From positions 1-64,000 of the forward strand of contig PSMU01000004.1 in the NCBI GenBank assembly GCA_040290255.1: a DNA stretch of 64,000 bases, written 5' to 3'. The notes below the pieces were generated by a model, which was given only the letters and a program-made list of their open reading frames with translations, did no database searches and was not told the origin of the DNA. Numbering within the stretch: the stretch's first letter is position 1; every line of letters begins with the position of its first letter. Source of the stretch: Nitrososphaerota archaeon. Its GTDB lineage: Archaea; Thermoproteota; Nitrososphaeria; PSMU01. The position numbers were made by a program, and so were the translations under genes. This document shows positions 1-64,000 of this stretch, piece after piece.

Positions 1-482
1 CACGCTCAGCTCAAAGATAGGCAGCGCGGTGGCCAACTTAACGAGCGCCATCAGCGCGGTAAGCGGCAAGATAGACAGCGCCGTCTCCACCCTCTCGGGC
101 AAGGTCGATAGCGCGGTGAGCACGCTCAGCTCAAAGATAGACAGCGCCGTGAATAGCGCGGTGAGCACGCTCAGCTCAAAGATAGACAGCGCGGTCTCCA
201 CCCTCTCGGGCAAGGTCGATAGCGCGGTGAGCACGCTCAGCTCAAAGATAGACAGCGCGGTGGCCAGCTTAACGAGCGCCATCAGCGCGGTAAGCGACAA
301 GATAGATAGCGCGGTGAGCACGCTGACCAGCACCGTGAATAGCGCGGTGAGCACGCTCAGCTCAAAGATAGACAGCGCGGTCTCCACCCTCTCGGGCAAG
401 GTCGATAGCGCGGTCTCATCGCTGACCAGCACCGTGAATAGCGCGGTGAGCACGCTCAGCTCAAAGATAGACAGCGCGGTCT
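1..482 (+). repeat. Coding tandem repeats of about 33 bp
   Basis: Near-identical copies of agcgcggtgagcacgctcagctcaaagatagac and gtctccaccctctcgggcaaggtcgatagc. Confidence 0.95.
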
Positions 483-595
483 CGAGCATTCAGGCGAGCG
501 TGGGCTCGCTCAGCACGTACGTCATAGCGCTGATCGTCATCGCGGTCATCGTGCTCGCGCTGCAGATCGTCACCCTCGCGAGGAGGCGAAGTTAA
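1..595 (+). CDS. C-terminal part of a repetitive S/A/V/T-rich membrane-anchored surface (stalk-like) protein; 5' end lies outside the window
   Basis: Frame is open from base 2; 11-residue repeats (AVSTLSSKIDS, AVSTLSGKVDS, AVSTLTSTVNS); C-terminal hydrophobic helix YVIALIVIAVIVLALQIV followed by RRRS. Confidence 0.85.
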   Translation, partial: TLSSKIGSAVANLTSAISAVSGKIDSAVSTLSGKVDSAVSTLSSKIDSAVNSAVSTLSSKIDSAVSTLSGKVDSAVSTLSSKIDSAVASLTSAISAVSDKIDSAVSTLTSTVNSAVSTLSSKIDSAVSTLSGKVDSAVSSLTSTVNSAVSTLSSKIDSAVSSIQASVGSLSTYVIALIVIAVIVLALQIVTLARRRS

Positions 596-598
596 GCA

Positions 599-618
599 CC
601 TTTTTTTGTTTCTTATTC
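599..618 (+). terminator. Oligo-T archaeal terminator
   Basis: ccttttttttgtttcttatt directly after the stop codon. Confidence 0.7.
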
Positions 619-655
619 GCCCTAGCGTGGGCTCTGCATCAAAGCTTATCTAGCC

Positions 656-991
656 TTGCCCTGGGGCTCCTACATGCCCTCGAGGCTCCTTGCCGGGGCC
701 CTGAACTTCTTCCTCTGGGGCCTGGGCAGCGCCCTCGCCCACAGGCGGCGCCACCACCTGCTGGCCCTGCCCGCCGGCCTCTGGCTCTACTTCCTGGGCC
801 TGGCCACGCGCAACGCCTATCTGCTCATCCCGGTCCTGCTGCTCAGCGCCTTCTTCTCGCTCGAGGCGCTGTTGGCCCCTCAGCAGGCGCTTAGGGCAAC
901 GCACGGCCCCTCCTTCTGCCCCGGCTGCGGGAGGAGGTATCCCGAGGAGGCGCTCTACTGCCCCTTCTGCGGCACGAAGAGGGCGGTGTAA
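656..991 (+). CDS. Small membrane protein with C-terminal zinc ribbon
   Basis: Hydrophobic segments, then CPGCG...CPFCG; start could be ATG 674. Confidence 0.7.
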   Translation: MPWGSYMPSRLLAGALNFFLWGLGSALAHRRRHHLLALPAGLWLYFLGLATRNAYLLIPVLLLSAFFSLEALLAPQQALRATHGPSFCPGCGRRYPEEALYCPFCGTKRAV

Positions 992-1023
992 AGCGCTTTT
1001 AGGGCCCTTCCCGCTCCTGAGGC

Positions 1024-2418
1024 GTGAGGGGGCTGGCCTACAGGAAGGAGGCCCTGGACCCTCTCTACGGCTACATCTACCTCACGGAGCTGGAGGTGAG
1101 GCTCATCGACACGCCCATCTTTCAGAGGCTGGATAGGCTGCTCCAGAACTTCAGCGCCCACTATGCCTTTCCCAGCGCCACGCATACGCGCAAGGCCCAT
1201 GCGCTGGGCGTGATGAGCCTGGCCCACAGGGCCCTGGCCAAGCTGCTCTTCAGGCTCAGGCCTCATCATGGCGCGGCGCTGCTCTTCGTGCCCACCACGC
1301 TGGAGGAGAGGGGGCCGGGGCTGGAGGATTACTACGTCGAGGGCTTTGACTGGTGGAACGAAAGGCTCGAGCGGGGGAGGTTCAGCGAGCTGCTGCAGGC
1401 CATGCGCCTGGCCGCGCTCCTACATGACGTGGGCCATGCCCCGCTCTCCCATGTCTTCGAGGAGGCCTGCCGCGCGCTCGGGCTGGACTTCGACCACGAG
1501 AAGAGGTCGCTGGAGCTGATGGAGCGGCTGGGCGAGGGGCTCAGGGGAAGGGCCGGGGAGGTGATGCGGGGAGCCCTGGAGCTCTTCAGGCGCGTGGTCG
1601 AGCCCGGGCATCGCTCATACGTGAAGGAGCTGCTTTCGGGCCCCATGGACGTCGATAAGATCGATTACCTGAACAGGGACGGCTACCATTCGGGGGCCCT
1701 GGAGTACGGCCTCATAGACCAGGAGCGCATCCTCGACTCCTTCTACGTCAAGCAAGGGCAGCTGGTCTTCCTGAGCTCCAACCTGCCCTCCGTGCTCAGG
1801 GCCTTCGCCTCGGCGGAGCAGATGTACAGGAACGTCTTCTACCATAAGACCTCGCGCAACGTGGACCTCATGTGCGTCGAGATGCTCAGGGCCGCGAGGC
1901 CCGTCGTGGAGAGGCTGCTCGCCTCCCGCGAGCCCTTCGAGGGCTATGGCGACTATGAGCTGCTCCGGGAGCTGGCCAGGGCGGACCTGCCCAGGGCCTC
2001 GGAGCTGGCCCAGGGCCTGCTCTCGAGGAGGCTTTACTTCAAGGCGCTCTACCAGGCCCCCGTGCCCAGGGATCGCTTCACGGAGGAGCTGAGGCGGGCC
2101 CTTGCCGAGCTGGAGCAGCGCTACTCGGAGCTGCAGGCGCGCATAGACCACGTGGAGGCCAGGCCCATAAGGCAGGAGTACGGGGCCCTAAGCTCCTGGC
2201 TCCGCGCGCCCAAGGTCTATCTGCCCGAGGAGGATAGGCTGCTCTCGCTGCGGGAGGCGCAGCCCCTGCTGGAGGAGCTGGCCCTGCGCTTCAGCGTGGA
2301 TGTGAGGGTCTTCGTGGCCAGGCGCTTGGCCAAGCACCCCAGGGCGGAGGCCCTCGTGCGCGAGGCCAGGGCGCTCCTAGGCCCTGGCGCCCCTCCTGCC
2401 CCTCCTCCTTATCGCTAG
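1024..2418 (+). CDS. HD-domain phosphohydrolase (dNTP triphosphohydrolase/SAMHD1-like family)
   Basis: DPLYGYI, FQRL, HTRKAHALG, LLHDVGH, DVDKIDYLNRD, VFYHKT motifs. Confidence 0.9.
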   Translation: MRGLAYRKEALDPLYGYIYLTELEVRLIDTPIFQRLDRLLQNFSAHYAFPSATHTRKAHALGVMSLAHRALAKLLFRLRPHHGAALLFVPTTLEERGPGLEDYYVEGFDWWNERLERGRFSELLQAMRLAALLHDVGHAPLSHVFEEACRALGLDFDHEKRSLELMERLGEGLRGRAGEVMRGALELFRRVVEPGHRSYVKELLSGPMDVDKIDYLNRDGYHSGALEYGLIDQERILDSFYVKQGQLVFLSSNLPSVLRAFASAEQMYRNVFYHKTSRNVDLMCVEMLRAARPVVERLLASREPFEGYGDYELLRELARADLPRASELAQGLLSRRLYFKALYQAPVPRDRFTEELRRALAELEQRYSELQARIDHVEARPIRQEYGALSSWLRAPKVYLPEEDRLLSLREAQPLLEELALRFSVDVRVFVARRLAKHPRAEALVREARALLGPGAPPAPPPYR

Positions 2419-3579
2419 GAGGCGCCGCAGCAGCTCAAGGGCCGCCTGATAGTGCTGCGCGCCCACCTCGCTCAGGGCCATCTCCCGGGCCCTGGCCTTC
2501 GCCACCTCCTGAAGGAACGTGAGCGCCTGCCGGGCCCCCAGCTCGGGCCTTTCGTCGAGCAGCCGCGCCAGCTCCTCCTTCACGGGCCCGGGCAGGGGCT
2601 CCAGCCTCAGCTCGGCCAGCGAGGGCCTGGGCAGGGCCTGCACCCTGGCCTCCGCGAGCGCAAGCCGCGCCCTGCCGCTCAGCCTGGGCAGGCGGAGCAC
2701 CGCGGGCACCTCGCCCAGCAGCCACCTGGGCAGGCCCTGCTCCTCCCTGGCTATGAGCAGCGTCCTGGCGTGCAGCTCGAACTCCACCTCCTCCCCCTTC
2801 ACCTGCACGCTCGCCCTGCCCCCCCTCAGCAGGCCCCTGAGCACCCTCTGCTCCTCTGCCCTCATGGCCTCGAGCCCCTCCACGGGCACGACCCCGGGGC
2901 CCGAGAGGCGCTCCGCCAGCTCCCTCGCCTCAAGGGCCCCCAGGCTTATCCTCTGGTAGCCCATCGCCTCCAGCAGGGCCATCGCATAATCAGAGAAGCC
3001 CTCCCCCTCCTCGATCACGAGCACGTGCAGCCGATCGGAGAGCAGCAGCGCCCTGAGCAGCTCCATCGCCAGGAGCAGCGGGGGCTCCTCGAGCGGCGCG
3101 CGCAGCCGCCGCAGCAGCTCCTTCATGCCCTCGGCGCTGGGCCGGGGCATCAGCCTGGACCTTATGTAGCCCGCATACAGCCTCGCGTTGAGCTTGTACT
3201 CGAGCCAGGGCCCATAGCTGAGCGGCTGCTCCGCATTCCTCATGATGCGGAACTCATAGGCCCCGTCCAGGCCCCTCCTCTCGACCACGACGTAGGGCGA
3301 GAAGAGCCCCAGCCTTGCCTCTATCGCCCTGAGCGTGAGCTCGGGGTCATAGTCCTTCGAGGTCCTCACGACGATCGCCTCGGAGACGCTCACCTCCCTC
3401 ACGACCCTATCGGCCAGCGCGGCCCTGGCCCTGTTGACGGCCTTGAGCAGCTCCTCCTCCCAGCCCTTGAACCTCACATCATAAGGGTCGAGCCTTGCCA
3501 GGTCCTCCAGCGTCCTTATGCCGTTGAGCGCCAGCAGGCCCGAGAGGCGGGGGCTTATGCCCGTCAGCGCGCCCTCCAT
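2377..3579 (-). CDS. HhH-like N-terminal domain fused to a degenerate MCM-like AAA+ domain
   Basis: N-terminal GISPRLSGLLALNGIRTLEDLA; the C-terminal half follows MCM motif order with Walker A, Walker B and arginine finger substituted. Confidence 0.65.
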   Translation of the reverse strand: MEGALTGISPRLSGLLALNGIRTLEDLARLDPYDVRFKGWEEELLKAVNRARAALADRVVREVSVSEAIVVRTSKDYDPELTLRAIEARLGLFSPYVVVERRGLDGAYEFRIMRNAEQPLSYGPWLEYKLNARLYAGYIRSRLMPRPSAEGMKELLRRLRAPLEEPPLLLAMELLRALLLSDRLHVLVIEEGEGFSDYAMALLEAMGYQRISLGALEARELAERLSGPGVVPVEGLEAMRAEEQRVLRGLLRGGRASVQVKGEEVEFELHARTLLIAREEQGLPRWLLGEVPAVLRLPRLSGRARLALAEARVQALPRPSLAELRLEPLPGPVKEELARLLDERPELGARQALTFLQEVAKARAREMALSEVGAQHYQAALELLRRLLAIRRRGRRGARA

Positions 3580-3580
3580 G

Positions 3581-3690
3581 CCCGCTCAGCGCGGCTCATC
3601 GCTTCGGGGGCGGCTCCTCCCAATGCCTTCCGTTCATCGTCTCCTCTCCGTAACTCTGACCGCACGTCATCGCCGCCTTTCTGAGGCGGG
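3581..3690 (-). ncRNA. Candidate box C/D-like (K-turn) structured RNA, copy 1
   Basis: Three CGAUGA motifs, CGGA and CUGA D-like boxes, GGCGGC/GCCGCC stem, upstream AAAGCTTATA promoter; core shared with 56798-56831. Confidence 0.55.
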
Positions 3691-3700
3691 AGGGCGGGGC

Positions 3701-3710
3701 TATAAGCTTT
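3701..3710 (-). promoter_or_regulatory. BRE/TATA element
   Basis: AAAGCTTATA on the minus strand, about 24 nt upstream of the GGCGGC that opens the RNA stem. Confidence 0.55.
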
Positions 3711-3752
3711 GGGGCACAACCGATAAAAGGCGGCGCGCCGCGAGAGGGGCAG

Positions 3753-5699
3753 ATGGGCTACCTCTGGCAGCCCCCCAGGGAGCTGGCGGAGCGCGCGAAC
3801 CTGCGCCCGCTCATGGAGAGGCTGAGGCTCGACAGCTACGCGGAGCTGGTGAGGTGGAGCATAACGCGCCTGGAGAACTTCTGGGCGCGGCTGCCCGAGG
3901 AGCTGGGCGTGGAGTGGTTCCGCCCTCCTAGGCAGGTCGTGGACCTCTCCAGGGGGCCCGAGTGGGCGCGCTGGTATGGAGGGGGCGCGCTGAACGTAGC
4001 TTACAACGCCCTCGAGAGGCCCGCGAGGCTCAGGGGCCCCCATCCGGCCGTCATCTGGAGGGGGGAGGATGGCCGCAGGAGGGCGCTCAGCTATTCCCAG
4101 CTGAACGAGGATGCCAGCAGGCTCGCGGGCTACCTGGCCGAGCTGGGCGTGGGGCCCGGCGATAGGGTGGCGCTCTATCTCCCCATGCTGCCCGAGACGG
4201 TGGCCTCCCTCTTTGCCCCCCTCAAGCTGGGCGCGATCGCGATGCCCATCTTCTCGGGCTTTGCGCCCGAAGCCGTAAGCGTGAGGCTCAGGGATGCGGA
4301 GCCCAAGGCGCTCATAACCTGCGATGGCTACCTCAGGAGGGGTAATAGGGTGGGGCTGCTGGACCAGGCCAGGGAGGCGCTGAAGCTCTCGGGCCTCGGC
4401 GCCAAGCTCATCGTGGTGGAGAGGCTGGGCGGCCTCGAGCTGCTCGAGGGGGAGGTGAGCTATGAGGAGGCCATAAGGGAGGGCGAGCCCTTGGCGAGCA
4501 GGGCGCTGGACCCCGAGCACCCCGCGCTGCTGCTCTACAGCTCGGGCACCACGGGCCGGCCCAAGGGCTGCGTGATCTCACATGCGGGCGCGCTGCTGCA
4601 GCCCTCCAAGGAGATCTTCTATAACCTGGACCTAAAGCCCGAGGAGCGCCTGCTCTGGGTCACGGACATAGGCTGGATGATGGGCCCTTGGCAGATGATC
4701 GGCGCGCAGTTCCTGGGCGCCACGCACATCATCCTGGAGGGGGCCATCGACTATCCCCCCTCCAGGCTGTGGCGCATCGTGGAGCAGGAGAGGGTCACGC
4801 ACCTGGGCTTCGCGGCCACGGTGGCGAGGCTGCTGAGGCGCTACGGCAGGGATGCGCTGCTGGAGCACGACCTCTCTTCGCTGCGCGTCTTCGGCAACAC
4901 GGGCGAGCCCATAGACCCCGGCACCTGGCTCTGGCTGATGAAGGAGGTGGGCGAGGAGAGGTGCCCCATCATCAACCTCTCCGGCGGCACGGAGATCTTC
5001 GGCTGCTTCCTGCTCCCCTCGCCGCTCGTCCCGCTCAAGCCCTCCACGCTCTGGGGGCCGGGCCTGGGCATGGACGTCGACGTCTTCGATGAGCAGGGCA
5101 GGCCCGTGAGGGGCCAGGTGGGCTACCTCGTGGCGAAGAGCCCCGCACCCTCGATGACCAGGGGCTTCTGGAGGGATGAGGCGAGGTACCTGGAGACCTA
5201 CTGGTCCAGGTTCAGGGGCGTCTGGTATCATGGCGACTGGGCGCTCATCGATGAGGAGGGCTACTGGTTCCTGCTGGGCAGGGCCGATGACGTGATCAAG
5301 GCGGCGGGCAAGAGGGTGGGCCCCGCGGAGATAGAGGCCCTGCTGAACGCGCACCCCCTCGTGGCGGAGTCGGCCTGCGTGGGCGTGCCCAGCGAGCTGA
5401 AGGGCGAGGAGGTGGCCTGCTTCGTGGCGCTGAAGCGCGGCGCGGAGCCCTACCCGGGCCTGGAGGAGGAGCTGAGGAGGCGCGTGAGGAGGGGGCTGGG
5501 CAGGGCCTTCGAGCCCTCCTATCTGCTCTTCGTGCCCTCGCTCCCCAGGACCCGCTCGGGCAAGATCATGAGGAGGCTGCTGAGGGCCGCGGCGCTGGGC
5601 CAGCAGGTGGGCGATGTGAGCGCGCTGGAGAACCCCGAGGCCCTGGAGCAGGCCAGGGCGGCCTGGGAGGCGATGAGGCAGCGTGGGCTCGTGGCCTAG
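3753..5699 (+). CDS. acs: AMP-forming acetyl/acyl-CoA synthetase
   Basis: YSSGTTGRPKG AMP-binding loop, DIGWMMG, GRADDVIK, PRTRSGKIMRR. Confidence 0.85.
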   Translation: MGYLWQPPRELAERANLRPLMERLRLDSYAELVRWSITRLENFWARLPEELGVEWFRPPRQVVDLSRGPEWARWYGGGALNVAYNALERPARLRGPHPAVIWRGEDGRRRALSYSQLNEDASRLAGYLAELGVGPGDRVALYLPMLPETVASLFAPLKLGAIAMPIFSGFAPEAVSVRLRDAEPKALITCDGYLRRGNRVGLLDQAREALKLSGLGAKLIVVERLGGLELLEGEVSYEEAIREGEPLASRALDPEHPALLLYSSGTTGRPKGCVISHAGALLQPSKEIFYNLDLKPEERLLWVTDIGWMMGPWQMIGAQFLGATHIILEGAIDYPPSRLWRIVEQERVTHLGFAATVARLLRRYGRDALLEHDLSSLRVFGNTGEPIDPGTWLWLMKEVGEERCPIINLSGGTEIFGCFLLPSPLVPLKPSTLWGPGLGMDVDVFDEQGRPVRGQVGYLVAKSPAPSMTRGFWRDEARYLETYWSRFRGVWYHGDWALIDEEGYWFLLGRADDVIKAAGKRVGPAEIEALLNAHPLVAESACVGVPSELKGEEVACFVALKRGAEPYPGLEEELRRRVRRGLGRAFEPSYLLFVPSLPRTRSGKIMRRLLRAAALGQQVGDVSALENPEALEQARAAWEAMRQRGLVA

Positions 5700-6516
5700 G
5701 AGGCCCCCGGCCGTCGCGGGGAGCTTCTACCCCTCCTCGAGGGAGGAGCTGCTCAAGCTCCTGGAGTGGTGCTACTCACATCCCCTTGGCCCCAGGGGCG
5801 AGGAGCTGGGCGGCGAGCCCGTGGCCTTCGTGGTGCCCCATGCGGGCTACGTCTACTCGGGCCCCGTCGCGGCCCATGTCTATGCCGCGCTGAAGGGGCT
5901 GCGCTTTGATGCGGTGGTGATCCTGGGCCCCAACCACTATGCCTATGGCAGCCCCCTGGCCACCTTCTCGAGGGGGAGCTGGGCCACGCCGCTGGGCGAT
6001 GCGCCCATCGATGAGCCCCTGGCCCGCGCGCTGCTCAGGGGAGGGCTGCTGCAGGATGACTATGAGGCCCACAGGTTCGAGCACTCCATAGAGGTGCAGC
6101 TGCCCTTCCTGCAGCACCTGGGCCGGCCCTTCGCCTTCGTGCCCATCTGCCTTGCCTACCAGGAGGAGGAGGCCACGAGGCCCCTGGCGAAGCTGCTGCG
6201 CCGGGCGTATGAGGAGAGGCCCTTCCTGCTGCTGGCCTCCAGCGACTTCACGCATTATGAGCCCGAGGAGCAGGCCCGGCGCAAGGACCTCGAGCAGATA
6301 AGGGCGATCGCCACGCTCGACCTGCGGAGGCACTATGAGACGATGAGGAGGCTGAACGTGACGATGTGCGGCTACGGCGCGATAGCCGCCGCGCTGGAGT
6401 TCTCGAGGCTGCTGGGCGCGCGGGGGGCGACGCTGCTCCGCCATGCGACGAGCGGGGATACGGGGGGCGACAGGGGCTCCGTGGTGGGCTATGCCGCCCT
6501 CGCGTTCGTGAAGTGA
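5683..6516 (+). CDS. MEMO1 family protein (AmmeMemoRadiSam protein B)
   Basis: PAVAGSFYP, VPHAGYVYSG, EHSIEVQLPFLQ, SSDFTHY, TMCGYG. Confidence 0.93.
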   Translation: MGSWPRRPPAVAGSFYPSSREELLKLLEWCYSHPLGPRGEELGGEPVAFVVPHAGYVYSGPVAAHVYAALKGLRFDAVVILGPNHYAYGSPLATFSRGSWATPLGDAPIDEPLARALLRGGLLQDDYEAHRFEHSIEVQLPFLQHLGRPFAFVPICLAYQEEEATRPLAKLLRRAYEERPFLLLASSDFTHYEPEEQARRKDLEQIRAIATLDLRRHYETMRRLNVTMCGYGAIAAALEFSRLLGARGATLLRHATSGDTGGDRGSVVGYAALAFVK

Positions 6517-6517
6517 T

Positions 6518-7474
6518 ATGGCGGAGGCGGTGGCCTGCGGCAAGCTCATCCTGCTGGGCGAGCACTTCGTGCTCTACGGCGCCCCCGCGCTGGTGCTGGC
6601 CGGCGGGCCCAAGGTGAGGGTGCAGGCCAGCCGGGCCGAGGAGGATAGGCTCCTCTCGCCCTCCCTCTCGCTGGACGTGCGCCTGGCCGCCGCGCCGCCC
6701 CCCGCCGCCCGGCCCTTCGCTTCCCTGCTCTCCAGGCTGAAGCGCGAGGCGGGCTATAGGGGGGGCGTGCGCCTGCTCATCCGCTCGAGCATTCCCGTGG
6801 GCCAGGGCCTGGGCTCCTCGGGGGCCGTGCTCGTGGCCAGCGCCGCGGCCGTCAATTCGCTGCTGGGCCTGGGCCTGAGCAGGGAGGAGCTGGCCAGGGT
6901 TGCGCTGGAGGCGGAGCAGCTCGTGCACGGCAGGAGCTCGGGCATCGATGTCTTCGCCCCCCTCTACGGCGGCCTGCTGCTCTACAGCAGCGGGCGAGGC
7001 ATCCTGCGCAGGAGGCCCAGGGCCGGGCTCCCGCTGGTGCTGGCCTTCAGCGGCGTGAAGAGGAGCACGAGGCGGGTCATCGAGAGGGTCTCCTCCTGGA
7101 GGGAGGCCCATCCCCACACCTTCTCGCTCTTGGCCCGGCAGGTGGGCTCCTGGGCCGAGGAGGGCTTTGGCCTGGCCGAAGAGGGGGAGCTGGAGAGGCT
7201 GGGCCTGCTCATGACGCTCAACCATTGCCTCCTCTCGCTGCTGGGCGCCTCTCATCCCAGGCTCGACGGGCTGGTGAACGAGAGCCTCGCAAGGGGCGCC
7301 CTGGGCGCCAAGCTGAGCGGCGGAGGGGGAGGGGGCGTGGCCGCCGTGCTCGTCAGAAAAGGCCAGCAGGGACGGCTGAGCAGGGAGCTGCGCGAGAGGG
7401 GCTTTCGGGCGCTGCCCTTCAGGCCCTCCTCCGAGGGCGTGAGCGTGCGCGGGGGCTCGGCCAGGAAAGCTTAA
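6518..7474 (+). CDS. mvk: Mevalonate kinase
   Basis: GKLILLGEHFVLYG, PVGQGLGSSGA GHMP motif, SGID, GAKLSGGGGGG; isoprenoid gene context. Confidence 0.92.
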   Translation: MAEAVACGKLILLGEHFVLYGAPALVLAGGPKVRVQASRAEEDRLLSPSLSLDVRLAAAPPPAARPFASLLSRLKREAGYRGGVRLLIRSSIPVGQGLGSSGAVLVASAAAVNSLLGLGLSREELARVALEAEQLVHGRSSGIDVFAPLYGGLLLYSSGRGILRRRPRAGLPLVLAFSGVKRSTRRVIERVSSWREAHPHTFSLLARQVGSWAEEGFGLAEEGELERLGLLMTLNHCLLSLLGASHPRLDGLVNESLARGALGAKLSGGGGGGVAAVLVRKGQQGRLSRELRERGFRALPFRPSSEGVSVRGGSARKA

Positions 7475-7498
7475 CTTGAAGCGACGCCCAGGCCGGGC

Positions 7499-8563
7499 GT
7501 GGCCTCCGAGGCGAGCCAGAGGAAGGAGAGGGACATCAGGGTGGTGCTCGAGGAAGGCCCGGAGCACGAGCAGAGCACGCTGCTGGAGTGCGTGCACCTG
7601 CTTCACAACGCGCTGCCGGAGCTGAACTTCGACGAGGTCAGCACGGAGTGCGCCTTCCTGGGCCACCGCTTTTCCGCGCCGCTGCTGGTGGACTCGATGA
7701 CGGGGGGCTCCCAGCTCTCCGCGAAGGTGAACGCCACGATAGCCAGGGTAATAGAGCGCCTGGGCCTGGGCATGGGCCTGGGCAGCCAGAAGGTGGGCCT
7801 GCAGCATCCTGAGCTCGAGGAGAGCTTCAGGGTGGCCAGGGAGCAGGCCCCCACCGCCTTCATAGCGGCCAACATAGGCGGGGCGCAGCTCGCCTCGGGC
7901 CTCACGCTGGAGGATGTGAAGCGCATCATCGACATGGTCAGGGCCGATGCGCTGGTGGTGCACCTGAACCCCATGCAGGAGGCGCTGCAGGTGGGAGGGG
8001 AGCCCAGGTACAGGGGCGTGCTGGCCGCGCTCAGGGAGCTCACGAAGCAGCTCTCCGTGCCCGTGATCGTGAAGGAGGTGGGCTCGGGCATCTCGCCCGA
8101 TGTGGCCGTGAAGCTGCAGGTGGCGGGCGTGAAGGCCATCAACGTGGCCGGCGCGGGCGGCACCAGCTGGACGGCCGCGGAGGCCATCAAGGCCGAGGAG
8201 CAGGGCGAGGCGGAGAGGGCGAGGCTCGGCCGGCTCTTCTGGAGCTGGGGCATCCCCACGGCCGCGAGCCTCATCCTCGTGAGGAGGGCCGTGCGCCTCC
8301 CCCTCATCGCCTCCGGCGGGCTCAGGAACGGGCTCGAGGTGGCCAAGTGCATCGCGCTGGGCGCGAGCATGGCCGCCATGGCGAAGCCCGCGCTGGAGCA
8401 GGCGCTGAAGGGCGAGGAGGCGCTCGCCTCCTTCCTGGAGCACGTGCTCAGGGCCCTGAAGCTGGCCATGTTCGGCGTGGGGGCCCCCACCGTCCAGGCC
8501 CTGGCCCAGGCCAAGTACGTGATCACGCCCCCGCTGAGCCACTGGGTGATGCCGCTTGGCTGA
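7499..8563 (+). CDS. fni: Type 2 isopentenyl-diphosphate delta-isomerase
   Basis: SMTGG, GLGSQ, HLNPMQE, VKEVGSG, GAGGTSW, ASGGLRNG. Confidence 0.95.
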   Translation: MASEASQRKERDIRVVLEEGPEHEQSTLLECVHLLHNALPELNFDEVSTECAFLGHRFSAPLLVDSMTGGSQLSAKVNATIARVIERLGLGMGLGSQKVGLQHPELEESFRVAREQAPTAFIAANIGGAQLASGLTLEDVKRIIDMVRADALVVHLNPMQEALQVGGEPRYRGVLAALRELTKQLSVPVIVKEVGSGISPDVAVKLQVAGVKAINVAGAGGTSWTAAEAIKAEEQGEAERARLGRLFWSWGIPTAASLILVRRAVRLPLIASGGLRNGLEVAKCIALGASMAAMAKPALEQALKGEEALASFLEHVLRALKLAMFGVGAPTVQALAQAKYVITPPLSHWVMPLG

Positions 8564-9533
8564 GCGGGAGCTGGAGGGGCTGAGGGCGCTCATCAACTCC
8601 AGGCTGCTGGCCTACCTGCAGGGCGAGCCCGGCGAGCTCTACGAGGCGGCGCGCCACATCATGGCGGGAGGGGGCAAGAGGCTGCGGCCCATCCTCGCGC
8701 TCTGCCTCTACAGGCACCTCGGGGGCAGGGGCGACATATTGCCCGCCGCGCTCTGCCTCGAGTACCTTCACAACTTCACGCTCATCCACGATGACATCAT
8801 GGACAGGGATGAGGTGCGCCACAACCTGCCCACCACGCACGTAAAGTACGGCCTGCCGCTGGCGATCTTGGCGGGGGACCTGCTCTTCGCCAAGGCCTTC
8901 GAGCTGCTCGGCCAGCTCAGGGGCAGCGTCGAGGGCGAGGCGCTGCTGGAGGGGGCGAGCCTGCTGGCCCAGGCGATGGTGAGGCTCTGCGAGGGCCAGG
9001 CCCTGGACATGAGGCTGGGCGCCTCCACCAGGCCGCCGAGCGTGGAGCAGTACCTTAAGCTGATCGAGCTGAAGACGGCCACGCTGTATCAGGCCTCGGC
9101 CGCCCTGGGGGCCCTGCTGGCGGGCGCGCAGGGGAGCCGGCTGGCGGAGGCGAGGGCCTTCGGCGCGAACCTGGGCATGGCCTTTCAGATCACGGATGAC
9201 ATTCTCGGCCTCTTCGGCGAGGAGAGGGAGCTGGGCAAGCCCGTCGGAAATGACCTGAGGGAGGGAAAGAAGACGCTCCCGCTCCTGCTGGCCCTGGAGA
9301 GGGATGAGGAGCTGGCGCGCATCATCCGCAGGGCCTGGGCGCGAAGGCTGAGCGGCCAGGAGCTGGAGCGCGCCCTCAGGCTGCTCAGGGAGAGGGGCAT
9401 CGAGCGGGAGGCAAGGGCGCTGGCCGAGCAATACGCCGGCAGGGCAAAGGAGAGCCTCGCGCGGCTGGGCCCGGGGCCCTATGCCGAGCTTCTGGGCGCG
9501 CTGGCGGACTTCGTGGTGAAGAGGCGCTTCTAG
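8556..9533 (+). CDS. Geranylgeranyl diphosphate synthase (polyprenyl synthetase)
   Basis: GGKRLRP, LIHDDIMD, FQITDDIL, DLREGKKT. Confidence 0.93.
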   Translation: MAERELEGLRALINSRLLAYLQGEPGELYEAARHIMAGGGKRLRPILALCLYRHLGGRGDILPAALCLEYLHNFTLIHDDIMDRDEVRHNLPTTHVKYGLPLAILAGDLLFAKAFELLGQLRGSVEGEALLEGASLLAQAMVRLCEGQALDMRLGASTRPPSVEQYLKLIELKTATLYQASAALGALLAGAQGSRLAEARAFGANLGMAFQITDDILGLFGEERELGKPVGNDLREGKKTLPLLLALERDEELARIIRRAWARRLSGQELERALRLLRERGIEREARALAEQYAGRAKESLARLGPGPYAELLGALADFVVKRRF

Positions 9534-9534
9534 C

Positions 9535-11286
9535 GTGGAGGGAGGCGAGGAGCTAAGGCGCCTGATAAGGCTACATGCGCTCAGGAACGCCGCCAGGCAC
9601 GGCAGCGCCAGCGCCAGCGCGGTGATGGGCAAGCTCATGGCCGAGAGGCCGGAGCTGAGGCCCAGGGCCCGGGAGCTGCTGGCGCTGGTGGAGGAGGTGG
9701 TGCAAGAGGTGAACGCGATGCCCGAGGAGCAGAGGGGGCGGGAGCTCCTGGGGCTCGAGGGCCCCCCCAGGCCTCGGCGTGAGGAGCTGAGGCGCCTGCC
9801 GCCGCTGCCCGGGGCCGAGGCCGTGGCGCAGGTGGTCACGCGCTTCGCGCCCAACCCCGACTCCGTGCTTCACCTGGGCTCGGCGAGGGCCGTCGTGCTG
9901 AACAAGGCCTACGCGGAGATGTACGGGGGCAGGTTCCTGCTGCGCTTCGAGGACACGGACCCCCGCCTGAAGAGGGCGCGCGCGGACTTCTATGCCTACA
10001 TCCTGGAGGATCTGCGCTGGCTGGGCTGCGAGCCCGATGAGGTGTACTATCAGAGCGATAGGCTCGAGCTGTACTACGGGGTGGCCGAGGAGCTGCTGAG
10101 GAGGGGAGGGGCCTATGTATGCACCCATGGCGCGGAGGAGGCCAGGGCGCTGCTGCTGGCCGGGAAGGCCTGCGCCTGCAGGGACCTGGAGCCCTCCCTT
10201 CAGCTCGAGCGCTGGCAGGCGATGCTGGACGGCCGCTATGGCGAGGGCGAGGCGGTGGTGCGCGTGAAGACGGACCTGGCGCACCCCAACCCGGCCATCA
10301 GGGACTGGCCCGCGCTTCGCATCATAGACCCGCGCAGGCACCCCCATCCGCGCGTGGGCTCCAGGTATAGGGTCTGGCCGCTCTACAACTTCTCCGCGGG
10401 CTGCGATGACTGGCTGATGAAGGTCACGCACATCATAAGGGGCAAGGAGCACCTGACGAACATGGAGCGCCAGCTATATCTCTACAGGCACATGGGCTGG
10501 CGCTATCCCATCGCCCTTCACTACGGGAGGCTCATGCTCCAGGGGAGCACGCTGAGCAAGTCCCAGATCGAGAGGGGCGTGAGGGAGGGGAGGTATGAGG
10601 GCTACGAGGACCCCCGCCTGGCCACGCTGAGGGCCCTGAGGAGGAGGGGCTTCCTGCCGGAGGCCATAAGGGAGCTCATGCTCGAAGTGGGCGTTAAGCC
10701 CGTGGAGGCCAGGGTGAGCCTGGAGAAGCTCTGCGCGCTGCAGCGAAGGCTGGCGGACCCGCTCGCGAACCGCTACTTTGCGCTCGAGGAGCCCGTGGAG
10801 CTGAAGCTAAGGGGCGCTGAGGGCAGGCTGGAGGCCCAGCTGCGCCTTCACCCCTCGGACCCCTCCAGGGGGCTCAGGAGGCTCGTGGTGGAGCCGGAGC
10901 AGGGGCACCACCGCCTGCTGCTCGAGAGGAGGGATGCGGAGCTGCTGCTGGAGAAGGGCTATGCGAGGCTGATGGGCCTGCTGAACGTGGCCTCGCCCAG
11001 AAAGGTGCGCGAGGGGGTATATGAGGCCCGCGTGGCCGAGGGGGGCGTGGAGGAGGCGAGGGGGAGGGGCGCGCCCTTCCTGCACTGGCTCCCCCCCTCC
11101 CAGGCGAGGCCCATGAGCCTGCTCCGCCCCCTGGGGGAGGGGAGCTGGGCCTGGAGGGAGGGGCTGGTGGAGGAGCACCTGCTCCGGGAAAAGGAGGGCG
11201 CGCTGGTGCAGCTGGAGAGGCTCTGCTTCGCGAGGGTGGATGGGCTGGGCGAGGCGGCCCGGCTCTGCTATACCTGCGGGATATGA
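9535..11286 (+). CDS. gltX: Glutamyl-tRNA synthetase
   Basis: TRFAPNP, HLGS (HIGH-like), RFEDTDP, THIIRGKEH, LSKS. Confidence 0.96.
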   Translation: MEGGEELRRLIRLHALRNAARHGSASASAVMGKLMAERPELRPRARELLALVEEVVQEVNAMPEEQRGRELLGLEGPPRPRREELRRLPPLPGAEAVAQVVTRFAPNPDSVLHLGSARAVVLNKAYAEMYGGRFLLRFEDTDPRLKRARADFYAYILEDLRWLGCEPDEVYYQSDRLELYYGVAEELLRRGGAYVCTHGAEEARALLLAGKACACRDLEPSLQLERWQAMLDGRYGEGEAVVRVKTDLAHPNPAIRDWPALRIIDPRRHPHPRVGSRYRVWPLYNFSAGCDDWLMKVTHIIRGKEHLTNMERQLYLYRHMGWRYPIALHYGRLMLQGSTLSKSQIERGVREGRYEGYEDPRLATLRALRRRGFLPEAIRELMLEVGVKPVEARVSLEKLCALQRRLADPLANRYFALEEPVELKLRGAEGRLEAQLRLHPSDPSRGLRRLVVEPEQGHHRLLLERRDAELLLEKGYARLMGLLNVASPRKVREGVYEARVAEGGVEEARGRGAPFLHWLPPSQARPMSLLRPLGEGSWAWREGLVEEHLLREKEGALVQLERLCFARVDGLGEAARLCYTCGI

Positions 11287-12503
11287 GCGCGGAGCCGCTG
11301 AGGCCCTGGAGGGCGAACCTCTACCTGCCCAACTACGAGGGCCCCTGCCTCACGCAGGTCGGCAGGCTCATCCTGGGCTGCTTTGGGGCCCAGGTCTCGC
11401 TCCCCAAGGGCCTCACGGGCCTGCTGAGGAGGCTGAAGAGGGAGGAGAAGCTGCTGCTGGTGCTCGCGGATGGCCTGGGCTACGGGGCGCTGCAGGCGCT
11501 CTATGGCGAGGGGCTGCAGGGGCTGGACCGCCGGCCCTACATCTATAGGCTCTCCACCACCTTCCCCTCCACGACCGCCAGCGCGCTCGTGAGCCTCTAT
11601 ACCTCCGTGCCGCCCGAGGAGCACGGCATCGCCGGCTACCACATGTACATGAAGGAGGTGGGCGCCGTGGTGAACATGGTGGACTATTCGCCCGCCGTGG
11701 ACCATAGGCGGGATGTGCTGATGGAGGCCGGCTACAACCCCCGGCAGCTGGTGGGCCAGAGGACGCTCTTCGAGGCCCTGCGCGAGCTGGGCGTGAAGCC
11801 CTACGCGCTCGTGAGGCGCTCGCTGAAGGACTCCTCGCTCTCGCTCATCTGCTACTCCGGCGCCGACGTGCTCACCTTCGTCACGCTGCCGGAGGCGCTG
11901 GCCATGGCCGCGCAGCTGCTCAGGCAGAGCGAGGGGCCCACCTTCATCTCGCTCTACTGGGATGGCGTCGACGCGGTGGGGCATGTGCACGGGCCCCTGA
12001 GCGAGCCCCATGCGGCCGAAGTCAGGTACCTCTTCAGGGCCCTTCACGAGCTGGTGGCGGGCCAGGGAGGGGGCGTGCTGCTGACCTCCGACCACGGCAT
12101 GGTCAGGGTCGATGCGAAGGATAACGTGCCCCTCCTGCAGGACAGCGAGCTGATGCAGCTGCTGCTGATACCCCCCACGGGCGAGGCGAGGGCGCCCATC
12201 CTGCATGCGAGGAGGGGGAAGGAGGGGGAGCTGGGGAGGCTGCTGCGCAGGAAGTATTCTGAGGTGGCGCACGTGCTCGCCTCCACGGAGGCGCTCAGGC
12301 AGGGCTTCTTCGGCCTGGGAAGGCCCCGGCCGGGCTTCGAGGATAGGATAGGGACCTACCTGCTGGTCACCAAGGGGGCCAAGGCCTTCTACTTCAGGTA
12401 CAGGGGCAGGGAGCAGCAGCCGACGCTGCTGGGCCTGCATGGGGGGCTGAGCGAGCAGGAGCTGCTGGTGCCCCTGCTCTACTACCCCTCCGAAAAGGCT
12501 TAA
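11283..12503 (+). CDS. Alkaline phosphatase superfamily / nucleotide pyrophosphatase-like protein
   Basis: [35 protein letters not shown]. Confidence 0.85.
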
Positions 12504-12532
12504 GAAGGCCTTAGGCCGCTGGCCCGCCAGCG

Positions 12533-12931
12533 ATGAGCCAGCCCGCGGCCAAGGGGAGCTCGAGGGGCAAGCCCTATTATGTGAAGTTCGAGACGCCCAG
12601 CGCGCTGGTCGAGGGCGCGCTGCAGGCCGTGCAGAGGGCCCTGGAGACGGGCAAGGTGAAGAGGGGCACCAACGAGGTGACGAAGGCCGTGGAGAGGGGC
12701 GTGGCGAAGCTCGTGCTGATCGCGGAGGACGTGGACCCGCCCGAGGTGGTCGCCCACCTGCCCATGCTCTGCGAGGAGAAGGCCGTGCCCTATCTCTACG
12801 TGCCCAGCAGGGCGGAGCTGGGCAAGGCCTCGGGCCTCGAGGTGCCCGCCGCCTCCGTCGCGATCCTGGATCCCGGCGAGGCAAAGCAGCTCGTGGAGCA
12901 GCTGGTGGCGAGCCTCAGGGCCGGCAAGTAG
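12533..12931 (+). CDS. rpl7ae: Ribosomal/K-turn-binding protein L7Ae
   Basis: [28 protein letters not shown]. Confidence 0.97.
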
Positions 12932-12936
12932 GGGCC

Positions 12937-13146
12937 ATGAGCGAGGAGAGGCCCACGCCCGCCGAAGTGATACAGATCGTGGGCAGGACGGGCGTGGCGG
13001 GCGAGGTGATACAGGTAAGGGTGAGGATCCTGGAGGGAAAGGATAAGGGGCGCGTGCTCACGAGGAACGTGAGGGGGCCGGTGAGGCTGGGCGACGTGCT
13101 GATGCTCAGGGAGACGGAGAGGGAGGCCCGTAAGCTGGGCAGGTAG
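12937..13146 (+). CDS. rps28e: 30S ribosomal protein S28e
   Basis: [32 protein letters not shown]. Confidence 0.97.
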
Positions 13147-13148
13147 CC

Positions 13149-13331
13149 ATGGCGCTGAGGGGAGAGGCCGTGTGCAGCTTCTGCGGCAGGAAGGTGCTGC
13201 CGGGCACGGGGCTGCTCTTCGTCAGGAACGATGGCTCCTTCTACTGGTTCTGCTCCAGCAGGTGCAGGAAGAGCCAGCTCAAGCTTCACAGGGACCCGAG
13301 GCGCTGGAAGTGGGCCAGGAGGAGGGCATGA
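13149..13331 (+). CDS. rpl24e: 50S ribosomal protein L24e
   Basis: CSFCG..PGTG..FCSSRC. Confidence 0.96.
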   Translation: MALRGEAVCSFCGRKVLPGTGLLFVRNDGSFYWFCSSRCRKSQLKLHRDPRRWKWARRRA

Positions 13332-13747
13332 TGGAGCGCACGCTCTGCTTCATAAAGCCCGATGGCGTGAGGAGGGGGCTGGTGGGCCGCATCCTGCTGC
13401 GCTTTGAGGAGAGGGGCCTGGGGCTCGTGGCCCTGCGCCTGCTGACGCTGGACAGGAGGGGCGCGGAGGAGCTCTATGCGCCCCATAGGGGGAAGCCCTT
13501 CTTCGAGGAGCTCATCTCCTACGTCACCTCCGGGCCCATCGTGGCCTTCGTGCTGGAGGGGGAGGGCGCGGTGGAGGAGGCGCGCCGCCTCATAGGGGCC
13601 ACGGACCCTCAGCGCGCGGCTCCGGGAACGGTGAGGTGGGACTATGGCCTCTCCATCACGATGAACACGATCCACGCCTCGGACTCCAAGGAGAGCTATG
13701 AGAGGGAGTTGGCCGTGCTCTTCCCCGGCCTGGCCAGCAAACCATAA
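13328..13747 (+). CDS. ndk: Nucleoside diphosphate kinase
   Basis: ERTLCFIKPDGV, GATDP, NTIHASDS; ATG 13328 overlaps the rpl24e stop. Confidence 0.96.
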   Translation: MMERTLCFIKPDGVRRGLVGRILLRFEERGLGLVALRLLTLDRRGAEELYAPHRGKPFFEELISYVTSGPIVAFVLEGEGAVEEARRLIGATDPQRAAPGTVRWDYGLSITMNTIHASDSKESYERELAVLFPGLASKP

Positions 13748-13771
13748 GAGCGCAGCCCCCCAGCGCACCAC

Positions 13772-16021
13772 GTGGAGCGCCGGCTGAGGCAGCCCGTGGT
13801 GGTGGTGCTGGGGCATGTAGATGCGGGCAAGTGCGTGGGCCCCTCCACGCTCCTGCAGCTGGAGGAGGGGGAGCTGAGCGCGCGGGAGGCCTTCGAGGCC
13901 CAGCCGGGGCCCGAGTGGAGCGGGCCCGACTACAGGCTGAGGCCCGCAAGGGGCCTGAGGCTGCTCACCTACGATGCGAGCACGGACCGCTTCCTGTGGA
14001 GGCAGGCCAGCTTCGCCTGGAAGAGGAGCGCCGCGCGCCTGCTGAGGCTCACGTTCGACAACGGCGCGCGCCTGCTCGTCACGCCCGAGCACCCCTTTCT
14101 GGTCTCGCTGGGATCGCTGCGGCTCTACCTTCCCGCGGCCCTGCTGCGGGAGGGCATGGGCGTCATAGCCCATGGCGGGGGCGATGGGGCCAGCCGCGCG
14201 CACGTGGCGGCGGTGGAGCCCCTGCGGGGGTCGGGCTACGTCTATGACTTCACGGTGGAGGGCACGCAGTCCTTCTGCGCCGAGGGCCTGGTGCTGCACA
14301 ACACCTCGCTGCTGGACAGGATCAGGGGCACGGCCGTGCAGGCCAGGGAGGCAGGCGGCATTACCCAGCACATAGGCGCGAGCCTGATCCCCAGCTCCAC
14401 GCTCAGGGCGCTCTGTGGCCCCCTTCTGGAGAGGTTCAGGATAGAGGTGCTCATCCCGGGCCTGCTCTTCATCGACACGCCCGGGCACGAGGCCTTCTCG
14501 AACCTCAGGATGAGGGGGGGCTCGGCCGCGGACATAGCCGTGCTCGTGGTGGACGTGACGAAGGGCTTCGAGGCCCAGACGTATGAGAGCCTTGAGCTGC
14601 TCAGGCAGAGGAGGGTCCCCTTCCTGGTGGCGCTGAACAAGGTGGACCTGCTGCCCGGCTGGAGGCCCCGGCCCACGCTCTTCATCGGCGAGGCGCTGCG
14701 CGCGCAGGAGCCCTTCACGCAGAGGAGGCTGGAGGAGCGCCTGTATGAGGTCGTGGGCACGCTCTCAAGGCTGGGCCTGCAGGCCGAGGCCTTCTACAGG
14801 GTCAGGGACTTCACCAGGCAGGTGAGCATCGTGCCCGTGAGCGCCAGGACGGGCGAGGGGATCGGCGAGCTGCTGGCGCTGCTGCTGGGCCTGACCCAGC
14901 AGTATCTGAAGGAGAGGCTCACGCTCAGCGGCGAGAGGCCCAGGGGGCTGGTGCTGGAGGTGAGGGAGGAGGAGGGGCTGGGCCACACGGCGAACCTCAT
15001 CCTGCTGGATGGCCTGCTCAGGGTGGGGCAGAGGCTGGTGCTGGTGAAGAGGCAGGGGCCCGTGGTCACGAGGGTAAGGGGGCTCTTCATGCCCAAGCCC
15101 CTGGATGAGATGAGGGACCCCCGGGATAAGTTCACGCCCCTGGAGGCGGTCTCGGCGGCGGCCGGCGTGAAGCTGGCGGCGCCCGAGCTGGAGGGCGTGC
15201 TCGCCGGCTCTCCCTTCGAGGGCCTGGAGGAGGGCGAGGAGGCCCTGGGCGTGGGGAGCAGGCTGATGGAGGAGGTCAGGTCCGTGCTCATCGAGTCCGA
15301 GAGGCTGGGCGTGGTGGTGAAGGCCGATACGCTCGGCTCGCTGGAGGCGCTCTCCTCCATGCTCAGGGCGAGGGGCATACCCATAAGGCGCGCGGACCTG
15401 GGCCCCGTGAGCAGGAGGGATGTGGTCGAGGCCTCCGTCGTGAAGGAGAAGGACGAGTTCCTGGGCGTCGTGCTGGCCTTCAACGTGCGCGCCCTGAAGG
15501 AGGCGGAGGAGGAGCTGCAGGCCAGGCGCGTGAAGGCCTTCTTCGGCCAGGTGATCTACAGGTTGGTGGAGGAGTATGAGGCTTGGGCCCAGGAGGAGAG
15601 GGAGCGGCGCGCGAGGGAGGAGCTGCAGGCGCTCACGCAGCCCTGCAAGCTCAGGGTCCTGGAGGGGTTCATCTTCAGGCGCAACGACCCCGCCATCTTC
15701 GGCATAGAGGTGTTGCTGGGCAGGCTGAAGCCCAGGGACCGCCTGATGAGCGCGGAGGGCGAGGAGGTGGGCGAGGTGAGGCAGATAGAGGAGAGGGGCC
15801 GGCCGCTGCCCGAGGCGCTGAAGGGCATGAAGGTGGCCATATCGGCCAACGGCATCGTGATCGGCAGGAACGTGAAGGAGGGCGATGTGCTCTATACCCT
15901 CCCGCCCCCGGAGCACGTGAAGCTGCTCAGGGAGAAGTACTGGGAGAGGCTGGGCAACGATGAGAGGGAGCTGCTGGAGGAGATCCTGCGCGTGAGGAGG
16001 GCGGCGGGGCACTACGCCTAA
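13772..16021 (+). CDS. infB: Translation initiation factor aIF5B (IF-2), intein-containing
   Basis: GHVDAGK|TSLLD, GGITQHIGA, DTPGHEAF, NKVD. Confidence 0.96.
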   Translation: MERRLRQPVVVVLGHVDAGKCVGPSTLLQLEEGELSAREAFEAQPGPEWSGPDYRLRPARGLRLLTYDASTDRFLWRQASFAWKRSAARLLRLTFDNGARLLVTPEHPFLVSLGSLRLYLPAALLREGMGVIAHGGGDGASRAHVAAVEPLRGSGYVYDFTVEGTQSFCAEGLVLHNTSLLDRIRGTAVQAREAGGITQHIGASLIPSSTLRALCGPLLERFRIEVLIPGLLFIDTPGHEAFSNLRMRGGSAADIAVLVVDVTKGFEAQTYESLELLRQRRVPFLVALNKVDLLPGWRPRPTLFIGEALRAQEPFTQRRLEERLYEVVGTLSRLGLQAEAFYRVRDFTRQVSIVPVSARTGEGIGELLALLLGLTQQYLKERLTLSGERPRGLVLEVREEEGLGHTANLILLDGLLRVGQRLVLVKRQGPVVTRVRGLFMPKPLDEMRDPRDKFTPLEAVSAAAGVKLAAPELEGVLAGSPFEGLEEGEEALGVGSRLMEEVRSVLIESERLGVVVKADTLGSLEALSSMLRARGIPIRRADLGPVSRRDVVEASVVKEKDEFLGVVLAFNVRALKEAEEELQARRVKAFFGQVIYRLVEEYEAWAQEERERRAREELQALTQPCKLRVLEGFIFRRNDPAIFGIEVLLGRLKPRDRLMSAEGEEVGEVRQIEERGRPLPEALKGMKVAISANGIVIGRNVKEGDVLYTLPPPEHVKLLREKYWERLGNDERELLEEILRVRRAAGHYA
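13832..14302 (+). mobile_element. Mini-intein (157 aa) in the aIF5B P-loop
   Basis: Begins with Cys after GK, block B TPEHPF, block F VYDFTVEG, ends HN before Thr; no LAGLIDADG domain. Confidence 0.95.
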
Positions 16022-16052
16022 GCTTTAAACGAGGCCCCCAGGCGCCCCCTAC

Positions 16053-16436
16053 GTGGTCAGCTTCAAGCTGGTCGTCGCGGACCCGGAGACGGGCAGGTGC
16101 ACGCAGCTGGAGGTCAAGGAGCCCGCCGCCCGCGCGCTGCTGGGCCTGAAGATAGGCGATGAGCTGAGCGGCGAGCTGGTGGGCCTGAAGGGGCGCCTGC
16201 GCATCACGGGAGGGAGCGACGCCAGCGGGGCGCCCATGAGGCCCGACGTGCAGGGCCCGGGCCGGCGCTACGTGCTGCTCTCGGGCCCGCCCGGCTTCAG
16301 GCCCACGAGGGAGGGCGAGAGGAGGAGGAAGCTCGTGCACGGGAACACCATCAGCGAGGACATAGTGCAGATAAACGCGGTGCTCGTGAAGAAGGAGGGG
16401 AGAAGGCGTGAGGCTCGCGCTGCCCAGGCAGCCTGA
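16053..16436 (+). CDS. rps6e: 30S ribosomal protein S6e
   Basis: FKLVVADP, ITGGSDASGAPMRPDV, GERRRKLVHGN. Confidence 0.96.
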   Translation: MVSFKLVVADPETGRCTQLEVKEPAARALLGLKIGDELSGELVGLKGRLRITGGSDASGAPMRPDVQGPGRRYVLLSGPPGFRPTREGERRRKLVHGNTISEDIVQINAVLVKKEGRRREARAAQAA

Positions 16437-17637
16437 GTGCAACATAGGCACCGCGGGCCACGTGGACCACGGCAAGACCACGCTCGTGGAGGCCCTTACG
16501 GGCATATGGACGAGCCGCCACTCGGAGGAGCTGAGGAGGGGCATCACCATAAGGGTCGGCTATGCCGATGCGGCCATCTATTTCTGCGAGGGCTGCGAGC
16601 CGCCCGAGGCCTACAGCACCAGCCCGCGGTGCCCCGGCTGCGGGCGCGAGGCGCGCCTGCTCAGGGTCGTGAGCTTCGTCGACTGCCCGGGCCATGAAGC
16701 GCTCATGACGAACATGCTCTCGGGGGCCGCGGTGATGGATGGCGCGCTGCTGCTGATCGCGGCCAACGAGAAGGTGCCGCAGCCGCAGACCAGGGAGCAC
16801 CTCATGGCGCTCCAGATGCTGGGCATAGGCAGCATCGTCATCCTGCAGAACAAGGTGGACCTGGTCACGAAGGAGCAGGCGCTGGAGAACTACAGGGCGA
16901 TAAGGGAGTTCATCCGCGGAAGCGTGGCCGAGGGGGCGCCCATCATCCCCATCTCGGCCCAGCACAGGCTGAACGTGGATGCCGTGCTGCAGGCGATAGA
17001 GGAGAGGATCCCCACCCCTCCCCGCGACCCCCGCGCCAGGCCCCTCCTGCCCGTGCTGAGGAGCTTCGATGTGAACAGGCCGGGAACGCCCATATCGGAG
17101 CTCAGGGGCGGCGTGATCGGCGGGAGCCTGATGCAGGGCACCTTCAGGGCGGGCGATGAGATAGAGGTGAGGCCCGGCATCATCGAGGACGGCAGGGCGA
17201 CGCCGCTCTTCACCAAGGTGACCTCCATAGGCACGGGCGCGGGGCTGGTTGAGGAGGCCCGCCCGGGAGGGCTCATAGCCCTGGGCACGGCGCTCGACCC
17301 CAGCCTCACGAAGGCCGATAGGCTCGTGGGCTGCCTCGTGGGGCTCGTGAACGAGCTCCCCCCCGTGCTCACGAGGGCCGAGCTGGAGGTGTCGCTCTTC
17401 GAGGTGGCCGTGGGCGATCCCGAGCTCAGGAAGGTGCAGCCGCTGCAGAAGGGCGAGCTGCTGAGGCTGAACATAGGCACGGCCGCCGTGCCCGCGCTGC
17501 TGCGCCAGGTGGGAAAGGGGAAGGTGGAGGCGGAGCTCAAGAGGCCCGTCTGTGCCCCTCAGGGCGCGCGCGTGGCCGTGAGCAGAAGGATAGGCGAGAA
17601 GTGGAGGCTCATAGGCTCCGGGAGGCTCCTCGCCTAG
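16408..17637 (+). CDS. eif2g: Translation initiation factor aIF2 gamma subunit
   Basis: NIGTAGHVDHGKTT, zinc ribbon, DCPGHE, QNKVD, RSFDVNRPG. Confidence 0.97.
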   Translation: MRLALPRQPECNIGTAGHVDHGKTTLVEALTGIWTSRHSEELRRGITIRVGYADAAIYFCEGCEPPEAYSTSPRCPGCGREARLLRVVSFVDCPGHEALMTNMLSGAAVMDGALLLIAANEKVPQPQTREHLMALQMLGIGSIVILQNKVDLVTKEQALENYRAIREFIRGSVAEGAPIIPISAQHRLNVDAVLQAIEERIPTPPRDPRARPLLPVLRSFDVNRPGTPISELRGGVIGGSLMQGTFRAGDEIEVRPGIIEDGRATPLFTKVTSIGTGAGLVEEARPGGLIALGTALDPSLTKADRLVGCLVGLVNELPPVLTRAELEVSLFEVAVGDPELRKVQPLQKGELLRLNIGTAAVPALLRQVGKGKVEAELKRPVCAPQGARVAVSRRIGEKWRLIGSGRLLA

Positions 17638-18011
17638 GCTTTCTGGCCGACGCCAGCTTCCTGCTGCTGCTGGCGGAGGCGCCCCGCTCCTTCCTGGAGC
17701 AGCTCGAGGCCCTGCTCCCCGGCCTCAGGCTGCTGATCATAGAGCCCGTGCTCGAGGAGCTCAGGGCGCTGGAGGCCAGGGGGGGCAGGAGGGCGCTGCG
17801 CGCGAGGCTGGCCCTGAGCTTCGCCCAGGGCCTGCCCAGGATGGCCAGCGAGCCAGGAGAGGCCGATGAGGCGCTGCTGGCCACGGCGCGGCGCCTGAGG
17901 CTGGGCATCGCCTCGCTGGATGAGGGGCTCATCGCCAGGGCCAGGGCCCTCGGGCTGCCCGTGCTCAGGGCCAGGGCGGGCAGGCCCCTGCTGGAGGGCT
18001 TCCTGCCGTAA
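17601..18011 (+). CDS. PIN-domain protein (Fcf1/Utp24-like); start uncertain
   Basis: FLADASFL, VLEEL, ADEALL, IASLD; conserved position between eif2g and rpoE1. Confidence 0.75.
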   Translation: MEAHRLREAPRLGFLADASFLLLLAEAPRSFLEQLEALLPGLRLLIIEPVLEELRALEARGGRRALRARLALSFAQGLPRMASEPGEADEALLATARRLRLGIASLDEGLIARARALGLPVLRARAGRPLLEGFLP

Positions 18012-18059
18012 GCCTTAAAAATGGCTTAAATACCGAGCGAAGGCCTAGGCTGGCCCGCC

Positions 18060-18641
18060 ATGTTTTACTTGGTGGAGGCGGAGGATATCGTCAGGATCCC
18101 GCCCTCCTATTTCAGGGGCGACCTCGATACCATCGCGCTCGAGGTGCTGAAGGCAAAGTACGAGGGCGGCCTCACGCCCGAGGTGGGCTACGTGCTGCTG
18201 GTGAAGGAGGCCAGGGTGGAGAGGCAGGGCAAGATCGTGCCGGGCGATGGCGCCACCTACCATAGGGCGCAGGTGACGCTGCTGAGCTACCTCCCCGTGC
18301 TCAACGAGGTGGTGGAGGGCGAGGTGGTGGAAGTGGAGAAGTTCGGCGCGCTCATCAACGTGGGCCCGCTCGATGCCCTGCTGCACATCTCGCAGATCAC
18401 GGATGAGTTCGTCACCGTGGACGAGAGGCAGGGCGTGCTGCTGGCCAGCAAGTCCCAGCAGACGCTCGCCAGGGGCGATGGCGTGAGGGCCAGGGTGACC
18501 GCGGTGAGCCTGGGCAGGGGGATGAGCCTGGGCAAGGTCTCGCTCACCTGCAAGCAGCCCAGCCTGGGCCCGCTGAAGTGGATGAAGGCCCGGGCGGAGG
18601 CCAAGAGGGAGGTGAGGCCCGCGGCCAAGCCGGCCACATAG
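18060..18641 (+). CDS. rpoE1: RNA polymerase subunit Rpo7 (E')
   Basis: VRIPP, GKIVPGDGATYH, S1 domain DALLHISQI. Confidence 0.95.
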   Translation: MFYLVEAEDIVRIPPSYFRGDLDTIALEVLKAKYEGGLTPEVGYVLLVKEARVERQGKIVPGDGATYHRAQVTLLSYLPVLNEVVEGEVVEVEKFGALINVGPLDALLHISQITDEFVTVDERQGVLLASKSQQTLARGDGVRARVTAVSLGRGMSLGKVSLTCKQPSLGPLKWMKARAEAKREVRPAAKPAT

Positions 18642-18645
18642 CAGG

Positions 18646-19431
18646 ATGAGGGGCAGGCTGGCGCTGCTGCGCCTGGATGCGCTAAGGCTTCATGAGCAGG
18701 TGAGCGAGCCTCTCGTGAGGAGGCTGATGGAGGAGCTGAGCTCCACGGGCCTTCAGCTGGACCCCATCATCGTCGAGGAGGGCGGGACGGTGCTGGACGG
18801 CGCGCATAGGGTCGAGGCGCTCAGGAGGATGGGCGCGAGGTGGGCGGCCTGCTACCTCGTGCGCTATGATGCCGAGGACGTGAAGGTGGGCACGTGGGCC
18901 TGGCTGCTGGCCGAGGACCCCCTGGCCAGGGCCCGGGAGCTTCGCCTCACGAAGGCCAGCGTCGGTGAGGAGGCCCTGGGCCGCGCCTACCTGCTCGTGA
19001 GGGAGGGCGAGCTGTACGTGCCCGAGGCAAGGGCCCCTGATGCAATCTCCTGGAGGGCCCAGCTCGTCAGGGCCGCGGAGCTGCTGCTGCCGCACACGTG
19101 CGGCTACGTGACGTCCCAGGAGGCCGCCTGCCGCGCCAGGATCGAGCGTATGGCCTATCTGGAGCCCCGGCTGCCGGGCAAGCGCGCCGTGCTCGAGCTG
19201 GCCTCGCGCCAGCTGCTCCTGCCGCCCAAGGTGACCAGGCACGTGGTGCAGGGGCGGCCCCTCGACATCCGCTATCCGCTTCGGGAGCTCATGCGCGAGA
19301 GCCCCAGGCAGCTGGGGCCCTTGAGCTTCAGGAGGCTGCCGCCGGGCTCCTGGTTCAGGGGTAGGTTTTATGAGGAGGAGGTGCTCGTGGCGGTGGGCGA
19401 TGATAAGGGTCAGGGCGCTGGGCTTCCTTAG
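18646..19431 (+). CDS. ParB/Srx-fold protein, SerK/SbnI-like
   Basis: LRLHE, DPIIV, VLDGAHRVEAL, LPPKVTRH. Confidence 0.7.
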   Translation: MRGRLALLRLDALRLHEQVSEPLVRRLMEELSSTGLQLDPIIVEEGGTVLDGAHRVEALRRMGARWAACYLVRYDAEDVKVGTWAWLLAEDPLARARELRLTKASVGEEALGRAYLLVREGELYVPEARAPDAISWRAQLVRAAELLLPHTCGYVTSQEAACRARIERMAYLEPRLPGKRAVLELASRQLLLPPKVTRHVVQGRPLDIRYPLRELMRESPRQLGPLSFRRLPPGSWFRGRFYEEEVLVAVGDDKGQGAGLP

Positions 19432-19663
19432 GAAGGCCCTGGGCCGGGAGGAGCTGCTGTACCCGGGAGGGATCAAGCTGGGCGAGCTGCTCAGGCGCCT
19501 GGCCCAGGAGCACGAGGCCTTCAGGCCCGAGGCCGTGCTCGCCGCCGTCAACGGCGTGGGGGCCAACGCCCTGGCCGGCGAGGAGACGGAGCTGAAGGAT
19601 GGGGATGAAGTGGCGCTGATCCCCGTGATCCACGGTGGTGGGCTTGGAGTTCGAGTTCCTTAG
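19400..19663 (+). CDS. Ubiquitin-like Urm1/SAMP (MoaD/ThiS family) protein with a C-terminal extension
   Basis: VNGV...LKDGDEVALIPVIHGG followed by GLGVRVP. Confidence 0.85.
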   Translation: MIRVRALGFLRKALGREELLYPGGIKLGELLRRLAQEHEAFRPEAVLAAVNGVGANALAGEETELKDGDEVALIPVIHGGGLGVRVP

Positions 19664-20216
19664 CCTTCAGAGGATGTATGAGCTGAGCCTGCGCCTGGCC
19701 GAGGAGGTGCTGAGGAGCGGCTACAGGCCCCAGGTGCTGCTCGCGCTGGGCAGGGGCGGCCTGGTGCCCGGCCGGCTGCTCAGCGACTTCCTGGATGTGA
19801 AGGAGCTGTATGCCGCCTCCGTGGCCTTTTACAGGGGCGTGAGGCAGCCGGGCGAGGCGCCCACCATCAGGTACATCCCCTATGAGGAGGTCAGGGGAAG
19901 GCAGGTGCTGCTCGTGGATGACGTGGCCGATAGCGGCGAGACGCTGCTGAAGGTGCTGGAGGAGGTGAAGAGGGCGGGGGCCAGGGAGGCGAGGACGGCC
20001 ACGCTCTACTACAAGCCCTGGAGCAAGTTCCGGCCGGACTACTATGTGGCCACCACCAGGGCCTGGGTGATCTTTCCTTGGGAGAGGTTCGAGGTGCTGA
20101 AGGATGTGTATGCCAAGGAGGGCAGCGGGGCGCTGGAGAAGCTGGGCTATCCCGCCACGCTCCTGAGGCGGCTGCGCCGGTTGCTGGCTGAAGGGGTTGA
20201 GGGCCAGGCTGGATAG
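19635..20216 (+). CDS. Purine (hypoxanthine/guanine) phosphoribosyltransferase
   Basis: LGRGGLVPG, VLLVDDVADSGETL, WVIFPWE; start may be TTG 19644. Confidence 0.9.
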   Translation: MVGLEFEFLSLQRMYELSLRLAEEVLRSGYRPQVLLALGRGGLVPGRLLSDFLDVKELYAASVAFYRGVRQPGEAPTIRYIPYEEVRGRQVLLVDDVADSGETLLKVLEEVKRAGAREARTATLYYKPWSKFRPDYYVATTRAWVIFPWERFEVLKDVYAKEGSGALEKLGYPATLLRRLRRLLAEGVEGQAG

Positions 20217-20733
20217 GGGGGCGTGGCTGCACGCGCTGCCGATCGAATTCCCTCCCCTGCGCGATGTGGAGGCGTTTCTCGCCGAGATGGGCGCCAGGCT
20301 CTCGCGCCCCTTTCAGTGCGTGAGGCAGGAGGCCATCGCCTCGCCGCTGCAGCTGCTCCTGGGCGCGGCGCAGGCCTATGAGGCCTGGAGGAGCGGCTCG
20401 GCCTATGCGAAGCGGCTGGAGATCGAGCTCCTGCTCAGGATAGCGGCCACTTCACAGGTGGAGGAGGCCCTGCGCCGCGTGGGGCTCAGGCCCGGCAGCA
20501 GGAGGGCCTGGCTCGTGGCCCTGAGCCTCTCCCCCCGGGCCCCCTCCACGCAGCCCCTGGCCCGCCCCCTAACGCTTTCGAGCGTGGAGCGGCCGCCGCT
20601 GGAGGGGCTGCTCAGGGCCTACGGCGTGAAGAGGGAGGCGCTCAGGGCTTATCTTCTGCTGGGCGCCGATGAGCATGATGCGCTCGCCTACCACCTCTGC
20701 GAGCTCGCCGCGCTGGAGCTAGCCAGGCGCTGA
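20197..20733 (+). CDS. cgi121: KEOPS complex subunit Cgi121
   Basis: AKRLEIELLLRIAATSQVEEALRRVGL motif. Confidence 0.75.
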   Translation: MRARLDRGAWLHALPIEFPPLRDVEAFLAEMGARLSRPFQCVRQEAIASPLQLLLGAAQAYEAWRSGSAYAKRLEIELLLRIAATSQVEEALRRVGLRPGSRRAWLVALSLSPRAPSTQPLARPLTLSSVERPPLEGLLRAYGVKREALRAYLLLGADEHDALAYHLCELAALELARR

Positions 20734-21424
20734 GGTGCCGCGCGAGCTCCTCCACGAGCGCCTCCAGGGCCTTGAGCCCTAACTCCCGGGAGGCCCCGCT
20801 CACGCTGCCTATCACTCCCGTCGCGCTGAGCTCGCCGGCCCTCCAGCGAAGCGCTTCGCCCCGGCGGGCCCTCTCCTCGAGCTGGGCAGGAGGGGGCACA
20901 TCGCCGGGCAGCGCCGAGAGCAGCGGACGGCCCAGCGCCAAGTAGAGCGAGGTCTCCGTGAGGTCCGCATGGGAGAGCGCGCCGGGCCTCGCGAAGCGTT
21001 CGAGCGCCCTCCTGGCCCACTCCTGCAGGTGCAGGGCCTTCAGCCTCAGGCGCCCCCTATATGTGGCCATAAAGCCCTCCACCTCCTCCCGGTTCCCTCC
21101 GTGGCCGTTGACGATGATCAGGCAGGGCGCCCCGCTCAGCTCCAGCGAGCTGGCGATGGAGCCGAGCAGCGCGCGCAGCAGGCCCCCCTCAAGGGCGATG
21201 GTGCCCGGGAAGCCCAGGTGCTCCTCCGAGCGGCCATAGGGCAGCGGGGGGAGCAGCGCGAGCCTTAGCCTGCCGGCGAGCCTTCGCGACACCTCCAGGG
21301 CGAGCAGCGTGTCCGTCTCCAGGGGAAGATGGGGCCCGTGCTGCTCCAGGCTGCCCAGGGGGAGCAGGGCGCCCCTGGCCAGCGCGGCCCTCGCCCTCGT
21401 CCAGGGCAGCGCGCCCAGCCTCAT
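20642..21424 (-). CDS. arfB: Creatininase-family formamide hydrolase (ArfB-like)
   Basis: PLGSLEQHGPHLPLETD, SEEH, NGHGGN, HADLTETS; last gene of the riboflavin operon. Confidence 0.75.
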   Translation of the reverse strand: MRLGALPWTRARAALARGALLPLGSLEQHGPHLPLETDTLLALEVSRRLAGRLRLALLPPLPYGRSEEHLGFPGTIALEGGLLRALLGSIASSLELSGAPCLIIVNGHGGNREEVEGFMATYRGRLRLKALHLQEWARRALERFARPGALSHADLTETSLYLALGRPLLSALPGDVPPPAQLEERARRGEALRWRAGELSATGVIGSVSGASRELGLKALEALVEELARHLSAWLAPARRARRGGRRAHHAHRRPAEDKP

Positions 21425-22098
21425 GCCAGCACCCTATAGCGCAGGTAGAGGCCCTCGCGCTCCGGCGTGAGCGCCAGCAGCTTAAGCCTGACGCCCCCTT
21501 CAACGCTGGAGGCCCCCCTCCCTCCCGCCAGCGGCTTCGCCGCCCTGCCGCCCACGATCACGGGCCTGATGAAGAGCCTGAGCTCATCCACGAGCCCCCG
21601 GCGCAGCATCGCCCAGTTCAGCTCCGAGCCCCCCTCCAGCAGCAGGCGCCTTATGCCCCTCTTCCACAGCTCGCCCAGAAGGAGCCTTAGGTCCACCCTT
21701 CTCTTACCCAGCCTTACGACCTCCGCGCCGCGGGCGCCCAGCGCCCTCACCCTCGCTTCATCCGCTTGCTGGGCCACGGCGACCAGCACGGGCCCCAGCC
21801 CCCTCGTGGCCAGCAGCCTGCTCTCGGGAGGGGTCCTCGCGCGGCTGTCCACCACCACCCTGAGCGGCGTCCTGCCCTTGGCCAGCCTCACGCTCAGCTC
21901 GGGGTCATCGGAGAGCAGCGTGCCTATGCCTATCATGATCGCATCCACGCTCGCCCTGAGCCTATGAAGGCGCCTCAGGTCCCTCGCGCTCGAAAAGCTC
22001 GAATCGCCCGCCCGCGTGGCTATCCTGCCGTCGACGGAGCAGGCCGCGGCCAGGATTACGTAGGGCCTCCTCAAGCCCTCACGGGGGCCAGGGCCCAC
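21421..22098 (-). CDS. arfC: 2,5-diamino-6-ribosylamino-pyrimidinone 5'-phosphate reductase (RibD C-terminal/Rib7 type)
   Basis: SVDGRIA, DAIMIGIGT, DDPEL, LLLEGGSELN; no deaminase domain. Confidence 0.9.
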   Translation of the reverse strand: MGPGPREGLRRPYVILAAACSVDGRIATRAGDSSFSSARDLRRLHRLRASVDAIMIGIGTLLSDDPELSVRLAKGRTPLRVVVDSRARTPPESRLLATRGLGPVLVAVAQQADEARVRALGARGAEVVRLGKRRVDLRLLLGELWKRGIRRLLLEGGSELNWAMLRRGLVDELRLFIRPVIVGGRAAKPLAGGRGASSVEGGVRLKLLALTPEREGLYLRYRVLA

Positions 22099-23288
22099 CT
22101 GCCCTCCAGCATCAGCGCCCAGACGTTCGAGGGCCCCGCCCTGTGCGCGATGGAGGCATGGGGCTGCTTCAGGGGCTCCAGCCCCGGCCTTTTGGCCAGC
22201 AGCAGCAGGTTGGCCGGCGCCCCCTCCTCCAGCCCCTCGCTGGGAAGCCCCAGCAGCTCCGCCCCTCCGAGCGTGGCCATTTTGAGCAGGGCCCTGGGCT
22301 CGGGCCCCCTTGGGCTGGCCCTCTGCAGCCTGTAGGCCTTCGAGAGGAACTCCATCTCCCTGAAGAGGTCCGGCTCGTTGACCATCACGTTATCCGTGCC
22401 CAGGCCCAGCTTCACGCCCGCCTCGAGCAGCTCCTGAAGGGGGGGAAGGCCCAGGCCAAAGGAGGCGTTGCTCCTCGGGCAGAGCACGAGCCCCACCCCG
22501 CCCTCCGCCAGGAGCCGCGCCTCCTCGGGCGCGAGGGCGGCGCCGTGGACGATAAAGCGGGGCCTGAGCTCCAGCGCCCTCTCCAGCTCATCCCTCCCCG
22601 TCAGGGCCCTCGAGGCCTCCCTCGTCATTCTCCCCTCCGCCGCGTGAAGGGCCAGCAGCGCCCCCCTCGCCATCACATAAGAAGAGAGCTCCTTCAGGGC
22701 CCTGTCGCTGTATTCGTTCACGCCGCTGAGCCCCAGGCCCTCCGCCCTCCTCAGCAGCTCCTCCACCTCCTCCCTCTGAGGGGCCTCCAGCCCCCTGGAG
22801 TTCAGGCGCACCTCCTGCTCGCTGAAGGCGATGCGGGGCCTCCCCAGCCTCACGACCCTGAGCGGGAGCCCCCTTGATGCCTCCTCGAGGAGCTGCAGGC
22901 CCTCGAGCCCTCCCTCCCTGAAGTCCGCCAGCGCGCCCACGCCATAGCTCAAGGAGCACAGGAGGGCCTCCCTCATGGCGCCCAGCAGCTCGTGGAGAGG
23001 CGCCGAGGAGAGGAGGCGATGCTTAAGGCCCTGGGGCGGCTTCACGAGCTCGTCCAGCGAGAGGCCCAGGCCCAGCTCCTTGAAGGCCGCATCGCCCAGG
23101 TGCACGTGCGCGTTCACCAGCGGCGGCAGGGCCAGCAGGCCCTCCCCCTCCAGCGTCCTTCCCGTCGCCGCCTGCCCCGTGCCGATGCTCTCTATGATCC
23201 CATCCCTGATGGTCACCGTCGCCTCGTCTTGGAACTCCAGCTCCCTGCCCCTGAGCAGGCCGATGCGGCGCAGCGTCAGCTCGCTCAC
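22071..23288 (-). CDS. Metal-dependent amidohydrolase (deaminase-like)
   Basis: NAHVHLGD, LHAAE, IVHG, CPRSN, LGTDN. Confidence 0.88.
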   Translation of the reverse strand: MSELTLRRIGLLRGRELEFQDEATVTIRDGIIESIGTGQAATGRTLEGEGLLALPPLVNAHVHLGDAAFKELGLGLSLDELVKPPQGLKHRLLSSAPLHELLGAMREALLCSLSYGVGALADFREGGLEGLQLLEEASRGLPLRVVRLGRPRIAFSEQEVRLNSRGLEAPQREEVEELLRRAEGLGLSGVNEYSDRALKELSSYVMARGALLALHAAEGRMTREASRALTGRDELERALELRPRFIVHGAALAPEEARLLAEGGVGLVLCPRSNASFGLGLPPLQELLEAGVKLGLGTDNVMVNEPDLFREMEFLSKAYRLQRASPRGPEPRALLKMATLGGAELLGLPSEGLEEGAPANLLLLAKRPGLEPLKQPHASIAHRAGPSNVWALMLEGRWALAPVRA

Positions 23289-24034
23289 AGCAGCACCACC
23301 GGGCCCCCCATGCCCTGCTTCCTGGCCCCGTCCAGGCGGCGCGTGGCCTGGGCCATCGCCTCCCTAGCTGTGGGGCCCTCGCCCAGGCCCGCCCTGAGCT
23401 CGAGCCCCGCCTCGAAGGCCGCGTCCTGCAGGGCCTTCTCGACCGCCTCCCTTGCTACATCGCCCAACAGCACAAGATAGTTGTCCCCGCCCAGGTAAAA
23501 GGTGAGCCCGCCCAGGGGCAGGAAGCGCTCCGCCAGCGTCAGGAAGAGCCTGCTGACGTGCAGCGTAGTCTCATAGGCCGAGTCCACCCTGTCCACGACC
23601 CTCTCCGTGATCCCCTTTATGTCGACGTGCAGCAGCGCGATGTGGTCCTCGCCGCCCCTCCCCTTCCAGGCGAACCTGTTCCTCTCGCCCCCCCTCGTGG
23701 GCCCCCTCTCCCTCAGCGCCAGCGAGGCCCGTCGGAGCGCGGCGGCGGGCGTGACATCGGCCCCCGCGCCCCAGCTGACCGAGAAGGGCAGGCCCCTGGC
23801 CAGCTGGGCGTGAAGCTCCCTCTGCTCCTCCAGTGGGATGCCGTTGGTGATGGCCACGAGCTCATCGAGCCTGTTGGGCAGCACGAGCCCCCCTCGGCCG
23901 GAGAGCAGGCGCTGCGCCCTGGCGTAGATGCGCGCCAGCGTGAGCTGCACGCGGTGCTCCCTGAAGCTGCCCAGCCCCAGCGTCCAGGGGCCGAAGTCAT
24001 CGAGCCTTATCACGGCCAGCCGGCAGGTCCTCAC
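23285..24034 (-). CDS. gch3: GTP cyclohydrolase III (IIa)
   Basis: DDFGPWTLGLGSFREHRVQ, RLDE, FYLGGDNY. Confidence 0.9.
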   Translation of the reverse strand: MRTCRLAVIRLDDFGPWTLGLGSFREHRVQLTLARIYARAQRLLSGRGGLVLPNRLDELVAITNGIPLEEQRELHAQLARGLPFSVSWGAGADVTPAAALRRASLALRERGPTRGGERNRFAWKGRGGEDHIALLHVDIKGITERVVDRVDSAYETTLHVSRLFLTLAERFLPLGGLTFYLGGDNYLVLLGDVAREAVEKALQDAAFEAGLELRAGLGEGPTAREAMAQATRRLDGARKQGMGGPVVLL

Positions 24035-24498
24035 TTCTCCTCCAGCGCGCGCTGCGCGGCCAGCAGCCCCAGCGCCGCGTTTACGGCCCTCTCCGCATAC
24101 TCCTCCGCCCTGGCCAGCGCCTGCTCCTCGGTCATCCTGGGCCCCGAGACGCCGAAGCCGATGGGCTTGCCGTGCTGCAGGGCCAGCTCCTGCAGCGTCT
24201 TCGCTAGGCTGAAGGCGATGACTTCATCATGGGCCGTCTCGCCCTTTATGATGGCGCCCAGGCAGACGACGGCATCCACCTCGCTCCTCCCGAGCAGGCG
24301 GCTGGCAAGCAGGGGGATGTCGAAGGCCCCCGGCGCCCTGGCCACCCATCTTACCTCGGCCCCCAGCTGCCTGGCCCTCTCGAGCGCCCTGCGCAGCATC
24401 CGCTCCGTTATGTGCGCGTTGAACTGGCTCGCCACGATGGCGAGCCGGGGCCTAGGCCCCCGCCATTTGCACGAGCTCCCTGCCCTCGACGAAGGCAT
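24031..24498 (-). CDS. ribH: 6,7-dimethyl-8-ribityllumazine synthase; start uncertain
   Basis: AIVASQFN, PGAFDIP, LGAIIKGETAHDEVI, KPIGFGVSGP. Confidence 0.92.
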   Translation of the reverse strand: MPSSRAGSSCKWRGPRPRLAIVASQFNAHITERMLRRALERARQLGAEVRWVARAPGAFDIPLLASRLLGRSEVDAVVCLGAIIKGETAHDEVIAFSLAKTLQELALQHGKPIGFGVSGPRMTEEQALARAEEYAERAVNAALGLLAAQRALEEK

Positions 24499-25135
24499 AG
24501 CCCCTCTGGTCCGCCAGCCTCCTGGCCCTCTCCTTCGGCAGCGCCCCTCCCTCCTCGGCCAGCATTTCACAGAGCACCATGGCCTTCGGCACGCCCGCGA
24601 GGGAGGCGAGGTAGATGGCCAGCTCCGTATGCCCCCTCCTCTCCTTAGGGAAGCCCTCCCTGGCGATGAGCAGGGGCACATGGCCCGGCGCCCTGAAGCT
24701 CCTCCAGAAGAGCTCCCGGGCCCGCTCGCCATCCTGCTCGGCCAGCATGGCCACCTCGCCCAGGGCCCTGATCGTCCTGCTCCTATCGACGTCCGTGATG
24801 CCCGTGAAGGTCTCCACGTGGTTCACGCTCAGCGAGAAGGCGGGCAGGTCGCCATAGGGGCGGCGCGCCAGCGTATTCCCCGCGAGCCTTTCAGCGCCCG
24901 GCCACCGCGGGCCCGCATCCAGCAGCAGCTGCAAGAGGTAAGGAAGCCCGAGCAGCCTGGAGAGCCCCGCATCGAGGGCCACGCAGATGAGCCCTCCGGC
25001 CTCCCTCCTAAGGGTTAAAATGTCCTCGGGGCGCACATAGGGCGCGGGCTTGACCATGTCCACCTCTCCCTCCCTAGAGCTATCATCGAAGAGCAGCACG
25101 AAGCCCCCGCGCCTCACCGCCTCGAGCGCATCCAT
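24452..25135 (-). CDS. ribB: 3,4-dihydroxy-2-butanone 4-phosphate synthase (archaeal type)
   Basis: FDDSSREGEVDM, TFTGITDVDR, FRAPGHV, RRGHTE, CEML. Confidence 0.93.
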   Translation of the reverse strand: MDALEAVRRGGFVLLFDDSSREGEVDMVKPAPYVRPEDILTLRREAGGLICVALDAGLSRLLGLPYLLQLLLDAGPRWPGAERLAGNTLARRPYGDLPAFSLSVNHVETFTGITDVDRSRTIRALGEVAMLAEQDGERARELFWRSFRAPGHVPLLIAREGFPKERRGHTELAIYLASLAGVPKAMVLCEMLAEEGGALPKERARRLADQRGYAFVEGRELVQMAGA

Positions 25136-25185
25136 GAGCCTAGAGGAGGGGCCTCCCCTCACCTCCGCCGGGCTCCGGCCCCTGG

Positions 25186-25233
25186 CCTTTTATATCTTAC
25201 TTAAGATTTGTTTTTTACCATGTTTTAGGTAAT
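25186..25233. promoter_or_regulatory. Divergent AT-rich promoter with palindromic operator-like sites
   Basis: TTTTATAT; ATCTTA-CT-TAAGAT (25194-25207); TTACC-N8-GGTAA (25215-25232). Confidence 0.65.
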
Positions 25234-25884
25234 ATGTTCACGGGCATCGTGGGGGAGAGGGCGCGCGTGAAGCGGCTGAGCAGGGGCCAGGAGGCGTGGT
25301 CGCTGGCGCTGGAGGGGGCCTTCGTGAAGAGAGTGCGAAGGGGCGATAGCGTCTGCGTGCAGGGCGCCTGCCTCACGGTCACGGCCAAGAGGGGCGGGGC
25401 GGCCTACTTCGACCTCAGCCCCGGCACGAGGAGAAGGACCACGCTGGGCCAGCTCAGGCCGGGCCAGGAGGTCAACATAGAGCTCAGCCTGAGGCCGGCG
25501 GACCGCCTTGGAGGGCACATCGTGCTGGGCCATGTGGACGGCGTGGGAAGGGTCAAGCGCGTGGCAGGGGGGATGCTGCTGATCGAGGCCCCCAGGCCCC
25601 TGGCCAAGTACCTCATCCCCAGGGGCTCCATCGCCGTCGACGGCGTGAGCCTGACCATCACGGCCGTCAGAGGCACCACCTTCTCCGCCAACCTAATACC
25701 CTATACGCGCCGGCGCACCACGCTGGGCCAGCTGAAGCCCGGCCAGCGCGTGAACCTCGAGGTGGACCCCCTCGCGAAGCTGGCCTATCATTATCTGGCC
25801 AGGCTCCTGCCGCGCCTGCTCCGGAGCAGCGCCAGGGCCAGGCCCAGGAGCAGGGCAGCCAGCGTGGCCGCGGCCAGCAGGTAG
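25234..25884 (+). CDS. ribE: Riboflavin synthase, bacterial/eukaryotic (alpha-chain) type
   Basis: N-terminal MFTGIV, GACLTV, GGHIVLGHVDG, GSIAVDGVSLT; internal duplication. Confidence 0.95.
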   Translation: MFTGIVGERARVKRLSRGQEAWSLALEGAFVKRVRRGDSVCVQGACLTVTAKRGGAAYFDLSPGTRRRTTLGQLRPGQEVNIELSLRPADRLGGHIVLGHVDGVGRVKRVAGGMLLIEAPRPLAKYLIPRGSIAVDGVSLTITAVRGTTFSANLIPYTRRRTTLGQLKPGQRVNLEVDPLAKLAYHYLARLLPRLLRSSARARPRSRAASVAAASR

Positions 25885-26714
25885 ACCGAGATGGGCAGGC
25901 CCAGCCCCTCGGCGATCGTGCTGAGGCCCAGGAAGATCAGCACGAGGCCCAGCAGCCTGTTTAGGTCCGGCAGCCTGAGCAGCGCCAGCTCCACGAGCGA
26001 GTAGATGGAGCGGAGCCCCACCACGGCCATCACGTTCGAGGTGTAGGCGATCAGCAGGTCCTCCGTGAGCACGAGCACGGCGGGCACGGAGTCGAGCGCG
26101 AAGATAAAGTCCGTGGCCTCCAGCGCGAGGATGGCCAGCAGGAGGGGGGTGGCCCTTATCCTGCCCTCCTGCCGCACCAGCAGCCTGCTGCCCGTAGACC
26201 CTTGGGCCAAGGGGAGCCTGGCCCTGAGCCAGCCCAGGATGCCGCCCGCTCGGTCCCGCCCGCCCTCCCCTCGCCACAGCGCCCAGCCGGTATACGTGAG
26301 CAGCAGGCCCAGCGCGGGCAGCGCCCACCAGAAGGCCTCCAGCAGCAGGAGGCCTCCATAGATGAAGGAGGCCCTCATGAGCACCGCCCCCATGATGCCC
26401 GCGTAAAGGGCCAGGGGCCTCAGCTCCCTAGGAGTGCCCAGGGCCTGGAAGATGGCCGCGAAGACCAGCAGGTTGTCCACGCTGAGCATGTACTCCACGG
26501 CATAGGAGGAGAAGTAGAGCAGCGCGCCGCCCGGGCCGCTGAGCGAGGCTACCACGGAGCCCACGAGCGCCCCCGCCAGCAGCCAGAGCGCGAGCCAGGC
26601 CAGGCCCTCCCGCGCGCCCATCGGGCCCCTTCTCCTGAGGCCGGCGCCCAGGTCGAGCGCTATGAGCGCGCCCACGCTTACGTGGAAGAGCACCCAGAAG
26701 GCTAGGCTGGCCAC
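25791..26714 (-). CDS. TerC/Alx family membrane protein
   Basis: EYMLSVDNLLVF, DFIFALDSVPAV, TSNVMAVVGLRSIY. Confidence 0.93.
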   Translation of the reverse strand: MASLAFWVLFHVSVGALIALDLGAGLRRRGPMGAREGLAWLALWLLAGALVGSVVASLSGPGGALLYFSSYAVEYMLSVDNLLVFAAIFQALGTPRELRPLALYAGIMGAVLMRASFIYGGLLLLEAFWWALPALGLLLTYTGWALWRGEGGRDRAGGILGWLRARLPLAQGSTGSRLLVRQEGRIRATPLLLAILALEATDFIFALDSVPAVLVLTEDLLIAYTSNVMAVVGLRSIYSLVELALLRLPDLNRLLGLVLIFLGLSTIAEGLGLPISVYLLAAATLAALLLGLALALLRSRRGRSLAR

Positions 26715-26744
26715 GCCCGGGCATGTGGAGGGGCCAAGATAAGC

Positions 26745-27065
26745 CTAGGGCCACCCTGCCAGGAGCTGGCGCAGCTCCCTGAGGGCCTTGAGCTCCTGGG
26801 CCAGGTCGCTCAGCCCGGCGCGGTCCCCCCTCCTCAGCAGCAGCCCCAGGGCCATCACGCAGACGCCGGCCACCTCGCTGGCCACGGGCTCGGGGCTCAC
26901 GAGCAAAAGGGCGCCCAGCCTTATCAGGCGCCCGCCGCGCCTCCTGCTGAGCATCGCCGGCCTGGTGGCCTGCGTGGCGCCCTTCAGGGCGCCCCTGAGC
27001 TCAACGGCCACGCGCGGCAGCTCGGGCCCCCGGTGCGCTAAGCCCTCGAGCCCCTCCTTCAACAT
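26745..27065 (-). CDS. Hypothetical small membrane-associated protein
   Basis: ATG 27065; hydrophobic hairpin LIRLGALLLVSPEPVASEVAGVCVMALG; fills the gap between flanking genes. Confidence 0.55.
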   Translation of the reverse strand: MLKEGLEGLAHRGPELPRVAVELRGALKGATQATRPAMLSRRRGGRLIRLGALLLVSPEPVASEVAGVCVMALGLLLRRGDRAGLSDLAQELKALRELRQLLAGWP

Positions 27066-27135
27066 GCCCCCCACGCGGGCCCCAAGAAAATGGGCTATGT
27101 GAAGCGGCGCGCACAGGCTGGTAAAGGCCCTTTGG

Positions 27136-28104
27136 CTACCCCTCGCGAAAGTAGGGCTTGCCCAGCGCGGCGGGGGGGCCCACGCGCCTGCGGATGGGCT
27201 CATAGGAGACCACGGCCAGCGCGGCGAGCGTGGCCAGATAGGGCAGCGCCAGCAGCAGCTGGGGCGAGGCCCCCGGCAGGAAGCCCTGCGCCGCGATCGA
27301 GAGCGCGCCCAGGGCCCCGAAGGCATAGGAGAAGAGCGCCAGCCTCAGCGGGCTCCAGGCGGCCAGGATGACGAGCCCCAGGGCAATGAAGCCCCTGAAC
27401 TCCGTGATGGGCTGGCTGTAGCTCCCCTCCGCCCACCCGCCCAGATATCCTAGGATGAGGTACCCCCCTGCCAGCCCCGCCATCGCGCCGCCGAAGCAGG
27501 TGCAGGCATACCTCACCAGGGCCACATTATAGCCCAGGCCATCCGCCATGGCGGGGTCCTCGCCCACGGCCCGCACTATGAGCCCCCACCTCGTCCTGAC
27601 CAAGAGGAACCAGAGCAGGGGCGCCAGCGCCCATGCCAAGTAGACGGGCAGGCTCTCGCCCATAAGGGCGTTGGCCAGCACGCTTCCCCAGGGGCCCAGC
27701 GAGCCCAGCGGGCCCCCAGCGCCCGGGGCCTGAAGCGAGGGCAGCCTCGGCGCCTGCAGGCCCACGAAGGCCTTGCCCAGGAAGCCGCTCAGGCCTATTC
27801 CTAGCAGCGTCACGCCCAGGCCGCTGACGACCTGGTTCGCCCTCAGCGAAACGGAGAGGAGGGAATGCAATAGGCCGAGCGCGAGCCCCGCGCCCAGGCC
27901 CGCCAGCAGGCCCAGGTAGGGGTTCCCCGTCTGAAGCGCGGCCACAAAGGAGGCCAGCCCTCCCAGGGCCATGGTGCCCTCGACGCCCAGGTTGAGCACC
28001 CCTGCCCTCTCCGCATAGGCCTCGCCGAGGGCCGCGAGCAGGAGGATCGTGCCCGCGCTGAGCGTGCTGGTCAGCAGCGCCGGCAGCAGCTCCAGCGCGC
28101 TCAT
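27136..28104 (-). CDS. ABC transporter permease (nucleoside/simple sugar type)
   Basis: ERAGVLNLGVEG, ANQVVSG, RAVGEDP, GFIALG, ALGKPY. Confidence 0.92.
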   Translation of the reverse strand: MSALELLPALLTSTLSAGTILLLAALGEAYAERAGVLNLGVEGTMALGGLASFVAALQTGNPYLGLLAGLGAGLALGLLHSLLSVSLRANQVVSGLGVTLLGIGLSGFLGKAFVGLQAPRLPSLQAPGAGGPLGSLGPWGSVLANALMGESLPVYLAWALAPLLWFLLVRTRWGLIVRAVGEDPAMADGLGYNVALVRYACTCFGGAMAGLAGGYLILGYLGGWAEGSYSQPITEFRGFIALGLVILAAWSPLRLALFSYAFGALGALSIAAQGFLPGASPQLLLALPYLATLAALAVVSYEPIRRRVGPPAALGKPYFREG

Positions 28105-29165
28105 GCCCTCACGAACCTTATCCTATACCTCCTGAGCAGCTCGCCCGCCGCCAGGAAGAGGAAGACGAGCGCCTGCAGGACGAGCGAGATGGAGGACGGG
28201 ATGGCCAGCGAGGCCTGAAGGGCATCGCCGGCCACCAGCAGGGCCCCGAAGAGCAGCGAGGCGGGCACGGCGGCCAGCGGATTGAGGCCGGCGAGGAAGG
28301 CGACGATGATGGCGGTATAGCCGTAGCCCGGCGATATGATGGGCCGAAGCCTGTGGACCATGGCGCTCACCACCACCAGCCCCGCGAGGCCCGAGAGCCC
28401 CCCGCTCACCCCCATCGCGAGCAGGTGGGCCCTGAGCCGGCTCATGCCCACATACCTGGCCGCCTGCTCGCCCTGTCCCACGCTCTTCAGCTCAAAGCCC
28501 CAGGTGGTCCTCTCGAGCAGGAGCGCCACGAGCGGCGCGAGGGCCAGGGCCAGCGGCAGCGCCATATTCAGCGAGGTCCCGGGCAGCGAGGGGAGCGTGC
28601 CCTCGGGAGGAAAGGCAGGGCTAAGGGGGAAGCCATAGCCCCTCGGATCCCTCCAGGGCCCCTGAACCAGGTAGCCCGTCAGGATGATGGCCAGGTAGTT
28701 CATCATGAGGGTGGTTAGCACCTCGTTCATGCCCAGCAGGTTCCTCAGGGCCGCGGCCGAGCAGCCCCAGAGGGCCCCGGCGCCCAAGGCGAGCAGCAGC
28801 ATCAAGGGAAGGAGCAGGGGGCCCCGTAGCCCCAGCACCACGGGCAGCGTGGCCGCGATGGCCCCCAGATAGAGCTGGCCCTCGGCCCCTATATTCCAGA
28901 AGTTCGCCCTGAAGGCCAGCGTCAGGCCTATGGAGATGAGCAGGATGGGCGTCGCGAGGGCGAGGGCGTTGGAGAGGCCGGTGGGCGTCGAGAGAAAGGC
29001 CAGCGCCCTCCCGTAGGCCTCCAGGGGATTTCTTCCCATCAGCAGGAGGAGCGGCATGCCCGCCAGCAGCGACAGGGCCAGCGAGAGCACGGAGGTCGGG
29101 AGCCTGCCCGCCTCCCGGCCGGCCCTGGGCTCGAGCTTCAGCGCGAAGGGCCCCGCCCGGAGCAT
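28101..29165 (-). CDS. ABC transporter permease (nucleoside/simple sugar type)
   Basis: WNIGAEGQ, NEVLTTLMMNY, GYGYTAIIVAFL. Confidence 0.92.
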   Translation of the reverse strand: MLRAGPFALKLEPRAGREAGRLPTSVLSLALSLLAGMPLLLLMGRNPLEAYGRALAFLSTPTGLSNALALATPILLISIGLTLAFRANFWNIGAEGQLYLGAIAATLPVVLGLRGPLLLPLMLLLALGAGALWGCSAAALRNLLGMNEVLTTLMMNYLAIILTGYLVQGPWRDPRGYGFPLSPAFPPEGTLPSLPGTSLNMALPLALALAPLVALLLERTTWGFELKSVGQGEQAARYVGMSRLRAHLLAMGVSGGLSGLAGLVVVSAMVHRLRPIISPGYGYTAIIVAFLAGLNPLAAVPASLLFGALLVAGDALQASLAIPSSISLVLQALVFLFLAAGELLRRYRIRFVRA

Positions 29166-29167
29166 GC

Positions 29168-30679
29168 CTAGGCCCTGATGCCCGCCATGAGGAGGCCTAT
29201 CCTCTCCAGCTCCTGCGCCTGGGCATGGGCGCTCACCCGCCCCACCAGCTGGCCCTTGAAGATGACGGCCACGTTGTCCGCCAGCTGGAGCGCCTCGCCG
29301 AGGTCCTCGGTGATCAGCAGGATGGCCGTGCCCTCCTCCCGGGCCTTAAGCAGCAGCTCCTGCACCTGCCTCGTGCTCCTCACGTCCAGCCCCTTTGTAG
29401 GGTGCTCGGCGATGAGCAGCCTAGGCTTCAGCAGGAGCTCCCTGGCCACGATCAGCTTCTGCATGTTGCCCCCCGAGAGCGTCGCGGCGGGGGCATCGAG
29501 CGAGGGGGCCGTGATGCCGAACTGGGCCAGGACCTGCTGGGCGAAGGCCCTCATCTTGGAGCGGTCGAGGAGCGGCCCCCTGCGGAAGGGCGCTTGCCTA
29601 TATAGATGAAGCATGAGGTTCTCCAGCACGCTCAGCGAGGGTATGATGCCGAGGCCCACTCGGTCCTCGGGTATATAGCCCACGCCCTCGCGTATGAAGG
29701 CCTCCCGTGGCCCGTTGGTGAGCTCCTTGCCCCCCACGAACACGCTCCCCCTTTCGCAGGGCCTTAGCCCCGCCAGGGCCTCGGCCAGCTCATGCTGGCC
29801 ATTTCCCGCTATGCCCACCACGGCCAGCACCTCCCCCTCCGCGAGGGAGAGCGATATGCCCATGACCGCGTGCCCTCCCCTATCGCCAGGGATCCAGAGG
29901 CCCTCGGCCCTCAACACCTCGCCATTTCGCCTGATGCGCGGGCCCTCCGGCCCCCTGGCCTGCAGCTGGCCCACCATCAGCTTGGCCAGCACCTCGGCGC
30001 CCGCCTCGCCCCTCTCGAAGGTGCCCACCACCTTGCCGGCCCTCATCACCGAGATCCTGTCGCCCGCCTCGAGCGCCTCCTCGAGCTTGTGCGTGATGAG
30101 CACGACGGATCTCCCTTCCTGCGCCATCCTCCTCAACAGCGCGAGCAGGCGCGCCACCTCCCCAGGGGATAGTGAGGTGGTGGGCTCATCCAGGATGAGC
30201 AGCCTGGGCCCCTGCAGCAGCGCCCTCAGCAGCTCAACCCTCTGCCTCTCGCCCAGGGCCAGCTGCCAGGCCTTGGCATAGGGGTTGACTGCCAGGCCAT
30301 ACTTCTCGGCCACGCCCTGAAGCCTCTCGACCAGCCCCTGCCGGCCAAGCCTGAAGCCCGTCTCGAGGGCGAGGGCCACGTTCTCCCAGACGCTCAGGGA
30401 GGGCACGAGCGCCGGGTGCTGAGGGACCATCACGATGCCCAGCCTCCTGGCCTCCCTCGGGGAGCCCGGCCTCACCCTCGTGCCGTTCCACAGGATTTCG
30501 CCCTCATCGGGGCTGAGCATGCCCGCGAGCACGCGCATAAGCGTCGTCTTGCCGGCCCCGTTCTCGCCGAGCAGCACGTGCACCTCGGCCGGCCTTATCT
30601 CCAGGCTGGCCCGGTCGTTGGCCAGCGCTCCTGGGAACCTCTTTACTATGCCCCTGAGCTCCGCCAGCGGCGGGGCCAT
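29168..30679 (-). CDS. ABC transporter ATP-binding protein with two NBDs
   Basis: GENGAGKTT, LILDEPT, LSGGNMQK, PTKGLDV. Confidence 0.95.
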   Translation of the reverse strand: MAPPLAELRGIVKRFPGALANDRASLEIRPAEVHVLLGENGAGKTTLMRVLAGMLSPDEGEILWNGTRVRPGSPREARRLGIVMVPQHPALVPSLSVWENVALALETGFRLGRQGLVERLQGVAEKYGLAVNPYAKAWQLALGERQRVELLRALLQGPRLLILDEPTTSLSPGEVARLLALLRRMAQEGRSVVLITHKLEEALEAGDRISVMRAGKVVGTFERGEAGAEVLAKLMVGQLQARGPEGPRIRRNGEVLRAEGLWIPGDRGGHAVMGISLSLAEGEVLAVVGIAGNGQHELAEALAGLRPCERGSVFVGGKELTNGPREAFIREGVGYIPEDRVGLGIIPSLSVLENLMLHLYRQAPFRRGPLLDRSKMRAFAQQVLAQFGITAPSLDAPAATLSGGNMQKLIVARELLLKPRLLIAEHPTKGLDVRSTRQVQELLLKAREEGTAILLITEDLGEALQLADNVAVIFKGQLVGRVSAHAQAQELERIGLLMAGIRA

Positions 30680-30683
30680 GGCT

Positions 30684-31949
30684 CTAATCGGTGGCTATCT
30701 TGGTCTCCACTCCCTGTACGAACCAGTTCATCGTCCAGAGCTCATCCCTGCCGAGCCTCTCGCCCTCCTTCACCCTAAGGCTGCCATCCTGGTCCCTTAT
30801 GGGCCCCGTGTAGGGCTCGAAGAGCAGCTCCTTCATCAGCTCCCACCTTTGGGCGAAGAGCGTCTTGTACTGGTCGGGCAGCACGGGGTTCAGGGGGGCA
30901 GGATAGACCGCGCCCAGCAGGCCCCTGGAGCCCATCGACTTAAGCGTGGCCGCATCCGCAAGCAGGCCGGGGTTCGGCTGCCCCCTCCAGCGGTAGGGCA
31001 TGTAATCGCCGACGCGGGCCCAGATGTCCCTGCTCGCCCAGGCGCCCGAATATGCGGCCGAGAGGAGGTCCACGTAGATGGGGCCCCAGTTGACGATCTG
31101 GCCCGTTAGGTGGGCGTTGGGCCCCACGGCGCTCATATCGTTGTAGTGGCTAAAGCTCCAGACCCTCCTCCCCTTCTGCGTGGTGTACTGTTCAGCGACC
31201 TGCAGCACGGTGGGGGAGTCCTCCGTAAATGCCAGCACATCACAGTTTTCGTTCTCTATTAGATCCACGGCCGCCGTCCTGGCCTTGTCGGGGCTGTACC
31301 AGGCGCCCAGCCTCCTGATGAAGAGCTTCACGTTGGGGTTGACCTCCCTGGCGCCCAGCACGAAGGCATTGATGTGCCTCACCACCTCGGGGATAAGGAA
31401 GGCGGCCACGTAGCCCAGGTTATTCGTCTTGGTCATGGCCCCCGCCGCGATGCCGCAGAGATAGTACAGCTGATAGAACTCGGCGAAGTAGGAGCCCATG
31501 TTCCTGGGCGCGTTGCCCGCCGCCCCGCTCCTGTAGCCCGAGCAGTGCTCGAAGAGCAGGTCGGGATGCTTAGCAGCAGCATTGGCCGTGCCGTCCATAT
31601 AGCCGAAGCTGGTCGTGAAGATCACCTTGGCCCCATCGGCTATGAGCGACTCGATCTTCTGCTCCACCTCGGCCTCGGGCACGCTCTCTATGTAAGAGGT
31701 CTTCAGCCAGGGGAGCTCGGCCTCCGCGAACTTCCTGCCCTCATCATGGGCCTTCGTCCAGCCGAAGTCCCCCACGGGGCCCACGTAGATGAAGCCGGCC
31801 TTCAGCTGGCCCTGCTGTGCGGGGGAGGGCGCCGCCCGCGGGCCCATGATGCTGGCCACGCCATAACCGGCCACGCCCCCCACAATCGCCCCTGCCGCGG
31901 CCGTGCCCACCAGCTTCAAAAAGTCCCTCCTGTCGACGGAGGACTGCAT
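30684..31949 (-). CDS. BMP-family substrate-binding protein with Tat signal
   Basis: MQSSVDRRDFLK twin-arginine motif; YVGPVGDFGW, TSFGYMD, PEVVRHINAF. Confidence 0.92.
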   Translation of the reverse strand: MQSSVDRRDFLKLVGTAAAGAIVGGVAGYGVASIMGPRAAPSPAQQGQLKAGFIYVGPVGDFGWTKAHDEGRKFAEAELPWLKTSYIESVPEAEVEQKIESLIADGAKVIFTTSFGYMDGTANAAAKHPDLLFEHCSGYRSGAAGNAPRNMGSYFAEFYQLYYLCGIAAGAMTKTNNLGYVAAFLIPEVVRHINAFVLGAREVNPNVKLFIRRLGAWYSPDKARTAAVDLIENENCDVLAFTEDSPTVLQVAEQYTTQKGRRVWSFSHYNDMSAVGPNAHLTGQIVNWGPIYVDLLSAAYSGAWASRDIWARVGDYMPYRWRGQPNPGLLADAATLKSMGSRGLLGAVYPAPLNPVLPDQYKTLFAQRWELMKELLFEPYTGPIRDQDGSLRVKEGERLGRDELWTMNWFVQGVETKIATD

Positions 31950-31970
31950 GGCTTTGCACAAAAGGCGGTG

Positions 31971-31986
31971 ATTATATGAACATAAT
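31971..31986 (-). promoter_or_regulatory. TATA box overlapped by the palindrome ATTAT-N6-ATAAT
   Basis: attatatgaacataat, 22 nt upstream of the BMP gene ATG. Confidence 0.55.
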
Positions 31987-32181
31987 TGAACACGCTCTAG
32001 TATACCAGCGCGCCCCCGTGCCGGCGCGGTGCCATGCGGGTAGGCCTGAGGAACCCCGGTCTCTGCCGTCCGCTGCCATATTGAAAGCTGGACCTTGGCC
32101 GCCCTGCGTGCCGGCCGGAGCATCGTAGCCGCCTTTCCTGGCCACTCATCCCCTAAGGCCTTCGCCAAGAGGAAAGGGGGC

Positions 32182-32727
32182 TCAGTACAAATGGTTGAGC
32201 ATGACGTAGACGACGATGCCCAGCGTGAGGCTGGTGGACCAAAGGGCCACCGCCCAGCGGCCCACCTTGGGATGGGCCGTCCGCCTTACCTCGCCGAGCG
32301 GATATGTAAGGCCCACCAGCACGTTGTAGACGACGAGGGGAATCGAGAGGATGGAGAGGGATACGTGTATGGTCAGGGTAGGGAGGTAGATCCAGCGATA
32401 CACAACCTCGGGTCCGCCGAAGGCCTTGATGCCCCCCAGGTAGACCCGCGTGACATACATGATGAGAAAGGCCATGATGAGCAGGAAGGCCGAGCCCATG
32501 AACCTCCTGTGCATGGGCACCCTGCCCCGCCTGATGGCCCTCCAGCCCAAAAGGAGGCAGGCCAGGGCGCCCAGGTTCACGGCCGCGATCAGGTGAGGAA
32601 GGACTCCCACCAGAAGCGTGAAGCCGGGCCCCTGGCTCACTGGCCTCTGGGCAAGAAGCAGGTAGGAGAGGAGGGCGTATATAGAAAGGGTTGCCAGCAG
32701 CGTGCCCAGGAGCGGCGTCCCCCTCAA
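32182..32727 (-). CDS. DUF420 family membrane protein
   Basis: LPHLIAAVN, HRRFM, FLIMY, LTIHVSL, HPKVGRWAVALW. Confidence 0.85.
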   Translation of the reverse strand: MRGTPLLGTLLATLSIYALLSYLLLAQRPVSQGPGFTLLVGVLPHLIAAVNLGALACLLLGWRAIRRGRVPMHRRFMGSAFLLIMAFLIMYVTRVYLGGIKAFGGPEVVYRWIYLPTLTIHVSLSILSIPLVVYNVLVGLTYPLGEVRRTAHPKVGRWAVALWSTSLTLGIVVYVMLNHLY

Positions 32728-33026
32728 GCGGCCCGGGCGCCCACGTGCTCGGAGGGTTAAAGGATTTCGGGCGATGTGTCGGCACGTGATCCTTTAAACC
32801 AGCACTTCAGCCTCAGTTCCTCCGACGACCAAGCACAGGCCCGTTCCTCAGCCCTAACTCTTTGCCTCCTGCTGCGGCCCCTGGGTCCGTTATGCGAGGA
32901 GGCGTCCATGCGCTCTGCCCCTCAACCCCTTGGATTGCGCACCTGATCCCCTTAGCGCCCTTTCACGACATCCAGCTAAAAGCTACCTAAGGGGTTGATT
33001 GAGCGTGGGCGGCCTGCCGCGATAGG

Positions 33027-33101
33027 CGGGCCCGGTGGGATTCGAACCCACGCCCCCCGGCTCCGGAGGCCGGTGCCCTATCCATGCTGGGCCACGGGCC
33101 C
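33027..33101 (-). tRNA. tRNA-Arg(CCG), intronless
   Basis: Cloverleaf GGGCCCG...CCGGC-CTCCGGA-GCCGG...GTGGG-TTCGAAT-CCCAC-CGGGCCC-G; TTTAAG about 22 nt upstream. Confidence 0.96.
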
Positions 33102-33172
33102 TGCTTATGGCGCTCTGGGGCCCTTAAAGGCTTGTCGGGAAGGCTTGAATAGGTTCCCCGCGCGGGCATCAT

Positions 33173-34084
33173 ATGGCCAGTTCGAAGGAAGAGCTCGGGG
33201 CGCTTCTTGCGAGGCTCTCCGAGGATAAGCTCAGCGGCTCCCGCCATCTTGCGCTAGTTGCCCTCAGGGCCCTTGAGCTCTATCTGCTGCGGGCCGAGGA
33301 GGAGCCACCTTCGCTATACAGGGGGGCCCTTCAGCTGGCCAAAGATATGGCGGCGCTTAGGCCCAACATGGCGGCCATAGCGAACGCGCTGGCGGAGGTG
33401 CTGCACGTAATGGGCACCCAGCTACAAGCCCGCGAGGCCCGGCAAGTGGGGCTTCATGCCATTGAGCGCGTGGCCTCGGAGCTGAGGGGAGCGGCCCAGC
33501 GCACGGCCCGGGCCTTTAGGGCCCTGGTGGAGCCCGGGGGCGTATATGTCACGCTCAGCAGCAGCGAGACGGTCAGGGAGGGGCTTCTGGCTGCCCGGCC
33601 GGCCCTAGTGTATGTCTGCGAATCACGGCCGAGGCTGGAGGGAAGGGCCCTTGCCAGGCAGCTCAAAGAAGCTGGCCTGGAGGCCATCCTCATCCCCGAC
33701 GTGGCCGCTTCCTTCGCCCTCGAGAGGGCCTCCGCCCTGGTGCTGGGGGCGGATGTGGTCTATCCGGATGGCCGCTTCGTGAATAAGGCGGGGAGTAAGC
33801 TGCTCTGCTGCCATGCCTCCCGGCTTCAGAGGCCCGTTTACGTGCTCTTTGACCGCTGGAAGCTCTGGCCCCTTCCTCCCGCCTCCTTCTCGCCTGAGCA
33901 GGATGACCCGTCCCTTCTCACCCAGGGCGAGCCGGGGCTAAGGGCAGAGGTTCCCCTCTTTGAGGTCGTGGAGCCCCCTGCCACGCTGGTGCACGTTTCG
34001 GAGTTTGGGCCCCTTAGGGAGCACGAGCTGAGGGCAAGGGCCCAAGAGCGACTCCTCATGCTGCGGGCCCTGATGACGAACTAG
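33173..34084 (+). CDS. eIF-2B alpha/beta/delta (sugar-phosphate isomerase-like) family protein
   Basis: RPNMAAIAN, CESRPRLEG, LGADVV, VNKAGS. Confidence 0.85.
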   Translation: MASSKEELGALLARLSEDKLSGSRHLALVALRALELYLLRAEEEPPSLYRGALQLAKDMAALRPNMAAIANALAEVLHVMGTQLQAREARQVGLHAIERVASELRGAAQRTARAFRALVEPGGVYVTLSSSETVREGLLAARPALVYVCESRPRLEGRALARQLKEAGLEAILIPDVAASFALERASALVLGADVVYPDGRFVNKAGSKLLCCHASRLQRPVYVLFDRWKLWPLPPASFSPEQDDPSLLTQGEPGLRAEVPLFEVVEPPATLVHVSEFGPLREHELRARAQERLLMLRALMTN

Positions 34085-34156
34085 CCGTGGGCCAGAACCA
34101 CGGGGGCTCGTCCCGGCGTGCCGGTGGCGCTTAAATAGCCCGACCAAGAGCCGAAC

Positions 34157-34357
34157 ATGCGCCAGAGGGCTCGACCTTCCAGGAGGGCGATACAGCTCGT
34201 GGAGGAGGCGATCCTGCTCACGGTGGCCATCGTGCTCTTCGGCCTCATCTTTAAGGGCGTGCAGAGCACGCTCATGAAGGCGGGAGACTTCACGACGAAC
34301 ATATGGGATGCCGTGCAGAAGGCCTTCACGGACCTCTTCAGCTTCCTCTGGAAGTAA
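34157..34357 (+). CDS. Flp/type IV pilin-like protein
   Basis: Basic leader RRA|IQLVEEAILLTVAIVLFGLIF with Glu at +5; 66 aa; TTAAATA upstream. Confidence 0.7.
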   Translation: MRQRARPSRRAIQLVEEAILLTVAIVLFGLIFKGVQSTLMKAGDFTTNIWDAVQKAFTDLFSFLWK

Positions 34358-34360
34358 CCG

Positions 34361-36028
34361 TTGAGGCTGCCGGGGCTGCTGAGGAGAAGGCCCTTCATGG
34401 GCCTGGAGCTGAGCGGGGATGGCGGTGCCCTAATTCTTGACGGACCCAGGGGCAAGAGGGCGCTGGGCGCGCTCGGCATTACGCCTCCCATGGCGGAGGC
34501 CCAGGGCCCCAGCGCGCGGGCCTATGAAGCCCAGCTGCGCCGCCTCCTTGAAGCGCTCAGGAGGGCCAACGTGCCCTTCATCTACCAGCTGCTGCTCGAG
34601 CCCTCGGAGGACGGCTTCTTCTCCTACCATCTTATGGCCGCCACCTGGGGCGAGGGCCCTAGCCCTGAGGCCTCGCTGCAGCTCTTGGAGGAGAGGCTGC
34701 GCATCCTTCAGGCGGCGCTCGACGTGGCCTTGCCTGGGACCACGCTGAGGAGGCTCAGGCACGGAGGCCTGCTCAGGCTGCTGTCCTACCTATCTGGAGG
34801 CGCGAGCGGGCTGAGGAAGGCCAAGCCCGAGGAGCTATGGCCCTTCGTCTCCGCGCCAGCGCCGGCGCCCTGGAAGGGCGAGGGCAGGGCTCCCTACTTT
34901 TACGTGCCGGAGCGCGAGGAGGCGGGGGAGGAGGCGGACATCTACTTGGGCAAGGCGCTCGTGGAGGGCCAGCCCAGCCGGCAGGTCTACGTGACCAAGG
35001 AGGAGCTCAGCAGGCATGCCGTGCTTTTGGGCGCCACGGGCTCGGGCAAGTCCTTCACCGCCGCCCACATCCTCCTGCAGGCCCACAGGAAGGGCCTGCC
35101 GTTCATCGTGCTGGACTGGCATAACGAGTACTCGAAGCTCGTCAGGGCCCTGGGAGGGCAGGTGATAACGCCGGGGGAGCAGCCCCTCTTCAATCCCCTG
35201 GAGCCCATCGCGAGGAGGGCCATCAGCGATCACGTGGATTTGATCACGGACATCTTCTCGGATGTCTACCGCTTCACCTCGCCCCAGGCCTATCTCTTCA
35301 GGTCGACGCTCGAGGACCTGCTCTCCGTGAGCAAGGACGAGGTGACGCTCTCCGACCTGCTGGCCGCGCTTCAGGCGAGGCCCCTGCACTCGGCCTACGA
35401 TAACGAGACCAAGATGGCGCTGCTGAGGAGGCTAACGCCCCTGACCAGGGGCCTCGTGGGCAGCGCCCTTGACCGGCGCGGGGCGCCGCGCATCACGTCG
35501 CTGCTCGACCGCCCCTGCTGCCTGGAGCTGGGCCACTTCAAGGAGCTCGAGCTGAGGAGCATCGTGGCCGGCTTGACGCTAAAACTCATCTACGACCTGC
35601 GCACCTCCGAGGGCCCCTCGCCCCTAAAGCACCTGGTGGCCCTGGAGGAGGCGAGGTTCCTGGTGCCTCCTAGGAGGCCCGAGGAGCCCCCCAGCATCGT
35701 GGAGAAGATGGTGGGCGAGCTCAGAAAGTTCGGCGAGGGCGTGGTGCTCATAGCGCAGTTCCCCACGATGCTGGCGCAGGAGGTGATCAAGAACGCCGGG
35801 GTGAAGCTCATCTTCAGGATGACGTGGCTGGAGGACCTGAGGCTGGTGAGGGATGCCCTGGGCCTGACCGAGGAGCAGCTCGCCTACCTGGGCCATATGG
35901 CCGTGGGCGAAGCGCTGCTCTCCACGAGCCGCTTCAGGCAGCCCGTGCACCTCCGCATCGAGGACCAGGAGCTGGCCCAGCTGCTAGCGCGACCCCGAGG
36001 CGAGGCCTATGACGGACTCGGGCCCTAG
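34361..36028 (+). CDS. HerA/FtsK/VirB4-like ATPase (DUF87 type)
   Basis: RHAVLLGATGSGKS, VLDWHNEY, VALEEAR, ELRKFGEG, IAQFP. Confidence 0.9.
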   Translation: MRLPGLLRRRPFMGLELSGDGGALILDGPRGKRALGALGITPPMAEAQGPSARAYEAQLRRLLEALRRANVPFIYQLLLEPSEDGFFSYHLMAATWGEGPSPEASLQLLEERLRILQAALDVALPGTTLRRLRHGGLLRLLSYLSGGASGLRKAKPEELWPFVSAPAPAPWKGEGRAPYFYVPEREEAGEEADIYLGKALVEGQPSRQVYVTKEELSRHAVLLGATGSGKSFTAAHILLQAHRKGLPFIVLDWHNEYSKLVRALGGQVITPGEQPLFNPLEPIARRAISDHVDLITDIFSDVYRFTSPQAYLFRSTLEDLLSVSKDEVTLSDLLAALQARPLHSAYDNETKMALLRRLTPLTRGLVGSALDRRGAPRITSLLDRPCCLELGHFKELELRSIVAGLTLKLIYDLRTSEGPSPLKHLVALEEARFLVPPRRPEEPPSIVEKMVGELRKFGEGVVLIAQFPTMLAQEVIKNAGVKLIFRMTWLEDLRLVRDALGLTEEQLAYLGHMAVGEALLSTSRFRQPVHLRIEDQELAQLLARPRGEAYDGLGP

Positions 36029-36538
36029 CTCATCGAGCCAGCTGGGGGCCCAGGTTGGAGCAGCCCCGCCATCCAGCCAGGCCTCCAGCTCGTCGGCCAC
36101 CTGCTCCGGCGTCTTCTTGGTGGTATCGAACTGGGCCACGCGGCCCCTCCCAAAGGCCCTGAGCGCATCGTAGTAGATGATATCCAGCGCCTCGCTGAGG
36201 ACGTTCTCCTTGACCTTGGTGGCATGATAGCCCCTGGCCCTGAGCCTCGCGAGGAGCTCGAAGGGATGACAGCGCAGCACGGCCACCCTCCTCACCTCAC
36301 CCCTCCCGAGCACGTAGGGCAACAGATGGCCCGTTATGATCTTGTTCTCGTCGGCGAGCATCAGGATGAGAGGCCTCACGGCCTTCACGTCCACCTCGCC
36401 CTCCTCGCCCACGAGCCCATGGGCCCTGAGCGCCGAGGCGATGTCCACCACCTCCAGGCCCCTTCTCTTAGCCAGCAGCGCGGCCACCGTCTTCTTGCCC
36501 GTTCCTGGCGTGCCCGTGATGCCTAGCGCGAAGCGCAA
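35984..36538 (-). CDS. AK6/Fap7-type adenylate kinase
   Basis: ITGTPGTGKKT, ITGH, LRCHP, RLRARGY, KVKENV; probable TTG start at 36538. Confidence 0.9.
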   Translation of the reverse strand: MRFALGITGTPGTGKKTVAALLAKRRGLEVVDIASALRAHGLVGEEGEVDVKAVRPLILMLADENKIITGHLLPYVLGRGEVRRVAVLRCHPFELLARLRARGYHATKVKENVLSEALDIIYYDALRAFGRGRVAQFDTTKKTPEQVADELEAWLDGGAAPTWAPSWLDELGPESVIGLASGSR

Positions 36539-36590
36539 CCTTGCCCCTGCGCAGGGGAAAGCTTTAAGCCCTCCGCCCCCCATGACCCCC

Positions 36591-36696
36591 AGCCCGGTCG
36601 TCTAGCGGCCAATCCCCCACGGAAGGGCTACGGATGCCGGCCTCTGGATCCGGGGGAGAGCCGGCGACGGCGGTTCGAATCCGCCCCGGGCTACCA
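36591..36696 (+). tRNA. tRNA-Gln(CTG) with two introns and encoded CCA
   Basis: AGCCCGG acceptor stem; anticodon CTG at 36644-36646; removing 36613-36631 and 36648-36658 restores a canonical cloverleaf. Confidence 0.92.
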
Positions 36697-36718
36697 TAGC
36701 ATAGCTCCTGCCCTGCGC

Positions 36719-37876
36719 CTAGGCGGGGGGCTCGGGCACCGCGGCGAGCTCCTCCAGCAGCCCGCCGAGCGCCTCCTCCAGCGCCACGCCGTGGCCCTTG
36801 GCCCTTAGGGCCTGGCCCAGCAGGCTCACGGCCTGATAGATCTCCCTCCTGCCTATGTTGCCGAAGTGGCCGATGCGCAGCAGCTTCTCCTTCTCCTCGC
36901 CCATGCCCTGCGCAAGATAAAGGCCCATCCTCTCATACAGGAAGCCCTGAAGCTCGCCCGCGCTCCCTCCGGGCGCATAAAAGGCCGTGACCGTATGCGC
37001 CCTGAACCCCGGCTCGGCCACCAGCGCGAGGCCCATGCGCTCCAGCGCGCGCTGGAGCGCCCTGGCCTGCATCTCATGGCGGCGCCACCTCGTTTCGAGG
37101 CCCTCGCCCAGCGCCACCTTTAGCGCCACATTCACGGCGAGCAGCACATGCGTGGTGGGGGTGGAGAGGTAGATCCTGGGGTCCTCCATCACCTTGAGCC
37201 AGCGCGCGAGGTCCAGGTAATAGGAGGGTATGTCCCGGCGCCCCTCTATGTAGGCCGCCGCCTCCTCGGAGAGCATCAGCAGCGTAGCCCCCGGCGGCCC
37301 GGCGAGGCCCTTTTGAGAGGCCGTCACGGCCGCATCCACGCCCCAATCATCGAACCTGAACTCGCAGGCGCCCACGCTGCAGACCCCGTCCACGAGCGCC
37401 AGCACGCCGTGCTCCTTGCAGGCCTTGACGAGCTCGGGCAGGGGGCTTTCCACGCCCCTGGAGGTCTCGACATGGGTCATGAGCACGGCCCTGTACCTCT
37501 GCCTCGCGAGCAGCTCCCTGAGCTCCTCCGCGCTGAAGCCCCTTCCGCCCCTGGCCTCCACCGCCGTGACCCTGGCCCCGTGCAGCCGCGCCAGCAGCGT
37601 GAACCTCTTCCCGAAGTAGCCCGCCTCCAGCGAAAGCACCTCATCGCCCGGCCTCAGGAGGCTCGTGACCAGCGCCTCCAGGCCCACGGTGCCGGAGCCG
37701 GAGAAGACCACGGGCCTTCCCTTCGAGGATAGGAAGAGCCTCTTGGTCATATCGAGCAGCTCGAGGAAGGCCTCCCTGAACTCCGCGCTGGTATGCGCGA
37801 TGGCATCCCCGCCGAGCGCCTGCCTCACGCGCGGATGGAGAGGCGTGGGTCCCGGTATGAGCAGAAGCCCTCGCAT
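36719..37876 (-). CDS. Class V PLP aminotransferase (alanine-glyoxylate/serine-pyruvate type)
   Basis: IPGPT, GSGT, HVETSRG, VDGVCS, ASQKGLAGPPG, LRIGHFG. Confidence 0.92.
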   Translation of the reverse strand: MRGLLLIPGPTPLHPRVRQALGGDAIAHTSAEFREAFLELLDMTKRLFLSSKGRPVVFSGSGTVGLEALVTSLLRPGDEVLSLEAGYFGKRFTLLARLHGARVTAVEARGGRGFSAEELRELLARQRYRAVLMTHVETSRGVESPLPELVKACKEHGVLALVDGVCSVGACEFRFDDWGVDAAVTASQKGLAGPPGATLLMLSEEAAAYIEGRRDIPSYYLDLARWLKVMEDPRIYLSTPTTHVLLAVNVALKVALGEGLETRWRRHEMQARALQRALERMGLALVAEPGFRAHTVTAFYAPGGSAGELQGFLYERMGLYLAQGMGEEKEKLLRIGHFGNIGRREIYQAVSLLGQALRAKGHGVALEEALGGLLEELAAVPEPPA

Positions 37877-37915
37877 GACCTTACGCGGAGGCCCCCTTAT
37901 ATACGCGTTGCAGCG

Positions 37916-39796
37916 CTATAGCCTCTCGACCAGCGGAAGGCCGAGCAGCTCCGCCGCCACGCGCATGCTGGCCAAATAGGCCCTCACGAGGTGAAGCCTC
38001 GCGCTCCTGAGCTCCCCCTCGGCCCTCAGCACGGGCAGGCGCTCGTAGAACTTGTTGAAGGCGTTGGTCAGCTCAAAGGAATAGCGGGCCAGCACATGGG
38101 GCGTGAGCGAGGCAACGGCCTGCTCGAGCGCCAGGTCGAGCCGGGCGATGGCCTTGATGAGCCTCCACTCCTCGTGCTCCTTCAGCAGCTCGGCCAGGCC
38201 CTCCCTGTACTCTCCCAGGGCGCCGGCCTTCTCCAGTATGCGCCTTGCCCTGGCATAGCTGTAGAGCAGGTAGAGGCCCGTATCGCCCTCCAGGCGCAGG
38301 GCCTCCTCCATATCAAAGACGATCATGGAGTCCAGGTCCCTCTTGAGCATCTCATACCTTAGGGCGGCGACGGAGGCCCTCTCGGCCACCTCCTCGGCCT
38401 CCGCTTCCGCAAGACCCTCGTTCCTCTCGAGGATGCCCCGCCTTATCCTCTCCTTGAGCTGATCCAGGAAGGGGTCCACGTTCACGTATTCGCCGCGCCG
38501 CCCGGACATGTGCAGGAAGGGCCTGCCCCTGGCATCAAGCCCCAAACGTTCCGCCGTGGCCCTGCTCAGCGCCACCACCTCATAGCCCACATGCCTGTAC
38601 TGCCTGCCTCCCCCCACGAGCCTCGTCGCCACCTCGCCCACCAACCTCTGGGCGTCCCTCTGCCTTACATCGATGAGCGTGATGGCGAGCTCCGCCCCCC
38701 TCGAAAAGGCCTCGAGCCTCCGCCCCCCCTCCGCGCTCGTGGACCAGAGCGGCTGGCCGTTCGGCTGTTTTGCGTACTCGATGTAGAGGAAGGGGTCCTC
38801 CAGCCCTCCCAGCTTCCATACGGCATAGGCGATGTCCTTGGCTTCGTACACCGTCGTGCCATCGCTGCGCACCAGCACCCTCTCGCCTAAGCCCTCCAGG
38901 TCCACCACCCAGCAACCCCTGTGCTCTCCCTCCTCGGCGTACCTCACCAGCTTCTTCGCCTTCAGCAGCTCGAAGACCCTATGCCAGAGCCCCGTGCGCA
39001 GGATGTGGGACTCCCAGTTCAGGAGGTCGTAGAAGCACCTCAGTCGCCAGGCCGTCCTCAGGTTTCCCTCCACGACGCGCGCTATTATGCGCCGGGCCCT
39101 ATCGGAGAAGCCGGGGGGCTGCTCCTCCAGCAGCTTCAGCATCGCCCTCCTCTCCTCCAGTAGCTCGGGCCTCTGGCCGTACAGCTCGTTCACCTTCACG
39201 TAAACCTCATCGCCGCAGTACTGGTCAAAGGCCCGCGCCCCGGGATCCTCGCTGAAGCCCAGCCTGAAGAAGCCCACCAGCAGGTCCGCCACCTGCACGC
39301 CCGTGTCATCGATGTAGTTCAACACCGCCACGCGGTGGCCCGTCCACCTCAGGATGCGGGCCAGCGCATCGCCCAGCACCATATTCCTGGCATGGCCCAG
39401 GTGGATGGCCTTGTTGGGGTTCACGCTCGTATGCTCTAAAAAGACCGTCCGGCCCTGGCCTAGGTCGAGCCTGCCCCACTCCTCGGCGAGCGTTCCCCTC
39501 AGCACCCTGTCCGCGAGCCAGGGCCTGTTCAGGCGCACGTTCACATAGCCCGTGGGATGGGCCTCCAGCGCCCCTATCGCTTCATGATGGCCCGCTTGCT
39601 CGACCAGCCTCGCGGCCACGTCCTGGGGCCTGAGCCCCAGCTCCGCGGCCAGCAGAAGGGGCAGGTTGGAGGCAAGGTCGCCCAGCTCCTCGCGTGGCGG
39701 TTCGGCTATGGCATGCTCCTTAGGGCGAAGGCCTAACTTTATGGCCGCTTCCTCCAGCAGCCCCTTGGCCGCGGAAAGACAGGCCCTAAAGCTCAC
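37916..39796 (-). CDS. argS: Arginyl-tRNA synthetase
   Basis: EHTSVNPNKAIHLGHARN, RSDGT, MSGRRG, GDTGLYLLYSYAR. Confidence 0.96.
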   Translation of the reverse strand: MSFRACLSAAKGLLEEAAIKLGLRPKEHAIAEPPREELGDLASNLPLLLAAELGLRPQDVAARLVEQAGHHEAIGALEAHPTGYVNVRLNRPWLADRVLRGTLAEEWGRLDLGQGRTVFLEHTSVNPNKAIHLGHARNMVLGDALARILRWTGHRVAVLNYIDDTGVQVADLLVGFFRLGFSEDPGARAFDQYCGDEVYVKVNELYGQRPELLEERRAMLKLLEEQPPGFSDRARRIIARVVEGNLRTAWRLRCFYDLLNWESHILRTGLWHRVFELLKAKKLVRYAEEGEHRGCWVVDLEGLGERVLVRSDGTTVYEAKDIAYAVWKLGGLEDPFLYIEYAKQPNGQPLWSTSAEGGRRLEAFSRGAELAITLIDVRQRDAQRLVGEVATRLVGGGRQYRHVGYEVVALSRATAERLGLDARGRPFLHMSGRRGEYVNVDPFLDQLKERIRRGILERNEGLAEAEAEEVAERASVAALRYEMLKRDLDSMIVFDMEEALRLEGDTGLYLLYSYARARRILEKAGALGEYREGLAELLKEHEEWRLIKAIARLDLALEQAVASLTPHVLARYSFELTNAFNKFYERLPVLRAEGELRSARLHLVRAYLASMRVAAELLGLPLVERL

Positions 39797-39822
39797 CGCC
39801 CCCTTCGCCCGCGGGGCTCGCT

Positions 39823-40557
39823 TTAACCTTTAGCGGGGGGTGCGAGCAGCCCCTGCCTCAGCAGGGCCTCGACGCCCTCGTGAAGCCCCGCTCCATACTT
39901 ATGCCCCGCCACATACTTCGCGGCCCGCTTCGCGCTAGGGGAGGCGTTGGCGACCGCGATGGAGTAGCCGCAGAGCGTAAAGAGCGGCACATCGTTATCG
40001 CCGTCGCCCACGGCCACGCCCCCCTGCGGCCCGAAGGAGGGCCTCATCGAGGCCAGCACGCCAAGGGCCCGGGCCTTATCTACCCCCTTCTTGGTCAGGA
40101 GCACCGAGAAACCTGTCTCCACGAGCTGCACGTCAAGGCCGCTCCTCTCCAGGGCCCCCCTTGCCCTTTCGCTCGGCAGGCTGGGCTCCAGGATCACGCA
40201 GGTGAGCGGGGGCACCGTCTCCTTTACCCTGGGCCCCAGGCCCTCCTTCTCCAGCACCTCCAGGCCCCTGAGCGCCAGCGCCCTATCGCCCAGGAGCAGC
40301 AGCTCCTTGGGGGAGAAGGCCAGCACGCCCCCGTTTTCCGCGATGACGATGGGCGAGGCCTGCACCGCCTTGGCTATCGTCCAGGCCTCCCACGCGCTCC
40401 TGGCGCTGGCCAGGAGGACCTCATATCCCAGCGCCCTGAGCATCCTTATGGTCTTCACCGCCTCCAGGTCTAGGGCGCCCCCCTCATCGGTGAGCGTGCC
40501 ATCTATGTCTATCACGAAAAAGCGAAGCCCCACAGCGGCCCAGCAACCCTCCCTCAT
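39823..40557 (-). CDS. HAD phosphoglycolate phosphatase-like hydrolase (TA0175 type)
   Basis: DIDGTLTD, AENGG, GVDK, GDGDND. Confidence 0.88.
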   Translation of the reverse strand: MREGCWAAVGLRFFVIDIDGTLTDEGGALDLEAVKTIRMLRALGYEVLLASARSAWEAWTIAKAVQASPIVIAENGGVLAFSPKELLLLGDRALALRGLEVLEKEGLGPRVKETVPPLTCVILEPSLPSERARGALERSGLDVQLVETGFSVLLTKKGVDKARALGVLASMRPSFGPQGGVAVGDGDNDVPLFTLCGYSIAVANASPSAKRAAKYVAGHKYGAGLHEGVEALLRQGLLAPPAKG

Positions 40558-40570
40558 TTAGGCTTGCGCC

Positions 40571-41158
40571 CTAGCCGGGCAGGAGGCCCCTCAGCGCGGA
40601 GGCCAGGCCCAGGCCCAGCAGGTAGCAGAGCGCGGGCAGGCCCAGCCAGAGCCCCGGCCTTGCCCCTCGATAGTAAAGCAGCGCGGCGCCCTGCGCGCTC
40701 AGCAGGAGGCCGAGCCCCCAGAGCGTGAGCCAGGCCCCGCCCTGGGCGGCTTTGCCCAGCGCGCCGGAGAGAAGGGGCAGCACGGCCTCCAGCAGCGGGA
40801 GGTAGAGGCCCAGGGTGCAGGCCATGACCAGCGCCCTGAGCGCCTCCGCCCTCTGCCTTGCCCTCATCTCTTCTAAGAGCTTCCTGTTCCGCGCCAAGTA
40901 CGCCAGCAGGCGTTTTCCCATGCGCAGCGCCCTTGCGGGATGGGCCCTGAGCGCGCCGTAAAGCGCAAGGGCCAGCCGCAGGGGGCCTTCCTCGCTCATG
41001 TGCCCGGGCAGCGGGCTGCCCTGCAGCAGGAGCCCGCGCAGCGCTCGCCGGCTCAGCTCCCCTCCCCCCAGCGAGGAGAGGAGGAGGGCCCTCGCCGGCG
41101 CCTGGCCCTGCGCCAACCGCCCCACCAGCTCCGAGACCCACTCGCCCTCCTCGCTCAT
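40571..41158 (-). CDS. TadC-like pilus membrane protein (divergent)
   Basis: ATG 41158 overlaps the upstream stop; three C-terminal hydrophobic helices; operonic with the secretion ATPase. Confidence 0.5.
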   Translation of the reverse strand: MSEEGEWVSELVGRLAQGQAPARALLLSSLGGGELSRRALRGLLLQGSPLPGHMSEEGPLRLALALYGALRAHPARALRMGKRLLAYLARNRKLLEEMRARQRAEALRALVMACTLGLYLPLLEAVLPLLSGALGKAAQGGAWLTLWGLGLLLSAQGAALLYYRGARPGLWLGLPALCYLLGLGLASALRGLLPG

Positions 41159-41754
41159 GCCACCAGCCTCGCGCGCTCGCCCTGGGCGATGAGCACGAGC
41201 AGGGCCGTGGTGAGCGCGTGAAGAAGGAGCAAAACGAGGCCCTGCAGCGGCGCCAGCTCGCCGCCCAGCGCCCATGCGAAGAGGAGGAGCAGCGGCGAGA
41301 AGTACAGCCAACCCGCGAGCAGGGCCCCCTTGGCCCCCCTGAAGCTTACCTCCTCCCTGAACCTGAGCCTCGCATGCTGCTCCTCCAGCACCAGCAGGCC
41401 CGTGTGGCCCTCCAGCAGCCTGAGCAGCGCCCTGCCCAGGCTCTTGCTGGGATGCCGAAGCGCGTAGCCCCTTACCGCGGCGCCCAGCTCCTCGCCGAAG
41501 AGCGCCCTGCGCCACAGCGCGAAGAGCTCGCTCGAAAGATGCGGATAGCGCGCCGAGGCCAGGTGCTGAAGGGCCTTATGGAGCGAGCCCGTGGCCGTGA
41601 GCACACAGGAGGCCTCGGCCATGGCAAAGGGGGAGAGCGAGGAGATGTAGGTGGCCCTCGCCAGCCTTGCGGCCCACCGCGCCGTGGCCAGCGCTAGAAG
41701 CGCCAGAAGTGCGACCAGCGGCCCCCAGGGCCAAAGAAGGTAGAGCGAGGCCAT
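41155..41754 (-). CDS. TadB/T2SSF-like pilus membrane protein
   Basis: TGSLHKALQHLASARYPHLSSELFALWRRALFGEEL resembles a T2SS-F segment; TM helices. Confidence 0.6.
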   Translation of the reverse strand: MASLYLLWPWGPLVALLALLALATARWAARLARATYISSLSPFAMAEASCVLTATGSLHKALQHLASARYPHLSSELFALWRRALFGEELGAAVRGYALRHPSKSLGRALLRLLEGHTGLLVLEEQHARLRFREEVSFRGAKGALLAGWLYFSPLLLLFAWALGGELAPLQGLVLLLLHALTTALLVLIAQGERARLVA

Positions 41755-41756
41755 GC

Positions 41757-43238
41757 CTAGGCGGCCGCCTCCTGCAGCGGGGCCTGCCTGGCCCTCCAGT
41801 ATCGCCCCAGAAGCTGTTGCTGGGCCACGCGCCCGCCGTCAAGGCACGAGCCCAGGGCGCGGGCTATCTCCCGCATCCTCCTCTCCACCTCCTGCCTCGT
41901 CGTTCCCAGCTTCGCCGCCAGGGCCATCTGGTCGAAGCCCGCGGCGCGCATCAGGCCCCCATCGTTCCGCGAGTACAGGGGCCTCAGCCTTATCCCTCCT
42001 TCCCCCTCATAGGGCTCACAGATCTCCCAGACCCGCCGCGCGCCAGGCCCCTCCCTCCTCAGCCCGACCATCAGGTGAAGCTCGGGGAGAAGCAGGGCCG
42101 GCACGCGGTGAACCTGGAGCCAGCGCGCCAGGGCCCTCTCGCAGCTGGAGGCGTGAAAGGTGCAGAGCACCTGCACGCCGGCCGAGAGGGCGTGAAAGAG
42201 GGCCCGGCTATGCTCGGCGGTCTGCACCTCCCCCAAGATGATGATGTCGGGGTTCTTGTGCAGGGCCTTCACCACCTCCTGCGCCTTGCGCCTGCTCCTC
42301 GCCCACCCCTCCACCGGCTCCACCTGTAGCTTCACCTGCCTGTAGCCGAAGGGCAGCAGGTCCTGCGACTCGACCACGTCCTCGATGTACAGCCTGCGCA
42401 GCTCGGGGGGAAGCAGGGGGTCGAGGCAGTTGAGGAGCGTGGTCTTGCCGCTGCCCGTGGGCCCCACGACGGCCAGGCCTGCGCCCAGCTCCAGGCAGGC
42501 CAGCAGAAAGCAGGCCGCCTCGAACGAAAGGAACTGCTGGGCCAGGAGGTCCGCGAGCGAGAGCTGGGCGAGGCTCACCTTCCTCATGTTCATGTTAAAC
42601 CCGTTATACGAGAGGGGCTGCAGGTCCACGGCCAGCCGGAGCCTCTTACCAAGGATGGTCAGCTCGCCCTTGAGCGAGGGGGTCGTGTAGGAGTAGGCCG
42701 TGTCGGAGAAGGCCTCGAGCAGGAACTGTAATGCGTTCTTCTCCCTGGGCTCGAGCACGTGGTCCGTGCTGCAGCGCCCATGGCTCAGATGGTCCAGGTA
42801 TAGGGGGGCGAAGGGGGCGTCCACATAGACCTCCTGCACGCGGTCATCCAGGATATAGGGGGCCAGCCGGCTTAAGCCCAGGGCCTCCAGCACGGCCAGG
42901 TGCGCGGCCCATGTATCTTCCGCCTTCAGCAGGAGCTTGGCCTGCGCGCTGAGCTGGCCGTAGACCTCTTCCCATGTGGCCTCACGCAGGTCGAGCTCCG
43001 CCTCCTCCTTCAGCCTCTGAACGCACCACCGTATGCGGGGCAGCAGGGGAAGGTAGCCCTCCTCTAGCGCGGCGGCGTACAGCGGCCTCGCGCCCCTTCG
43101 CGTGATGAAGATGCGGTAGGGCCCCGCGGAATAGGCCTCCTCGGGCAGATCTTGAGGGCGCTCCAGCAGGTCCAGCAGGAGCCAGCCCGCCATCCCCTCC
43201 TTCTTGGGCGGGGCCCTAAGCCAGCGCAGCAGGCGCAC
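41757..43238 (-). CDS. Type II/IV secretion ATPase (TadA/ArlI family)
   Basis: DDRVQEVYV, GPTGSGKTTLLN, IEDVVE, PDIIILGEV, CTFHA. Confidence 0.93.
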   Translation of the reverse strand: MRLLRWLRAPPKKEGMAGWLLLDLLERPQDLPEEAYSAGPYRIFITRRGARPLYAAALEEGYLPLLPRIRWCVQRLKEEAELDLREATWEEVYGQLSAQAKLLLKAEDTWAAHLAVLEALGLSRLAPYILDDRVQEVYVDAPFAPLYLDHLSHGRCSTDHVLEPREKNALQFLLEAFSDTAYSYTTPSLKGELTILGKRLRLAVDLQPLSYNGFNMNMRKVSLAQLSLADLLAQQFLSFEAACFLLACLELGAGLAVVGPTGSGKTTLLNCLDPLLPPELRRLYIEDVVESQDLLPFGYRQVKLQVEPVEGWARSRRKAQEVVKALHKNPDIIILGEVQTAEHSRALFHALSAGVQVLCTFHASSCERALARWLQVHRVPALLLPELHLMVGLRREGPGARRVWEICEPYEGEGGIRLRPLYSRNDGGLMRAAGFDQMALAAKLGTTRQEVERRMREIARALGSCLDGGRVAQQQLLGRYWRARQAPLQEAAA

Positions 43239-43275
43239 GTCCAGCCGCGGCAGGACATATAAAAGCCGCCATGAG

Positions 43276-43686
43276 GTGGGCGCTTATATCCCCTGGGTCC
43301 GCCTGGGCGTGGTCCAGCTCGTGGAGGCCGCCCTGGTCCTGTGCCTGGGGGCGCTCCTGGCCTCGCTTCAGGCCCCCTATCTTGCGGGCCTGCTCAAGGG
43401 GGCGGGCAAGGCCCTGCTCAGGGAAAGCCTAGGCCAGGCGGGCCAGGCCCTGCTGGGGGCCCTTTACGAAAGCTATACATCGGGGAGCAGCCTTTTAGTG
43501 CGCCCCGCGCCCGGCCTGGCCCTGCACGTCAAATGTGAGCCGGGAGCGCTCTCGCTCTCCTCGGGGGAGGTCACGCTGCAGCTGGGCACGCACCTTCCCC
43601 TGCAGCCCTGCGACATATCCTTGCCCCCGGGGGGCTGCGTGATGGTCGCCAGCACGCCGTTGGGCATGAAGCTCACGGGGTGTTGA
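43276..43686 (+). CDS. Pilin-like protein
   Basis: GTG 43276 after CATATAAAA; RLG|VVQLVEAALVLCLGALL N-terminal helix, then a beta-rich domain with cysteines. Confidence 0.55.
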   Translation: MGAYIPWVRLGVVQLVEAALVLCLGALLASLQAPYLAGLLKGAGKALLRESLGQAGQALLGALYESYTSGSSLLVRPAPGLALHVKCEPGALSLSSGEVTLQLGTHLPLQPCDISLPPGGCVMVASTPLGMKLTGC

Positions 43687-43731
43687 GGCCTGGCGATCCT
43701 ACTTCAGTATAAGCTCTCCCTCGCGCTCTGG

Positions 43732-44064
43732 TTGTCCATCTCACTGGTCCTTACGGGCTACGCGCTATCCTTCTCGGGGCAGCTGGCGCAAATGGAGGCC
43801 TTGGCCGCCGCGCGTAGGACGGCGGCGCTCTTGGACCTTCTGGCCAGCACCGCCCTCCGAGAGGGCTGCGAGATAGCCTTCAGGCCTCCGCTTCCCCAGG
43901 GCTCCTTCGCCCGGATAATGGGCCATAGCCTGGCGCTGCGCCTGGGCGGCATCACCGCCTCCTGGCCGCTGGCGCATGACTTTATGCCGGCTCTGCTGCT
44001 TCCTGGCGAGACCTACTGGCTCAGCGGCCAGGGCGGCCGGGCGGCAGTGCGGCCATGGAGCTGA
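43732..44064 (+). CDS. Pilin-like protein (start may be CTG 43690)
   Basis: N-terminal hydrophobic helix, amphipathic helix, then beta-rich domain; same operon. Confidence 0.5.
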   Translation: MSISLVLTGYALSFSGQLAQMEALAAARRTAALLDLLASTALREGCEIAFRPPLPQGSFARIMGHSLALRLGGITASWPLAHDFMPALLLPGETYWLSGQGGRAAVRPWS

Positions 44065-44153
44065 GCTACGCCTTGATCTTGGAGGCGCTCTTTGCGGGCG
44101 CCTTCCTCCTGCTGCTCTACCTTCTGGGCACGGCGCTCTATCGGGCGGCTTGA
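44055..44153 (+). CDS. 32-aa single-helix membrane peptide (not in the ORF track)
   Basis: MELSYALILEALFAGAFLLLLYLLGTALYRAA; its stop overlaps the next ATG (TGATG). Confidence 0.6.
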   Translation: MELSYALILEALFAGAFLLLLYLLGTALYRAA

Positions 44154-44506
44154 TGCTCCAGCTCTTAGATAGGGCCGTAGCGCTCGGCCTGATGGCGCTG
44201 GCGCTCCTCGCGGCCGTATCATATCCTCCACGCCCGTCCCCCGCCTCGCCGGCCTGGGATGAGAGGGCCAGGGCGCTGCTCGAGGGGCTTATTTCCAGCG
44301 CCGGTCCGGAGGCGCTCTTCTCGGCCTATAGGCAGGGCGGCCCCGGCCTCGTCGGGGCTCTGCTCGCGGCGCAGCCGCAGGCCAAGGAGCTCGTGAAGCT
44401 CAGCGTGAACGGTCAGGTGCTCTTCGATAAGGGGCCGGCGAGGGGGCATGCGCTGATCGCGCTCGCGCTTCAGGACCTCACGCTGGTCCTGGAGGCCTGG
44501 GCTTGA
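44153..44506 (+). CDS. Pilin-like protein
   Basis: MLQLLDRAVALGLMALALLAAV N-terminal helix; translationally coupled at both ends. Confidence 0.55.
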   Translation: MLQLLDRAVALGLMALALLAAVSYPPRPSPASPAWDERARALLEGLISSAGPEALFSAYRQGGPGLVGALLAAQPQAKELVKLSVNGQVLFDKGPARGHALIALALQDLTLVLEAWA

Positions 44507-45567
44507 GACGGGGCCTAGCCTCGCCCGCCGCCGCGCTTATCCTGGTGCTGGCCTTGGGCTACCTGTCGCTCTCACAGGGCCTCGAGCAGGCGCTTTGGCT
44601 GGCCCAGCTGCAGACGGATGCGGCGGAGGAGGTCGGCCTGCTCTGGCGCTACCTCGCGCTGAGCTCCGCGCTGGCGCTCGTGGATTACGTGGATCGCGCG
44701 CTGTTGGCCAGCGGCCCGGAGGGCATAGCGGAAGCGGTGAGCGCGCTCCTTGGCGGGCCCATACGCCTGGCCCTGGCCTACTCGCTTCCCCCCGCCCTGG
44801 AGGCCCGCGCCGAGCTCACGGCCACCAGCACGGATAAGAACGAAGTGCCCTCCGCGCCCTTCAGCCATCCCCTGCTGGGCTACGGCGAAGGGGGCCTCAA
44901 CTTCCTGCTGCAGCTTCATATCAGCATAATGGACCGCGCGCTCCTAGTGCGCAAGGAGGGCTCTCTATGGCTGCTGGTGCACCATCCCGCCAAGGTCTAT
45001 GCCGTACTGGAGCTCTGTACGCGCCTTCGGCGCGAGGCGCTCGACTTAGCCCAGAAGGGAATAGCCGCCGACAGGTCCTTCGCCACGGGCGGCCTGCTGG
45101 GCAGGCTAAGGACTTGGAATGCCTCTGCGGGCTGGGCCTACGAGGTGGAGGCGCGGCAGAAGGGGGCCCTGGGCCTCATGCTGGCCCAGAGGAGCGACCT
45201 GCTCTGCACGGCCCATGGCCTCCTCCAACAGGCGCCGCACGAGCCCCGAGTAGACCTCCCTGACCGTGTACTCGGCCACGCCGCAGGCGGCGCCCGCCTG
45301 GCCCTGCGTGAAGAGCCTGCCCCTCCCCCCCTGCCTGGCCAGCCTCACCTCGGCCGCATAGAGCAGGGAAGCGGCCAGGGCCCTCGGGCTCCTGCCCTGC
45401 AGCCTCACGGCATCCAGCAGGCCCAGCAGCTTGAGCGCCTCGCGCACGAGCTGCCTCTCATAGCTCCCCGGCTGCAGGCCTTCCCTCCCCAGCGCCCGGG
45501 CCACGGGCTCCAGGCCCAGCAGCGCGCTGGGGGCGCGCAGCACATAGTCCCTTATCCCCAGCGATAG
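44503..45567 (+). CDS. Large pilin/adhesin-like protein with class III-like signal peptide
   Basis: MRRG|LASPAAALILVLALGYL; the 3' part overlaps the antisense TFB-like gene. Confidence 0.55.
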   Translation: MRRGLASPAAALILVLALGYLSLSQGLEQALWLAQLQTDAAEEVGLLWRYLALSSALALVDYVDRALLASGPEGIAEAVSALLGGPIRLALAYSLPPALEARAELTATSTDKNEVPSAPFSHPLLGYGEGGLNFLLQLHISIMDRALLVRKEGSLWLLVHHPAKVYAVLELCTRLRREALDLAQKGIAADRSFATGGLLGRLRTWNASAGWAYEVEARQKGALGLMLAQRSDLLCTAHGLLQQAPHEPRVDLPDRVLGHAAGGARLALREEPAPPPLPGQPHLGRIEQGSGQGPRAPALQPHGIQQAQQLERLAHELPLIAPRLQAFPPQRPGHGLQAQQRAGGAQHIVPYPQR

Positions 45568-46152
45568 GACGCCCCCCTGGTCCTGGAGCCTTATCCTGAG
45601 CAGGCCCGCCGCCCTTATCCTGTGCCCCAGCCCCTGAAAGGCCCTGCGTAGCTCCGGCCACGAGACCCTTGCCAGCCGCAGCTCCCTGAGCGTCGCCAGC
45701 AGGCTGTAGGCCGCGATGGCCGGCGTGCTGGCGCTGAGCTCGCCGCCCATCTTCCTCCTGAGCAGCCTCATGCCCTTCCTCAGCGCCTGCTCCCATACGC
45801 CCCTGGGCAGGCCCAGCGCGCCGCAGGCCCTCTCCAGGCACTCCTCCAGCGCCCTAAGGTGTGCGGACTGAACGCCCCTTATGGCATGGTCCGAGAGCGC
45901 CTTGAGCCTTAGCAGCCTGGGCCCATCGGGATAGCGGCTCACATCCATAAAGGGCCGACCGAAGTAGCTGCCGAGCTCATACGGCCTAGCTCCGCCCGCT
46001 TTCCCGCTTACCTCCTCTTGGGGGCCCAGCACACGGGCACAGCGGGGGCAGAGCAGCTCTTGCTCGAGCTGGAGCCCCCGCGCACCGCAGGCCGCGCAGG
46101 ACACATCGCCCGGCCTTGCCCGCGCTCTATCTGCTTCCTGCCCTCCAGCCAT
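45106..46152 (-). CDS. Divergent TFB (TFIIB) family protein
   Basis: CAACG...CPRCARVL zinc ribbon; cyclin repeats, QGRSPRALAASLLY, TQGQAGAACGVAEYTVRE. Confidence 0.8.
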   Translation of the reverse strand: MAGGQEADRARARPGDVSCAACGARGLQLEQELLCPRCARVLGPQEEVSGKAGGARPYELGSYFGRPFMDVSRYPDGPRLLRLKALSDHAIRGVQSAHLRALEECLERACGALGLPRGVWEQALRKGMRLLRRKMGGELSASTPAIAAYSLLATLRELRLARVSWPELRRAFQGLGHRIRAAGLLRIRLQDQGGVLSLGIRDYVLRAPSALLGLEPVARALGREGLQPGSYERQLVREALKLLGLLDAVRLQGRSPRALAASLLYAAEVRLARQGGRGRLFTQGQAGAACGVAEYTVREVYSGLVRRLLEEAMGRAEQVAPLGQHEAQGPLLPRLHLVGPARRGIPSP

Positions 46153-46259
46153 ACGCGCGGGCGGGCGGCCGGCAAGGGGGCGTGCACGGCCCTCGCGCGC
46201 TCGGGGAGGGAGCGGTGAAAGCTAGGTGGCTTTTTATACCCCGAGCCCTCAGCCGGGAC

Positions 46260-46679
46260 ATGTCGCTTCCGCTGGCAAGGCGCTTCTTCGATGAGCTGGC
46301 CTCCATGGTGGGCAAGAAGGTGGTGCTGGAGCTTACGGATGGCCGGGTCTACCAGGGCCGGCTGCTGGCCTTTGATGAGAGGCTGAACATGATCCTCTCG
46401 GACGTGCCAGGGGCCGAGAAGCTCGTCATCAGCGGGGCCCTGCTGAAGACGCTGAAGCTGGCGGAGAGGGGCTTCGACCTAAGGGCCCTCGCGGAGAGGC
46501 TGGAGCGCGTCTTTCCCAACCATGTGAAGCTGAGGGAGGACCTGGGCGCGATCTTGGTGCTGGACAAGGTCAGGGTGAGCGAGGCGGGCGTGGAGGGCAC
46601 CGGGCTTGTGGCCGAGAGGGCGAAGGAGGTGTACCAGGAATACTTGAGGGAGCTGGGGCAGAAGCCGGCCCAGGAATAA
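46260..46679 (+). CDS. Sm-like (Lsm/SmAP3-type) RNA-binding protein with C-terminal domain
   Basis: VVLELTDGRVYQGRLLAFDERLNMILSD Sm1 motif plus an extension. Confidence 0.88.
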   Translation: MSLPLARRFFDELASMVGKKVVLELTDGRVYQGRLLAFDERLNMILSDVPGAEKLVISGALLKTLKLAERGFDLRALAERLERVFPNHVKLREDLGAILVLDKVRVSEAGVEGTGLVAERAKEVYQEYLRELGQKPAQE

Positions 46680-48181
46680 TGGGGGACTTCGAGATAAAGG
46701 AGGGCGACCTCTGGGGAAGGATAGGCGTACTTAGGCTGAGGAGGGGCACGCTGGAGACGCCCGCCCTCCTGCCCGTCGTGCACCCCTTTCGGCAGGAGCT
46801 ACCGCCCGGCGAGCTGAAGGCCCTGGGCTTTGGTGCGCTGATGACGAACGCCTACATCATATACCGGCGGATGGGGACCCCTCCGCCCGGGGGCGTCCAT
46901 GGGCTGCTGGCCTTCGACGGCATACTGGCCACGGATTCCGGCGGATACCAGGCCCTGAGGTATGGCTCGGTGAAGGTGGGCCCCGAGGACATGGCCTCCT
47001 TCCAGGCCGCGCTGGGCAGCGACATCGCCGTCATCCTAGATACGCCCACGAGGGCAACGTGGGGAAGGGCCAAGGCGGAGGAGAGCGTCAGGTTAACGCT
47101 GGAGGCCGCCAGGCTCACGGCCCGCTACCTGGATGCCGGCCCCCTGTGGGTGGGGGCCATTCAGGGCGGCAGGCACCTGGATCTGGTGAGGGCCTGCAGC
47201 AAGGCCCTCGTGAAGATGGGCTTCAGGATGCTCGCCCTGGGCGGCCCCGTGGAGGTGATGGAGGGCTACGACTTCGTCACGCTGCTGAGGATGATGGCCG
47301 AGGCGAGGCGCGCCGTGCCCCCCAGCATCCCCCTTCACCTCTTTGGGGCGGGGCTACCCCTGACCATCCCGCTGGCGGTCGCGCTGGGCTTCGACACCTT
47401 CGATTCCGCCTCCTACCTGCTGTATGCTAAGCAGGGCCGGTACATGACCCAGCAGGGCGTGCTAAGGCTGGAGAAGGTCAGCTACCTGCCCTGCGCCTGC
47501 CCCGTCTGCTCCTCCTTCAGCCCGGAGCGGCTCAGGAGGGACGTGCTCTCGCTCGCCAGGCACAATCTGTACGTGCTCGCCTCCTGCATAAGGGAGGTCA
47601 AGGAGAGCATACATGAGGGCCGGCTCTGGGAGCTGGTCTTCACCAGGGCGAGGGCACATCCCCAGCTTTGGGAGGCGGCGAAGCTGCTCGCCCGCCTCTC
47701 CCCTCGCTTTGAGCTGGATACCCCCATGACAAAGCCCCGCGCGCTCTTCTTCGTCGCGCCTCCCGATCAGCACAGGCCCGAGGTGCTGAGGTATAGGAGC
47801 AGGCTGCTACGTCATTATACGCCGCCCAGCACGGAGAGGCTGGTGCTGGTCCCGCCCCCCTCCGACAGGCCCCTGCTGAGGAGCCGCCTGCTCGGGCTCT
47901 GCGCCCAGCTGGGGCTCGTGCCCCCCAATGCCACGCTCTGCACCTTCTCTCCCCCCTTTGGCCCCATTCCCGTGGAGCTGTCGGAGCTCTATCCCCTCTC
48001 CCAGCATGTGGCCTCGCGGGAGGGGGCCTTCTTCAGGAAGGCGCTGGCCCTGCTAAGGGCCTTCGTGAGGCTTCATGGCTTCAAGGCCATCACCGTGCTG
48101 ACCGATCGAAGGAGTGAGGCGCTGATGGCCAGGGTGGCGAGGGCGCTGGGCGTGGAGCTGCGCCCCCTTCCGAAAGCTTAA
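46679..48181 (+). CDS. tgtA: Archaeosine tRNA-guanine(15) transglycosylase
   Basis: ETPALLPVVHP, TDSGGYQ, IQGG, HLFGAG, FDSASY, CACPVC, HNL. Confidence 0.95.
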   Translation: MGDFEIKEGDLWGRIGVLRLRRGTLETPALLPVVHPFRQELPPGELKALGFGALMTNAYIIYRRMGTPPPGGVHGLLAFDGILATDSGGYQALRYGSVKVGPEDMASFQAALGSDIAVILDTPTRATWGRAKAEESVRLTLEAARLTARYLDAGPLWVGAIQGGRHLDLVRACSKALVKMGFRMLALGGPVEVMEGYDFVTLLRMMAEARRAVPPSIPLHLFGAGLPLTIPLAVALGFDTFDSASYLLYAKQGRYMTQQGVLRLEKVSYLPCACPVCSSFSPERLRRDVLSLARHNLYVLASCIREVKESIHEGRLWELVFTRARAHPQLWEAAKLLARLSPRFELDTPMTKPRALFFVAPPDQHRPEVLRYRSRLLRHYTPPSTERLVLVPPPSDRPLLRSRLLGLCAQLGLVPPNATLCTFSPPFGPIPVELSELYPLSQHVASREGAFFRKALALLRAFVRLHGFKAITVLTDRRSEALMARVARALGVELRPLPKA

Positions 48182-48214
48182 ATAGGACCAAGCTCGCGCC
48201 TCAGGTCCTTAAGC

Positions 48215-49474
48215 ATGAGAGTAAGGGTTCTTGGGGCCGCCCGGCAGGTGGGCAGGTCCGCGCTCCTCGTGGAGGAAGGCCGCACGCGTCTGCTGCTGGA
48301 CTATGGGGCCCTGCAGCAGGGCGACCCGGCCTTCCCGCTCCTCGTGAGGCCGAGGGACGTGGACGGGGTAGTGCTGACTCACGCTCACCTGGACCACAGC
48401 GGCGGCATACCGCTTCTCTTCTCGGGTTCTGCCGCGCCGAGGGTTCTCGGCACGGCCATGACCAAGAAGCTCTCCGAGCTCATCATAAACGACTTCATCA
48501 AGATCTCCGGGCCCAAGCTCCCCTTCGATAGGTTGGAGCTGAAGGCGATGATGAGGGCCTACCGCGATGTGCCCCTGGGCGAAGCCCAGAGGGTAGGGGA
48601 CCTGGAGGTGCGCTTCCTTTACGCGGGCCATATACCGGGCAGCGCCATGGTGGAAATTAAGGGGCCCAGCGGCAGCCTGCTTTACACGGGCGACGTGAAC
48701 GACCGTGACACCAGGCTGCTGCGCGGCCTTACCCCCTCCGCGCTCGAGGCCGAGCTGATCGTCACGGAGAGCACTTATGGCCAGACGCAGCATCCATCTA
48801 GGGAAGAGGAGGAGAGGAAGTTGGTGGAGTTCGCGAACGAGATCGTCGAGGGCGGCGGCACGCTGCTGATCCCCTCGTTCGCGATAGCGAGGGCCCAGGA
48901 GATAGCGCTCATTTTCTACCATCACCGCTTCAAGCACAGCCTCGCCATGGATGGCATGGCGCTTGAAGTGAACAAGATCTTCCTGGAGCATCCCGAATTC
49001 CTGGATGGGGCGTCGGACCTGGAGAAGGCCCTCAAGAGGGTGGAGCTGGTCACGAGCTGGGAGCAGCGCAGGAGGGTCGTCGAGGAGCCCGGCGTGATCA
49101 TCTCGCCCGCCGGCATGCTCGGAGGAGGGGCGGCCGTCTTTTACAACCAGAGCGTGGCGCTCGATGAGAGGAACGGCATTGCCATCGTCTCCTTCCAGGC
49201 CAACGGCACTCCGGGCAGGACCCTTCTTGATAAGGGCCTGGTGCTCTACCGAGGGAGGCCCAAGAAGATCCTGGCCCGCCTCAACCGCTACTACCTGAGC
49301 TCGCACAGCGATGTGGATGGCCTGATGCGCGTGCTCTCGGCCGTCAGGGGGGCCAAGCTCGTGCTCACGGTGCACGGCGAGGAGGCCTCCACGGTGGGCC
49401 TCGCGCAGAGGGTGGAGCAGGAGCTGGGCGTGAGCGCGGTAGCGCCCACGGCCGGCGAAACCTTTTCGGCCTAA
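48215..49474 (+). CDS. Beta-CASP metallo-beta-lactamase ribonuclease
   Basis: THAHLDHSG, AGHIPGS, YTGD, ESTYG, SSHSD, VHGE. Confidence 0.92.
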   Translation: MRVRVLGAARQVGRSALLVEEGRTRLLLDYGALQQGDPAFPLLVRPRDVDGVVLTHAHLDHSGGIPLLFSGSAAPRVLGTAMTKKLSELIINDFIKISGPKLPFDRLELKAMMRAYRDVPLGEAQRVGDLEVRFLYAGHIPGSAMVEIKGPSGSLLYTGDVNDRDTRLLRGLTPSALEAELIVTESTYGQTQHPSREEEERKLVEFANEIVEGGGTLLIPSFAIARAQEIALIFYHHRFKHSLAMDGMALEVNKIFLEHPEFLDGASDLEKALKRVELVTSWEQRRRVVEEPGVIISPAGMLGGGAAVFYNQSVALDERNGIAIVSFQANGTPGRTLLDKGLVLYRGRPKKILARLNRYYLSSHSDVDGLMRVLSAVRGAKLVLTVHGEEASTVGLAQRVEQELGVSAVAPTAGETFSA

Positions 49475-49674
49475 TACTCCGTCAGGGGCTTCCCCAGCCT
49501 CTTCACCTGCTCGAGGAAGGCCTCGGCCCTCTCGGGCTCCAGCACGAGCGTATATAGCGCGCCGCTGAGCCTTGCCTTGACCTTGACGTAATTCTCCCTC
49601 TTCACGACCCTGACTTCCTTAGCCCTCTCGGCCAGCCTAAGGAACTCCTCCTCGCTGAAGACCTGGCGAGGCAC
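49471..49674 (-). CDS. rpl38e: 50S ribosomal protein L38e
   Basis: GTG start, MPRQV...VKVKARLSGALYTL. Confidence 0.8.
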   Translation of the reverse strand: MPRQVFSEEEFLRLAERAKEVRVVKRENYVKVKARLSGALYTLVLEPERAEAFLEQVKRLGKPLTEY

Positions 49675-49746
49675 GCCGGCCTCCTCTAATAGCCCCAAGA
49701 TAACCCTTCCCGCTAAGGTTAAAAGCCGAACCTCCCGGCTGAGCAC

Positions 49747-49851
49747 GGGCCGGTGGTCTAGCCTGGTAGGACGTCGCCCTCACACGGCGAAGGGGCGCTG
49801 GCCTCGCAGGTCCTGGGTTCGAAGCCTCGCGCGAAACTCCCAGCCGGCCCA
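49747..49851 (+). tRNA. tRNA-Val(CAC) with two non-canonical introns
   Basis: Anticodon CAC at 49781-49783; introns 49793-49809 (45/46) and 49824-49837 (59/60) with BHB motifs. Confidence 0.92.
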
Positions 49852-49857
49852 CCTGCG

Positions 49858-50025
49858 CTACTTCTTAAGGCCCAGCTGCCTATTCTTGAGCCTCAGCTGC
49901 TCACTTCTGCACTTCCTGCAGCGCGTGGCCGTGATGGGGTTCGTGGCCCCGCATCTGAAGCAGACCTTTTTAAAGAGGCGCCGGGCCTGGGCTATCTGCT
50001 TCTTGGACGGGTCTGTGATGGGCAT
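49858..50025 (-). CDS. rpl40e: 50S ribosomal protein L40e (not in the ORF track)
   Basis: MPITDPSKKQIAQARRLFKKVCFRCGATNPITATRCRKCRSEQLRLKNRQLGLKK. Confidence 0.95.
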   Translation of the reverse strand: MPITDPSKKQIAQARRLFKKVCFRCGATNPITATRCRKCRSEQLRLKNRQLGLKK

Positions 50026-50027
50026 GC

Positions 50028-50936
50028 CTAGGCCCCGCGCGCCAGCAGCGCTTTAACTATTTCCGGCACCTCCGAGGGGCGGCGCGCGATAAAGGCCCCC
50101 GCCTCCCTGAGCGCCCGTATCTTGGACTCGGCCGTGCCGGCCTCCCCATACACTATCGCCCCCGCATGCCCCATCCTCTTCTCCCTGGGCGCGCTCCTGC
50201 CCGCGATGAAGGCGCCCACGGGGACCCTGAGCCCCCCGTCCCTTACGAAGGCCGCGACCCTCTCCTCCACATCGCCTCCTATCTCTCCTATGAGGAAGAG
50301 CGCCCTCGCGCCCTTTGCCTCGGCCGCGAGCTTCACGCCCTCCAGGAGGTTTACCCCGTTCACGGGATCGCCGCCCACGCCCAGCACGAAGAGCTGCCCC
50401 AGCCCCTGCTTGGAGAGCAGGTCGCAGACTTCATAGGTCAGCGTGCCGCTCCTGCTCAGCACCACGATGTCCCCTGGGGAAAAGGACGAGGAGGGCATGA
50501 TGCCCAGTTTTATCCTGCCCGGCATTATGAAGCCCGGCGTGTTGGGGCCTATGATGCTCGCGCCGCTTGCGCTGGCCCTCCTGCAGAGGGCTATCGTATC
50601 CCTTATGGGCACGCGCTCGGTGATGATCACGAGCAGCTCGAGCCCCGCCTCGAGCGCCTCCTCGGCCGCGGCCCTTAGCTGCGGAGCCGGCACGAACAGC
50701 ACGCTCACGTTGGCCCCGCTTTCATGCACGGCCTTGGCCACGCTACCGTACACGGGCACGCCATGCACGCTCTGGCCCTCCTTGCCCGGCGTCACCCCCG
50801 CGACGATCCTCGTTCCATACTCCAGCATGAGCCTGGTATGGTAGCTTCCGTAGTTGCCCGTTATGCCCTGCACCAGCACGCGGGCCTCCTCGGGCCTCTC
50901 CTCGCCACGCACCCACCTTTCGAGCAGCGTGGGCAT
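50028..50936 (-). CDS. sucD: Succinyl-CoA synthetase alpha subunit
   Basis: VQGITG, GVTPGK, IGPNTPG, SRSGTLTYE, MGHAGAI. Confidence 0.95.
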   Translation of the reverse strand: MPTLLERWVRGEERPEEARVLVQGITGNYGSYHTRLMLEYGTRIVAGVTPGKEGQSVHGVPVYGSVAKAVHESGANVSVLFVPAPQLRAAAEEALEAGLELLVIITERVPIRDTIALCRRASASGASIIGPNTPGFIMPGRIKLGIMPSSSFSPGDIVVLSRSGTLTYEVCDLLSKQGLGQLFVLGVGGDPVNGVNLLEGVKLAAEAKGARALFLIGEIGGDVEERVAAFVRDGGLRVPVGAFIAGRSAPREKRMGHAGAIVYGEAGTAESKIRALREAGAFIARRPSEVPEIVKALLARGA

Positions 50937-50937
50937 G

Positions 50938-52029
50938 CTAGCCGCCCTCTATTGCGGCCCTGGCGGCCTCCTCCGGCGTGGCGAAGAGCTTCACCGGCAG
51001 CCCGCGCAGCAGGGCCCTGGCCTCCTCCTGCTCCGTGCCGCTTATCCTGGCAAAGAGGGGCCTGCGCGCCAGCCCCCTGTTGTACAGCTCGGCGATGCCC
51101 CTGGCCACCTCTGTCCCCCTCGTTATGCCGCCGAAGATGTTCAGGAAGATCGACCTGGCTCCGGGGAGCAGGTTCGCCAGCGTGAGCGCCTGTAGGACCC
51201 TCTCCGCGCTGGCCCCCCCGCCCAGGTCAAGAAAGGCGGCGGGCCGGCCGCCCAGCTCCGCGACGAGGTCCAGGCTTGCCAGCACTAGCCCCGCCCCATT
51301 CCCCACCACCACGACATCGCCGTCCAGGGGCACCAGCGAAAAGCCGTATCGCTTGGCCGTGGCCTCCGCCTCGTCGAGCCTCTCATACTTCTGCAGCTCC
51401 GGGTGCCTGAAGAGGGCGTTGTCATCCGTGATGATCTTGGCGTCCAGGGCCACGGCCCCTCGCTTTGAGAGGGCGATGGGGTTTATCTCCGCCAGCTCCG
51501 CTTCGATCCCCTCGCTGAGGGCCACGAGGCCCCTCACCAGGGGCAGCAGGGCCCTCGCCTCCTCCTGGGAAAAGCCCGCCTCGCCCAAGGCCTCGTCCAG
51601 CGCCTCCTCCCCCTTCAGCTCGCCCAGAGGACGCATGGCCTTGGGGCCCAGGCGTTCCACGTCCATGCCCCCCTCCCTCGATAGTATGAGCACGAAGTCC
51701 TTGCGCAGGGGATCCAGCGTGATGCCGGCATAGGCCTCCAGCTCGTGCGCCACGAACTCCTCCACGAGCACGCCGTGGGGCCTCTCGCCCTGCCAGGGGC
51801 TCATCACCGCCTCAAACGCCTGCCTAAGCTGAGAGGGACCCTCCACCTTCTGCACCTTTCCCGCCTTGCCCCTCCCGCCCACCTTTAGCTGGGCCTTCAG
51901 CACGGCGGGGAAGCCGACCTGCTCCGCCACGGCCATGGCCTCCTCCACGCTGCGGGCGAGGCCCCCCTTGGGTACCGGAATGCCATAGCGCGCCAGCAGC
52001 TCCTTTCCCTCGAACTCATACAGCCTCAA
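50938..52029 (-). CDS. sucC: Succinyl-CoA synthetase beta subunit
   Basis: LYEFEGKEL, GGRGKAG, DDNALFRHP, NGAGL, NIFGGITR; TTG start at 52029. Confidence 0.95.
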   Translation of the reverse strand: MRLYEFEGKELLARYGIPVPKGGLARSVEEAMAVAEQVGFPAVLKAQLKVGGRGKAGKVQKVEGPSQLRQAFEAVMSPWQGERPHGVLVEEFVAHELEAYAGITLDPLRKDFVLILSREGGMDVERLGPKAMRPLGELKGEEALDEALGEAGFSQEEARALLPLVRGLVALSEGIEAELAEINPIALSKRGAVALDAKIITDDNALFRHPELQKYERLDEAEATAKRYGFSLVPLDGDVVVVGNGAGLVLASLDLVAELGGRPAAFLDLGGGASAERVLQALTLANLLPGARSIFLNIFGGITRGTEVARGIAELYNRGLARRPLFARISGTEQEEARALLRGLPVKLFATPEEAARAAIEGG

Positions 52030-52098
52030 GCCGGCCTGGCGGCGGAGCGGTAAGATATTTAAGCTATCGACCGAAGGGGCCTGCAACGGTGGTCGAAG

Positions 52099-52377
52099 AT
52101 GTCAAGCGAAACCTCGACGATCCTCATAGGAAAGAAGCCGGTTCTTAGCTACGTCCTCGCGGCCATGACGGCCTTCCAGAACAACAACAAGACGGTCGTG
52201 CTCAAGGCGCGTGGCAGGGCCATCTCCAGGGCGGTTGACGTGGCTCAGGTGCTCATCAACCGCTTCCTGACCACGGCTAAGGTCTCGAAGATCGAGATAG
52301 GCACCGAGAAGCTGCAGAACAAGGAGACGGGCACGACGAGCAACGTCTCGACGATAGAAATTCACGTGTCGGCGTAG
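52099..52377 (+). CDS. albA: Chromatin protein Alba
   Basis: IGKKPVLSYV, KARGRAISRAVDVA, VSTIEI. Confidence 0.96.
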   Translation: MSSETSTILIGKKPVLSYVLAAMTAFQNNNKTVVLKARGRAISRAVDVAQVLINRFLTTAKVSKIEIGTEKLQNKETGTTSNVSTIEIHVSA

Positions 52378-52429
52378 AACCGGCCGTCAGCATTTATTTT
52401 TATTAAGCAGTAACGCCCACAGCCCCACG

Positions 52430-52999
52430 TTGGCCGTTAAGCTGCCGATATGCAGCTTTGATGCCAAGACGGGCATTCTGTGCCCCCAGTGCGAAGCCAA
52501 GCTGAGAAGGGGTGAGCTGACACAGGAGGACATAAGGGTCTCCATGGAGCTGGCGAAGCTGGATGAGAGGGCACTTCCCTCATTCACGCTGCTGAAGGCC
52601 CTGCGCATAGATGGCGAGGGCATCGTGCTGGAGGTGGGCTCGGGCGACTCACAGGCCTTCAGGCGGGACCCCCAGCTGCTCGCCCAGCTCTCCCAGCAGC
52701 TGGGCGCCAGGCTCTGGGTCGTGGAGGCGGAGGGAAGCGAGAGGAAGTTCCTGGAGGAGCTCTTCTATCCGCTTCGCCTGCTCGCGGTCTCCCTCGTCTA
52801 CCTGCCCGATGGCAGCAAGATGAGCAAGGCGATCTTGGCCTCGCGCGCCACGGAGAAGGCCAGGGCCCAGGCGGAGGAGGTTAAGCTTATAGCGAGGAAG
52901 CTGAGGGGCATTGAGCTTCTCGTTGAGTTCCAGCAGGAGCCCTTACCGTACACACCTCGCCGGCGAGCTCTCCCCAGAGCTGCTAGGGAAGAGGGTTAG
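52430..52999 (+). CDS. Archaeal NusA-like protein with N-terminal Cys motif
   Basis: KLPICSFDAKTGILCPQCEAKL, followed by a KH-like region. Confidence 0.75.
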   Translation: MAVKLPICSFDAKTGILCPQCEAKLRRGELTQEDIRVSMELAKLDERALPSFTLLKALRIDGEGIVLEVGSGDSQAFRRDPQLLAQLSQQLGARLWVVEAEGSERKFLEELFYPLRLLAVSLVYLPDGSKMSKAILASRATEKARAQAEEVKLIARKLRGIELLVEFQQEPLPYTPRRRALPRAAREEG

Positions 53000-54233
53000 G
53001 CTGGCCGGCTGGGTCGAGGACCTGAGGCCCGTCGGGGCCCTGCTCTTCATAACGCTCAGGGACTCCTCCGGGAGGGCCCAAGTGGTCTTCAGGAGGGCCT
53101 CGACGCAGCCCGAGCTCTTCTCGCTGCTGGAGCGCCTGCCCAGGCAGAGCGCCGTGTCCGTCAGCGGCCTCGTCGCCCCCACGAAGGCCAAGGGGCTGAG
53201 CGTGGAGGTGGTGGGCGAGGCCCTGGAGCTGCTGGGCGAGGCAAGGCACCCGCTCCCGCTAGATCCAACGGGCAGGGTGCCCGCCTCCTTGGACGTGAGG
53301 CTGGACAACAGGCCCCTGGAGCTCAGGAACCCCGCCTCTTCCGCCATCTTCAGGATCAGGAGCTGCCTGCTGCGCATAATCAGGGAGTTCCTGTTCGAGC
53401 AGGGGTTCGTGGAGGTGAACACCCCTAAGATCATCTCCGCGGGAGCCGAGGGAGGCGCTACGCTCTTCAAGGTGGACTACTTTGGCCGGCCCGCCTATCT
53501 GGCGCAGAGCCCCCAGCTGTATAAGGAGCAGCTGATGCTCGCCTTCGACAAGGTCTTTGAGCTGGCCCAGTACTTTAGGGCGGAGAAGAGCCACACCACC
53601 AGACACCTTAACGAGTTCACGATGCTGGACGTGGAGATGGCCTTCGCGACCGAGCGGGAGGTGATGGAGCTCTGCGAGGAGCTCATAGAGCGGGCCGTCT
53701 CGGATATCTGGAAGCTCTGCGCGGCCGAGCTGAAGCTCCTGGGCTTAAAGAGGCAGGAGGTGAACAGGCCCTTCCCCCGCTACACCTACCAGGAGGTGCT
53801 GGAGGAGCTGCGCAGGAGGGGGGTGGAGGCAAAGGAGGGGGAGGACCTCACCGATGCCCAGCTGAAGGCCTTCTCCAAGGTGGAAAGCGGCTTCTACTTC
53901 ATCATCGACTGGCCCGCATCGCTCAAGCCCTTCTACATAGAGGCCGATGATCCCACGGGGCGCAGCTATTCGTTTGACCTGCAGTGGGGGGAGCTGGAGC
54001 TGGCCTCGGGCGGCAGGAGGGTGCACAGGAAGGAGAGGCTCGAGAAGCGGATCGCGGAGCAGGGCCTTAGCCCTGAGGCCTTCGCCGGCCACCTAGCCTT
54101 CTTCGATTACGGCATGCCCCCTCACGCGGGCATGGGCTTCGGCTTCGACCGCTTTCTTCAGAGGCTCGTGGGCCGCCGGAACATCAGGGAGGTCGTGCTC
54201 TACCCCCGGGATAGGTTTAGGCTTATACCCTAG
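52911..54233 (+). CDS. aspS: Aspartyl-tRNA synthetase (archaeal type)
   Basis: YRTH, OB fold, AEGGATLF, LAQSPQLYK, FRAEKSHTTRHLNE, GMPPHAG, YPRD. Confidence 0.96.
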   Translation: MSFSLSSSRSPYRTHLAGELSPELLGKRVRLAGWVEDLRPVGALLFITLRDSSGRAQVVFRRASTQPELFSLLERLPRQSAVSVSGLVAPTKAKGLSVEVVGEALELLGEARHPLPLDPTGRVPASLDVRLDNRPLELRNPASSAIFRIRSCLLRIIREFLFEQGFVEVNTPKIISAGAEGGATLFKVDYFGRPAYLAQSPQLYKEQLMLAFDKVFELAQYFRAEKSHTTRHLNEFTMLDVEMAFATEREVMELCEELIERAVSDIWKLCAAELKLLGLKRQEVNRPFPRYTYQEVLEELRRRGVEAKEGEDLTDAQLKAFSKVESGFYFIIDWPASLKPFYIEADDPTGRSYSFDLQWGELELASGGRRVHRKERLEKRIAEQGLSPEAFAGHLAFFDYGMPPHAGMGFGFDRFLQRLVGRRNIREVVLYPRDRFRLIP

Positions 54234-55477
54234 GAGAGCTGGGGAGGAAGCCCCAGCTTGGCGGTCCTATACCAGCGCTTCGGGCGCCTCAGCAGGATGT
54301 GAAGGAGGGCCACGTTGGCTATGGCGGTGAGCAGGATCCAGTAGCCGTAGATGAATGGTATCCAGATAAGGTTCTTCAGGCTTCTCGGCTTCAGCGCGAA
54401 GACCAGCACGAGCCCTATCGGAAGGATGCCCAGCAGCGTGAAGAGCGTGAAGCCGAGCAGCGGGTTTAGGGGCGAGGGAGGGGTCAGCCCAGGCAGCAGG
54501 TATGAGAGCGCCACTAGCGTATAGGTGATGAAGGTCAGGGCCATCAGGATGGGATAGATGGTGGCCAACTCCGCGTCCAGCCTCTTCAGGCTCGGCCTCC
54601 TGAGCAGCCTGCCGTACCTGATGGCGACTTCACATGTGCCCCTGAACCAACGGACCCTCTGGCGCAGCATCACGCCCAGCGAGGAGACGGGCTCCTCGTA
54701 GCTCCTCGCCAGCGGTTCATAGAGTACCCTGTGCCCCTTGTTATAGAGCCTCACGCCCAGCTCCGCATCCTCCGAGAGGCTCTCGGCATCCCACCCTCCC
54801 TCCTTCTCGAGCACGCTCTTCCAGATGTAGAGGTTCGTGCCCCTGAAGGGCATATAGAGGTTAAGCCCGCTCCTGCCCTCCGCTATGGTATAGTTCCAGG
54901 CCCTGTCCTCCAGCGCGGTGATCTTGGCGATGAGCCCCCTCTTGGCTTCGAAGGGGGCCACCCAGCCCTGCACGGCCGACGCGCCGGAAAGCACCAGCCT
55001 GGAGACGGCAATGCGTGGCGCTTCGGGCTCAACGTAGTCGTCCGCGTCATAGACCGCTATCACTTCGCCCCTGGCGTGCCTTAGCGCCTGATTGAGGGCC
55101 CAGGGCTTTCCGCGGGGTTCCGTCTCGACCACCTTTACCAGGCCCGGGTGCTTCCTCTCATACCCCTTGGCGATCTCAAGCGTCCTATCCTGCGTGGCGC
55201 TGACCGCCAGGATCACCTCCAGCTTCTCCTTTGGATAATCGGCCGAAAGCAGGCTCTCGACGATGTTCTTGGGCCTCGTGAGCACCCTCTCCTCATCCCT
55301 GGCCGGCACGAGCACGCTCAGCGAGGGGAGCTGTTCATCCGTCAAGAGCCTGGGCCTCTCCCTCCTCTTTCTGGCCCTCAGGCCATAGATTATTATGGGG
55401 AAGTGGTAGGCCGACCAGAGCGTCGTGAGGGCCACCGTCACCGACATGTAGATGATGATTACGGAGAGGAGGTCCAA
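54230..55477 (-). CDS. Membrane GT2 glycosyltransferase, cellulose-synthase-like
   Basis: PARDE, GKPWALN, YDAD, SED, QRVRW; N- and C-terminal TM helices. Confidence 0.92.
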   Translation of the reverse strand: MDLLSVIIIYMSVTVALTTLWSAYHFPIIIYGLRARKRRERPRLLTDEQLPSLSVLVPARDEERVLTRPKNIVESLLSADYPKEKLEVILAVSATQDRTLEIAKGYERKHPGLVKVVETEPRGKPWALNQALRHARGEVIAVYDADDYVEPEAPRIAVSRLVLSGASAVQGWVAPFEAKRGLIAKITALEDRAWNYTIAEGRSGLNLYMPFRGTNLYIWKSVLEKEGGWDAESLSEDAELGVRLYNKGHRVLYEPLARSYEEPVSSLGVMLRQRVRWFRGTCEVAIRYGRLLRRPSLKRLDAELATIYPILMALTFITYTLVALSYLLPGLTPPSPLNPLLGFTLFTLLGILPIGLVLVFALKPRSLKNLIWIPFIYGYWILLTAIANVALLHILLRRPKRWYRTAKLGLPPQLS

Positions 55478-55606
55478 ATCACCTCACCCCAGCCCCTCGC
55501 CGCGGACATGTTAGAGGATGTTGGAAAATGAGGGCGCACGGCCTCCTCATATTGGTCGCCCCCTAAAGGGCCCGTTAAATACTTTAGCGCCCAGGCCCCG
55601 CGAGGC

Positions 55607-56767
55607 TTGAGCGGGCGAAGAGGGGCCCTGCCCTGGCTGGTCCTTTCCCTGACCCTGCTCTTCTTCTCCTCCGCCTTCTCCATCGCGCTGCCACCGCTTC
55701 TTGGGGCCTGTGGCGGGGTCCCCTGCTTCGTGCTGCTCTATACCTCGGCCCAGGCGGGCCATCTGGCCGCATCGCTCTTAGGCGAGAGGCCGCTCAGGAT
55801 GAAGCTCTCATATCTGGCCTGGCTTTGCGGCGTGCCCGCTGCGCTCTTCTACCTTTTGCTGGCCCTGGCAGAGCTGGAGCGCGGCTGGCTTCCCCTTCTG
55901 ATAGGAGCGGCCTCCTGGGCCCTGGCGCTGCCCGCGGGCGGCGCCTCCTTCGCGCTGCTGACGGTGGGCCTGGCCAGGCTGGAGGTGCCGGTGCCCTGGG
56001 CCGAGCTGGTGGGCTGGCTCTCGACGCTGGGCCTGCTGCTCGGCCCTTTCTTGGGGCCCGCGGCGCTCGCAGCCGGCGCCCTAACGGCGACGGTGGCCTC
56101 CCTCTTCGCCACGCTTCTGGCCTCGCCCGAGGCCATAAGGCATCTGCCCCCTTATCCCAGCGAGGTGGAGCTCACGCGGCGCCTGAAGGCGCCCCTCCTG
56201 CTGCTGGGCCTTTGTGAGGGCGTCATCCTCTATCTACCCTATAGGCTCGCGCTGCTGGAGCAGAGGACGGGGCTCATGCTCTCGCTTCCCTTCTTCCTAT
56301 ACGCGGCCCTGGGTTTGCTGGGATCATCGCTGCTGCGCCGGCCGCGCCTCTCCTCCCTACTTCATGCCCTGCTCTTCGCCATGGCCTTCCTTTATCCTCA
56401 GGCGCTGGCGCTGCTCCTGCCCCTGCTGGGGCTCTTCTCCAAGGGATCGCTGGCCCCCCTGCTCGCACGCCTGCTCGCTTTTAGGCCCGGGGTCAGGCCC
56501 TGGGCGCAGCTTAGGGCGGATAGGGTCCTCAAGCTGGGCATCACGGCGGGCGTGGTCCTTTCCTGGGCCCTGGATGCTGCCCGCCTGTGGCGCGTAACGC
56601 TGCTGGCGGCGGCGCTCAGCGCGCTGCTGCTCGCGCTACCTCTTGGCGCCCCTGACGATCAGGTAGATGCCCAGCAGCAGAAGCCCCAGCAGGAACAGCG
56701 CCAAGGGCAAGGCCCACTCGGGCGGCAGGCCAGGGACCTGCAGCGGGTCGGAGCCCACTGCGGCTAA
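55607..56767 (+). CDS. Multi-pass membrane protein (possibly transporter-like)
   Basis: About 10-12 hydrophobic segments; no family motif recognised. Confidence 0.6.
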   Translation: MSGRRGALPWLVLSLTLLFFSSAFSIALPPLLGACGGVPCFVLLYTSAQAGHLAASLLGERPLRMKLSYLAWLCGVPAALFYLLLALAELERGWLPLLIGAASWALALPAGGASFALLTVGLARLEVPVPWAELVGWLSTLGLLLGPFLGPAALAAGALTATVASLFATLLASPEAIRHLPPYPSEVELTRRLKAPLLLLGLCEGVILYLPYRLALLEQRTGLMLSLPFFLYAALGLLGSSLLRRPRLSSLLHALLFAMAFLYPQALALLLPLLGLFSKGSLAPLLARLLAFRPGVRPWAQLRADRVLKLGITAGVVLSWALDAARLWRVTLLAAALSALLLALPLGAPDDQVDAQQQKPQQEQRQGQGPLGRQARDLQRVGAHCG

Positions 56768-56776
56768 GCCTAGCAT
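56636..56776 (-). CDS. 46-aa single-TM small protein
   Basis: MLGLAAVGSDPLQVPGLPPEWALPLALFLLGLLLLGIYLIVRGAKR; hydrophobic helix plus basic tail. Confidence 0.55.
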   Translation of the reverse strand: MLGLAAVGSDPLQVPGLPPEWALPLALFLLGLLLLGIYLIVRGAKR

Positions 56777-56880
56777 GCGAGGCCCGGGAGGCGAGTCTCC
56801 TTTCATCGCAGGCCTCCTGTCCGTATCTCTGCGCGGCCTCACCGCCTGCGCCTTTAGGGTGAGCCTTATAGCGTCATCGG
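56777..56880 (-). ncRNA. Candidate box C/D-like (K-turn) structured RNA, copy 2
   Basis: 8-bp stem GUGAGGCC/GGCCUCGC enclosing CAGAGAUACGGACAGGAG..CGAUGAAAGGA; homologous to 3629-3658. Confidence 0.5.
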
Positions 56881-56891
56881 TGCTGGAGGGG

Positions 56892-57650
56892 CTAGCGCAG
56901 CAGGTTCAGCGCGGTCAGCGTCCAGGCCAACGCCGCTGCGGCCCCCCAGGCCAGCTTGCTCCATCGGAAGACCTTCAGGCCGTCCAAGAAGCCCAGGGGA
57001 ATCAGGTTGAAGGAGGCCAGCCAGAGGTTCACAGAGAGCCCTATGGATGCCACGTAGCGGCCCAGCTCGCCCAGCAGGGAGAAGAGCCCCGAGAGGAAGA
57101 GGTTGGCGCCGGGCCCCGCGAGGGCTATGATCCCCTGCTCCCTTCTCGTGGTGGTCGCGAGCACCGTCGTCGCCCCGGGTGCCGCGAAGAAGCCCAGCGT
57201 GAGCAGCGTGAGCATGAGCCCCCAGGGCAGGACCCTGAACTCGGCCTCATGCCCCAGCGCCTGCGCGGCCCACTTGTGGCCGAGCTCATGCAGCACGACG
57301 CCCAGCCCTATGCCCAAGGCGACCGCCAGAAAGGTCAGGGGCAGCAGGGAGAGCAGGGGGGCCTGCAGGAAGAACCTGGCGGTGTAGGCCAGCGTCAGGA
57401 CGCCCCAGGCCAGGCCTAGGTGCCTCAGCTCGGTTCCCCCCCTCCTGATCCTCGTGAAGGCGACGCTTCTCATGCCCTTGGCCATCTTGACCTGCTCCTG
57501 CTCCCTCTTCTGCGAGGGAGAAGCGGCCATCCAGCGGTTGGGGCAAAAGTGGCCCTCGGGCAGCCTGTGGTTGCCGCAGAAGGTCTCGCCGCAATAGCTG
57601 CACGTGAAGGGCATCGCCTCCTCTTGCCCGCAGAACGCGCACCGGGCCAC
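56892..57650 (-). CDS. AN1-type zinc finger fused to an M50 (site-2) metallopeptidase
   Basis: [27 protein letters not shown]; HELGH, AGPGAN, FNLIP..LDG. Confidence 0.9.
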
Positions 57651-57693
57651 TCTAACCCACGTTCGTGGCCAGCCTTATTAGCTATACGGAGGC

Positions 57694-59424
57694 CTACTTC
57701 ACCGTGACGCTCTTCGCCAGGTTGCGGGGATAGTCCGGGTCAAGGTTCCTTTCAAGGGTGGTATAGTAGGCCAGCAGCTGCATGGGCACGGCCTCGAGCA
57801 CGCAGTAGAGCATCGTCGGGGCCCTGGGGAGCCTCAGGTGAAGCTTGAAGGAGGGGTGCTCCTGGTCCGAGATGCCCACCACGTACCCTCCCCTCGCCTC
57901 CACCTCCTTCACGTTGCTCAGCATATCGTCCTTATTCTCATCGCTCGGGACTAGGGCTATGACCGGCACGCCGTCCGCTATGAGCGCGAGCGGTCCATGC
58001 TTCAGCTCACCCCCGGGCAGGCCCTCGGCATGTAGGTAGGCAAGCTCCTTCAGCTTCAGGGCCCCTTCTAGGGCCAGCGGGAAGTTGATCCCCCTGCCCA
58101 GGTAAAAGACGTCCTGCGCCCTGCTCAGCCTCTTGGCCAGCAGCCTTGTGCCCTCCATCGTGCCTTCAAGCGTCGCGTTGATAAGGCCGGGGAGCGCTTC
58201 AAGGCCATAGGACCGGCCCGTGAGGCGCTCGGTGAGCCTGAGCAGCAGGGCGAGCTGGCTGGTGAAGCTCTTCGTGGCCGCGACGCCCCTCTCGGGCCCC
58301 GCGCGCGTCAGCAGCACGGCATGGCTCTCCCTGGCAAGGGTCGAGGTGGGCACGTTGACTATGCTGGCCACTCGGGCGCCGCGGGCCTTGGCCCGGGCCA
58401 CGGCCTCCAGCACGTCGGCCGTTTCCCCGCTTTGGGAGATGGCCACGAGCAGGCTGGCCCCATCCACGAGCCGTTCATAAGATGGAAACTCGCTCGCGAG
58501 CACGGCCTCGGCCCTTAGCCCCGCCTCTGCGGCCAAGAGGTACCTGGCCACGAGCGCCGCGTGGTAGGAGCTCCCGGCCGCCACGAAAAGGATATGGTGA
58601 CGCCCCTCCAGCTCGCGGACCAGCGGCTCTACGCTCGCCTCAAGCGTCCTCTTCACGGCCGAGGGCTGCTCGAGGATCTCGGCCAGGGTGGTGTGCTGAA
58701 GGGCGGACCTTTGCCCGGCGCCCACCTCCCAGGCCACCTGGTCCGGAAGCCTCTTCAGCCTCCTGCCCTCGCCGCTCCAGATGGCGTATCCCCTCTCGCT
58801 CAACAGGGCCAGTTCGCCGTTATCGAGAAACACGGCCCTGTCCGTGTGCCTCAGGAAGGCGAGCACGTCGCTGGCGATGAAGAGCTTCCCATCCCCCACG
58901 CCCAGGATCAGGGGCGCCCCCCTCCTATAGCCTATGATTCGGCCATCGGCCAACAGCGCGCAGAAGGCGAAGGAGCCCTTCAGCCGACACAGCCTCCTGA
59001 GGATCTGCCGGGGCTCGCTGGCCCCCTCCAGCAGGTGCGCGATGACCTCCGTATCCGTCTCGCTTAAGAAGCGGTGGCCCCTCTTCAGCAGCCGATCCTT
59101 GAGCGCTTCGTAGTTTTCTATGATGCCGTTGTGCACCACCGCTATCCTTCCATCGCAGGAGAGATGAGGATGGGCGTTCACGTCGCTCACGCCCCCGTGC
59201 GTGGCCCAGCGGGTATGGGCAACCCCCACCTCGCCGTCAAGTTCCTTGGGGAGGTTCCCCAGCAGCTCCGCCACCTTGCCCGCCCTCTTGTACACGAGGA
59301 TGCGCCCCTCCTTGAGCACCGCGAGCCCCGCGGAATCATACCCCCTATATTCCAGGTTCCTGAGGCTCTCCAACAGCACTTCCCTGGCGCCTCCCGGGCC
59401 CCTGTAGCCGATGATGCCGCACAT
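57694..59424 (-). CDS. glmS: Glutamine-fructose-6-phosphate transaminase
   Basis: MCGIIG, LEYRGYDSAG, HTRWATHG, SQSGET, PRNLAKSVTVK. Confidence 0.97.
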   Translation of the reverse strand: MCGIIGYRGPGGAREVLLESLRNLEYRGYDSAGLAVLKEGRILVYKRAGKVAELLGNLPKELDGEVGVAHTRWATHGGVSDVNAHPHLSCDGRIAVVHNGIIENYEALKDRLLKRGHRFLSETDTEVIAHLLEGASEPRQILRRLCRLKGSFAFCALLADGRIIGYRRGAPLILGVGDGKLFIASDVLAFLRHTDRAVFLDNGELALLSERGYAIWSGEGRRLKRLPDQVAWEVGAGQRSALQHTTLAEILEQPSAVKRTLEASVEPLVRELEGRHHILFVAAGSSYHAALVARYLLAAEAGLRAEAVLASEFPSYERLVDGASLLVAISQSGETADVLEAVARAKARGARVASIVNVPTSTLARESHAVLLTRAGPERGVAATKSFTSQLALLLRLTERLTGRSYGLEALPGLINATLEGTMEGTRLLAKRLSRAQDVFYLGRGINFPLALEGALKLKELAYLHAEGLPGGELKHGPLALIADGVPVIALVPSDENKDDMLSNVKEVEARGGYVVGISDQEHPSFKLHLRLPRAPTMLYCVLEAVPMQLLAYYTTLERNLDPDYPRNLAKSVTVK

Positions 59425-59536
59425 CCCCACCCCGCCCCTCCGCGGTGGGATTTAATGAATCGCTAAAACCGCGCCTAGAATCGGGCCAGGCCTACGCGGG
59501 CGAAGGGTTAAATTCAAAACCTTTTTTGCTAATTGC

Positions 59537-60436
59537 ATGCGCAGGCTGCTGCTGAGGCTATCGGGCTCGGGCAATACAGCCGAGGAGGCGCTGCTGGTGG
59601 AGGGGCCCCTGCCCTCGTTGAGCGCCAGGGCGCAGCAGGTGCTCGCCGCGCTCAGAAGGGCCCCCCTTTATCCCCTTGAGCTCGCCAGGCAGTTGAAGAT
59701 CTCGCCCCAGCTGGCCTATTATCATATCTCGAGGCTGAGGCGGCTCGGCCTGATCAAGGGCGTGGAGCAGGGGAGGGTCAGGGGGGCCAGGTACACCAAA
59801 TATGCGCCCAGCGCCAGCTACTTGGTCTGGCGGCTCGCCCCCTCGGCGCCCGGGCACGCGCTGCTCCGCTTCTTTAAGGAGTTCATCCATGACGGAGCCT
59901 TCAGCGGCCTCATCGTCGTGGGCTCCCCCGACCCTCACGGCCCCTTCAAGAGCATCGCCAGGGATGGCCACTACGCCGCTGCCCTGGCCATGGCGCTCGG
60001 CGGCCTCTGCTTCCCTCCCTCCCGCTTCCCCGTGAGGCTGGACGTGGAGGTGCGCGGCAGGGAGCTCGAGCGGGAGAACTTGGTGCTCATCGGAGGCCCC
60101 GGCGTCAACCTCCTCACGATGGACCTTAACGCCCACCTACCCATTCGGTTCCAGGAGAAGAACTTCTGGGCGGGGCTCAGCGCGGGCGAGAGGACGGTCT
60201 TCGGCGAGGACATAGGCCTCATAGCCAAAATACCGAACCCAAGGGAGCCCTCCAGAAGGGCGATCGTGCTGGCCGGCGTCAGGAGCCCCGGCACGAAGGC
60301 GGCCGTAGTGGCGCTCATGAAGAGGCCCGAGGAGGTGCTGCAGGGCTATGAGGGGGAGCCCTTCGCGGCCCTGGTCAGGGGCTATGACCTGGACGGCGAT
60401 GGGGAGGTGGACGACGCCGAGCCCCTCCGAATATGA
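59537..60436 (+). CDS. Winged-helix (ArsR-like) transcription regulator with C-terminal alpha/beta domain
   Basis: YPLELARQLKISPQLAYYHISRLRRLGLI; IVVGSPDPHGP, NLVLIGGPGVN. Confidence 0.8.
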   Translation: MRRLLLRLSGSGNTAEEALLVEGPLPSLSARAQQVLAALRRAPLYPLELARQLKISPQLAYYHISRLRRLGLIKGVEQGRVRGARYTKYAPSASYLVWRLAPSAPGHALLRFFKEFIHDGAFSGLIVVGSPDPHGPFKSIARDGHYAAALAMALGGLCFPPSRFPVRLDVEVRGRELERENLVLIGGPGVNLLTMDLNAHLPIRFQEKNFWAGLSAGERTVFGEDIGLIAKIPNPREPSRRAIVLAGVRSPGTKAAVVALMKRPEEVLQGYEGEPFAALVRGYDLDGDGEVDDAEPLRI

Positions 60437-60482
60437 CGGAAACCTTAAGAGAGGGCCCCCTTGCTCGACCGGAAGGGAGGCT

Positions 60483-60956
60483 TTGTCGGAGTTCAGGCAG
60501 ATCGTGAGGCTTAGGGGGCAGGACATCAGCGGCGCTAAAAACGTGCTGGCCGCGCTGGCCAGCATCAGCGGCATAGGCTGGAACCTGGCCCGGGCCATCT
60601 GCCACCAGCTCAAGATCGACGTGAGGCTGCGATTGGGGCAGCTGAAGGAAAGGGAGCTGGCGGCGCTGGAGGAGGCGCTGAAGGATCCCTCAGCCCTAAA
60701 GCTGCCGGGCTGGATGTACAACCGGCAGCGCAACCCCGAAACGGGCAGCACGCTTCACCTCACGGGCTCGGACCTCGAGCTCGCCGTAAAGGCGGACATA
60801 AAGCGTGAGAGGGATATGCAGAGCTGGAGGGGCGTGAGGCACAGCCTTGGCCTCAAGGTAAGGGGGCAGCGCACCAAGACCACGGGGCGCAAGGGGCCCG
60901 CCGTGGGCGTGAGGAAGAAGGCCGTCGCCCCCGGCGAGCAAAAGGCGGAGGGCTAG
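60483..60956 (+). CDS. rps13: 30S ribosomal protein S13
   Basis: TTG 60483; FRQIVRL, PGWMYNRQ, WRGVRHSLGLKVRGQRTKTTGR. Confidence 0.96.
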   Translation: MSEFRQIVRLRGQDISGAKNVLAALASISGIGWNLARAICHQLKIDVRLRLGQLKERELAALEEALKDPSALKLPGWMYNRQRNPETGSTLHLTGSDLELAVKADIKRERDMQSWRGVRHSLGLKVRGQRTKTTGRKGPAVGVRKKAVAPGEQKAEG

Positions 60957-60958
60957 CC

Positions 60959-61477
60959 TTGGGCGACCCCAAGCAGCAGAGGAAGAAGTACAGGCGACCC
61001 AGGATGCCCTGGAGGGCCGACGTGCTGAGCGCGGAGCTGGAGGTGATGGGCAAGTATGGGCTCAGGAATAAGAGGGAACTCTGGAAGGCCTATGCGCTGC
61101 TCTCCCGCATAAGGCGCCAGGCGCGGGACCTGCTGGCCACGCCCGAGGAGGTGAGAAGGGTCGAGGAGGCCAGGCTGCTGAGCTCGCTGGCGAAGAGGGG
61201 CCTTGTGGGGCCCGAGGGCACGCTCGACGATATCCTGAGCCTTACGGTCGAGGACATCCTCGAGAGGAGGTTGCAGACGGTCGTCTTTCGAAAGAACCTG
61301 GCCGTCAGCCCGTATCATGCCCGCCAGCTGATAGTGCACGGCCACGTGCTCGTCAAGGGCAGAAGGGTCGATGTGCCCAGCTACTGGGTCACGCCGGAGG
61401 AGGAGCCCTACATAGAGCTCGACGGGAAGGTCGCCGCCCCCAAGGGACAGGAGGTGCGCCAAGGTGGCCAAGGTTAG
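60959..61477 (+). CDS. rps4: 30S ribosomal protein S4
   Basis: MGDPK, YGLRNKRELW, ERRLQT, ARQLIVHGH. Confidence 0.97.
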   Translation: MGDPKQQRKKYRRPRMPWRADVLSAELEVMGKYGLRNKRELWKAYALLSRIRRQARDLLATPEEVRRVEEARLLSSLAKRGLVGPEGTLDDILSLTVEDILERRLQTVVFRKNLAVSPYHARQLIVHGHVLVKGRRVDVPSYWVTPEEEPYIELDGKVAAPKGQEVRQGGQG

Positions 61478-62087
61478 GGTGCTGGAGCAGAGCGAGCAGA
61501 GGGTGCAGGTGCTCCTGCAGGGGGTGCCCAGGGTCTACTGCAACGCCCTGCGCAGGTTCGCGCTGAGCGAGGTGCCCATAATGGCCATCCATGAAGTCGT
61601 CATCCTTGAGAACACGTCGATCATGTACGATGAGGTGCTGAGCCATAGGCTGGGGCTGATACCCCTGACGACGCCCCTAGGCAAGTACAACCTGCCGGAG
61701 GAGTGCAGCTGCAGGAGCGAGACCGGCTGCCCGAACTGCAGGGTCATGCTCGCGCTGGACGCGGAGGCAAAGGAGGGCTCGAGGATGGTCCTCTCAGGGG
61801 AGCTCGTCTCGGAGGACAGGGAAGTTAGGCCGGTGAGCCCCGACATACCCATCGTGCCCCTGGCCACGGGCCAGAAGGTTAAGCTGGAGGCGTATGCCTG
61901 CCTGGGGAGGGGTAGCGCGCATGCCAAGTGGCAGGCCGCCACCATCTCGACGCTCGTGGAGAGGGGCGAGGATGAGTATGTGCTCACCATCGAATCCTCG
62001 GGCTCCCTTCCGGCGCCCGAAATCCTCAGGCAGGCCCTACAAACGCTTAAAAGGGGGCTTCAGCTGCTCGAGCCTTCCCTGGAATGA
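61464..62087 (+). CDS. rpoD: RNA polymerase subunit Rpo3 (D)
   Basis: NALRR, ENTS, HRLGLIPL, Cys cluster, HAKWQ. Confidence 0.95.
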   Translation: MAKVRVLEQSEQRVQVLLQGVPRVYCNALRRFALSEVPIMAIHEVVILENTSIMYDEVLSHRLGLIPLTTPLGKYNLPEECSCRSETGCPNCRVMLALDAEAKEGSRMVLSGELVSEDREVRPVSPDIPIVPLATGQKVKLEAYACLGRGSAHAKWQAATISTLVERGEDEYVLTIESSGSLPAPEILRQALQTLKRGLQLLEPSLE

Positions 62088-62440
62088 TGGGCGAGGCAAA
62101 TCCCGTGGTGGCCGAGGCCGTGAGGGCGCTGAGGAGGGCCTATCGCGAAACGGGCCGCGCCATCTGGAGGGAGCTGGAGAGGAGGGTAATGAGGCCCAGG
62201 AGCAGGCTCGCGGAGATGAGCCTGGCAAGGCTGGCCAAGGCCGCGAAGGATGCCCAGCTCGTGGCCGTGCCCGGCAAGGTGCTGGGTTCCGGCTTCCTGG
62301 AGAGGCCCCTAGTGATCGGCGCCCTATACTTCTCCAAGAGCGCCTACGATAAGATTAGGATGGCGGGGGGTACGCCCCTGAGCCTATCCGAGTTCGTGAG
62401 GAGCTATAAGGAGGCCAAGGGGGTTAGGCTGCTTGAGTGA
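62084..62440 (+). CDS. rpl18e: 50S ribosomal protein L18e
   Basis: AIWR, VPGKVLGSG, FSKSA. Confidence 0.93.
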   Translation: MMGEANPVVAEAVRALRRAYRETGRAIWRELERRVMRPRSRLAEMSLARLAKAAKDAQLVAVPGKVLGSGFLERPLVIGALYFSKSAYDKIRMAGGTPLSLSEFVRSYKEAKGVRLLE

Positions 62441-62888
62441 GGGGGCCCTGCTCATCGTGGATGCGACCGGCCACGTGCTGGGCCGCCTTGCCTCCATAAT
62501 AGCTAAGAGGCTGCTGGAGGGCTACAGGGTGGTCGTGCTCAACGCGGAAAAGGCCCTTCTCTCGGGCCGTAAGCAGGCCCTCCTGCGCGAGATGGGCGAG
62601 TGGCTCAACGTGAGGAGCGCGATAAATCCCCGCCATACGCCGCGGCACCCGAGGACGCCCGACGGCATCATCACCTATGCGGTCAGGGGCATGCTGCCCA
62701 GGAGAAGGCCTAAGGGGCTCAGCGCCCTGAAGAGGCTGAGGGTCTACGTGGATGAGCCGCCCTCGTACAAGGGCCTGAAGGCCATCAGGCTCGAGGAGGC
62801 GCTGGCCAAGGGGCACCCTTCTAGGTACGTCAGCCTGGGGGAGCTGGCCAAGGAGATCGGCTGGCAGGGGGTGACGGCATGGCCGTAA
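62433..62888 (+). CDS. rpl13: 50S ribosomal protein L13
   Basis: DATGHVLGRLAS, NAEKA, VRGMLP. Confidence 0.95.
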   Translation: MSEGALLIVDATGHVLGRLASIIAKRLLEGYRVVVLNAEKALLSGRKQALLREMGEWLNVRSAINPRHTPRHPRTPDGIITYAVRGMLPRRRPKGLSALKRLRVYVDEPPSYKGLKAIRLEEALAKGHPSRYVSLGELAKEIGWQGVTAWP

Positions 62889-63301
62889 GGCAGGAACAGG
62901 CGCAGGTGCCCACCTTCTACTTTGGCTACAGGAAGACGGCCCGCGCCCTGGCCACGATAAGGGAGGGGCAGGGCAGGGTAAGGGTCAACGGCTATCCGCT
63001 CGAGCTGCTGGAGCCCGAAGTGGCCCGATGGGTCGTGCAGACGCCGCTGGAGCTGGCGCGCCCGTATTCCGAGCGCGTGGACATAGACGTCAGGACATGG
63101 GGAGGTGGCTTCACGGGCCAGGCCTACGCCGCCGCCATGGCCATCGCCCGCGCACTGGTGGGCTTCTTCAACTCCGAAGAGATAAAGAAGGCCCTGCTCG
63201 CGCACGATCCGCACCTGCTCAAGGGCGACCCCAGGCAGCAGGAGCCCAAGAAGTTCGGCGGGCCTGGCCCCAGGAGGAGGCGGCAGAAGTCCTATAGGTG
63301 A
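62879..63301 (+). CDS. rps9: 30S ribosomal protein S9
   Basis: [33 protein letters not shown]. Confidence 0.97.
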
Positions 63302-63305
63302 GGGC

Positions 63306-63530
63306 ATGATCATCCCCGTGCGCTGCTTCACGTGCGGCAACCTGATCGCCGATAAGTACCAGGAGTACGTGAGCCGCGTAAAGGCCGGCGAGGAGCCGGG
63401 AAAGGTGCTCGACTCGCTGGGCCTGAGGAGGTACTGCTGCCGGCGCATGCTCATCTCCAACTTCAGCATCGCGGACCATGTGCTGCCCTACTACGAGGCC
63501 ATGAGGCAGAGGCGGGCGGCGAGTGCGTGA
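63306..63530 (+). CDS. rpoN: RNA polymerase subunit Rpo10 (N)
   Basis: [18 protein letters not shown]. Confidence 0.97.
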
Positions 63531-64000
63531 GGGCGGGCTCAGGATAGAAGAGATAAGGCTGCGCATCATCTTCAACCACAGGGGCGAGAAGACGGTCGAG
63601 GCGGAGGTGCTGGTGGGGGGCTACATGGGCAGGGCCGCGGCCCCATCGGGCGCGAGCAGGGGGAGCCACGAAGTGCCCGCATATCCTGAGCGCGGGCCTG
63701 ACGCACTGCTCGGCGAGCTTCCCAGGCTCAGGGGTCGGCTGGTGGGCAGGGATGCGCTGGATCAGCGGGGCCTGGCCGAGGAGCTCGAGGCGCTGGGCCT
63801 TAGGTCGGGGGCCTTGGCCTATGCGCTCACGATGGCCGCCGCGGATGCGGCCTCAAAGGCGCTAGGGCGGCCCCTGTACCAGCTGCTCTCGGGCGGCGCG
63901 CAGGCCCGCCTTCCCATCCCGCTGGGAAACGTGATAGGGGGAGGTAAGCATGCCTCGGCGTCGCGCCTGGACCTGCAGGAAGTGCTCGTCGCGCCCCAGG
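63523..64000 (+). CDS. eno: Enolase, 5' part (runs off the window)
   Basis: GTG 63523; [40 protein letters not shown]. Confidence 0.9.

Follow-up and report, generated by a model that had tools for sequence, protein, structure and literature searches.

The gene studied here occupies positions 2377-3579 of the minus strand in the 64,000-nucleotide stretch of DNA that was analysed (the window), exactly where an earlier sequence-only reading had placed it. It is an intact open reading frame (ORF) of 400 aa with an ATG start and without internal stops, and its product is identical to protein P0001 of the public collections; every named database copy is labelled "hypothetical protein". The gene is flanked by an HD-domain gene and an acetyl-CoA synthetase gene. 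The HD-domain gene (1024-2418, plus strand) is convergent and its 3' end overlaps the gene under study by 42 nt. The analysis supported a protein that combines a helix-hairpin-helix (HhH)-type N-terminus with a catalytically dead MCM-like AAA+ module and that lacks the MCM OB/Zn domain. The features of the gene are as follows.

2377..3579, minus strand: whole gene, the 400-aa ORF plus the stop codon (2377-2379); from the ORF list
3460..3579, minus strand: residues 1-40, helix-hairpin-helix-like motif GISPRLSGLLALNGIRTLEDLARLDPYD; from HHH_5, model helices and conserved columns
3145..3459, minus strand: residues 41-145, N-domain of helix, beta-beta-alpha-beta-beta unit and helix; from the AF2 model of residues 1-145
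3034..3144, minus strand: residues 146-182, linker and pre-Walker-A helices of the AAA+ module; from the hhalign start at residue 151 and model helices
2680..3033, minus strand: residues 183-300, degenerate MCM-type AAA+ alpha/beta core; from hhalign, Foldseek and hmmsearch against the PDB
2989..3012, minus strand: residues 190-197, EEGEGFSD, Walker A remnant; from alignment to host MCM GDPGTAKT
2863..2886, minus strand: residues 232-239, PVEGLEAM, Walker B remnant; from alignment to host MCM CIDEFEKM
2776..2817, minus strand: residues 255-268, beta-hairpin at the MCM pre-sensor-1 hairpin position; from model strands and alignment
2707..2721, minus strand: residues 287-291, LLGEV, arginine-finger position; from alignment to host LLTRF
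2401..2679, minus strand: residues 301-393, helical lid domain (MCM_lid-like); from the MCM_lid Pfam model, hmmsearch and hhalign
2527..2535, minus strand: residues 349-351, ARQ, sensor-2 position; from alignment to host HRQ
2380..2409, minus strand: residues 391-400, RRRGRRGARA, basic low-confidence tail; from pLDDT and ORF coordinates

The window protein alone gave no significant match and reached the cut-off of no Pfam or NCBIfam model. The MCM P-loop family PF00493 did not match it at E<=1, and the only Pfam family returned was HHH_5 (E 0.093, 13.7 bits against a cut-off of 27). The MCM assignment rests on profile A1, which comprises 13 family sequences, and on the predicted structure. Searched against the PDB with hmmsearch, profile A1 gave 133 matches at E<=10 (best E 2.8e-15), the best 60 of which were all MCM-family chains; profile positions 245-438 aligned with residues 390-601 of SsoMCM. 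Profile-profile comparison with 15 Nitrososphaeria MCMs (hhalign) gave a probability of 98.6% and an E value of 1.2e-15 over 266 columns, pairing residues 151-398 of the window protein with residues 282-598 of the host MCM. The canonical MCM of about 695 aa was recovered by profile A1 in most of the 301 genomes of the class, with E values down to 2.6e-19. Among the 13 individual members, PF00493 matched only one (E 0.013) and MCM_lid (PF17855) matched six (best E 8.2e-7), the window protein not being one of these six; both the hmmsearch and the hhalign alignments covered the lid as well, up to host residue 598.

The AF2 model of the whole protein (pLDDT 88.1) gave a best Foldseek E value of 5.1e-11, and the 33 matches listed down to rank 50 were all MCM. 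The profile and structure searches, whose failure would have spoken against the sequence-only reading, did give MCM matches. In a specificity control, profile A1 scored canonical MCM at 56 bits and four other AAA+ ATPases (about 320 aa, from related genomes, read by us as MoxR-type) at 13-22 bits. The ESM Atlas model of the protein, of lower confidence (pLDDT 0.72), matched RuvB clusters with a TM of 0.47 and MCM-like clusters with TM values of 0.49-0.53; these near-equal values mean that the fold alone does not separate MCM from other AAA+ proteins. An MCM-type AAA+ core followed by a lid makes up the C-terminal 250 residues, and at the level of the family the similarity to MCM is far beyond chance.

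The sequence-only reading had described MCM motifs that were in order but degenerate, and all five of its pairings were recovered by hhalign against the host canonical MCM. At Walker A, LHVLVIEEGEGFSD lies opposite host VNVLLVGDPGTAKT; the lysine, proposed earlier to be lost, is replaced by Ser196 and the threonine by Asp. At Walker B, GVVPVEGLEAM lies opposite host GVACIDEFEKM, with Asp-Glu replaced by Glu-Gly. The stretch VQVKGEEVEFELHARTLL lies opposite the pre-sensor-1 hairpin up to LNARTSIL, in a register uncertain by one residue, and in the model two hairpin strands (residues 255-260 and 263-268, with Lys262 near the tip) lie opposite host SVAKGGIVATL. The arginine finger was also lost as proposed, since LPRWLLGEV lies opposite host LPIPLLTRF and Glu290 takes the place of the arginine (G-E-V for [ST]-R-F). 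At sensor 2, GARQALTFLQEVAKARAR lies opposite host THRQLETLVRLAMARAR, and here the arginine, R350, is retained (GARQ for HRQ). Beyond these pairings, the sensor-1 asparagine is missing (host AAANP faces a gap and IAREE), and the helix-2 insert is deleted, leaving a gap of 13 to 17 residues relative to MCM in both hhalign runs. The C-terminal winged helix is missing as well, the alignment ending at residue 398 of 400, which corresponds to host residue 598 of 680. The basic tail, whose residues 394-400 have pLDDT below 50, stands where MCM would run on into the winged-helix domain.

The same motifs were compared across 22 family members. No member has an arginine at the arginine-finger position, which is occupied by lysine in two near-identical rows. 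The P-loop has other residues in place of its glycines and exceeds that of MCM by one residue; it ends in Lys-Ser/Thr in 3 of the 22 members and in Arg-Ser/Thr in 15. An acidic Walker B pair (Asp-Asp or Asp-Glu) is kept in 16 of 22, not including the window's clade, an asparagine near the sensor-1 position in 14 of 22, and the Walker A lysine together with the acidic Walker B pair in a single row (L003). Different clades lost different catalytic motifs: one has neither Walker A nor Walker B left, another retains the Walker A lysine, and a third retains the Walker B acids. In the large clade the P-loop is remodelled to W-x5-N-[RK]-[ST] and Walker B reads Asp-Asp; given these conserved residues, the label "dead" may not fit every member of the family.

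The N-terminal part was modelled separately. In the AF2 model of residues 1-145 (pLDDT 93.4, pTM 0.86), residues 41-59 and 119-143 each form a long helix, and between the two lies a four-stranded beta-beta-alpha-beta-beta unit (60-114); in the whole-protein model, helices at residues 149-158 and 166-180 follow. When the model of residues 1-145 was searched against the PDB with Foldseek, nothing matched at E<=0.001, and the 50 matches listed include no MCM N-domain. The best of these, ribosomal protein uL23 (E 8.9e-3, 75 columns), is not significant; the corresponding Atlas structural match has a TM of about 0.4, and the window protein also gave a weak match to the NusA C-terminal repeat (E 0.02). 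Together with the start of the hhalign alignment at host MCM residue 282, this agrees with the earlier remark that an MCM OB/Zn N-domain is not evident. Judged by invariant columns, conservation across the family is highest in the segment 41-145, which also shows the lowest dN/dS (0.01-0.16); the best conserved single stretch, DLARxDPYD, lies in residues 1-40, and invariant columns include A28, P32 and Y33.

The evidence for assigning the extreme N-terminus to the HhH class is mixed. In its favor, the model has two short helices (residues 10-18 and 24-29) and HHH_5 (PF14520) matches 4 of the 13 members, with a best E value of 0.0012. On the other hand, the HHH_5 match of the window protein itself is sub-threshold, and so are all matches of the N-terminal profile to the PDB, the best having an E value of 0.16; every one of these 42 matched chains belongs to DNA polymerase beta, Pol IV or Dbh, and the three printed alignments fell on one helix-hairpin-helix-like stretch of polymerase beta. 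Members of the window's clade have a G-I-S hairpin, whereas most others have G-[LI]-G, which fits the G-h-G form. The HhH claim is therefore weakly supported. In place of the MCM subdomains A, B (zinc) and C (OB fold), the N-terminus carries a 145-residue module, HhH-like plus a small alpha/beta domain, which has no significant match among solved structures.

The family is rare and its distribution is patchy: it was found in 9 of 301 genomes of the class, with 12 sequences among 1.84 billion representatives. In the tree it is monophyletic (SH-aLRT 99), its stem is very long, at 2.81 changes per column, and it has evolved several-fold faster than MCM. The reading frame is intact at all family loci. 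Of 13 pairs for which dN/dS was computed, the eight informative ones, every one within the largest clade, gave 0.05-0.18 for the whole gene, 0.01-0.16 for the N-terminal half and 0.08-0.22 for the AAA+ half. The single pair with DNA from the window's clade is 39% identical and saturated, and its value of 0.75 is uninterpretable. The family is under purifying selection in its largest clade, and the pseudogene-like decay of homologues that would have spoken against the sequence-only reading was not seen there.

Synteny is fixed in 14 loci, and the chromosomal site is constant across three GTDB families. In the large clade the gene order is IleRS, the family gene and an inositol-monophosphatase-family gene (Inositol_P), with a convergent Trm112 gene; at locus L025, of the window's clade, the Inositol_P gene again adjoins the family gene, on the other side. 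The IleRS/Inositol_P/Trm112 linkage is absent from the window's genome. The neighbors are housekeeping genes, and synteny at the window and in the large-clade loci gave no link to replication or repair. The host keeps a canonical MCM (680 aa, on another contig) and two Orc1/Cdc6 proteins, and canonical MCM is also present in all four family-bearing relatives tested. In three genomes without the family gene, IleRS directly adjoins the Inositol_P gene at the same site. An anti-phage defence or mobile-element protein was considered and rejected: PADLOC matched 0 of 13 members, tblastn of phage and plasmid collections gave no match, and the neighborhood is of the housekeeping kind. Only one PHROGs family, "DNA helicase", was matched, in 4 of 13 members.

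Canonical archaeal MCM (SsoMCM, PDB 6mii/4fdg/3f9v, and the 680-aa host protein) has a homologous AAA+ core and lid with the motifs in the same order, and shares with the window protein the sensor-2 arginine and, by the model, a beta-hairpin at the pre-sensor-1 position. It differs in size (about 690 aa against 400) and in having the A/B/C tier, the helix-2 insert and the winged helix, all absent from the family, in which the Walker A lysine, Walker B glutamate, sensor 1 and arginine finger are replaced. Methanopyrus kandleri MCM2 (PDB 3f8t), which is reported to be naturally inactive, is like the family an extra archaeal MCM homologue, and among the PDB matches listed it covers most of profile A1 (positions 198-429, including the Walker A region; E 9.3e-12). 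MkMCM2 is described as having subdomains A, B and C and the AAA+ domain (PMC4619765), and so keeps the N-terminal tier that the family lacks. A 469-aa archaeal "MCM P-loop" cluster of the ESM Atlas (81 members, Thermoplasmatota commonest, PF00493) is similar in length and nearest to the window protein both by language-model features (0.87, 177 shared) and by the structure of residues 1-145 alone (TM 0.63, 128 residues). It may have the same N-domain plus MCM architecture, which we take as a lead only; Pfam sees the MCM domain in 100% of its members, and it is less degenerate than the family.

MoxR-type proteins and RuvB share the general AAA+ fold with the family, and in RuvA/RuvB, too, HhH motifs are combined with an AAA+ motor; no RuvB chain was among the best 60 of the 133 PDB matches of profile A1. 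Kinship with bacterial ComM, offered earlier as a precedent for an MCM-like protein, is not supported by the bit scores of profile A1 for MCM and MoxR-type proteins, and the 11 Pfam families matched by the 13 members include none of the ComM/Mg-chelatase kind. The eukaryotic proteins MCMBP, Mcb1 and ETG1 are, as the family is, non-catalytic and MCM-derived, and may be functional analogues. They are confined to eukaryotes and have a different domain architecture; MCM binding by the family protein is putative, and no specific sequence relationship was detected, MCMBP not being among those 11 families (E<=1).

Profile, fold and residue-level evidence agree on an HhH-type head joined to a dead MCM-like AAA+ module. 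The explanation that we prefer, with a probability of about 0.6, is that the gene is a real, conserved chromosomal MCM paralogue turned pseudo-ATPase, whose product acts as a non-catalytic DNA-binding or scaffolding factor, an accessory of replication or repair. It is probably a kind of non-enzymatic DNA-handling accessory protein not yet described. Such a protein should be capable of neither ATP hydrolysis nor MCM-style DNA unwinding and would serve by binding DNA or as a scaffold. It might contact DNA through the HhH motif, for which the signal is weak, through the pre-sensor-1 hairpin that it has kept and through its basic tail, and the inert AAA+ shell would offer a docking surface for a partner. 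Its place of action would be DNA replication or repair. An accessory rather than a core role is suggested because the host keeps MCM and two Orc1/Cdc6 proteins and the corresponding site is without the gene in close relatives.

The sequence-only reading suggested that the protein might co-assemble with MCM or regulate it, or might act in recombination or DNA uptake. The partner could be MCM itself, a possibility that we regard as unlikely. The dead AAA+ module would then dock onto the host MCM as a subunit or chaperone, taking a position in the ring or holding free subunits, and would help to assemble the helicase or to load, gate or unload it, as MCMBP does in eukaryotes. Apart from MCM, this MCM-derived protein is the only one in the host with an MCM-shaped AAA+ surface, and canonical MCM accompanies it in its own genome and in the 4 of 4 relatives mentioned above. 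However, the N-terminal tier, which drives hexamer formation in MCM, is absent, and with the arginine finger replaced in 22 of 22 members and Walker A/B degenerate in most, the ring interface is not evidently preserved. No MCM-binding-protein family was among those matched by the 13 members, and there is no gene linkage to MCM. A more specific proposal, somewhat more doubtful still, is that of an archaeal MCMBP counterpart, a lineage-specific, inert MCM paralogue with its HhH head on DNA and its AAA+ shell capturing MCM subunits, perhaps within a wider "short MCM" class. If so, some Nitrososphaeria would possess, besides Orc1/Cdc6, a factor devoted to assembling, loading or unloading MCM; and if the class with the same head is real, its Thermoplasmatota members, suggested by the Atlas lead, could be active ATPases. 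The residues kept in the large clade raise another question, whether that clade binds a nucleotide or phosphate ligand as a conformational switch, an ability that the window's clade would have lost too. The Arg-Ser/Thr or Lys-Ser/Thr at the P-loop end, the acidic Walker B pair, the asparagine near sensor 1 and the purifying selection on the AAA+ half (dN/dS 0.08-0.22) are consistent with a switch; the replaced glycines, the longer loop, an arginine finger found in no member and the window protein's own EEGEGFSD and PVEGLEAM, without those residues, make it rather improbable.

A factor linked to RNA or translation instead of DNA seems less likely again. The IleRS, family gene, Inositol_P order with its convergent Trm112, the adjoining Inositol_P gene at L025, and the uL23 and NusA matches would point that way, but the uL23 matches are not significant, the linkage is absent from the window's genome, and the same gene order without the family gene in three genomes suggests that the linkage may reflect inherited position and not function; MCM ancestry and the HhH motif point to DNA. 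Finally, the gene might be a decaying, functionless relic, the "shell" of an extra MCM copy brought by a mobile element. Archaea are well known to carry divergent extra MCM copies that stem from integrated elements (PMC3914693), and the long stem branch, fast evolution and patchy distribution would fit. Against this stand intact frames in all loci, dN/dS of 0.05-0.18, fixed chromosomal synteny among housekeeping genes across three GTDB families, a conserved and confidently folded N-domain, and phage, plasmid and PADLOC searches without a match, PHROGs giving only "DNA helicase"; we consider a relic very improbable.

Archaeal MCM is a simple model of the eukaryotic replicative helicase, and extra archaeal copies have mostly been read as mobile-element cargo. 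The family described here differs from these in being chromosomal and selectively maintained: it has kept neither the motor chemistry nor the ring-forming N-tier, and has acquired a DNA-binding-type head. As a pseudo-ATPase accessory factor, it would be an example of a helicase recycled into a non-enzymatic factor, parallel to MCMBP; the inactive subunits of clamp loaders are a comparable case. Naming the family would improve the annotation of Conexivisphaerales-type and related genomes, and the clade-by-clade loss of motifs provides a natural series for asking why an inert AAA+ shell is kept.

The gene under study lies in a stretch with approximately 64-71% G+C and encodes 400 amino acids from an ATG start, with no internal stop codon. 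Its surroundings in the window are as follows:

1-595, + strand: ORF cut by the window start, carrying many 11-residue-type repeats (SKIDSAVSTLSGKVDSAVSTL...) and then a hydrophobic C-terminal anchor
656-991, + strand: small protein predicted to be membrane-bound, with a zinc ribbon at its C-terminus (Zn_Ribbon_1, E 7.3e-6), between the repeat ORF and the HD-domain gene
1024-2418, + strand: HD-domain gene (HD and HD_assoc_2), convergent with the family gene and overlapping its 3' end by 42 nt
2377-3579, - strand: the family gene
3753-5699, divergent from the family gene: acetyl-CoA-synthetase-type gene (AMP-binding, ACAS_N)

Farther off are Memo-like, GHMP-kinase, FMN-dependent-dehydrogenase-type and polyprenyl-synthetase genes. 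The genes around the family gene are housekeeping genes, and those nearby showed no sign of a mobile element. The repeat ORF gave Pfam matches to apolipoprotein-/phasin-like amphipathic repeats below the cut-off (E 1.4e-12; 48 bits versus 90), and the ORF that mirrors it on the opposite (minus) strand is probably a repeat artefact. The HD plus HD_assoc_2 architecture is dNTP-triphosphohydrolase-like and was found next to the family gene only in the window's genome; a nucleotide-pool enzyme adjoining an MCM derivative, in this one genome, is suggestive.

The window protein attained the cut-off of no Pfam or NCBIfam model. Pfam returned only HHH_5 (E 0.093, 13.7 bits, cut-off 27), NCBIfam gave weak matches in the first 60 residues to the HhH region of a RecB-like nuclease (E 0.0079) and to the NusA C-terminal repeat (E 0.02), and phmmer against the PDB gave no match below E 0.07. 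A word-indexed search of 5.8 billion proteins returned two clusters, the window protein itself and P0002 (a protein of 412 aa, 69% identical), and a HMMER search of 1.84 billion representatives returned 12 proteins at E<=0.001, ten of them at E<=1e-10 and 400-455 aa long. Every named copy is labelled 'hypothetical protein'. The family alignment (A1) contained 13 sequences, 22-69% identical to the window protein, and its invariant columns fall mostly within the N-terminal 135 residues. Searched one by one, these members gave weak, partial matches at most: MCM_lid in 6/13 (best E 8.2e-7), HHH_5 in 4/13, AAA_5 in 2/13 and MCM in 1/13 with Pfam, and the NCBIfam MCM model in 2/13 (E 1.1e-6).

The C-terminal half of the family is of MCM ancestry. 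The best 60 of the 133 matches (E<=10) of the A1 profile in the PDB were all MCM-family chains, with E from 2.8e-15 to 1.6e-5; the alignments pair profile positions 245-438 with SsoMCM 390-601, that is, Walker B through the end of the lid, and the M. kandleri MCM homologue 3f8t was matched at positions 198-429. Profile-profile comparison (hhalign) of the family with the host MCM, the canonical MCM of the same genome, plus one relative gave a probability of 97.4% (E 1.6e-11), and comparison with 15 Nitrososphaeria MCMs (A4) gave 98.6% (E 1.2e-15) over 266 columns, residues 151-398 of the window protein being paired with host MCM 282-598. Across 301 genomes of the class the same A1 profile recovered the canonical MCM of about 695 aa in most, with E down to 2.6e-19. 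As a specificity control, two canonical MCMs scored 56 bits versus 13-22 bits for four AAA+ ATPases of about 320 aa from related genomes, which we take to be MoxR-type. The AlphaFold2 model built with A1 had a mean pLDDT of 88.1 and a pTM of 0.66, and all 33 PDB matches listed by Foldseek to rank 50 were MCM (best E 5.1e-11); their TM by query was 0.44-0.49, in keeping with a match across roughly the C-terminal half of the protein. In the ESM Atlas structure search RuvB clusters (TM 0.47) came close to MCM-like clusters (0.49-0.53), so that MCM is not singled out by fold alone.

The sequence-only reading had paired five degenerate motifs with those of MCM and had described a catalytically dead MCM-like AAA+ domain. 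All five pairings were reproduced in the alignment to the real host MCM, and Walker A, Walker B, sensor 1 and the Arg finger proved to be replaced relative to that protein.

ATPase motifs of the host MCM and the window protein
Walker A: host MCM GDPGTAKT; window protein EEGEGFSD (residues 190-197)
Walker B: host MCM CIDEFEKM; window protein PVEGLEAM (residues 232-239)
Sensor 1: host MCM AAANP; window protein gap / IAREE
Arg finger: host MCM LLTRF; window protein LLGEV (Glu290)
Sensor 2: host MCM HRQ; window protein ARQ (Arg350 retained)

The helix-2 insert of MCM is removed by a gap of 13 to 17 residues, a beta-hairpin at residues 255-268 of the model occupies the position of the pre-sensor-1 hairpin, and the winged helix is missing because the protein stops at the lid. 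Walker residues are catalytic in AAA+/MCM ATPases, and MCM no longer unwinds DNA once its helix-2 insert is lost. Since the catalytic residues are replaced, the window protein would clearly be a dead ATPase, as judged from its sequence, and a protein like it should not hydrolyse ATP. PMC4619765 counts the Arg finger, along with sensors 2 and 3, among the trans-acting elements.

The state of the motifs differs within the family, as counted after alignment of 22 distinct rows to the A1 model, with the clades taken from the tree of AAA+ modules.

Walker motifs in the three clades of the family
Clade A (window protein, P0002, P0003/L025): Walker A Lys absent; Walker B Glu-Gly
Clade B (P0004, P0005): A-K-[ST] kept in a near-MCM context; Walker B Glu-Asn or Glu-Gly
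Clade C (16 rows, Conexivisphaerales-type and relatives): W-x5-N-[RK]-[ST] (15 Arg, 1 Lys); Asp-Asp/Asp-Glu in 16/16

The Arg-finger column holds Arg in 0/22 rows; most have Leu, and the others Glu, Gln, Asn, Tyr or Lys. In 14 of the clade C rows an Asn stands close to the sensor-1 position, and Lys-Thr occurs together with Asp-Asp in L003 only, among the 22 rows. Which motifs have been lost thus varies from clade to clade, and in clade C some ligand binding may be possible.

The N-terminal half is a new, conserved domain. Residues 1-145, modelled from their own alignment (A2; pLDDT 93.4, pTM 0.86), form helices at 10-18, 24-29, 41-59 (long), 79-90 and 119-143 (long) and strands at 60-65, 69-74, 97-104 and 107-114. 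Foldseek of this model against the PDB gave no match at E<=0.001, the best being ribosomal protein uL23 (E 8.9e-3, about 75 columns), and no MCM N-domain was among the matches listed, which bears out the earlier remark that the OB/Zn N-domain of MCM is not evident; the family has lost the MCM N-tier (subdomains A, B with zinc, and C with the OB fold). The resemblance of the N-terminus to a helix-hairpin-helix (HhH) motif, which the sequence-only reading had noted, fared less well. All 42 matches of the A2 profile to PDB sequences, at profile positions 4-38, were DNA polymerase beta, Pol IV or Dbh chains, and three inspected alignments covered one helix-hairpin-helix-like stretch of polymerase beta; however, all were below threshold (E>=0.16), and the hairpin reads G-I-S or G-V-S in the window's clade versus G-[LI]-G, so that the HhH assignment is plausible but weak. 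P0013, a protein of 1200 aa, has about ten HhH-like repeats (GIGPK.E..L...GIYTFEQLA..DP.EL..W) and matches query residues 5-38 at E 2.5e-4. This protein shows the first 40 residues of the query to be a putative HhH-type module of a widespread, repeat-forming kind.

The exact window protein is present in the ESM Atlas, where residues 1-145 of its model matched a cluster of 469-aa archaeal proteins with a TM of 0.63 across 128 residues. Thermoplasmatota is the most frequent phylum among the 81 members of this cluster, all of which have PF00493. The cluster also ranked first when compared on language-model features (0.87, with 177 features shared). Word-indexed searches for it, with an N-terminal alignment against longer proteins (14 matches) and with a C-terminal alignment sized to leave out full MCMs (6 matches), returned family members only. 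The Atlas match is a lead, and suggests that the combination of this N-domain with MCM may occur elsewhere with a less degenerate ATPase.

The origin of the family was analyzed with a tree of AAA+ modules (71 rows: 22 family, 45 Thermoproteota MCM and, as outgroup, 4 AAA+ proteins taken to be MoxR-type; 317 columns, quick method), from which intein-split MCMs were left out. The family rows form a single clade (SH-aLRT 99) whose stem measures 2.81 changes per column, with clade support of 99 for A, 95 for B and 99 for C. The family joins a polytomy among Thermoproteota MCMs, a placement that long-branch effects may have influenced. In the AU test, grouping the family with the class's own MCMs was not rejected (p 0.60). 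The family may have arisen when the lineage's own MCM was duplicated.

With the window protein as query, 5/61 related genomes matched, namely its own and 4/6 of the sister family f2. The profile found full-length matches in nine of the 301 class genomes (E 1e-129 to 1e-174; frames of 402-496 aa): its own genome (f1), 6/9 in f2 and 2/2 in f10, with the unpublished genomes G230, G131 and G282 counted in this tally solely as family-negative. The remaining class matches listed covered profile positions of about 244-438 only, in frames of canonical-MCM length. In a phylum sample of 401 genomes, with f2 and f10 outside the sample, only the window's own genome matched at E<=1e-30. Relatives whose record carries a name come from organisms given as Conexivisphaerales, Nitrososphaerota, Nitrososphaerales or Thaumarchaeota archaeon. 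Eleven metagenome loci of the family were retrieved with the alignment, none of the P0002 cluster; a scan with a single protein gave 170 pattern matches and no relatives. An origin in mobile elements or defence systems was rejected, as no matches were found in the phage collection (query P0005), the plasmid collection (window protein) or PADLOC.

The family co-exists with canonical MCM. In the window's genome, which is 91% complete at 1.21 Mb in 9 contigs, there is a single canonical MCM (680 aa), and two Orc1/Cdc6 score above the cut-off. Canonical MCM was found in 4/4 family-bearing relatives tested; in 3/4 the match is split and lies in a frame of 1411-1808 aa. Canonical MCMs in frames of 1054-1808 aa, with the P-loop match in 2-4 pieces, occur in several related genomes, at L013-L019 (G001:C1, G059:C87, G033:C9) and in G313, G340, G348 and G305; the split matches look like an intein pattern. 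L025:13304-16828(+) encodes an ATPase of the Cdc48 type (1174 aa) with two AAA domains, and the sequence that separates these matches Intein_splicing and LAGLIDADG.

In clade C the gene order is IleRS, family gene and Inositol_P-family gene, beside a convergent Trm112-like gene. IleRS is directly upstream of the family gene in 14/16 loci examined, and the Inositol_P gene adjoins it in 14/16, one of the two exceptions being a truncated contig. At L025 (clade A) it is the Inositol_P gene that lies directly upstream, and IleRS is missing; in the window neither gene is nearby, and the genome's Inositol_P gene is on a different contig. Three genomes that lack the family gene (two of f2 and one of f6; L096/G050, L097/G044, L098/G005) have IleRS, Inositol_P and Trm112 immediately next to one another, so that the gene is truly absent from the site in close relatives and is dispensable. 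The three genes form a conserved block in the class, with the family gene lying between the first two in some genera and cleanly missing in others. A functional tie to the inositol-monophosphatase-family neighbour was considered, since the two genes are neighbours in two clades, with their order changed, and was down-weighted because the block exists without the family gene in three genomes and because the two genes are not linked in the genome of the window. The synteny of clade C may reflect inherited position rather than functional coupling.

All family loci have open frames. Of 13 pairs analyzed by the Nei-Gojobori method eight were informative, all within clade C, with dN/dS of 0.051 for L042/L043 (dS 0.28), 0.085 for L028/L031 (dS 0.77), 0.088-0.090 for L031/L034 and L028/L034, 0.13-0.16 in four pairs among L002, L004, L008 and L009, and 0.18 for L002/L035; by half they gave 0.01-0.16 (N-terminal) and 0.08-0.22 (AAA+). 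These values establish purifying selection in the family's largest clade. Uninformative pairs were L002/L026 (same protein), L003/L034 and L005/L003 (dS undefined or saturated) and the only pair with the window, window/L025 (0.75, saturated at 39% identity); as DNA of the P0002 cluster was not found, the window's clade yielded no usable dN/dS. The window protein and P0002 are 69% identical overall and 81% across the first 145 residues, without disruption, from which we infer that purifying selection probably acts in the window's clade as well.

Known MCM categories include the canonical MCM, divergent 'shell' MCM copies from integrated elements, as described in parts of PMC3914693, whose supplementary tables give extra MCM copies per genome, and the eukaryotic MCMBP, as described in sections of PMC9018068. 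Another is MkMCM2, which according to PMC4619765 keeps the full N-tier, whereas the present family lacks it and has a new head. The full-text literature covered, which was not exhaustive, held no account of such a family. We read the family as a pseudo-ATPase that derives from MCM and carries a new head domain, and give this explanation as a whole a probability of roughly 0.6; its structural and evolutionary description of the window protein we hold with high confidence. A complex prediction of host MCM 265-680 with the full-length window protein (score 0.00, mark 0.32) was run without controls and has no bearing on binding. The window protein would be without ATPase or helicase activity and could work non-catalytically, by binding DNA or serving as a scaffold; an accessory role in DNA replication or repair is suggested for it tentatively, at somewhat less than even odds.

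What the first reader, a model, noticed from the sequence alone, without database searches (positions are those of the whole stretch)
3581..3690. Box C/D-like RNA with apparent 23S rRNA H69/H71 antisense elements, in the leader of the dead-MCM gene
Seen (minus strand): GGCGGC-GAUGA-CGUGCGGUCAGAGUUA-CGGA-GAGGAGA-CGAUGA-ACGGAAGGCAUU-GGGA-GGA-GCCGCC, then a third CGAUGA..CUGA that ends a few nt before the ATG; a BRE/TATA lies upstream. The plus strand reads GTAACTCTGACC (3650-3661) and AATGCCTT (3622-3629), which from memory match neighbouring conserved segments of TACK 23S rRNA (GUAACUCUGACC in helix 69; AAAUGCCUU near helix 71). Known: archaeal double-guide C/D sRNAs often target adjacent sites. 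Unusual: three C boxes, non-canonical D boxes, and continuity with an mRNA.
Basis: partly seen in the sequence, partly recalled or inferred. Interest (0 to 1): 0.7.

Follow-up and report, generated by a model that had tools for sequence, protein, structure and literature searches.

The report
Box C/D-like guide RNA against 23S helix 69/71
A short RNA gene sitting in front of a protein gene looks like an archaeal methylation-guide RNA aimed at two neighbouring spots of the large ribosomal RNA, an ordinary kind of element except that its closing sequence motifs depart from the usual consensus.

Summary
On the minus strand, 3677-3609 reads GGCGGC-GAUGA-16 nt-CGGA-GAGGAGA-CGAUGA-12 nt-GGGA-GGA-GCCGCC. 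One is a perfect 12-mer at LSU 2036-2047 (helix 69 loop). The other is a perfect 8-mer at LSU 2063-2070, which starts 27 nt downstream of the first match.

One 12-mer alone is not significant genome-wide. The combination is: a double-box layout, two anchored guides on adjacent rRNA sites, a 6-bp closing stem, and a TATA box 26 nt upstream. It is the best such locus of 24 parses in 1.2 Mb, and about 4e-4 are expected by chance before the stem and TATA are counted.

Fibrillarin, Nop5 and L7Ae genes are present. A canonical Nanopusillus sRNA carries the same anti-H69 guide core.

My best reading is a dual-guide C/D-type sRNA transcribed from its own promoter and running on into the downstream mRNA. 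The D box consensus CUGA is not met (AGGA or GGGA), the D' spacer is long, and no Rfam family matches. I therefore call it a variant, not a proven member. There are no expression or methylation data.

The parts
3699..3710 (-). BRE/TATA-like promoter element (AAAGCTTATAGC). The TTATA centre at 3703 lies 26 nt upstream of G3677.
   Evidence: sequence. In one search only 2.9% of random genome positions have a TATA-like 5-mer at -34..-20. The divergent ACS gene has its own ATAAAA (3723-3728) about 27 nt before its ATG at 3753, which shows the same spacing rule locally.
3672..3677 (-). 5' strand of the terminal stem (GGCGGC) and the predicted transcript start.
   Evidence: Perfect 6-bp complement to 3614-3609. 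The stem is present in the MFE fold of the 69-nt RNA. P(stem >= 6) = 0.0068 for random flanks.
3667..3673 (-). C box GCGAUGA, matching 6 of 7 positions of RUGAUGA.
3650..3666 (-). D' spacer (16 nt) with guide core GGUCAGAGUUA(C). It forms 12 contiguous Watson-Crick pairs with own 23S 2036-2047 (helix 69 loop). N+5 from CGGA is U2041 (E. coli U1915 equivalent).
   Evidence: Numbering plus recall.
3647..3650 (-). D' box CGGA (3 of 4 positions of CUGA; GA kept).
3634..3639 (-). C' box CGAUGA (5 of 6 positions of UGAUGA).
3619..3633 (-). D spacer. AAGGCAUU forms 8 contiguous pairs with 23S 2063-2070. If the D box is AGGA, the guide is AAGGCAUUgGG (10 pairs plus one G.A mismatch, 2060-2070). N+5 is then C2067 for the GGGA box or A2064 for the AGGA box.
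3615..3621 (-). D box region GGGAGGA, read either as GGGA (3621-3618, 12-nt spacer) or AGGA (3618-3615, directly abutting the stem). Neither is CUGA.
   Evidence: With AGGA and a GGC/GCC C-stem the motif has a 3-nt bulge, tandem G.A pairs, 3b:3n = U:G and -1b:-1n = C:G. This is my inference from the k-turn rules in PMC4382518 (abstract) and PMC5689011 (Discussion).
3609..3614 (-). 3' strand of the terminal stem (GCCGCC).
3580..3608 (-). Third C/D-box pair: GCGAUGA (3602-3596), GCCGCG, CUGA (3589-3586), flanked by CCCC/GGGG-type pairing and ending 6 nt before the ATG. It is a k-turn-like hairpin or a remnant half-module.
   Evidence: GATGA-N4-9-CTGA occurs 107 times in 2.43 M strand-bases, so 0.0013 are expected per 30-nt window. 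The MFE hairpin is -14.7 kcal/mol.
2377..3579 (-). Downstream ORF (400 aa) with no own promoter motif, so it is probably co-transcribed. Weak MCM-like stretch at residues 225-298.
   Evidence: The N-terminus MEGAL... is conserved in the only homologue, P0002 (69% identity).

Best explanation
The minus strand 3677-3609 encodes a roughly 69-nt dual-guide RNA of the box C/D type. Transcription starts about 26 nt downstream of the TATA box, at the 5' strand of a 6-bp terminal stem. The C box GCGAUGA and a GA-containing 3' box (AGGA or GGGA) would form a terminal k-turn. CGGA and CGAUGA would form the internal k-loop. L7Ae, Nop5 and fibrillarin, all encoded in the genome, would assemble on these motifs.

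The D' guide pairs with the loop of 23S helix 69 and places the U1915-equivalent nucleotide (LSU U2041) at the N+5 position for 2'-O-methylation. By clamping the two sites it also acts as a local folding chaperone.

There is no terminator, so the transcript runs into the 400-aa ORF. The sRNP-protected part is either trimmed out or stays on the leader.

Shown: the sequence layout, the complementarity, the promoter spacing, the presence of the protein genes, and the rarity of the combination. Inferred: transcription, RNP assembly, methylation and processing.
For: - Exact 12-mer and 8-mer complements to the organism's own 23S lie 27 nt apart, each anchored at a GA-containing box.
- This is the best of 24 double-box parses genome-wide, both in stem length (6) and in complementarity.
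- Chance estimate: 24 x (9/6464 for an anchored match >= 12) x (about 1.3e-2 for a second guide >= 8 within +-100 nt) is about 4e-4 per genome. Multiplying by 0.0068 (stem) and 0.029 (TATA) gives about 1e-7.
- The D' guide's best duplex anywhere in 16S+23S is the H69 site (-21.8 kcal/mol).
- Fibrillarin, Nop5 and L7Ae genes are present.
- Nanopusillus acidilobi has a canonical sRNA, GUGAUGA-AGGUCAGAGUUAG-CUGA-UACA-UGAUGA-...-CUGA. It carries the same anti-H69 core, and its second guide pairs 51 nt away on its own 23S.
- Dennis et al. 2015 (PMC4644070, passages read) name helices 68, 69 and 71 as methylation hotspots, count 262/489 sRNAs as double guides within 100 nt, and relax the criterion for the second guide.
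- Lui et al. 2018 (PMC6009581, passages read) count 237/526 sRNAs with both guides aimed within 100 nt, and describe co-transcription with mRNAs and non-canonical K-motifs.
- A roughly 98%-identical strain (X6; X7 looks like the same data) has 18 substitutions and 1 deletion across 3237-4100 but none in 3566-3729 (P about 0.018).
Against: - The D box is not CUGA; only GA is kept. D' is CGGA.
- The D' spacer is 16 nt against the usual roughly 12 nt.
- The 6-bp stem abuts GAUGA, so the 3-nt bulge exists only in a shifted 3-bp register.
- No Rfam family matches the region at E <= 10 or at gathering score.
- Under mismatch- and G:U-tolerant scoring each guide alone is unremarkable. For D', 6/60 shuffles reach its score. 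For D read with GGGA, the H71 site ranks second behind an SSU site and 7/60 shuffles reach the top score. For D read with AGGA, 34/60 shuffles do.
- Genome-wide there is no excess of rRNA-complementary half-mers over the controls. Few canonical C/D sRNAs were found, so the local repertoire is unclear.
- No homologous locus was found in 40 relatives, and the guide was not seen in a C/D context in 400 genomes of the class.
- The fold energy of the leader is no better than shuffles (z = 0.24).
- Over the 69-nt RNA alone, the lack of strain differences is not significant (P about 0.21).
Confidence: 0.6

Rival explanations
1. It is a decaying or methylation-inactive C/D-derived RNA. It arose as a dual-guide sRNA, but its D and D' boxes have drifted. 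It may still bind L7Ae and pair with helix 69/71 as a chaperone only, or do nothing, without directing methylation.
For: Non-consensus D (AGGA/GGGA) and D' (CGGA) boxes and a 16-nt D' spacer. The second guide has only 8 contiguous pairs. No Rfam match. Lui et al. removed one Pyrobaculum candidate for lack of a recognisable D box, and report that a dual guide can leave an 'orphan' half that may still aid folding (PMC6009581, passages read).
Against: All four GA dinucleotides needed for the tandem sheared pairs are intact. The 12-nt guide is perfect and in N+5 register. There are no differences in 3566-3729 in a 2%-diverged strain. 3n = G and -1n = G favour k-turn folding (PMC4382518 abstract; PMC5689011 Discussion).
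Confidence: 0.17
2. It is primarily a regulatory mRNA leader. L7Ae binds one or more k-turn-like motifs, above all the GCGAUGA-GCCGCG-CUGA hairpin that ends 6 nt before the ATG, and represses or times translation of the 400-aa ORF. The rRNA complementarity is secondary.
For: The third C/D pair has canonical GAUGA and CUGA and sits next to the start codon (0.0013 expected per 30-nt window). There is no separate promoter for the ORF and no terminator. L7Ae represses translation through 5'-UTR k-turns in Sulfolobus (PMC5539422, abstract). Lui et al. raise exactly this possibility for sense-overlapping sRNAs (PMC6009581, Discussion passage).
Against: In a k-turn register the third motif has a 5-nt bulge, not 3 nt, and its MFE structure is a plain hairpin. 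This reading does not explain two anchored guides on adjacent rRNA sites. The downstream gene is not an sRNP component.
Confidence: 0.12
3. It is a chance resemblance in a GC-rich leader. This includes the reading that the in-frame AUG...AUG...UGA of the three boxes is a 24-codon upstream ORF.
For: Anchored matches of 12 nt or more occur 2-5 times per genome against control targets. Triplets of CGATGA within 76 nt are expected about once per genome (my estimate from the counts). The three boxes lie in one frame and give MTCGQSYGEETMNGRHWEEPPPKR*. The fold z-score is 0.24.
Against: The joint expectation for the double-box layout with adjacent dual guides is about 4e-4 per genome, far lower once the stem and TATA are included. 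No support for the uORF was found.
Confidence: 0.05

Closest known systems
Archaeal double-guide box C/D sRNAs that target 23S domain IV (helices 68/69/71), e.g. the Nanopusillus acidilobi sRNA found here at L058 (CP010514.1)
   Same: The order C, guide, D', loop, C', guide, D. The same guide core, GGUCAGAGUUA, against the helix 69 loop. Both guides pair within 100 nt of each other on 23S. Each has its own promoter-like AT-rich element upstream. The hotspot and double-guide behaviour are as described in PMC4644070 and PMC6009581.
   Different: Here D is AGGA or GGGA and D' is CGGA instead of CUGA. C and C' begin with C, not U. The D' spacer is 16 nt against 13. The terminal stem is 6 G-C pairs and abuts GAUGA. 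The predicted target is U1915-equivalent rather than C1914-equivalent. The second guide points downstream (H71 side) rather than upstream (H68 side).
C/D box sRNAs co-transcribed with, or overlapping, the 5' end of protein genes (Pyrobaculum, Sulfolobus, Pyrococcus; Lui et al. 2018)
   Same: The sRNA is in sense orientation upstream of an ORF with no terminator between them. Excision of an RNP-protected sRNA from an mRNA has been proposed for those cases.
   Different: Here the sRNA lies entirely in the leader (30 nt between the stem end at 3609 and the ATG at 3579) and does not overlap the coding sequence, so both guides stay free to match rRNA. In Pyrobaculum, 88% of guides that overlap a 5' end are orphans (PMC6009581 passage).
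L7Ae-binding k-turns in archaeal 5' UTRs (l7ae and nop5-fibrillarin mRNAs; Daume et al. 2017, PMC5539422)
   Same: A GA/GA motif close to a start codon that could recruit L7Ae.
   Different: The gene is an unrelated MCM-like ORF. The motif next to the ATG would have a 5-nt bulge. It follows a complete guide-RNA module.
Ribosomal Kt-7-type k-turns (Lilley rules)
   Same: In the AGGA register the terminal motif has G at -1n and at 3n. Kt-7 combines these two G positions with 4b:4n = C:G, and Ashraf et al. link this set of elements to Mg-induced folding (PMC5689011 Discussion; PMC4382518 abstract).
   Different: Canonical box C/D k-turns have 3b:3n = U:U and 4b:4n = G:C and need protein to fold. 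Here they are U:G and G:A.

Membership tests
Archaeal box C/D sRNA | C box RUGAUGA near the 5' end | tested here: met
   GCGAUGA at 3673-3667 matches 6 of 7 positions, and the GAUGA core is intact. The U-to-C change falls at the bulge position L3.
Archaeal box C/D sRNA | D box CUGA near the 3' end | tested here: not met
   Only AGGA (3618-3615) or GGGA (3621-3618) is available, and only GA is conserved. The sole CUGA (3589-3586) lies 6 nt after a third C box and cannot bound a guide.
Archaeal box C/D sRNA | Internal D' and C' boxes (often degenerate) separated by a short loop | tested here: met
   CGGA (3 of 4), a 7-nt loop, and CGAUGA (5 of 6).
Archaeal box C/D sRNA | Guide spacers of about 12 nt | tested here: inconclusive
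   The D' spacer is 16 nt. The D spacer is 12 nt with GGGA or 15 nt with AGGA. An intergenic look-alike in the same genome (C3:79822-79875) has 15 and 15 nt.
Archaeal box C/D sRNA | Terminal C/D k-turn: short stem, 3-nt bulge, tandem G.A pairs | tested here: inconclusive
   There is a 6-bp perfect stem. A standard k-turn needs the shifted GGC/GCC register with a GGC bulge. The sequence is compatible, but folding and L7Ae binding were not tested.
Archaeal box C/D sRNA | Guide complementary (>= 9 bp, Watson-Crick at N+5) to rRNA or tRNA | tested here: met
   D' guide: 12 contiguous pairs to own 23S 2036-2047, with N+5 = A:U at U2041. D guide: 8 contiguous pairs, or 10 plus 1 mismatch. That is below the 9-bp rule and passes only under the criterion relaxed for double guides (PMC4644070 passage).
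Archaeal box C/D sRNA | For double guides, both targets within 100 nt on one rRNA | tested here: met
   The matches start 27 nt apart (LSU 2036 and 2063). The null frequency is 26-32 of 2155.
Archaeal box C/D sRNA | Host encodes L7Ae, Nop5 and fibrillarin | tested here: met
   PF01248 scores 110.6 bits at C5:12623-12892, PF01798 scores 228 bits and PF01269 scores 286 bits, the latter two on C3.
Archaeal box C/D sRNA | Stable small transcript, and 2'-O-methyl at the predicted nucleotide | not testable with these tools
   No RNA run was listed for this DNA. No modification data are available.
Archaeal box C/D sRNA | Match to a curated C/D family model (Rfam) | tested here: not met
   No hit overlaps 3580-3690 at E <= 10, and there is none at gathering score in the whole window. 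Rfam's archaeal C/D families are guide-specific, so this weighs little.
L7Ae-regulated mRNA leader k-turn | A k-turn in the 5' UTR close to the start codon, bound by L7Ae | tested here: inconclusive
   GAUGA at 3600-3596 and CUGA at 3589-3586 can form G.A, A.G, U.U and G-C pairs capped by a 7-nt loop, but with a 5-nt bulge. The MFE structure is an ordinary hairpin. Binding was not tested.

The most novel reading that the evidence does not exclude
The leader is a composite device, not just a guide-RNA gene. A C/D-type module has Kt-7-like (self-folding, 3n = G, -1n = G) k-turn sequences and stays attached to the mRNA. Together with the k-turn-like hairpin at the start codon, it couples translation of the MCM-like protein to L7Ae/sRNP availability, or to pairing with nascent 23S helix 69/71. 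This would link ribosome biogenesis to a replication-related gene.
Probability: 0.07. Interest if true: 0.7.

Novelty: new variant of a known kind. Interest (0 to 1): 0.38.

Why it matters
If confirmed, this adds a methylation guide for the helix 69/71 intersubunit-bridge region in a poorly sampled, GC-rich archaeal lineage that has only class-level relatives in the genome collection. It would show that a C/D-type RNP can work with NGGA in place of the CUGA D box, which bears on how sRNA-finding models are built. It would also give a clean natural case of an intact dual guide sitting in an mRNA leader next to a further k-turn-like hairpin, useful for studying sRNA excision and L7Ae control of translation. 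If the D-box variants prove inactive, it is an ordinary decaying sRNA.

Tried and rejected
- Comparative evidence failed. BLASTN of 3560-3730 against 40 relatives gave only noise of 20 nt or so.
- Locus scans gave no relative. The 400-aa protein was scanned alone in genome contigs, and an alignment with its single homologue P0002 was scanned in metagenome contigs.
- A degenerate DNA pattern for the conserved peptide found one unrelated hydrolase contig.
- The ACS neighbour only hit bacteria at 50% identity or less.
The same pattern in 400 genomes of the class hit 5, none in a C/D context.
- No RNA holder was listed among the public runs. Only DNA contigs could be laid.
- Scans for canonical sRNAs in the own genome gave few convincing loci and no statistical excess of any D-box word 11-13 nt after GATGA. 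The comparison with the reversed genome (8 loci against 1) is not a fair null, because GATGA and its reverse differ in frequency.
- An 11-nt antisense copy of the H69 guide at C3:142164 lies inside what reads as an NAD-kinase-like coding frame (my reading of the sequence; no profile search was run), so I took it as chance.
- The 11-mer shared with the L7Ae start (AGCGATGAGCC) occurs 7 times in the genome and carries no signal.
- The structure prediction of the ORF was too poor (pLDDT 54.9) for a fold search.
- Supplementary tables of PMC4644070 and PMC6009581 list exact predicted target positions. They could not be read and may show whether the 1915, 1938 or 1941 equivalents are targeted elsewhere.

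Full report
**Observation.**
- A TATA-like CTTATAG lies at 3706-3700.
- GGCGGC (3677-3672) is followed by GAUGA (3671-3667).
- A 16-nt spacer, CGUGCGGUCAGAGUUA, follows (3666-3651).
- Then come CGGA (3650-3647), GAGGAGA, and CGAUGA (3639-3634).
- A 12-nt spacer, ACGGAAGGCAUU, follows (3633-3622).
- Then come GGGA (3621-3618), GGA, and GCCGCC (3614-3609).
- After CCCGAA come a third GCGAUGA (3602-3596), GCCGCG, CUGA (3589-3586), GCGGGC, and the ATG of a 400-aa ORF (3579-2377).

The window is contig C5 of a 1.21-Mb, 9-contig, roughly 63-67% G+C archaeal assembly. Its only 23S rRNA gene is at C3:98103-101152. GTAACTCTGACC is at LSU 2036-2047, and AATGCCTT is at LSU 2063-2070.

**Register and targets.** With CGGA as D', the guide GGUCAGAGUUA plus the first box nucleotide forms 12 contiguous Watson-Crick pairs. 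The fifth nucleotide upstream of the box pairs with LSU U2041.

I aligned the region to a bacterial 23S record. That record is annotated as E. coli but is probably not a K-12-type sequence. I combined the alignment with recalled positions (psi1911/1915/1917 and m5U1939). Together they give an ungapped offset of 126.

For the second guide there are two registers.
- GGGA as D box gives a canonical 12-nt spacer, 8 pairs, and N+5 = C2067 (C1941 equivalent).
- AGGA (3618-3615) as D box abuts the terminal stem directly. It gives a 15-nt spacer, 10 pairs with one G.A mismatch (LSU 2060-2070), and N+5 = A2064 (A1938 equivalent).

I cannot decide between these from sequence.

**Is it more than chance?** A single match is not. 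Of 2155 GATGA-N9-17-NNGA half-mers in the genome, 3 reach an anchored perfect complement of 12 nt or more to the real rRNAs. Against reversed rRNA 2 do, and against antisense rRNA 5 do.

Under a mismatch- and G:U-tolerant score, results for each guide alone are also unremarkable.
- D' guide: the helix 69 site is the top target, but 6/60 shuffled guides reach its score.
- D guide with GGGA: the top target is an SSU site and LSU 2067 ranks second; 7/60 shuffles reach the top score.
- D guide with AGGA: LSU 2064 is the top target, but 34/60 shuffles reach its score.

The combination is another matter. Only 24 parses in the genome (both strands) fit GATGA-N10-17-NNGA-N3-10-GATGA-N10-14-NNGA. This locus ranks first both for terminal stem (6 perfect pairs) and for complementarity. 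Among random half-mers, a second anchored match of 8 nt or more within +-100 nt of the first occurs in 26-32 of 2155. A perfect stem of 6 or more occurs in 0.68% of random flanks. A TATA-like word at -34..-20 occurs at 2.9% of random positions.

The arithmetic is 24 x 9/6464 x 0.013, which is about 4e-4 expected per genome. Adding the stem and TATA terms brings it to about 1e-7.

The TTATA centre (3703) is 26 nt from G3677. The divergent acetyl-CoA synthetase gene has ATAAAA about 27 nt before its ATG at 3753. The same spacing rule therefore predicts a transcript that begins at the 5' strand of the stem.

**Context that bears on function.** Fibrillarin, Nop5 and L7Ae are encoded in the genome. 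The L7Ae gene itself lies in this window at 12533-12931.

No T-tract terminator-like site and no bacterial-type promoter were found in 3300-4000. By eye I see no second AT-rich element between 3609 and 3579. The ORF is therefore most likely read from the same transcript. Its N-terminus is fixed by the only homologue, P0002, which is 69% identical.

A strain about 2% diverged (run X6; X7 appears to be the same data) differs at 18 positions plus one deletion across 3237-4100. None of these differences falls in 3566-3729, and four lie in 3730-3752. This gives P about 0.018 for the 164-nt block, but only 0.21 for the 69-nt RNA alone. It is a weak sign of constraint.

No RNA run was listed, so expression is untested.

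**Precedent.** A pattern search for the guide core next to a C box mostly returned chance bacterial hits. One hit was in Nanopusillus acidilobi (L058). It is a textbook sRNA: GUGAUGA-AGGUCAGAGUUAG-CUGA-UACA-UGAUGA-CAUUCAGAUACCU-CUGA. Its D' guide matches its own 23S helix 69 over 11 nt. Its D guide matches over 11 nt, 51 nt upstream.

Dennis et al. 2015 (PMC4644070; passages read) state that helices 68, 69 and 71 are 2'-O-methylation hotspots, with a high density of predicted sites around E. coli A1912. They count 262/489 sRNAs as double guides within 100 nt, and they relax the 9-bp rule for the second guide.

Lui et al. 2018 (PMC6009581; passages read) report 237/526 Pyrobaculum sRNAs with both guides aimed within 100 nt of each other. 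They say 3-11% of known sRNAs are missed by their model because of non-canonical K-motifs. They discuss sRNAs co-transcribed with mRNAs, and the idea that an unexcised sRNA could attract L7Ae to an mRNA.

**What does not fit the family.** The D box consensus CUGA is absent, and D' is CGGA. C and C' begin with C instead of U. The D' spacer is 16 nt. The 6-bp stem abuts GAUGA, so a standard k-turn requires the shifted register GGC/GCC with GGC as the bulge.

In that register, with AGGA as D box, -1b:-1n = C:G, 3b:3n = U:G and 4b:4n = G:A. By Lilley's rules (PMC4382518, abstract; PMC5689011, Discussion read), G at 3n and at -1n favours folding even without protein. Canonical box C/D k-turns carry U:U and G:C and need L7Ae. 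The motif is therefore k-turn-competent on paper, but of a ribosomal rather than a C/D flavour. Whether Nop5-fibrillarin accepts it is unknown.

Rfam gives no hit on the element. The leader's fold energy is not unusual (z = 0.24). The 69-nt RNA folded alone does keep the terminal stem.

**The local repertoire.** Scans for canonical sRNAs found very few. No D-box word is enriched 11-13 nt after GATGA. A scan that required a TATA-like word, the double-box layout and a stem of 3 or more gave 8 loci.

The most gene-like of these is C3:79822-79875 (minus strand).
- It is intergenic, with no 100-aa frame across it.
- It has TTATATAT upstream and a GGGCC/GGCCC stem abutting GAUGA.
- Both of its boxes are CCGA.
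- Its spacers are 15 and 15 nt, and a T-tract follows.

Its guides have no significant rRNA or tRNA target. It hints that stems abutting GAUGA, CNGA boxes and long spacers may be a habit of this organism, but I could not establish that.

**The third C/D pair.** GAUGA (3600-3596) and CUGA (3589-3586) are 6 nt apart, too close to bound a guide. GATGA-N4-9-CTGA occurs 107 times in the genome, so 0.0013 are expected in a given 30-nt window. The pair can form G.A, A.G, U.U and G-C pairs capped by a 7-nt loop, next to CCCC/GGGG pairing, but with a 5-nt bulge. The MFE structure is a plain hairpin of -14.7 kcal/mol that ends 6 nt from the ATG.

It may be an L7Ae site that controls translation (compare Daume et al. 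2017, PMC5539422, abstract), a processing or stability element, or a remnant of a duplicated module.

The three boxes also lie in one reading frame and would encode a 24-residue peptide. I found nothing to support that reading.

**The downstream gene.** The ORF has no Pfam, NCBIfam or PDB sequence match, and the MCM model does not reach it at E <= 10. BLASTP against the AAA+ domain of the genome's own MCM aligns residues 225-298 with the Walker B-sensor 1 stretch (28% identity, E = 6e-4 for this single comparison). The acidic Walker B pair is altered. 'Degenerate MCM-like' is plausible but weakly supported. The AlphaFold model was too poor to use (pLDDT 54.9).

**Verdict.** The element is real in the statistical sense. 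It is best read as a dual-guide RNA of the C/D type aimed at the helix 69/71 hotspot, driven by its own promoter and continuous with an mRNA. Because a defining feature (D box CUGA) is not met, I do not file it as a proven member. I expect it to work like one (confidence about 0.6). The main rivals are a methylation-dead derivative and an L7Ae-responsive leader.

Noticed in passing
G000:C3:79822-79875 (minus strand; own genome, outside the window): An intergenic C/D-like locus. It has TTATATAT upstream and a GGGCC stem abutting GAUGA. Then come a 15-nt spacer, CCGA, a short loop, AGAUGA, a 15-nt spacer and CCGA. A GGCCC stem strand follows one nucleotide later, and then a T-tract. No rRNA or tRNA target was found for either guide.
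   Followed up: partly
G000:C8:6737-6788 and 6857-6904 (plus strand; own genome): Two promoter-linked C/D-like modules about 70 nt apart. The first has canonical UGAUGA and CUGA boxes with D' = CCGA. The second has D' = CUGA and D = CCGA, and ends about 12 nt before an ATG. The second module's D guide has a 9-nt match to tRNA-Leu(CAG), which is not significant against shuffles.
   Followed up: partly
L058 (CP010514.1, Nanopusillus acidilobi), minus strand around 7150-7230: A canonical double-guide C/D sRNA. Its D' guide pairs with helix 69 of its own 23S, and its D guide pairs 51 nt upstream.
   Followed up: yes
window 3723-3755 (+): The acetyl-CoA synthetase gene (3753-5699) appears leaderless. 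ATAAAA lies about 27 nt before its ATG, back-to-back with the minus-strand promoter. The 2%-diverged strain has 3 substitutions and a 1-nt deletion in this short spacer.
   Followed up: partly
window 2377-3579 (-): The 400-aa ORF has no family match. It has one homologue in 5.8 billion proteins and a weak pairwise similarity (E = 6e-4) to the Walker B-sensor 1 region of the genome's MCM. There are faint helix-hairpin-helix-like hits at the N-terminus (NusA C-terminal repeat, E = 0.02).
   Followed up: partly
window 12533-12931 (+): The L7Ae gene lies in the same window. Its start codon sits inside GCGAUGAGCC, and TTAAGAA lies about 27 nt upstream, so it is probably leaderless. I saw no convincing k-turn around the start.
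   Followed up: partly
window 49747-49805 (+): A tRNA model hit of only 59 nt, just above the gathering score (29.4 against 29 bits). It may be a truncated, split or intron-containing tRNA.
   Followed up: no
window 3596-3670 (-): The AUGs of the first two boxes and the UGA of the third lie in one frame, giving a 24-codon upstream ORF. A second short uORF from the third box overlaps the main ATG out of frame.
   Followed up: partly
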